Assembly: GCA_965205865.1 (NCBI GenBank)
Contig: CBDBHR010000014.1
Coordinates: forward strand, 1 to 14,244
Source: a bacterium
GTDB taxonomy: Bacteria > SAR324 > NAC60-12
DNA: 14,244 bases
Reading direction: 5' to 3'
Every line of letters begins with the position of its first letter. Position 1 is the stretch's first letter. The translations under genes and the position numbers were made by a program. Below the pieces are notes generated by a model, which was not told where the DNA came from, searched no databases, and was given only the letters and a program-made list of their open reading frames with translations. This document shows positions 1-14,244 of this stretch, piece after piece.

Positions 1-2
1 GG

Positions 3-2196
3 GTGCTCTCAAGAACAACACGGGCGCTCAATGAGTTTCGCATTGAAGGAATCGCCACCTCGATTCCATTTTTACAAAACCTGCTGCAGCATCCTGAGGT
101 GGCTTCCTGGCAAGTGCATACCCGATTTGTCGAAGAGAACCTGACGACGCTCACTCAAATTGATCCAACTACCCAATCCCGCTACTTCAGCACGACCCAA
201 CCACCGTTGAGTGAGCAACCGGATATCCGCTCAGCTGGCTTGGCAGGTGCCCAGATTGATACCCTGGATCCCCTGGCTCTTTTCTCACATGATCAGACCA
301 TTATAAAGAGCCCAAAGCGAATCACGTTCAGAAGCTGAAACTGCCGCACCAGAGCTGGCCGGGCCCGACGGGACCATCGGCCTCCCTGTCCCCATTCAAG
401 GAACGATCGTCAGTGTCATGGTTGCTGAAGGAGACAGCATCAACCGGGGCCAACAACTGGCCGTCTTGGAAGCGATGAAAATGGAACATGTCATTTCAGC
501 CGATCGTAGCGGGATCATCCGGCGCATTACCCTGGCGGTTGGGGATGTCATCCGTGAGGGATATCCTCTATTTTTTATTGAAACCAGTGAAGGCCAAACC
601 GCTGCAGACGAGGTTGCCAAGACAATTGACTTGGATTATATCCGACCTGACTTAGAGGAGACCCACCAACGACATGCCTACACTTTAGACGAAAACCGGC
701 CTGAGGCGGTGGCCCGGCGCCGAAAAACCGGGCAACGGACAGCCCGGGAAAATATTATTGATCTTTGTGACCCTGACACTTTCTTCGAGTTTGGAGCTTT
801 TGCAGTAGCAGCGCAACGATCCCGACGAGATGAAGAATGGCTTCGCAAATACACGCCTGCCGATGGTTTATTAGCGGGTGTCGGAACGGTCAATGGGGAA
901 CTGTTTGAAGGACAGGATGCACGTTGTATGGCCATTGCCTATGATTACACCGTTTTAGCTGGGACACAAGGGATGCGAAATCATTACAAACAAGATCGCA
1001 TGTTTCAACTGGCGGATCGTTATCAATTACCGATGGTCATTTTCACAGAGGGAGGAGGTGGACGGCCTGGAGATACAGATGGCGCATCCCCCGTGGGCAT
1101 GGATGTTTACACCTTTACTCAGTTCTCTAAACTCAGTGGACTCGTACCGCTGGTTGGGGTCAACTCAGGACGCTGTTTTGCAGGCAACACGGCTCTGCTG
1201 GCTTGCTGTGATGTCATCATTGCCACCGCTAATTCCACCATCGCTATGGGGGGCCCCGCAATGATCGAGGGAGGAGGCCTCGGTATTTACACACCGGAAG
1301 AAGTCGGTCCCATGTCCATCCAAGTTCCGAACGGCGTCGTTGATATCCTGGTCGAAGATGAGGAAGCTGCGGTAGCCATAGCGAAAAAGTACCTTTCCTA
1401 CTTTCAAGGCCCCATCCCGGACTGGGAATCTCCGGACCAAAGGATTTTGCGGCACATTATTCCCGAGAACCGGGTAAGAATGTACAATGTGCGGGATATC
1501 ATTGAGACCCTGGCCGATCGCGATTCGGTGCTGGAAATCCGTGAAGATTTCGGTATTGGGATTATCACAGCGTTCATTCGCATTGAAGGCCGTCCACTGG
1601 GATTGATTGCCAATAATCCCCACCATCTGGCTGGAGCAATCGATAGTGACGGAGCTGATAAAGGAGCACGGTTTCTACAGCTTTGTGATGCTTTTGATCT
1701 TCCTATCGTGAGTTTGATGGACTGCCCCGGCATTATGGTTGGCCCTGAGGTGGAAGCCACCGCCTTGGTTCGACACAGCGCTCGACTCTTTAATACAGGC
1801 GCCAACCTTTCAGTTCCTCTGTTCGGATTAGTCTTAAGGAAAGGCTATGGGTTAGGGGTACAGGCGATGTGTGGAGGAAGCTCATTAGTTCCATTCTTCA
1901 CAGCGGCTTGGCCCACCGCGGAATTTGCTGGGATGAATATTGAGGGGGCGGTCAAACTAGGCTATCGCAAGGAATTAGCCGCGATAGAGGATCCGGAAGA
2001 ACGACGGATCAAATACGACGCTATGGTCGCCGAAAGCTATGAAAACGCGAGAGCTTTACACGCGGCCAGCTATTTCGGGATTGATGATGTCATCGACCCC
2101 GCTGATTCACGCCGTTGGATTGTGGCCGGTTTGCAGAGTGTCCCTTCCCCTCCACCTCGCACTGGTAAAAAGAGACCCTATGTCGACACATGGTAA
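3..2196 (+). pseudogene. Fused biotin-dependent acyl-CoA carboxylase (biotin carboxylase C-terminus + BCCP + carboxyltransferase), 5'-partial, frameshifted near 290-306
   Basis: Frame 3 (3-338) encodes a biotin carboxylase C-terminus (RALNEFRIEGIATSIPFL..HTRFVE). Frame 1 is open from 307 (RAQSES..PVPIQGTIVSVM) through the biotinylation motif EAMKM (469-483) and carboxyltransferase motifs (DYTVLAGTQG, EGGGGRPGD, DCPGIMVG) to TAA at 2194-2196. The break lies in the linker and could be a sequencing error. Confidence 0.88.
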
Positions 2197-2383
2197 GGAA
2201 TGAGGATTAAATAACTTCTGGATCTTTGAACAGAGTAAAAACTGGGGACATGTACAACAAACTTTGCCATTCACTGCCCAATGAGCTAAATGAAGCTCTT
2301 TGCTTAACGAAAAGTTAATCATAAACTGTTACGTGTCCCCTGGTTTTACGGATCACTTTCGGAAGTTATTAAATCCGGAGTCC
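2197..2383. mobile_element. MITE-like element A (187 bp) with 22-bp TIRs, apparent TAA target duplication and an internal inverted repeat
   Basis: Left end GGAATGAGGATTAAATAACTTC (2197-2218) matches the reverse complement of 2362-2383 (GGACTCCGGATTTAATAACTTC) at 18/22. TAA flanks both sides (2194-2196, the carboxylase stop, and 2384-2386). The inner IR 2235-2254 / 2330-2349 matches at 17/20. Confidence 0.75.
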
Positions 2384-2479
2384 TAAAGAGAAGAGAAGAA
2401 GCCCCAGGTTCTATTTTTAAAAAGCCTGTTAGCGTTAAATTTTAAGAAACCTTTATCCTTAGAAGGCACAGGAAACCTT

Positions 2480-3355
2480 ATGAATTCAGCATCCAAACAA
2501 TTTTCCGCTCTAAGCGGAATCATCGTGGTTGAGGTCGCAGGCGGTGTCGCGGGAGCGTACTGCGCGAAGCTCTTTGCCGACATGGGAGCTACGGTTTTGC
2601 GCATTGTCCCGGCAGAGGGCGATCCCATGGAAAGCGAACTGATTCACCCCGATGAGAGATCAACGCGCGGACTGTACGCTGCTTATCTCAACGCAGGAAA
2701 GCAGGTGGTTCCTCCGAACGCGGTGGATCAAGTCGACATTGCCCTTTACAACGCCCGCACTGCTGACTCGGCAAGCGACTGGGCGCGAGCCGGTACGCTT
2801 AGGCAACCGGCATCCGGTGCTGGTCCCACACGGATGCTTTCAGTGCCGTGGGGAAAATCGATGGATTGCAGTCGCGGTGGCTGACGGGCAAAGCTGGAAG
2901 GCACTTGCCGATATTATCGGGTGTCAAGATTTGCGCGACGATGCAACTCTACTTGAGAGTCCGGTCCGCCGTGCACGGCAAGCCGAGTTGGAGAGCGCCA
3001 TTGCGAACTGGACACTGGAAAAAGAGGCGCGCGAGGCCGCGTCCACGTTACAGGCCGCCGGAATCTTAGCCGCTCCGATTCACCATCTCGACGAAGTGGA
3101 ATCAGATCAGCACCTGGTTGCCAGGCAATTCTTCTATGCCATTGAACGCCCGCACGTGGGTCTGTAGATCCAAGGCGGATTGCCATTGACGGTCAACGGT
3201 GAACGATATCCGATGCGTGGACTGGCACCCTTGTTGGGTGGCAATTCCGCGGAAGTGCTGAAACGACTCGCGGATATAGATACGCAAAGCTTCGAGTCGT
3301 TACTGAACCGGGGATTGTGAGCTTGAAGCCGACCGAACTTCGAAAAGCTCGGTAG
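2480..3355 (+). pseudogene. Family III CoA-transferase (CaiB/BaiF-like) with internal deletion, nonsense codon and probable terminal frameshift
   Basis: The N-terminus LSGIIVVEVAGGVAGAYCAKLFADMGATVLRI..YLNAGK (frame 2) jumps near 2735-2745 into the C-terminal part LPFTTPALL..GREPVRLGNRHP..PHGCFQCRGENRWIAVAV (frame 3). After the in-frame TAG at 3165-3167, homology continues (APLLGGNSAEVL) to TGA at 3318-3320. One extra G in the run at 3310-3313 would extend it to TAG at 3353-3355. Confidence 0.85.
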
Positions 3356-3392
3356 CAGCGTGTCGTAAAATGGGGGAAGTTCAGGCCTGATA

Positions 3393-4241
3393 TTAGCCGT
3401 GATCGATATCTTTCTCTTGAAGGAGAGCACGCAACCGTTCGACTTCTGCAAGAGCTTTTTCTTCTCTTGCTAAGGCGTTTTCTTTCAGTTGTCGCTCTTG
3501 TTCTTTTTGTTCTCGCTCTTGTTCTTTTTGTTCTCGCTCTTGTTGGAGGCTTTTTAGGAGGAACGGTTGGTAGAGAGGATCTTCGATTAATTTTTCAAAG
3601 GGCACCTGTTTTTCTAAATCCTCAAGACGAAATGCGAAACGATCCAAGACCCTGGAATGAATCACGCTGGGCTCTTGGCTCTCCATACTTTCATAAACCC
3701 CCTGCTCATTGAGGGTATAGAAGGCCGTATGCTTGTGCAAGCGGTCTAATATATAATATTCAGGCACTCCCACTTGGGCGTATTCTTCTTTTTTGTGGAC
3801 CGTATCCCGTTCTACCTCCGTAGGATCCGAGTCGGATAAAAACTCAATACAGAGATCACAAACTCCACCAAAAGAACGATCCAACGGCTTGGCCTCGACA
3901 GGATTGGATTGGAGAATTACAGCCAAATCCGGTTTGCGAATACTGACCTTGTTCTTTCCCAGCTCCAAACGAAAGCCCATTTCCAATGCCATCATCCGTC
4001 CGATGGGAAAGACGGTTAAATATTCTTCTAATAAGCGGAAGAACCATTGATATAGAGAGATGCTTAAAAAATCGGGCATGGGCTTTTCCTCTAAGAGTCC
4101 ATTGTTCCATTCATATTGACAATCCGGGTGTTCATAATACGCCTTCCAATACTCGGCCTCACTGACCACGAGGGGCTCCTTGGAAGCGGGAGGCAAACGT
4201 CTTTGAGAGGAGTGGTTTTTGACGGATTCTAAAGTAGTCAT
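3393..4241 (-). CDS. Uma2 family (DUF820) PD-(D/E)XK putative endonuclease with coiled-coil tail
   Basis: Intact 282-aa ORF with motifs YEWNNGLLEEKPMP, RKPDLAV, DLCIEFLS and KKEEYAQVGVPEYYILD, and a QEREQKE-repeat tail. Confidence 0.9.
   Translation of the reverse strand: MTTLESVKNHSSQRRLPPASKEPLVVSEAEYWKAYYEHPDCQYEWNNGLLEEKPMPDFLSISLYQWFFRLLEEYLTVFPIGRMMALEMGFRLELGKNKVSIRKPDLAVILQSNPVEAKPLDRSFGGVCDLCIEFLSDSDPTEVERDTVHKKEEYAQVGVPEYYILDRLHKHTAFYTLNEQGVYESMESQEPSVIHSRVLDRFAFRLEDLEKQVPFEKLIEDPLYQPFLLKSLQQEREQKEQEREQKEQERQLKENALAREEKALAEVERLRALLQEKDIDHG
3492..3544. repeat. 21-bp tandem repeat (about 2.5 copies) encoding heptads in the Uma2 tail
   Basis: TCGCTCTTGTTCTTTTTGTTC at 3492-3512 and 3513-3533, with a partial copy at 3534-3544. 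Confidence 0.95.
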
Positions 4242-4365
4242 GACGCCCTCAATGGGAATGAGATGTGAAATTTGTCATCTTTTCAAAAGAATAACATATT
4301 GTGCGAAGGACTACAATTTCCCGTGAATCTCTTGAGAGAGGAAATAATGAGAAACGAGGCCATTC

Positions 4366-4471
4366 CCATTTTGACATCAACCCTCTTTATTCTAAAAAAT
4401 CTATGTCATGCTTAAATATTCCTCAGAATGGCACAGTGAGTGATCCTGATCGTCTACTCAAGCTATTCCTT
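4366..4471 (+). pseudogene. 106-bp internal remnant of an AraC-family gene, paralogous to 7381-7486
   Basis: Ungapped match to 7381-7486 with 8 mismatches in 106 bp. Encodes HFDINPLYSKKSMSCLNIPQNGTVSDPDRLLKLFL. Confidence 0.9.
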
Positions 4472-4733
4472 CTCGTGAGTGTTTTTCTTCCAAGGGGACA
4501 ATTTAGTAGAATACTAGGATGATTCCGACTGATTATTGATTTTCAGGAAGGAGTGTGATAATCAAAAATTCATGTCACATCCAAACGGGGGCCTCGGAGC
4601 CAGTGGTGTGTGTAATCAACATATGGCAAGTGCAGTGGCTTACCATGAGGGGCTCGAGTGAAAGAGTTAGGCTTTCTTTATTGGTTTATTTATTAAAATC
4701 TCGTAAACAAAATCTCTTACTTTAAGGGTCCCT

Positions 4734-5246
4734 ATGACAACAACTACCAAAATTACTTCCGGTTTTTGGCAGGAACGCCAAATGCTCAATCGAGACCACT
4801 CATTGCCTGCGATCATAAAAATTTTTGAAGACACCGGAAGGGTTCGTGTTCTCACCCAGGAACTGAAAGCCGAGGAAAAACAACACATTTTTTGGGAATC
4901 CGATTTGGCAAAATGGATGAAAGGGGCTCTCATTCACTTGCAGCAGGAACCTGATGAGGAATTGAACGCCTATGTTGAAAATCTGATCGACCAGCTGATT
5001 GCCAATACAGGAGTCTGACGGATATCTCAATTCGTTCTTCAGTTTCTACGAACCTCAAAATAAATTTACGAACCTAAAAGTCCGGCATAAACTTTACTGC
5101 GCTGGCCATTTATTGGAAGCGGCCATAGAACATCTGAAATTGCATGGTACCAGTCGTTTCTTTGAAGCAAGGCCACATTTATTCCCTATTTCCTTTGGGC
5201 CAATCGAGGAGAAAGTGAGATGCTGGTTTGGATCAACGAAAATTAA
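4734..5246 (+). pseudogene. Glycoside hydrolase family 127 (beta-L-arabinofuranosidase-like, DUF1680) with frameshift and large internal deletion
   Basis: N-terminal GH127 motifs (ITSGFWQERQ, FWESDLAKW, QESDGYLNS, HKLYCAGHLLEAA) with a frameshift near 5000-5008. At about 5169 the sequence jumps to the family's extreme C-terminal motif ATFIPYFLWANRGESEMLVWINEN-stop (frame 3, 5172-5246). Confidence 0.88.
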
Positions 5247-5310
5247 ATCCGGTTTTCACCCAACAAAATAAGATTGACAGAGCATTAGTCTCTTTTAAGA
5301 ACCCTTTACC

Positions 5311-5988
5311 ATGAAGAAAACCATGAAATATTTTGAAACTGAACCGGCACCCGGCAATTTTGGCAAACGCATTCTCGGTCTCAACCTTTCAGAACCGCAA
5401 ACTCCTGAGGTCCTCAAAGCGCTGTTTTCTACCCTCTATGAGCATCGTTTTTTGGTGATTCCAGGACAAGACTTGACCCAGGATCAATACCTCCAGTTTG
5501 GAGAGTCGTTTGGCACACCGATCCCCCATGTGGTGGACCAGGACCGCTTGGAGGAATACCCTGGTATCACGACCATCCATAATAGGACGCAGGAAAAGAA
5601 AAAATATGTTGATGGCGCCGCGTGGTGGCACACAGACCAATCCTATGAAACCCAACCGGCCATCACGACGATGTTGTATTCTGTGCAAGCGCCTAAAAAA
5701 GGAGGAGAAACCCGAATTGCCGATATGGTTGCCGCCTATGAGGCCCTTTCGGATTCCATGAAATCCCGCATTGCGGATCTGGAAGTCGAACATTTATACG
5801 GGAAAGGCATTGCTCTTCAGAAAGACGATATCCCAACCCCTTCTCTTTCTGAAGCGCAGAGCAAGCGGGTTCCTCCCGTTAGACACAAATTAGTGCGTCC
5901 TCATCCGGTGACTGGCCAAAAAACCTTGTATTCTCCGGCAGGCACCAGTCAGGGAATCCAGGGGAGGCCATATCCTTTTCTCTTGTAA
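5311..5988 (+). pseudogene. TauD/TfdA-family Fe(II)/2-oxoglutarate dioxygenase, C-terminally truncated
   Basis: Contains WHTDQSY (HxD), GGETRIADMVAAYEALS and HKLVRPHPVTGQKTLY. Homology ends near 5965, before the WDNRxxxH...R segment that supplies the third iron ligand. Confidence 0.85.
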
Positions 5989-6030
5989 TTTGGTTTTGTC
6001 TCTCCTACAATGCGCATTATTATGTGCACA
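5983..6030 (+). promoter_or_regulatory. Putative sigma70 promoter and operator palindromes of the antitoxin-mazF operon
   Basis: TTGTAA (5983-5988), 17-bp spacer, TACAAT (6006-6011). Palindromes AATGCGCATT (6009-6018) and TGTGCACA (6023-6030). RBS AAGGAG at 6033-6038. Confidence 0.55.
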
Positions 6031-6043
6031 GAAAGGAGATATG

Positions 6044-6265
6044 ATGAAAAAACGACTGAACATTACCCTAGAAGAAGACATATATTTTGGTCTCCATCAG
6101 ATGATTGGGCATCGTCGGATCAGCCAATTCATAGAAAACCTGATTCGTCCTCATGTAATTCAAGAAGATCTGGAAGCGGCTTATCGTGAAATGGCGGCTG
6201 ATGATGAGCGAGAACAAGCAGCATTGGAGTATGCGGAAAACACCATTCAGGACCTGGATATATGA
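6044..6265 (+). CDS. Type II antitoxin (ribbon-helix-helix-like), partner of the downstream MazF
   Basis: MKKRLNITLEEDIY..ISQFIENLIRPHV..LEAAYREMAADDERE with an acidic C-terminus, an RBS, and an ATGA overlap with the toxin. Alternative start at 6041. Confidence 0.85.
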   Translation: MKKRLNITLEEDIYFGLHQMIGHRRISQFIENLIRPHVIQEDLEAAYREMAADDEREQAALEYAENTIQDLDI

Positions 6266-6588
6266 GGCGGGGCGAAGTCTGGTGGGTCGATTTTAGCTTT
6301 ACTATTGGTGGAGAAATCAAGAAAAATCGTCCATCGGTTATTATCAGCAATAATAGCGCCAATAAAGTGTTGAATAGAATCCAAGTTGTTCCCCTGACCA
6401 CTAAAAAAACAGAAAGAGTGTATCCTAGTGAAGCAGCGATCTTCATCAAAGGGAAAAAACATAAAGCCATGACCGATCAGATTGACACCGTTACCAAACA
6501 ACGGGTCCTCAATAAAATCGAGAAATTAACCGATTCAGAAATATCCCGGATTGAGCAAGCTTTGAAAGTGCAACTTGGGTTGAACTAG
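6262..6588 (+). CDS. mazF: PemK/MazF-family endoribonuclease toxin
   Basis: MRRGEVWWVDF..GGEIKKNRPSVIISNN..VVPLTT..DQIDTVTKQR; intact 108 aa. Confidence 0.93.
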   Translation: MRRGEVWWVDFSFTIGGEIKKNRPSVIISNNSANKVLNRIQVVPLTTKKTERVYPSEAAIFIKGKKHKAMTDQIDTVTKQRVLNKIEKLTDSEISRIEQALKVQLGLN

Positions 6589-6679
6589 TACCGAAAGAGA
6601 ACCCCCGAAGCAGGAGATTCCCCTGCTCAAAACAGGTCTTGCAGCATCAAAAGATAATTTATGCCCCCTTCTTACCCTC

Positions 6680-6887
6680 CCTAAATTGAGCGATTCTATA
6701 AAAGAATCAGATTATTATGACGCTATATTCCCCGTCAGACCGGTACAAACTCTTGTATATTTCCCATAAAGCTCTCTACCCGTTGGGTTGTGCTCGATTC
6801 TATCGAAACAACAGTATTACTCACTGATATAAAATACTTTTTCTCCACGAGTAATAGATTTTTTTGTCATGAATCGCTCAATTTAGG
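6680..6887. mobile_element. MITE-like element D (208 bp) with perfect 17-bp TIRs
   Basis: CCTAAATTGAGCGATTC (6680-6696) is the exact reverse complement of GAATCGCTCAATTTAGG (6871-6887). The interior is non-coding and AT-rich. No clean target duplication seen. Confidence 0.6.
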
Positions 6888-6985
6888 CCCCTATTTATTA
6901 TTTGAAGGAAATTTTCGATAACCTTTTGCGATAAAATCACAAACGAATCCAAGGTTGGGATTTTCGGCGAGTTGAGAGAAACAGT

Positions 6986-7021
6986 TGTTCAAAGTTCCGG
7001 AAATGATTTAATCCTCATTCC
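6986..7021 (-). repeat. Second copy of the element A terminus (solo end)
   Basis: The reverse complement GGAATGAGGATTAAATCATTTCCGGAACTTTGAACA matches 2197-2232 at 32/36. It is flanked by TAA at 7022-7024. Confidence 0.85.
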
Positions 7022-7036
7022 TAAAGAATTTTGATG

Positions 7037-7065
7037 TTGACCCCCGCTCAAAAAGGAAGTAAAAG
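7037..7065 (+). promoter_or_regulatory. Possible sigma70 promoter of the AraC gene
   Basis: TTGACC, 17-bp spacer, TAAAAG, about 60 bp upstream of ATG 7127. Motif match only. Confidence 0.3.
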
Positions 7066-7126
7066 GTCTATTTCCAGAGAATAAGAGGACAATTCCGATT
7101 TTAATGTTTAATTTTCCAATGAGACG

Positions 7127-7600
7127 ATGGAACTTATTATTGAAGAGGGGCTCTCCGTCCGGAGTCAAATCGCAGGATTATTCAATTCTCGAGGCGTGGG
7201 TTCGCATCCCACACGCACAATGACTTGCCATGAGCTTATTTACGTCCATCAGGGTTGTCTCCCCATACGGGAAGAGGGACAGGAATTCGAAATTAAAGAA
7301 GGAGAATATTTGATTTTGTTCCCTCAGCGACACCATGGAGGCACTGCTCCTTATCCGGAAGACTTACAATTTTATTGGATCCATTTTGACATCATCCCTC
7401 TTTATTCTAAAAAACCTATTTCATGCTTCAATATTCCCCAATATGGCACAGTGAGTGATCCTGATCGTCTACTCAAACTATTCCTTTGGTTTTTAGAGGA
7501 GCAAGGATCGAGGCGTCTTCGCCAAAATGTGGCAGATCTTCTGCTTGCCCTGATGCTGGAAAAAGTCAACAATCCCTCAATCTCACCAATCATTCCATAG
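7127..7600 (+). pseudogene. AraC-family regulator, ligand-binding (cupin) domain only; HTH domain lost
   Basis: GLFNSRGVGSHPTRTMTCHELIYVHQG..LILFPQRHHGG..LQFYWIHF. It ends at 157 aa where binding-protein sequence begins. Confidence 0.8.
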
Positions 7601-8370
7601 CTTTATCTGCGAGAGAGAGAATTGACGTGGTAAACATTGACCTGGTTAATGTGCCGTACTATGCAGCAGTGGGAGCCTTGTCAGATATGACTGATTTTCT
7701 GAAAGGGAAGACCTACTACGATAAGCTTAACAAAGCTATGTTGGCATTAGGTACGCTCGAGGGGAAACATTTCGCTGCACCAAACGCGGCAGATGTTTCA
7801 GCGTTTGCTTACAACAAAAAATTGTTAAAGCAGTATGGCTTTGATGGTCCACCAAAAAATTATGCTGACATGCTCACCATGTGTAAGGCATTCGCAGGTA
7901 CAGGAAAGTTTTTCATGGCATGGCCTTCAGTAAGCACTGGGGGAATGATCTTTACGTTTCAGCCGATGGCATGGGCGAACGGCGGCTCGTGGATCAGCAA
8001 GGATGGGAAAAAAATGGAGATCAATCATCCCAAGAACCGAGAAGCGTATGCTCACTATTTGAAGATGCTCGATATGGGATGTGTACCAAAAAATGTGGCT
8101 GCATGGGATTGGCCCGACAAGCAGGATGGGTTTCTGGCAGGTGATGTTGCCATGATCGGCACAGGTAATTTCATGATCAATCAAGTCAAGGATCATCTGG
8201 ATAAGGTTGATCCGGGATTCACCCCTTTTTTCAGTAAGGACGGAAGCAGGAAATCCGCTTTTGTAGGAGGAGACCTGATTGCGGTACCAGCCACTACAGG
8301 CAATAAGGAAGCCGCCTTGGAGTACATCAACTTCGTCTTGTCTCGCGAAGGACAAGTCGATGTTTTTTTC
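7597..8370 (+). pseudogene. Sugar ABC transporter substrate-binding protein, internal fragment lacking the signal peptide, N-terminus and C-terminus
   Basis: IALSARERIDVVNID..AFAYNKKLLKQYGFDGPPKNYADML..FLAGDVAMIGTG..FVGGDLIAVP..AALEYINFVLSREGQ, within ORF 7486-8784. The first 37 or so codons of that ORF are out-of-frame AraC DNA. Confidence 0.85.
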
Positions 8371-8784
8371 ACTGGCGAAAGGGCATTGTGGGCTGTGAAT
8401 ATCATGGTCACGTGGAAGTATGCAGGCATTCAAATGGTCATCTTGATCGCAGGCATGCAGAGTATTCGGGACGATTTGTACGAAGCCTCAACGCTGATAG
8501 GAGCATCACGTTTCCAGAACGTCATTTACATTACTGCGCCGCTGCTCAAGCACTCAACAGCACTGGCTTTGGTGATATCAATCGCAGGATCAATTCAAGC
8601 CTTTGAGCAGTTTTTCATAATGACATCAGGGGGGCCTGCGAATCAGACCAGAACTTTGATGATGTTAACTATAGATACAGCCTTTAATTTTGGCAAACAG
8701 GGTCCAGCATCTGCGATCTCAACATTCATCGTGCTCATCATATTTGCCGTGACTGTCGTGCAGTTGAAGTTATTTAAGAGGTAG
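8365..8784 (+). pseudogene. Carbohydrate ABC permease (MalF-like), C-terminal half, fused in frame to the binding-protein fragment
   Basis: ALWAVNIMVTWKYAGIQMVILIAGMQSI..LYEASTLIGA (EAA loop)..QAFEQFFIMTSGGPANQT. The N-terminal transmembrane helices are absent. Confidence 0.85.
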
Positions 8785-8785
8785 T

Positions 8786-9676
8786 ATGAGATTTTATATC
8801 TATGAAAAATACTTATATTACGGTTTTGCATACAGTTTGGTTATAATTGCTGTTTTTCCAGTCTATTGGACACTGATTTCTTCCCTGAAAGTTCCAAGTG
8901 AGTTGATCACCAGTTCCCCTACATTTTTTCCTGAAAAATTCACTTTTGAATACTACATTGATGTCTGGAATCTAGATAATACCGGATTGAAGGATGGCGA
9001 AACAATAGTTCATGATAAACCTCCGATAGGGTTGGTCGACGCATTTTTGAATAGTACAATCGTATCTATTGGCACAATCATTTTGAGTGTCATTCTAACA
9101 ACATTAACTGGGTATTCGTTATCAATGTTTCAATTGCCGTTTAAAAATCTATTCTTCATTCTTCTGATTTTTCCTATCTTGGTGCCAAATCTGTCACTGG
9201 CGGTGCCCTTGTATAAATTACTAAAAGATATTGGTCTCTTAGATACCCATTTGGCGTTAATTTTCATTCATACCGTCGCCATGCTCCCATTGGGAACATT
9301 CATGATGAGGAATTCATTTGATTCCATACCAAAATCTCTCAGAGAAATATCAATCCTTGAGGGAGCCGGTGAACTTAAAATCATTGTGACTGTGATGTTG
9401 CCATTGGCACTTCCTGGATTGTTGACGGTCATGGTATTTGCGTTATTCATTTCATGGAACGACTACCTGATGGCATTCATTATGACAAATAAACCTGAGA
9501 TGACCATGCTGAACGTGGCCTTATCCAAGATTGCCAGAGGAGGATCTCAGTTCGAGATGAAATGGGGGCATTTAACTGCTGGTTCCATGATTAGTTTTCT
9601 CCCAATTATTATATTTTATACCGTCTTGCAGCGATATTTTGTAAGAGGGGTCACTGGAAGTGCAGTAAAAGAGTAA
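8786..9676 (+). CDS. Carbohydrate ABC transporter permease (MalG-like)
   Basis: Intact, hydrophobic 296 aa with FPVYWTLISSLK, the EAA-type loop SIPKSLREISILEGAG, WNDYL and LQRYFVRGVTGSAVKE. Confidence 0.93.
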   Translation: MRFYIYEKYLYYGFAYSLVIIAVFPVYWTLISSLKVPSELITSSPTFFPEKFTFEYYIDVWNLDNTGLKDGETIVHDKPPIGLVDAFLNSTIVSIGTIILSVILTTLTGYSLSMFQLPFKNLFFILLIFPILVPNLSLAVPLYKLLKDIGLLDTHLALIFIHTVAMLPLGTFMMRNSFDSIPKSLREISILEGAGELKIIVTVMLPLALPGLLTVMVFALFISWNDYLMAFIMTNKPEMTMLNVALSKIARGGSQFEMKWGHLTAGSMISFLPIIIFYTVLQRYFVRGVTGSAVKE

Positions 9677-9678
9677 AG

Positions 9679-10731
9679 ATGCCTAATTTGACTTTAAAAA
9701 ATGTAACCAAAAAATGGAAAGAAATCACGGGTGTCAATAACGTTTCCCTCAACATCAACGACGGGGAATTCATTGTTCTGCTGGGACCCTCAGGATGTGG
9801 AAAAACAACCACGATGCGTTTGATTGCAGGATTGGAGGAAATCACAGAGGGTGAGATCTATATTGGGGATGAATTGGTGAATGATGTTGATCCGAGGAAA
9901 AGGGATGTTGCCATGGTCTTTCAGAATTATTCACTATTTCCGCACATGAGCGTGCGAAACAACTTAGCCTATCCACTGAAGATAAAAAGATTTTCCAAAG
10001 AAGCACAGAAAAAACTCATCCAAGACGTCGCAGACCTTGTTGAATTGGGCGAATTATTGGATCGTAAACCTGCAGAATTGTCTGGGGGTCAGCGACAACG
10101 TGTCGCTTTAGGAAGAGCGTTGATCAGAAAACCAAAGGTGTTCTTGATGGATGAACCCTTATCGAACCTGGATGCAATATTGAGATTATCAATGCGTTCA
10201 GAACTAAAAAATCTTCATCATAAATTACCGGTAACCACAATCTATGTTACTCACGATCAGGTTGAGGCGATGACTTTGGCAGATAGAATCGCAGTCATGA
10301 GCCAAGGCAATCTCCTCCAATTTGATGATCCACATATAATTTATGACCAACCAAAGAATAGTTTTGTGGCTGGATTTATCGGCAACCCCGCCATGAACCT
10401 GATTGATGGGACGATAGAAAATAATGAATTCAAATCCCATTTATTGAAATTCAAAATCAATACTGAAAATAGAGATGAAGTGACGATGGGGGTAAGGCCC
10501 CAAAATATTAAAATTTGTAGCGCAGCAGACGCTTTTGGTAATGGGCGCATTTTTTCTTCAGAAATGACAGGAGAAGATACAATCATCACTATTGAGTCGG
10601 GTGACAAGCAAATAATCATTAAAGAAGATCCTGCTTTTACGGGAGAAATCGACGAAATGGTACATTTTAATTTTGATTTGTCGAATTGTCATTTTTTCGA
10701 ATCAGAAAGTGGTAACCGCATTACTATATAA
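9679..10731 (+). CDS. Carbohydrate ABC transporter ATP-binding protein (MalK/UgpC family)
   Basis: Walker A GPSGCGKTT, signature LSGGQRQR, Walker B FLMDEPLSNLD, H-loop VTHDQ, and a TOBE-like C-terminus. Confidence 0.95.
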   Translation: MPNLTLKNVTKKWKEITGVNNVSLNINDGEFIVLLGPSGCGKTTTMRLIAGLEEITEGEIYIGDELVNDVDPRKRDVAMVFQNYSLFPHMSVRNNLAYPLKIKRFSKEAQKKLIQDVADLVELGELLDRKPAELSGGQRQRVALGRALIRKPKVFLMDEPLSNLDAILRLSMRSELKNLHHKLPVTTIYVTHDQVEAMTLADRIAVMSQGNLLQFDDPHIIYDQPKNSFVAGFIGNPAMNLIDGTIENNEFKSHLLKFKINTENRDEVTMGVRPQNIKICSAADAFGNGRIFSSEMTGEDTIITIESGDKQIIIKEDPAFTGEIDEMVHFNFDLSNCHFFESESGNRITI

Positions 10732-10768
10732 ATGATATGCGAATCAGGAGTTGAAATTTAATTTATAA

Positions 10769-10781
10769 AATCAATATTTTA
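10769..10781 (+). promoter_or_regulatory. IHF-binding consensus inside element B
   Basis: AATCAATATTTTA is an exact match to WATCAANNNNTTR and is preceded by an AT tract. Confidence 0.5.
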
Positions 10782-10792
10782 ATAACTATGAT

Positions 10793-10870
10793 GTGTCATG
10801 CCGGACTTGATCCGGCATCCAAAATATCGCCCGTATCCCCCTGGATTCCGGGGCAAGCCCGGAATGACAC
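10793..10870. repeat. Inverted doublet of GTCA-type REP-like palindromes, copy 1
   Basis: GTGTCATGCCGGACTTGATCCGGCATCCA (10793-10821) and TGGATTCCGGGGCAAGCCCGGAATGACAC (10842-10870). Each forms a hairpin and the two are inverted relative to each other. Confidence 0.88.
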
Positions 10871-10907
10871 GTTTTTTAACTCCTGATTCACGTAAATGAT
10901 ATAATGG

Positions 10908-10939
10908 AGTCGTCATGAGTCATTCTTGATGGCTTTTTT
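10908..10939 (+). terminator. Putative intrinsic terminator of the ABC operon
   Basis: AGTCGTCATGA-GTCAT-TCTTGATGGCT stem (G-U pairs, one mismatch) followed by a T run. Confidence 0.5.
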
Positions 10940-10983
10940 AAATGTAAACCTTCACCAATGGCAGAACGATGAGAAAAGAAGAA

Positions 10984-11088
10984 TATGCACTAGGAGAATC
11001 AAATGTGATTCCACCCGCTCATTTTTTTAGAAAAGAAGAGAGCGAATACACCAATTATGCACTAGCAGAACAAAATGTAAATCCACCC
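10984..11088 (+). repeat. Imperfect 33-bp direct repeat with a 72-bp period upstream of the GRE gene
   Basis: TATGCACTAGGAGAATCAAATGTGATTCCACCC (10984-11016) and TATGCACTAGCAGAACAAAATGTAAATCCACCC (11056-11088) match at 28/33. AGAAAAGAAGA occurs upstream of each. Confidence 0.85.
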
Positions 11089-11115
11089 GAATGTTTATCA
11101 TCGGGAAGGAACTGG

Positions 11116-12607
11116 ATGGAAGACAAGCTTGCTGCCTTCAAGCAGGATATTCTTCTAGGCAATAAAGAATTCTGTTTTATAAAACGTTTGAAAGTTCAAC
11201 AGAGAGTGAAAGCGGAGCTTTCTGATGTTGCTATTGATGAAAGATATGTCCAGGCGCTGGAGTGGATGCTGGAGGATTTGTCGACGCCTTTGGTAGAAGG
11301 AGAGGTGTTGGCCGGACGAATGGTCGAAGGCCCGTGGCCCCATGAAATGGAGGCTCCAAAAATGCCAGAAGAGGGGGGCGTTCCGGCTGAAGTGGCCTAT
11401 CCTTTTTTCCCAAGATCAGCAAGGAAGACGCTTGTAATTACAGCTTTACCGCCTGTAACCGCATTGACCTTCCGGGCCTCATGTCAACCTTTATGACCGG
11501 TAATGAGAACTTCCACGTCATGCCAACATGGCTCCTGGCTGCTTTGAACGGCGGCCATGCTGTTGAAGACAGTTACGCCTTACATGACCAAGGATACCAT
11601 GATCTGGACATTGATCCAGACGCTTGGAACATCCCGGGGGCGGGGGGCCCGGTGGGCGCGCTTCCAAAAGTCCAACCAGTTGAAGGGATAATCCCCTTGG
11701 ATCAGACCAGATCTATGGAGGACTTCCTGAGCAATTTCCGTCTTCTGGTCGAAGCTGGGGTCGCCCATGCGCACAAGAATGCCGTGGAGCAACATAGAAG
11801 ATTTGAACCCCCGGAAACATTTCATTTTGATTCGGTCTTGATGCATGATTCCCTGGAAAAATGCCTGGATATTACGCAAGGCGGGATGCGCTATCCTACG
11901 GACATCCATCTTTTTTTGGGTCTGGCCACCGTTGCCGATTCTCTGACGGCCATCAATCAGCTGGTTTTTGAGGAAAAGCGGTATTCCTTGCCGGAGTTCA
12001 TGGCCATCGTCAGAAACAACTTTGAGGGTCATGATAAGTTGCGGAGGGAGATTTTGTATCAATTTCCGCGTTACGGTAACGACAAAGAAGCGGCTGACCG
12101 CTGGGCCGTGGTTGTTTCCGACCTTGTCCTGGATGTGCTCCATTGCACAGAAGGCGAACCGAACTACACCCTCATTCCCACAATTTATTCATTGTTCCTC
12201 AGTCATAAGTTGGGGGACGCGTATCCGGCTACCCCCGACGGACGCAAGCGGGGAGAATCCATCAGTGAAAACCAATCACCAACCCACGGGGCCGATGTGG
12301 ACGGAGTGACCTCTTGTTTGCGAAGCGCGGCAAAAATTCCAAACGGGCGCACCGTGGAAAGCGGCTTGAATCTCCGCTTAGTGGAAAACTCGACCCGGAA
12401 CGGTTTATGGCTTTGGCAGAAACCTTCTTCGATCTGGGAGGACAGCATCTTGGTGTTTCCCTGACAGATGTTGATACCCTCAAGGCAGCCGTTGAAAGCC
12501 CTGAAGAGCACCTGGATCTTGAAGTCTGCGTTACAGGTTACAGCGCCTTTTTCACGGGGCTTGGAGAAAAAACCCAGCAAGACATTATAGACCGAACCGA
12601 CCATTAA
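11116..12607 (+). pseudogene. Glycyl radical enzyme (PFL-like superfamily) with internal deletion and frameshift
   Basis: The N-terminal part (ERYVQALEWMLEDLSTPLVEGEVLAG, frame 1; start 11116 with RBS, or 10969) jumps near 11413 to frame 3: ISKEDACNYSFTACNRIDLPG..GLATVADSLTAI..PRYGND..ATPDGRKRGESISEN. A one-base loss near 12378 follows, then the Gly loop VCVTGYSAFF..QDIIDRTDH in frame 2. Confidence 0.9.
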
Positions 12608-12786
12608 GTAATAGGACAAAATTAAACTGGTATTTTGTTTTGTCATTCCTGGCTTGCCCGGGAATCCAGGGAATCAATTGAAGCCCCCTGGATACCGGAT
12701 CAAGTCCGGTATGACACAATCATCATGAATGTAAGATATACTTACAAATCTTCATTCAAAATCATGGAATAATTTTGTCTAGGTAC
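12608..12786. mobile_element. MITE-like element C (179 bp) with 17-bp TIRs, TTAA (or TA) flanks and REP doublet
   Basis: GTAATAGGACAAAATTA (12608-12624) matches the reverse complement of 12770-12786 (GTACCTAGACAAAATTA) at 13/17. TTAA lies at 12604-12607 (including the GRE stop) and 12787-12790. Confidence 0.68.
12641..12717. repeat. Inverted doublet of GTCA-type REP-like palindromes, copy 2 (opposite orientation to copy 1)
   Basis: TGTCATTCCTGGCTTGCCCGGGAATCCA (12641-12668) and TGGATACCGGATCAAGTCCGGTATGACAC (12689-12717). Confidence 0.88.
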
Positions 12787-12823
12787 TTAATTGAGAATTT
12801 TTTAACGGATGTGAGAGATCTTT

Positions 12824-13772
12824 ATGATGAACCCCAAATTTTTTCATGCCAAAGGTAAGCCTGCCGAAGAGTTAAAGGGCACCGTGATCAACATGCAACG
12901 ATACGCGATGCATGATGGTCCAGGAATTCGAACGCTGGTCTACATGAAGGGATGTCCCTTAAGGTGCGTGTGGTGTTCCACCCCTCACTCGCAACTAAGG
13001 GGTTTCGAAATTCTTCATGATCAGAATAAATGCCTGCAAAGCGGAGACTGTGTTGAAATATGCGAGGCTCAAGCAATTACGCTTTCTGAGGAGGGGATAA
13101 AGATTAATCGAGATCGCTGTACAAAGTGCAGAGAGTGTGTCACCCGCCTGCCCGAACCTGGCCCTGGAAATGGCAGGAAATTACATGACCGTTGATGAAC
13201 TGTTCCATGAGGTGAACAAGGATAGCCCGTTCTATAAGACCTCAAAGGGTGGCGTAACGGTCGGGGGCGGCGAAGCCACCATGCAGCATGAATTCCTGAC
13301 CGCGTTCTTCAAAAAGTGCAAAGAGCATGAAATACACACGGCGATCGAAACATGCGGCTATGTCAAGTGGAAGAATCTAGAGGGGATTCTTGAACATCTC
13401 GACCTGGTCCATTTCGACATAAAGCACATGAATCCCGTCACTCACAAAGCACTCACCGGCGTTCCCAATGAACTGATCCTGGATAATGCCAGAAAAACCG
13501 CCGCCTTGCGTCCCATCATTATCCGCATTCCTGTCATTCCAGGGTGTAATGATTCCGAGGAGAACATAGCGGCCACCGCAAGGTTCACCGCGGAATTGGG
13601 GGATAATTTTATCCACCTTGAGCTGATGCCCTATCACAACTTAGGTTCCCATACCTTTAGCAAGCTTGACCGACCTTATGAACTTTCTCACCTCGAGCCT
13701 CCCTCTGACGAGCATATGAACCGCCTGAAAATGGTGGTTGAATCCTGTGGTGTCTCCGCTCATATCCATTAA
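12824..13772 (+). pseudogene. Glycyl-radical activating enzyme (radical SAM with ferredoxin insert), +1 frameshift
   Basis: HDGPGIRTLVYMKGCPLRCVWC (CxxxCxxC), ferredoxin motifs, GGVTVGGGE, HTAIETCG and IRIPVIPGCND. An extra C at 13143-13145 breaks CTKCRECVT/ACP. Confidence 0.92.
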
Positions 13773-13896
13773 AAGCCAAACGAGAGAAATAAAGGGAGGG
13801 GAGAAAATCAATTCTTCCTACCGTGGCGTCAACGAAAACAGGATTATGAAGATAGAGAAAAATATTCTCTTTCTTTCCATGGGAATCTCTGCTAGC

Positions 13897-13926
13897 TTAG
13901 CTAAGGCTATTGGTCAAGTTAACTAA
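13897..13926. promoter_or_regulatory. Putative autoregulatory operator boxes of the phd-vapC operon
   Basis: Three related near-palindromic 8-mers: TTAGCTAA (13897), TTGGTCAA (13910) and TTAACTAA (13919), just before the AAGGA RBS. Confidence 0.5.
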
Positions 13927-13940
13927 TAAAAGGAAATACC

Positions 13941-14171
13941 ATGCATCAAGTGACGATTCATGAAGCCAAAACGCATTTATCCAAATTGATTCAAGAAGCG
14001 CTGAATGGAGAGGAAGTGATTATTGCCAAGGGCAAAGCCCCCCTCGTTCGTTTAGAAGTGCTTCCTCATGTAAAAGTGGAACGGCGGTTAGGCGGAGCCA
14101 AAGGGCTCATTGTCCATATGGATGACGATTTTAACACACCTCTTGAGGATTTTGCGGAGTATATGGAATGA
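13941..14171 (+). CDS. Phd/YefM-family antitoxin
   Basis: VTIHEAKTHLSKLIQEALNGEEVIIAKGKAPLVRL..DDFNTPLEDF, with an ATGA overlap with the toxin. Confidence 0.92.
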   Translation: MHQVTIHEAKTHLSKLIQEALNGEEVIIAKGKAPLVRLEVLPHVKVERRLGGAKGLIVHMDDDFNTPLEDFAEYME

Positions 14172-14244
14172 AGCTCCTGCTGGACACACACGCATTTTTG
14201 TGGGGTATTGCCCGGCCAGAAGCCCTGAGTTAAAAAGCCAAGTT
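14168..14244 (+). pseudogene. vapC: VapC/PIN-domain toxin, 3'-partial, premature TAA at codon 22
   Basis: MKLLLDTHAFLWGIARPEALS*KAK; TAA at 14231-14233. Confidence 0.8.

Follow-up and report, generated by a model that had tools for sequence, protein, structure and literature searches.

A REP doublet and a second hairpin repeat as probable passengers of unrelated miniature inverted-repeat elements in a SAR324 bacterium

Results

The window, which is the whole 14,244-nucleotide stretch of bacterial DNA that was analysed, holds three short palindromic elements, A, B and C, each lying directly behind a gene. The features of the locus are as follows:

2194..2196, + strand: left target copy of A, identical with the stop codon (TAA) of the carboxyltransferase gene (ORF 418-2196, Carboxyl_trans and Biotin_lipoyl domains)
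2197..2383, no strand assigned: element A, a 187-bp MITE with ends at 2197-2218 and 2362-2383; right TAA at 2384-2386
2235..2349, no strand assigned: inner inverted pair of A with its interior; arms 2235-2255 and 2329-2349
6986..7021, - strand: lone shell-A end, followed by TAA at 7022-7024
10729..10737, + strand: left target copy of B, TAAATGATA, containing the TAA stop (10729-10731) of the ABC ATPase gene (ORF 9679-10731, ABC_tran domain)
10738..10892, + strand: element B, a 155-bp MITE with ends at 10738-10756 and 10874-10892; right target copy at 10893-10901, the identical 9-mer
10795..10868: REP doublet inside B, units 10795-10820 (+) and 10843-10868 (-), from unit scans and the hairpin fold
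12604..12607, + strand: left TTAA of C, within which lies the TAA stop of a glycyl-radical enzyme fragment (ORF 12314-12607, Gly_radical domain)
12608..12786, no strand assigned: element C, 179 bp; right TTAA at 12787-12790
12642..12715: REP doublet inside C, units 12642-12667 (+) and 12690-12715 (-), inverted relative to the doublet in B

The original prediction had placed three nested-palindrome elements here, and its coordinates proved exact to the base; the ORFs and the sequence also bore out that the left target copy contains the upstream TAA stop at A, B and C, with a matching copy on the right. The terminal inverted arms measure 23 nt at 83% complementarity in A, 21 nt at 86% in B and 35 nt at 71% in C, and when the best ungapped inverted match of the flanks was compared with 1000 mononucleotide shuffles, these scores were equalled in 0, 1 and 2 of them, respectively. 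The nested-hairpin folds gave z values of -5.4 (A), -7.3 (B) and -4.9 (C), with none of 200 shuffles equally good. Two further predicted features were recovered: the same REP pair is present in B and C (31 nt at 94% and 30 nt at 93%, in opposite orientations), and shell A recurs near 6986-7022 as a 37-nt match, 89% identical to 2196-2232. This lone end adjoins the start (7023) of a 96% homology to contig C4:6001-5426.

Comparison with related genomes showed that A is a member of a real, mobile MITE family with 3-bp TAA/TTA duplications. The A end pattern matched 31 times in G007 and 46 times in G008, which represent two related genera, compared to 0 for the reversed-pattern control; there were 2 matches in G000 and none in 42 other genomes of the family that were searched. 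Identical trinucleotides flank 11 of 19 distinct A copies in G007 and G008 (four TAA, four TTA and one each of ATA, AAA and CTA), with TAA or TTA making up eight of the eleven. The interiors of shell A in the relatives are approximately 96, 157, 210 and 745 bp long. The inner arms of the window copy match a family of hairpins; its motif, TTGGGGACA[CT]GTA, gives 260 hits in G000. The interior at 2260-2349 and C30:340413-340502 are 89% identical. No REP of the doublet family found in B and C is present in A, whose inner pair belongs to this second hairpin family. No clean empty site was found for A, as a C24 paralogue and three G001 paralogue ends lack the element but differ downstream as well. 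One G008 locus is a candidate autonomous form, in which an A end is followed by a frameshifted ORF pair (331 and 197 aa) with DUF6399. G008 contains 16 matches to this ORF, many of them at the ends of contigs; the right end of the candidate was not found within 2.5 kb, and the ORFs beside the A end matched DUF6399 only, with no Pfam or NCBIfam transposase match.

For B, alignment of copies and of their insertion sites showed membership of a real, mobile 155-bp MITE family with AT-rich duplications of 8-9 bp. The B end core matched 135 times in the congener G001, 63 times in G007 and 29 times in G016, with 0, 0 and 3 matches for the reversed-pattern control. Whole-B matches numbered at least 44 in G001, 41 in G007, 29 in G016 and 21 in G010 among 40 candidates scored per genome (of 211, 70, 72 and 66, respectively), those of G010 mostly spanning the doublet only. 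Twenty-five B copies from G000, G001, G007, G016 and G010 align end to end, and the similarity stops at the ends, with unrelated flanks. Their direct repeats are mostly 6-9 nt, or 8-9 once shared end bases are allowed for. At two sites G001 has a B copy and G000 has none (L033 vs C29:346349 and L073 vs C28:451870-451877); at the cleaner of the two, the 8-bp sequence ATCCCATA is duplicated in G001, while G000 has a single, near-identical copy, ATCCCTTA. In a related population, represented by a contig of run X7, B is missing, positions 10723-10933 being replaced by 40 other letters. The X7 joints come from contigs aligned at 88% likeness and so represent a related organism. Two B-like ends at C16:6349 and C26:284231 were discarded, as both flanks are shared and the pair are duplicates of one locus.

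The doublet in B lies off-centre, beside the right end, and at least one REP is present in all 25 aligned copies. The short forms in G001 and G007 retain one REP, and no REP-free B shell was found in this bacterial family. Approximately seven long copies in G001 carry a 570-bp cassette in or beside the first REP, with 23S_rRNA_IVP as the only gene of the long forms. Some G001 copies have extra REP-like sequence within the first REP. Shell B ends also occur around a different, non-REP interior in two MAG records titled Saprospiraceae, which belong to another phylum. The two Saprospiraceae-titled CALLVG records have only 63 bases in common at the B end, too few to be informative.

No independent second copy of shell C was found in G000 or 40 relatives. 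The sequence at C30:313367-313572 was rejected as a second insertion because its flanks are homologous too; there the locus as a whole has been segmentally duplicated. In run X7, a 2501-nt contig covers 11403-12607 and resumes at 12792, skipping 184 bases and leaving one TTAA, one base short of the expected empty site. Because shell C is without an independent second copy, this gap could be a precise deletion of the palindrome instead of an empty site. The TTAA on each side could be a duplication or part of the arms. A tblastn search of G000 with the glycyl-radical enzyme tail and the activase found C14 and C30 only, so that there is no internal empty site. Two joints, 11989->12343 and 11576->11665, match the C30 paralogue instead of reflecting variation at the window locus. 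Stretches of the window that runs X2, X3 and X7 leave uncovered, and the lack of a joint across A, carry no weight. The resemblance of the left end of shell C, with 4 mismatches, to a sequence of 38 identical copies was rejected as a coincidence; the latter falls within the coding region of a high-copy insertion sequence and not at one of its ends.

The predicted recurrence of the terminal repeats held for A and B, which are multi-copy in relatives, and failed for C, present only as a segmental duplicate; empty sites were found for B (G000 vs G001 and X7) and for C (the X7 joint), with none clean for A. It is very improbable that the three are not mobile at all and arose instead as inverted repeats by chance, through segmental duplication, or as artefacts in the assembly of a metagenome bin. 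Such an origin would fit a contig that is a patchwork of segments with 91-96% identical counterparts on other contigs, that contains many broken genes, that has both shell-A ends at homology breakpoints, and whose second C copy is a segmental duplicate. It does not fit the empty sites, or the tens of copies that other genomes carry with target duplications and between unrelated flanks. It is further opposed by contigs from several runs that cover parts of the window (none of those listed spans all of it). In the near-exact run, which is the probable source, five of eight listed pieces have 0-1 differences and three have 4-6; its record 1 spans 1-2336, crossing the left junction of A and 140 of its 187 bases, and its record 5 spans 7541-10766, crossing the left junction of B. 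For A and B, a non-mobile origin is largely refuted.

To place the doublet of B and C in its genomic setting, it is useful to consider the whole repeat family. G000 contains 126 REP units (65 distinct) and 37 convergent doublets, with a start-to-start spacing of 49 nt in 19 of the 37 and 48 nt in five. By the analyst's reading of the scans and alignments, 15 doublets lie in a third MITE family, D, one in B, two in C, nine in spacers of paralogous ABC operons, two in a pair of similar loci and eight in single settings; B or D shells hold 16 of the 37. Family D is approximately 275 bp long, with sharp ends, flanking repeats of 5-7 bp and the REP doublet as a fixed core; 11 D copies in G000 cover at least 217 bases, and one full copy occurs in G007 at 78%. 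The stem pair 5-21 of the REP shows compensatory change (C-G 28, T-A 25, G-C 6, A-T 2). Across the stems, 434 of 520 cells pair, compared to a shuffle mean of 344 and with none of 500 shuffles reaching the observed value, in a scan whose palindromic search variants favour paired stems in this count. The conserved flanks of nine doublets, provisionally called shells E and F, turned out to be the spacers between paralogous ABC-transporter genes and not MITEs. A terminator scan found no site at the B or C doublets, and Rfam gave nothing at gathering score in the window; permissive matches to MIR821 (26 bits vs 249) and Wolbachia sRNA 46 (25 vs 65), far below threshold, were taken to reflect chance or shared palindromy. 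The proposal that shells and interiors are interchangeable was upheld: shell A has several interiors, shell B has a second, and the doublet occurs in B, C and D. The same doublet sits in three or four shells.

The D copy at C29:691756-691956 is without the doublet but keeps a REP head, TGTGTCAT, with a 3-base CAT overlap at the junction. Compared with full D copies, it forms the sole with/without pair for any doublet, and deletion fits it equally well as a never-filled state. This copy bears on the suggestion that the parent insertion sequences already had the doublet in a non-coding end, that the MITEs inherited it upon loss of the transposase gene, and that doublet-less copies are later deletions. 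The retained REP head agrees with such an origin, as do the REP in every aligned B copy and the position of the B doublet next to one end. We nevertheless consider it unlikely, since no parent element was seen, the same doublet would be needed in the ends of at least two to three unrelated insertion sequences, and in another phylum the ends of shell B surround an interior other than a REP.

No transposase that shares the ends of B, C or D was found; of the anticipated full-length elements, the one G008 end beside the DUF6399 ORF, with its far end not found, is the only trace, and it concerns A. The supposed link to a RAYT found no support, as a REP of this family lies beside none of 15 Y1_Tnp matches in a genome that is 92% complete, a figure that makes a missing RAYT gene possible. 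None of the 14 Y1 genes checked has a family REP at a distance of 2.5 kb or less; the nearest thing to one was one REP-like unit 816 nt behind the Y1 gene at C26:138345-139331. The best RAYT candidates are multi-copy Y1 proteins of 312-328 aa with a DnaA C-terminal domain, which score 65-71 bits against a cut-off of 80.

Overlap with stop codons had been put forward as a trait of these elements, yet among the other copies of the two families it was seen in only 1 of 19 for A and 2 of 23 for B, with a null of approximately 3% that is crude (3.5% of tolerated TAA/TTA sites are at TAA stops). The three of three in the window exceed what these family rates predict. The position is not targeting; it follows from AT-rich, TAA-containing targets, a duplication that rebuilds the gene end, and selection against insertions within genes.

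These results weigh on the idea of a dedicated two-tier system, in which a RAYT mobilises doublets that actively enter MITEs, and the resulting composites target TAA stops, or are specially retained there, for a useful 3' hairpin. The stop codons in all three left target copies, the strong hairpin folds of A, B and C, the compensatory changes in the REP stems, the doublets in ABC-transporter operon spacers and the extra REP-like sequence inside the first REP of some G001 copies are all in its favour. Against it are the family-wide stop-codon overlap near the crude null, the Y1 genes without neighbouring family REPs, and the fact that A has no REP of this doublet family. Nothing demonstrates such a system as opposed to the nesting of independent repeats, and we regard it as quite improbable.

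Discussion

The most probable explanation is that A, B and C are miniature, non-autonomous transposons, unrelated to one another, with host hairpin repeats nested inside, and that these repeats have been amplified as passengers of the MITEs. Each element would be moved in trans by a different target-duplicating transposase: A as a Tourist-like MITE that duplicates TAA/TTA, B by an enzyme that duplicates 8-9 AT-rich bases, and C by one that duplicates, or an element that ends in, TTAA. The interiors would be the genome's own hairpin repeats, namely the REP doublet in B and C and the second-family pair in A, nested in the shells first and then copied with each transposition of the shell. The order of events, with nesting before amplification, the use of DDE-type enzymes by the shells, and a role of the hairpins as 3' RNA or DNA structures are what we infer from the arrangement of the repeats. 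The elements are ordinary MITEs of known kinds, and the uncommon habit is the amplification of hairpin repeats as passengers. We propose that a large share of the REP doublets in this bacterial family multiply in this manner.

Shell A is presumably akin to Tourist-like MITEs and to bacterial IS5-family MITEs with TNA/TWA duplications. A 3-bp TNA/TWA duplication defines the IS5/PIF-Harbinger superfamily. Like these elements, shell A is short and non-coding, has TIRs of 22-23 nt that start with GG and 3-bp TAA/TTA duplications, and occurs in many size classes with the same ends; unlike them, it was found with no IS5- or Harbinger-type DDE transposase, and its interior is the hairpin pair of another family.

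The spacers of ABC-transporter operons are a classic site of mRNA-stabilising REPs. The doublets also resemble REPINs (Bertels and Rainey 2011, PMC3116915) in that an inverted REP pair with a short spacer forms one long hairpin, a genome holds tens of copies, and compensatory changes preserve the stems. They differ in that no Y1 gene with these REPs at its flanks turned up here, and in that at least 16 of the 37 doublets are inside target-duplicating elements, which are not part of the REPIN model. The BIMEs of E. coli (PMC3733652) likewise alternate REPs with other conserved blocks, often behind genes and in transporter operons; the blocks here, in contrast, are whole MITEs, each with terminal repeats and target duplications of its own. 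REPs are insertion targets of IS elements (Tobes and Pareja 2006, PMC1525189; for ISPpu9, PMC12288879). The 570-bp cassette in the G001 B copies resembles such mobile DNA landing in REPs, but the main pattern reverses the usual topology of an IS inside a REP, with the REP doublet inside the MITE.

The second hairpin family invites comparison with the TIR repeats of TIRYTs and TIRtrons, which have a GGGGWSAS motif (Di Nocera et al. 2013, PMC3733652). The second family is an abundant paired hairpin family, and on the opposite strand the right arm of the A inner pair is GGGGACAC, in agreement with the motif; the left arm, GGGGACAT, departs from it in the last letter. None of the 260 hits of the TTGGGGACA motif is within 600 bp of the 14 Y1 genes checked. 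Within an incomplete search of the literature, REP doublets as MITE cores were not found described.

REPs and MITEs are usually treated as separate classes of bacterial repeat, each served by its own enzymes. At least two unrelated, target-duplicating MITE families here share one REP doublet as their constant core, as a third element probably does too, and a second hairpin family fills a fourth shell. A bolder possibility, which we put forward tentatively and hold to be rather doubtful, is a mutualism of two kinds of selfish repeat: REP-type repeats, perhaps spread no more by a tyrosine transposase of their own, may have changed vehicle to become fixed passengers of several unrelated, target-duplicating MITEs, and in return would provide a strong built-in hairpin that makes insertions behind genes harmless or useful. 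If true, this would explain the presence of most doublets in shells, the lineage-specific bursts (B in G001 and G007, D in G000) and the clustering at gene ends. If capture and co-amplification are common, REP copy numbers and REP "population genetics" could not be taken as the work of RAYTs alone, and MITE annotation tools that mask REPs would split such elements. The insertion polymorphisms of B and C may be used as strain markers in these uncultured bacteria.

Three nested palindromes in a mosaic contig

Elements A, B and C lie exactly where the original prediction had placed them, and in all three cases the stop codon of the upstream open reading frame (ORF) falls inside the left copy of the flanking direct repeat:

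A, 2197-2383: left repeat TAA at 2194-2196 (holds the stop), right repeat TAA at 2384-2386; upstream ORF 418-2196, carboxyltransferase
B, 10738-10892: left repeat TAAATGATA at 10729-10737 (holds the stop), right repeat TAAATGATA at 10893-10901; upstream ORF 9679-10731, ABC ATPase
C, 12608-12786: left repeat TTAA at 12604-12607 (holds the stop), right repeat TTAA at 12787-12790; upstream ORF 12314-12607, glycyl-radical fragment

The terminal inverted matches were above chance, being equalled by mononucleotide flank shuffles in 0/1000 (A), 1/1000 (B) and 2/1000 (C) cases, and all three elements folded as nested hairpins (z = -5.4, -7.3 and -4.9, respectively). One pair of palindromic units is shared by B and C, where it lies in opposite orientations (94% and 93% identity), and the end of shell A, a shell being the terminal ends of an element, was found again at 6986-7022. 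The earlier observation was confirmed as a whole.

The window is the entire contig C14 of a 4.74-Mb genome (G000; 30 contigs, 48% G+C, rated 92% complete). Most of its segments have 91-96% identical counterparts on other contigs (C24, C26, C4, C30 and C17), which makes it a mosaic. Gene fragments are numerous; among them are a CoA-transferase in two pieces, pieces of GH127, a fusion of a solute-binding protein with a permease, and a glycyl-radical enzyme and its activase that are out of frame. The two ends of shell A in this contig (near 2200 and at 7022) each coincide exactly with a point at which homology to another contig begins or ends, a hint that shell-A elements may have taken part in these rearrangements.

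The same contig carries a fourth MITE of 208 bp (6680-6887), whose 17-nt terminal repeats are perfect. At C10:111428-111634 a 99.5% copy has TTTTA on either side, and the right 140 nt of the element match the end of an insertion sequence with about 30 copies in G000. An insertion sequence seen, for example, at C6:2259 and C30:675 occurs at least 38 times, the copies being identical across the 140 bases compared. A Uma2-family endonuclease-like gene (3393-4241, minus strand) has about a dozen family copies across the genome at 83-87% DNA identity, and its region includes three tandem 21-nt repeats (3480-3542), a place at which contigs of sequencing run X7 differ in length.

Shells A and B

Shell A is a genuine MITE family. 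G007 and G008, which represent other genera of the family, had 31 and 46 matches, respectively, to its end pattern, GGAATGAGRATTAAATAACTTCC (up to 3 mismatches), and G000 had 2; the remaining 42 family genomes searched had none, and the reversed-pattern control gave none. The loci retrieved yielded 19 distinct copies with paired ends, measuring about 96, 157, 210 and 745 bp; their interiors vary among the size classes and are also unlike that of the window's copy. Identical trinucleotides flank 11 of these 19 copies (four TAA, four TTA, and one each of ATA, AAA and CTA), which indicates a 3-bp TAA/TTA target duplication resembling that of Tourist or IS5-type elements. A clean empty site for A was not found; a paralogue on C24 and three paralogue ends in the congener G001 lack A but are also divergent downstream.

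At one G008 locus, an A end is followed directly by a frameshifted ORF pair (331 and 197 aa) whose sole family match is DUF6399, and of the 16 matches to this ORF in G008, many are at contig ends. Because the other A end was not found there, the locus is a candidate parent of A and nothing beyond that. The inner-pair arms of the window's A belong to a second hairpin family, for which TTGGGGACA[CT]GTA has 260 matches in G000. The right arm matches the GGGGWSAS motif of the TIR repeats of Di Nocera et al. (PMC3733652), which are described there as inverted repeats around tyrosine-transposase genes. None of the 260 matches lay within 600 bp of the 14 Y1 genes checked.

Shell B is also a genuine MITE family. 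It is present in G000 as a single copy and one decayed relic (C28:588833-588948). With 40 candidates scored per genome, whole-B matches numbered at least 44 in G001, at least 41 in G007 and at least 29 in the relative G016, and another relative, G010, had at least 21 B matches among 40 candidates scored, mostly of the doublet only. The core of the B end had 135, 63 and 29 matches in G001, G007 and G016, respectively, versus 0, 0 and 3 for the control. Similarity among 25 aligned copies extends from ATGCGAATC[AC]GGAGTT through the mirrored right end, with unrelated sequence outside, and the flanking direct repeats are AT-rich and 8-9 bp long after allowing for shared end bases. All aligned copies contain the REP doublet, a convergent pair of REP units, or one REP in the short forms. 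Two sites that B occupies in G001 are empty in G000: locus L033, which corresponds to C29:346349, and locus L073, where ATCCCATA is duplicated in G001 and a single near-identical copy (ATCCCTTA) is found in G000 at C28:451870-451877.

The window's B locus was also recovered without B in a run X7 contig, which follows the window to 10722 and again from 10934, with 40 other letters in place of the stretch between. This contig has about 96 differences in 2376 bases and so derives from a related population. Compared by eye with window positions 10723-10737, its ABC ATPase frame appears to be five codons longer, to a TAG, so that the TAA in B's target copy may not be the ancestral stop of the gene.

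In about seven long B forms of G001 (L081-L087), a 23S_rRNA_IVP gene is carried on a 570-bp cassette within or next to the first REP. The cassette, whose gene encodes a 120-aa four-helix-bundle protein, is itself multi-copy, and is found in G000 at C28:617521-618087, C28:623185-623750, C25:38229-38795 and C4:52388-52952. When one genome per species was scanned for exact matches, the B end was detected in 32 stretches, of which 19 were in one complete MAG, 9 in a record titled SAR324 cluster bacterium, and 4 in two records with Saprospiraceae titles. In one of the latter, B ends bound an element of roughly 200 bp whose interior is different. Loci L146 and L163, from Saprospiraceae-titled MAG records, place B ends with an unrelated interior in another phylum, which points either to passage of the parent element from one phylum to another or to mis-binning.

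Element C

Neither G000 nor 40 relatives yielded another independent copy of shell C. A second full copy (C30:313367-313572) was rejected as evidence of transposition because the homology extends into both flanks, the copy being inside a duplicated segment. A run X7 contig of 2501 nt follows the window over 11403-12607 and then continues directly at 12792. The 184 bases that it skips are element C, one TTAA and one further T, so C behaves like a self-contained unit, present or absent as a whole. The same gap could also arise if the palindrome had been precisely lost, and the contig would then not represent the empty site of an insertion; insertion is the simpler reading.

Stop codons

The original prediction had proposed that insertions at stop codons persist because they leave the ORF intact and add a 3' hairpin. 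Among the 19 A copies elsewhere, the stop codon was the target copy in one, with a stop within 10 nt in three more, and a stop was touched in 2 of the 23 other B copies. In a null built from crude gene calls (ORFs of at least 100 aa, 78% coding), TAA stops made up 3.5% of the tolerated TAA/TTA sites, and, for each of some seven tolerated registers, about 0.5% of AT-rich 9-mers began at a stop. The family counts were not above this crude null, and targeting of stop codons was therefore not supported. The local excess, in which all three window elements are on stop codons, is ascribed to TAA-rich targets, to a duplication that rebuilds the gene end, and to the choice of window.

Y1 transposases

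A second tier, in which the REP cargo would be linked to RAYT enzymes, had also been proposed. G000 has 15 Y1_Tnp matches, and most of these genes are multi-copy and encode proteins of 312-328 aa with a DnaA C-terminal domain, for which the nearest model is the REP-associated transposase, at a score below its cut-off. No family REP was found within 2.5 kb of the 14 Y1 genes checked, and one REP-like unit was located 816 nt from one Y1 gene. Neither the RAYT tier nor a dedicated system was borne out. The 24-kb stretch C29:722062-745918 holds one such fusion of a Y1 transposase and a DnaA C-terminal domain (312 aa) in five near-identical copies (99%), each repeat unit being about 1.06 kb long.

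One REP doublet in unrelated shells

G000 contains 126 REP units of the GTCAT...ATCC type (65 distinct) and 37 convergent doublets, with a commonest start-to-start spacing of 49 nt. The REP stems are maintained through compensatory changes, with the caveat that the search variants used were themselves palindromic. When the 37 doublets were sorted by their flanks, 15 were in a further family, D, 1 was in B and 2 were in C, while 9 were in spacers of paralogous ABC-transporter operons, 2 were in a pair of similar loci and 8 were single. The ends of D, which is about 275 bp long, are sharp (CAATGGTTCTGAC... to ...GTTAGAAGTATTG); its terminal repeats are imperfect, and its flanking repeats measure 5-7 bp. 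Eleven copies in G000 are at least 217 bases long, and one D copy lacks the doublet. The half of D that contains the REP doublet also forms tandem arrays at C30:1022169-1022839 (four 182-bp units) and C28:311863-312251 (two units). D was absent from G001 so far as searched, and G007 had one full copy (78%).

REP doublets (REPINs), REP mosaics (BIMEs) and insertion sequences that land in REPs are all well established, and so are MITE families with common ends and differing interiors. Less familiar is the situation in which two or three unrelated target-duplicating elements have one REP doublet as their constant core, and such an arrangement was not found in the literature searched, including passages of PMC3733652 and PMC3184786. 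The proposal of interchangeable shell and cargo was largely borne out as a description. B is amplified in G001 and G007 and D in G000, so that the amplified shell differs between relatives, and the doublet is common to all.
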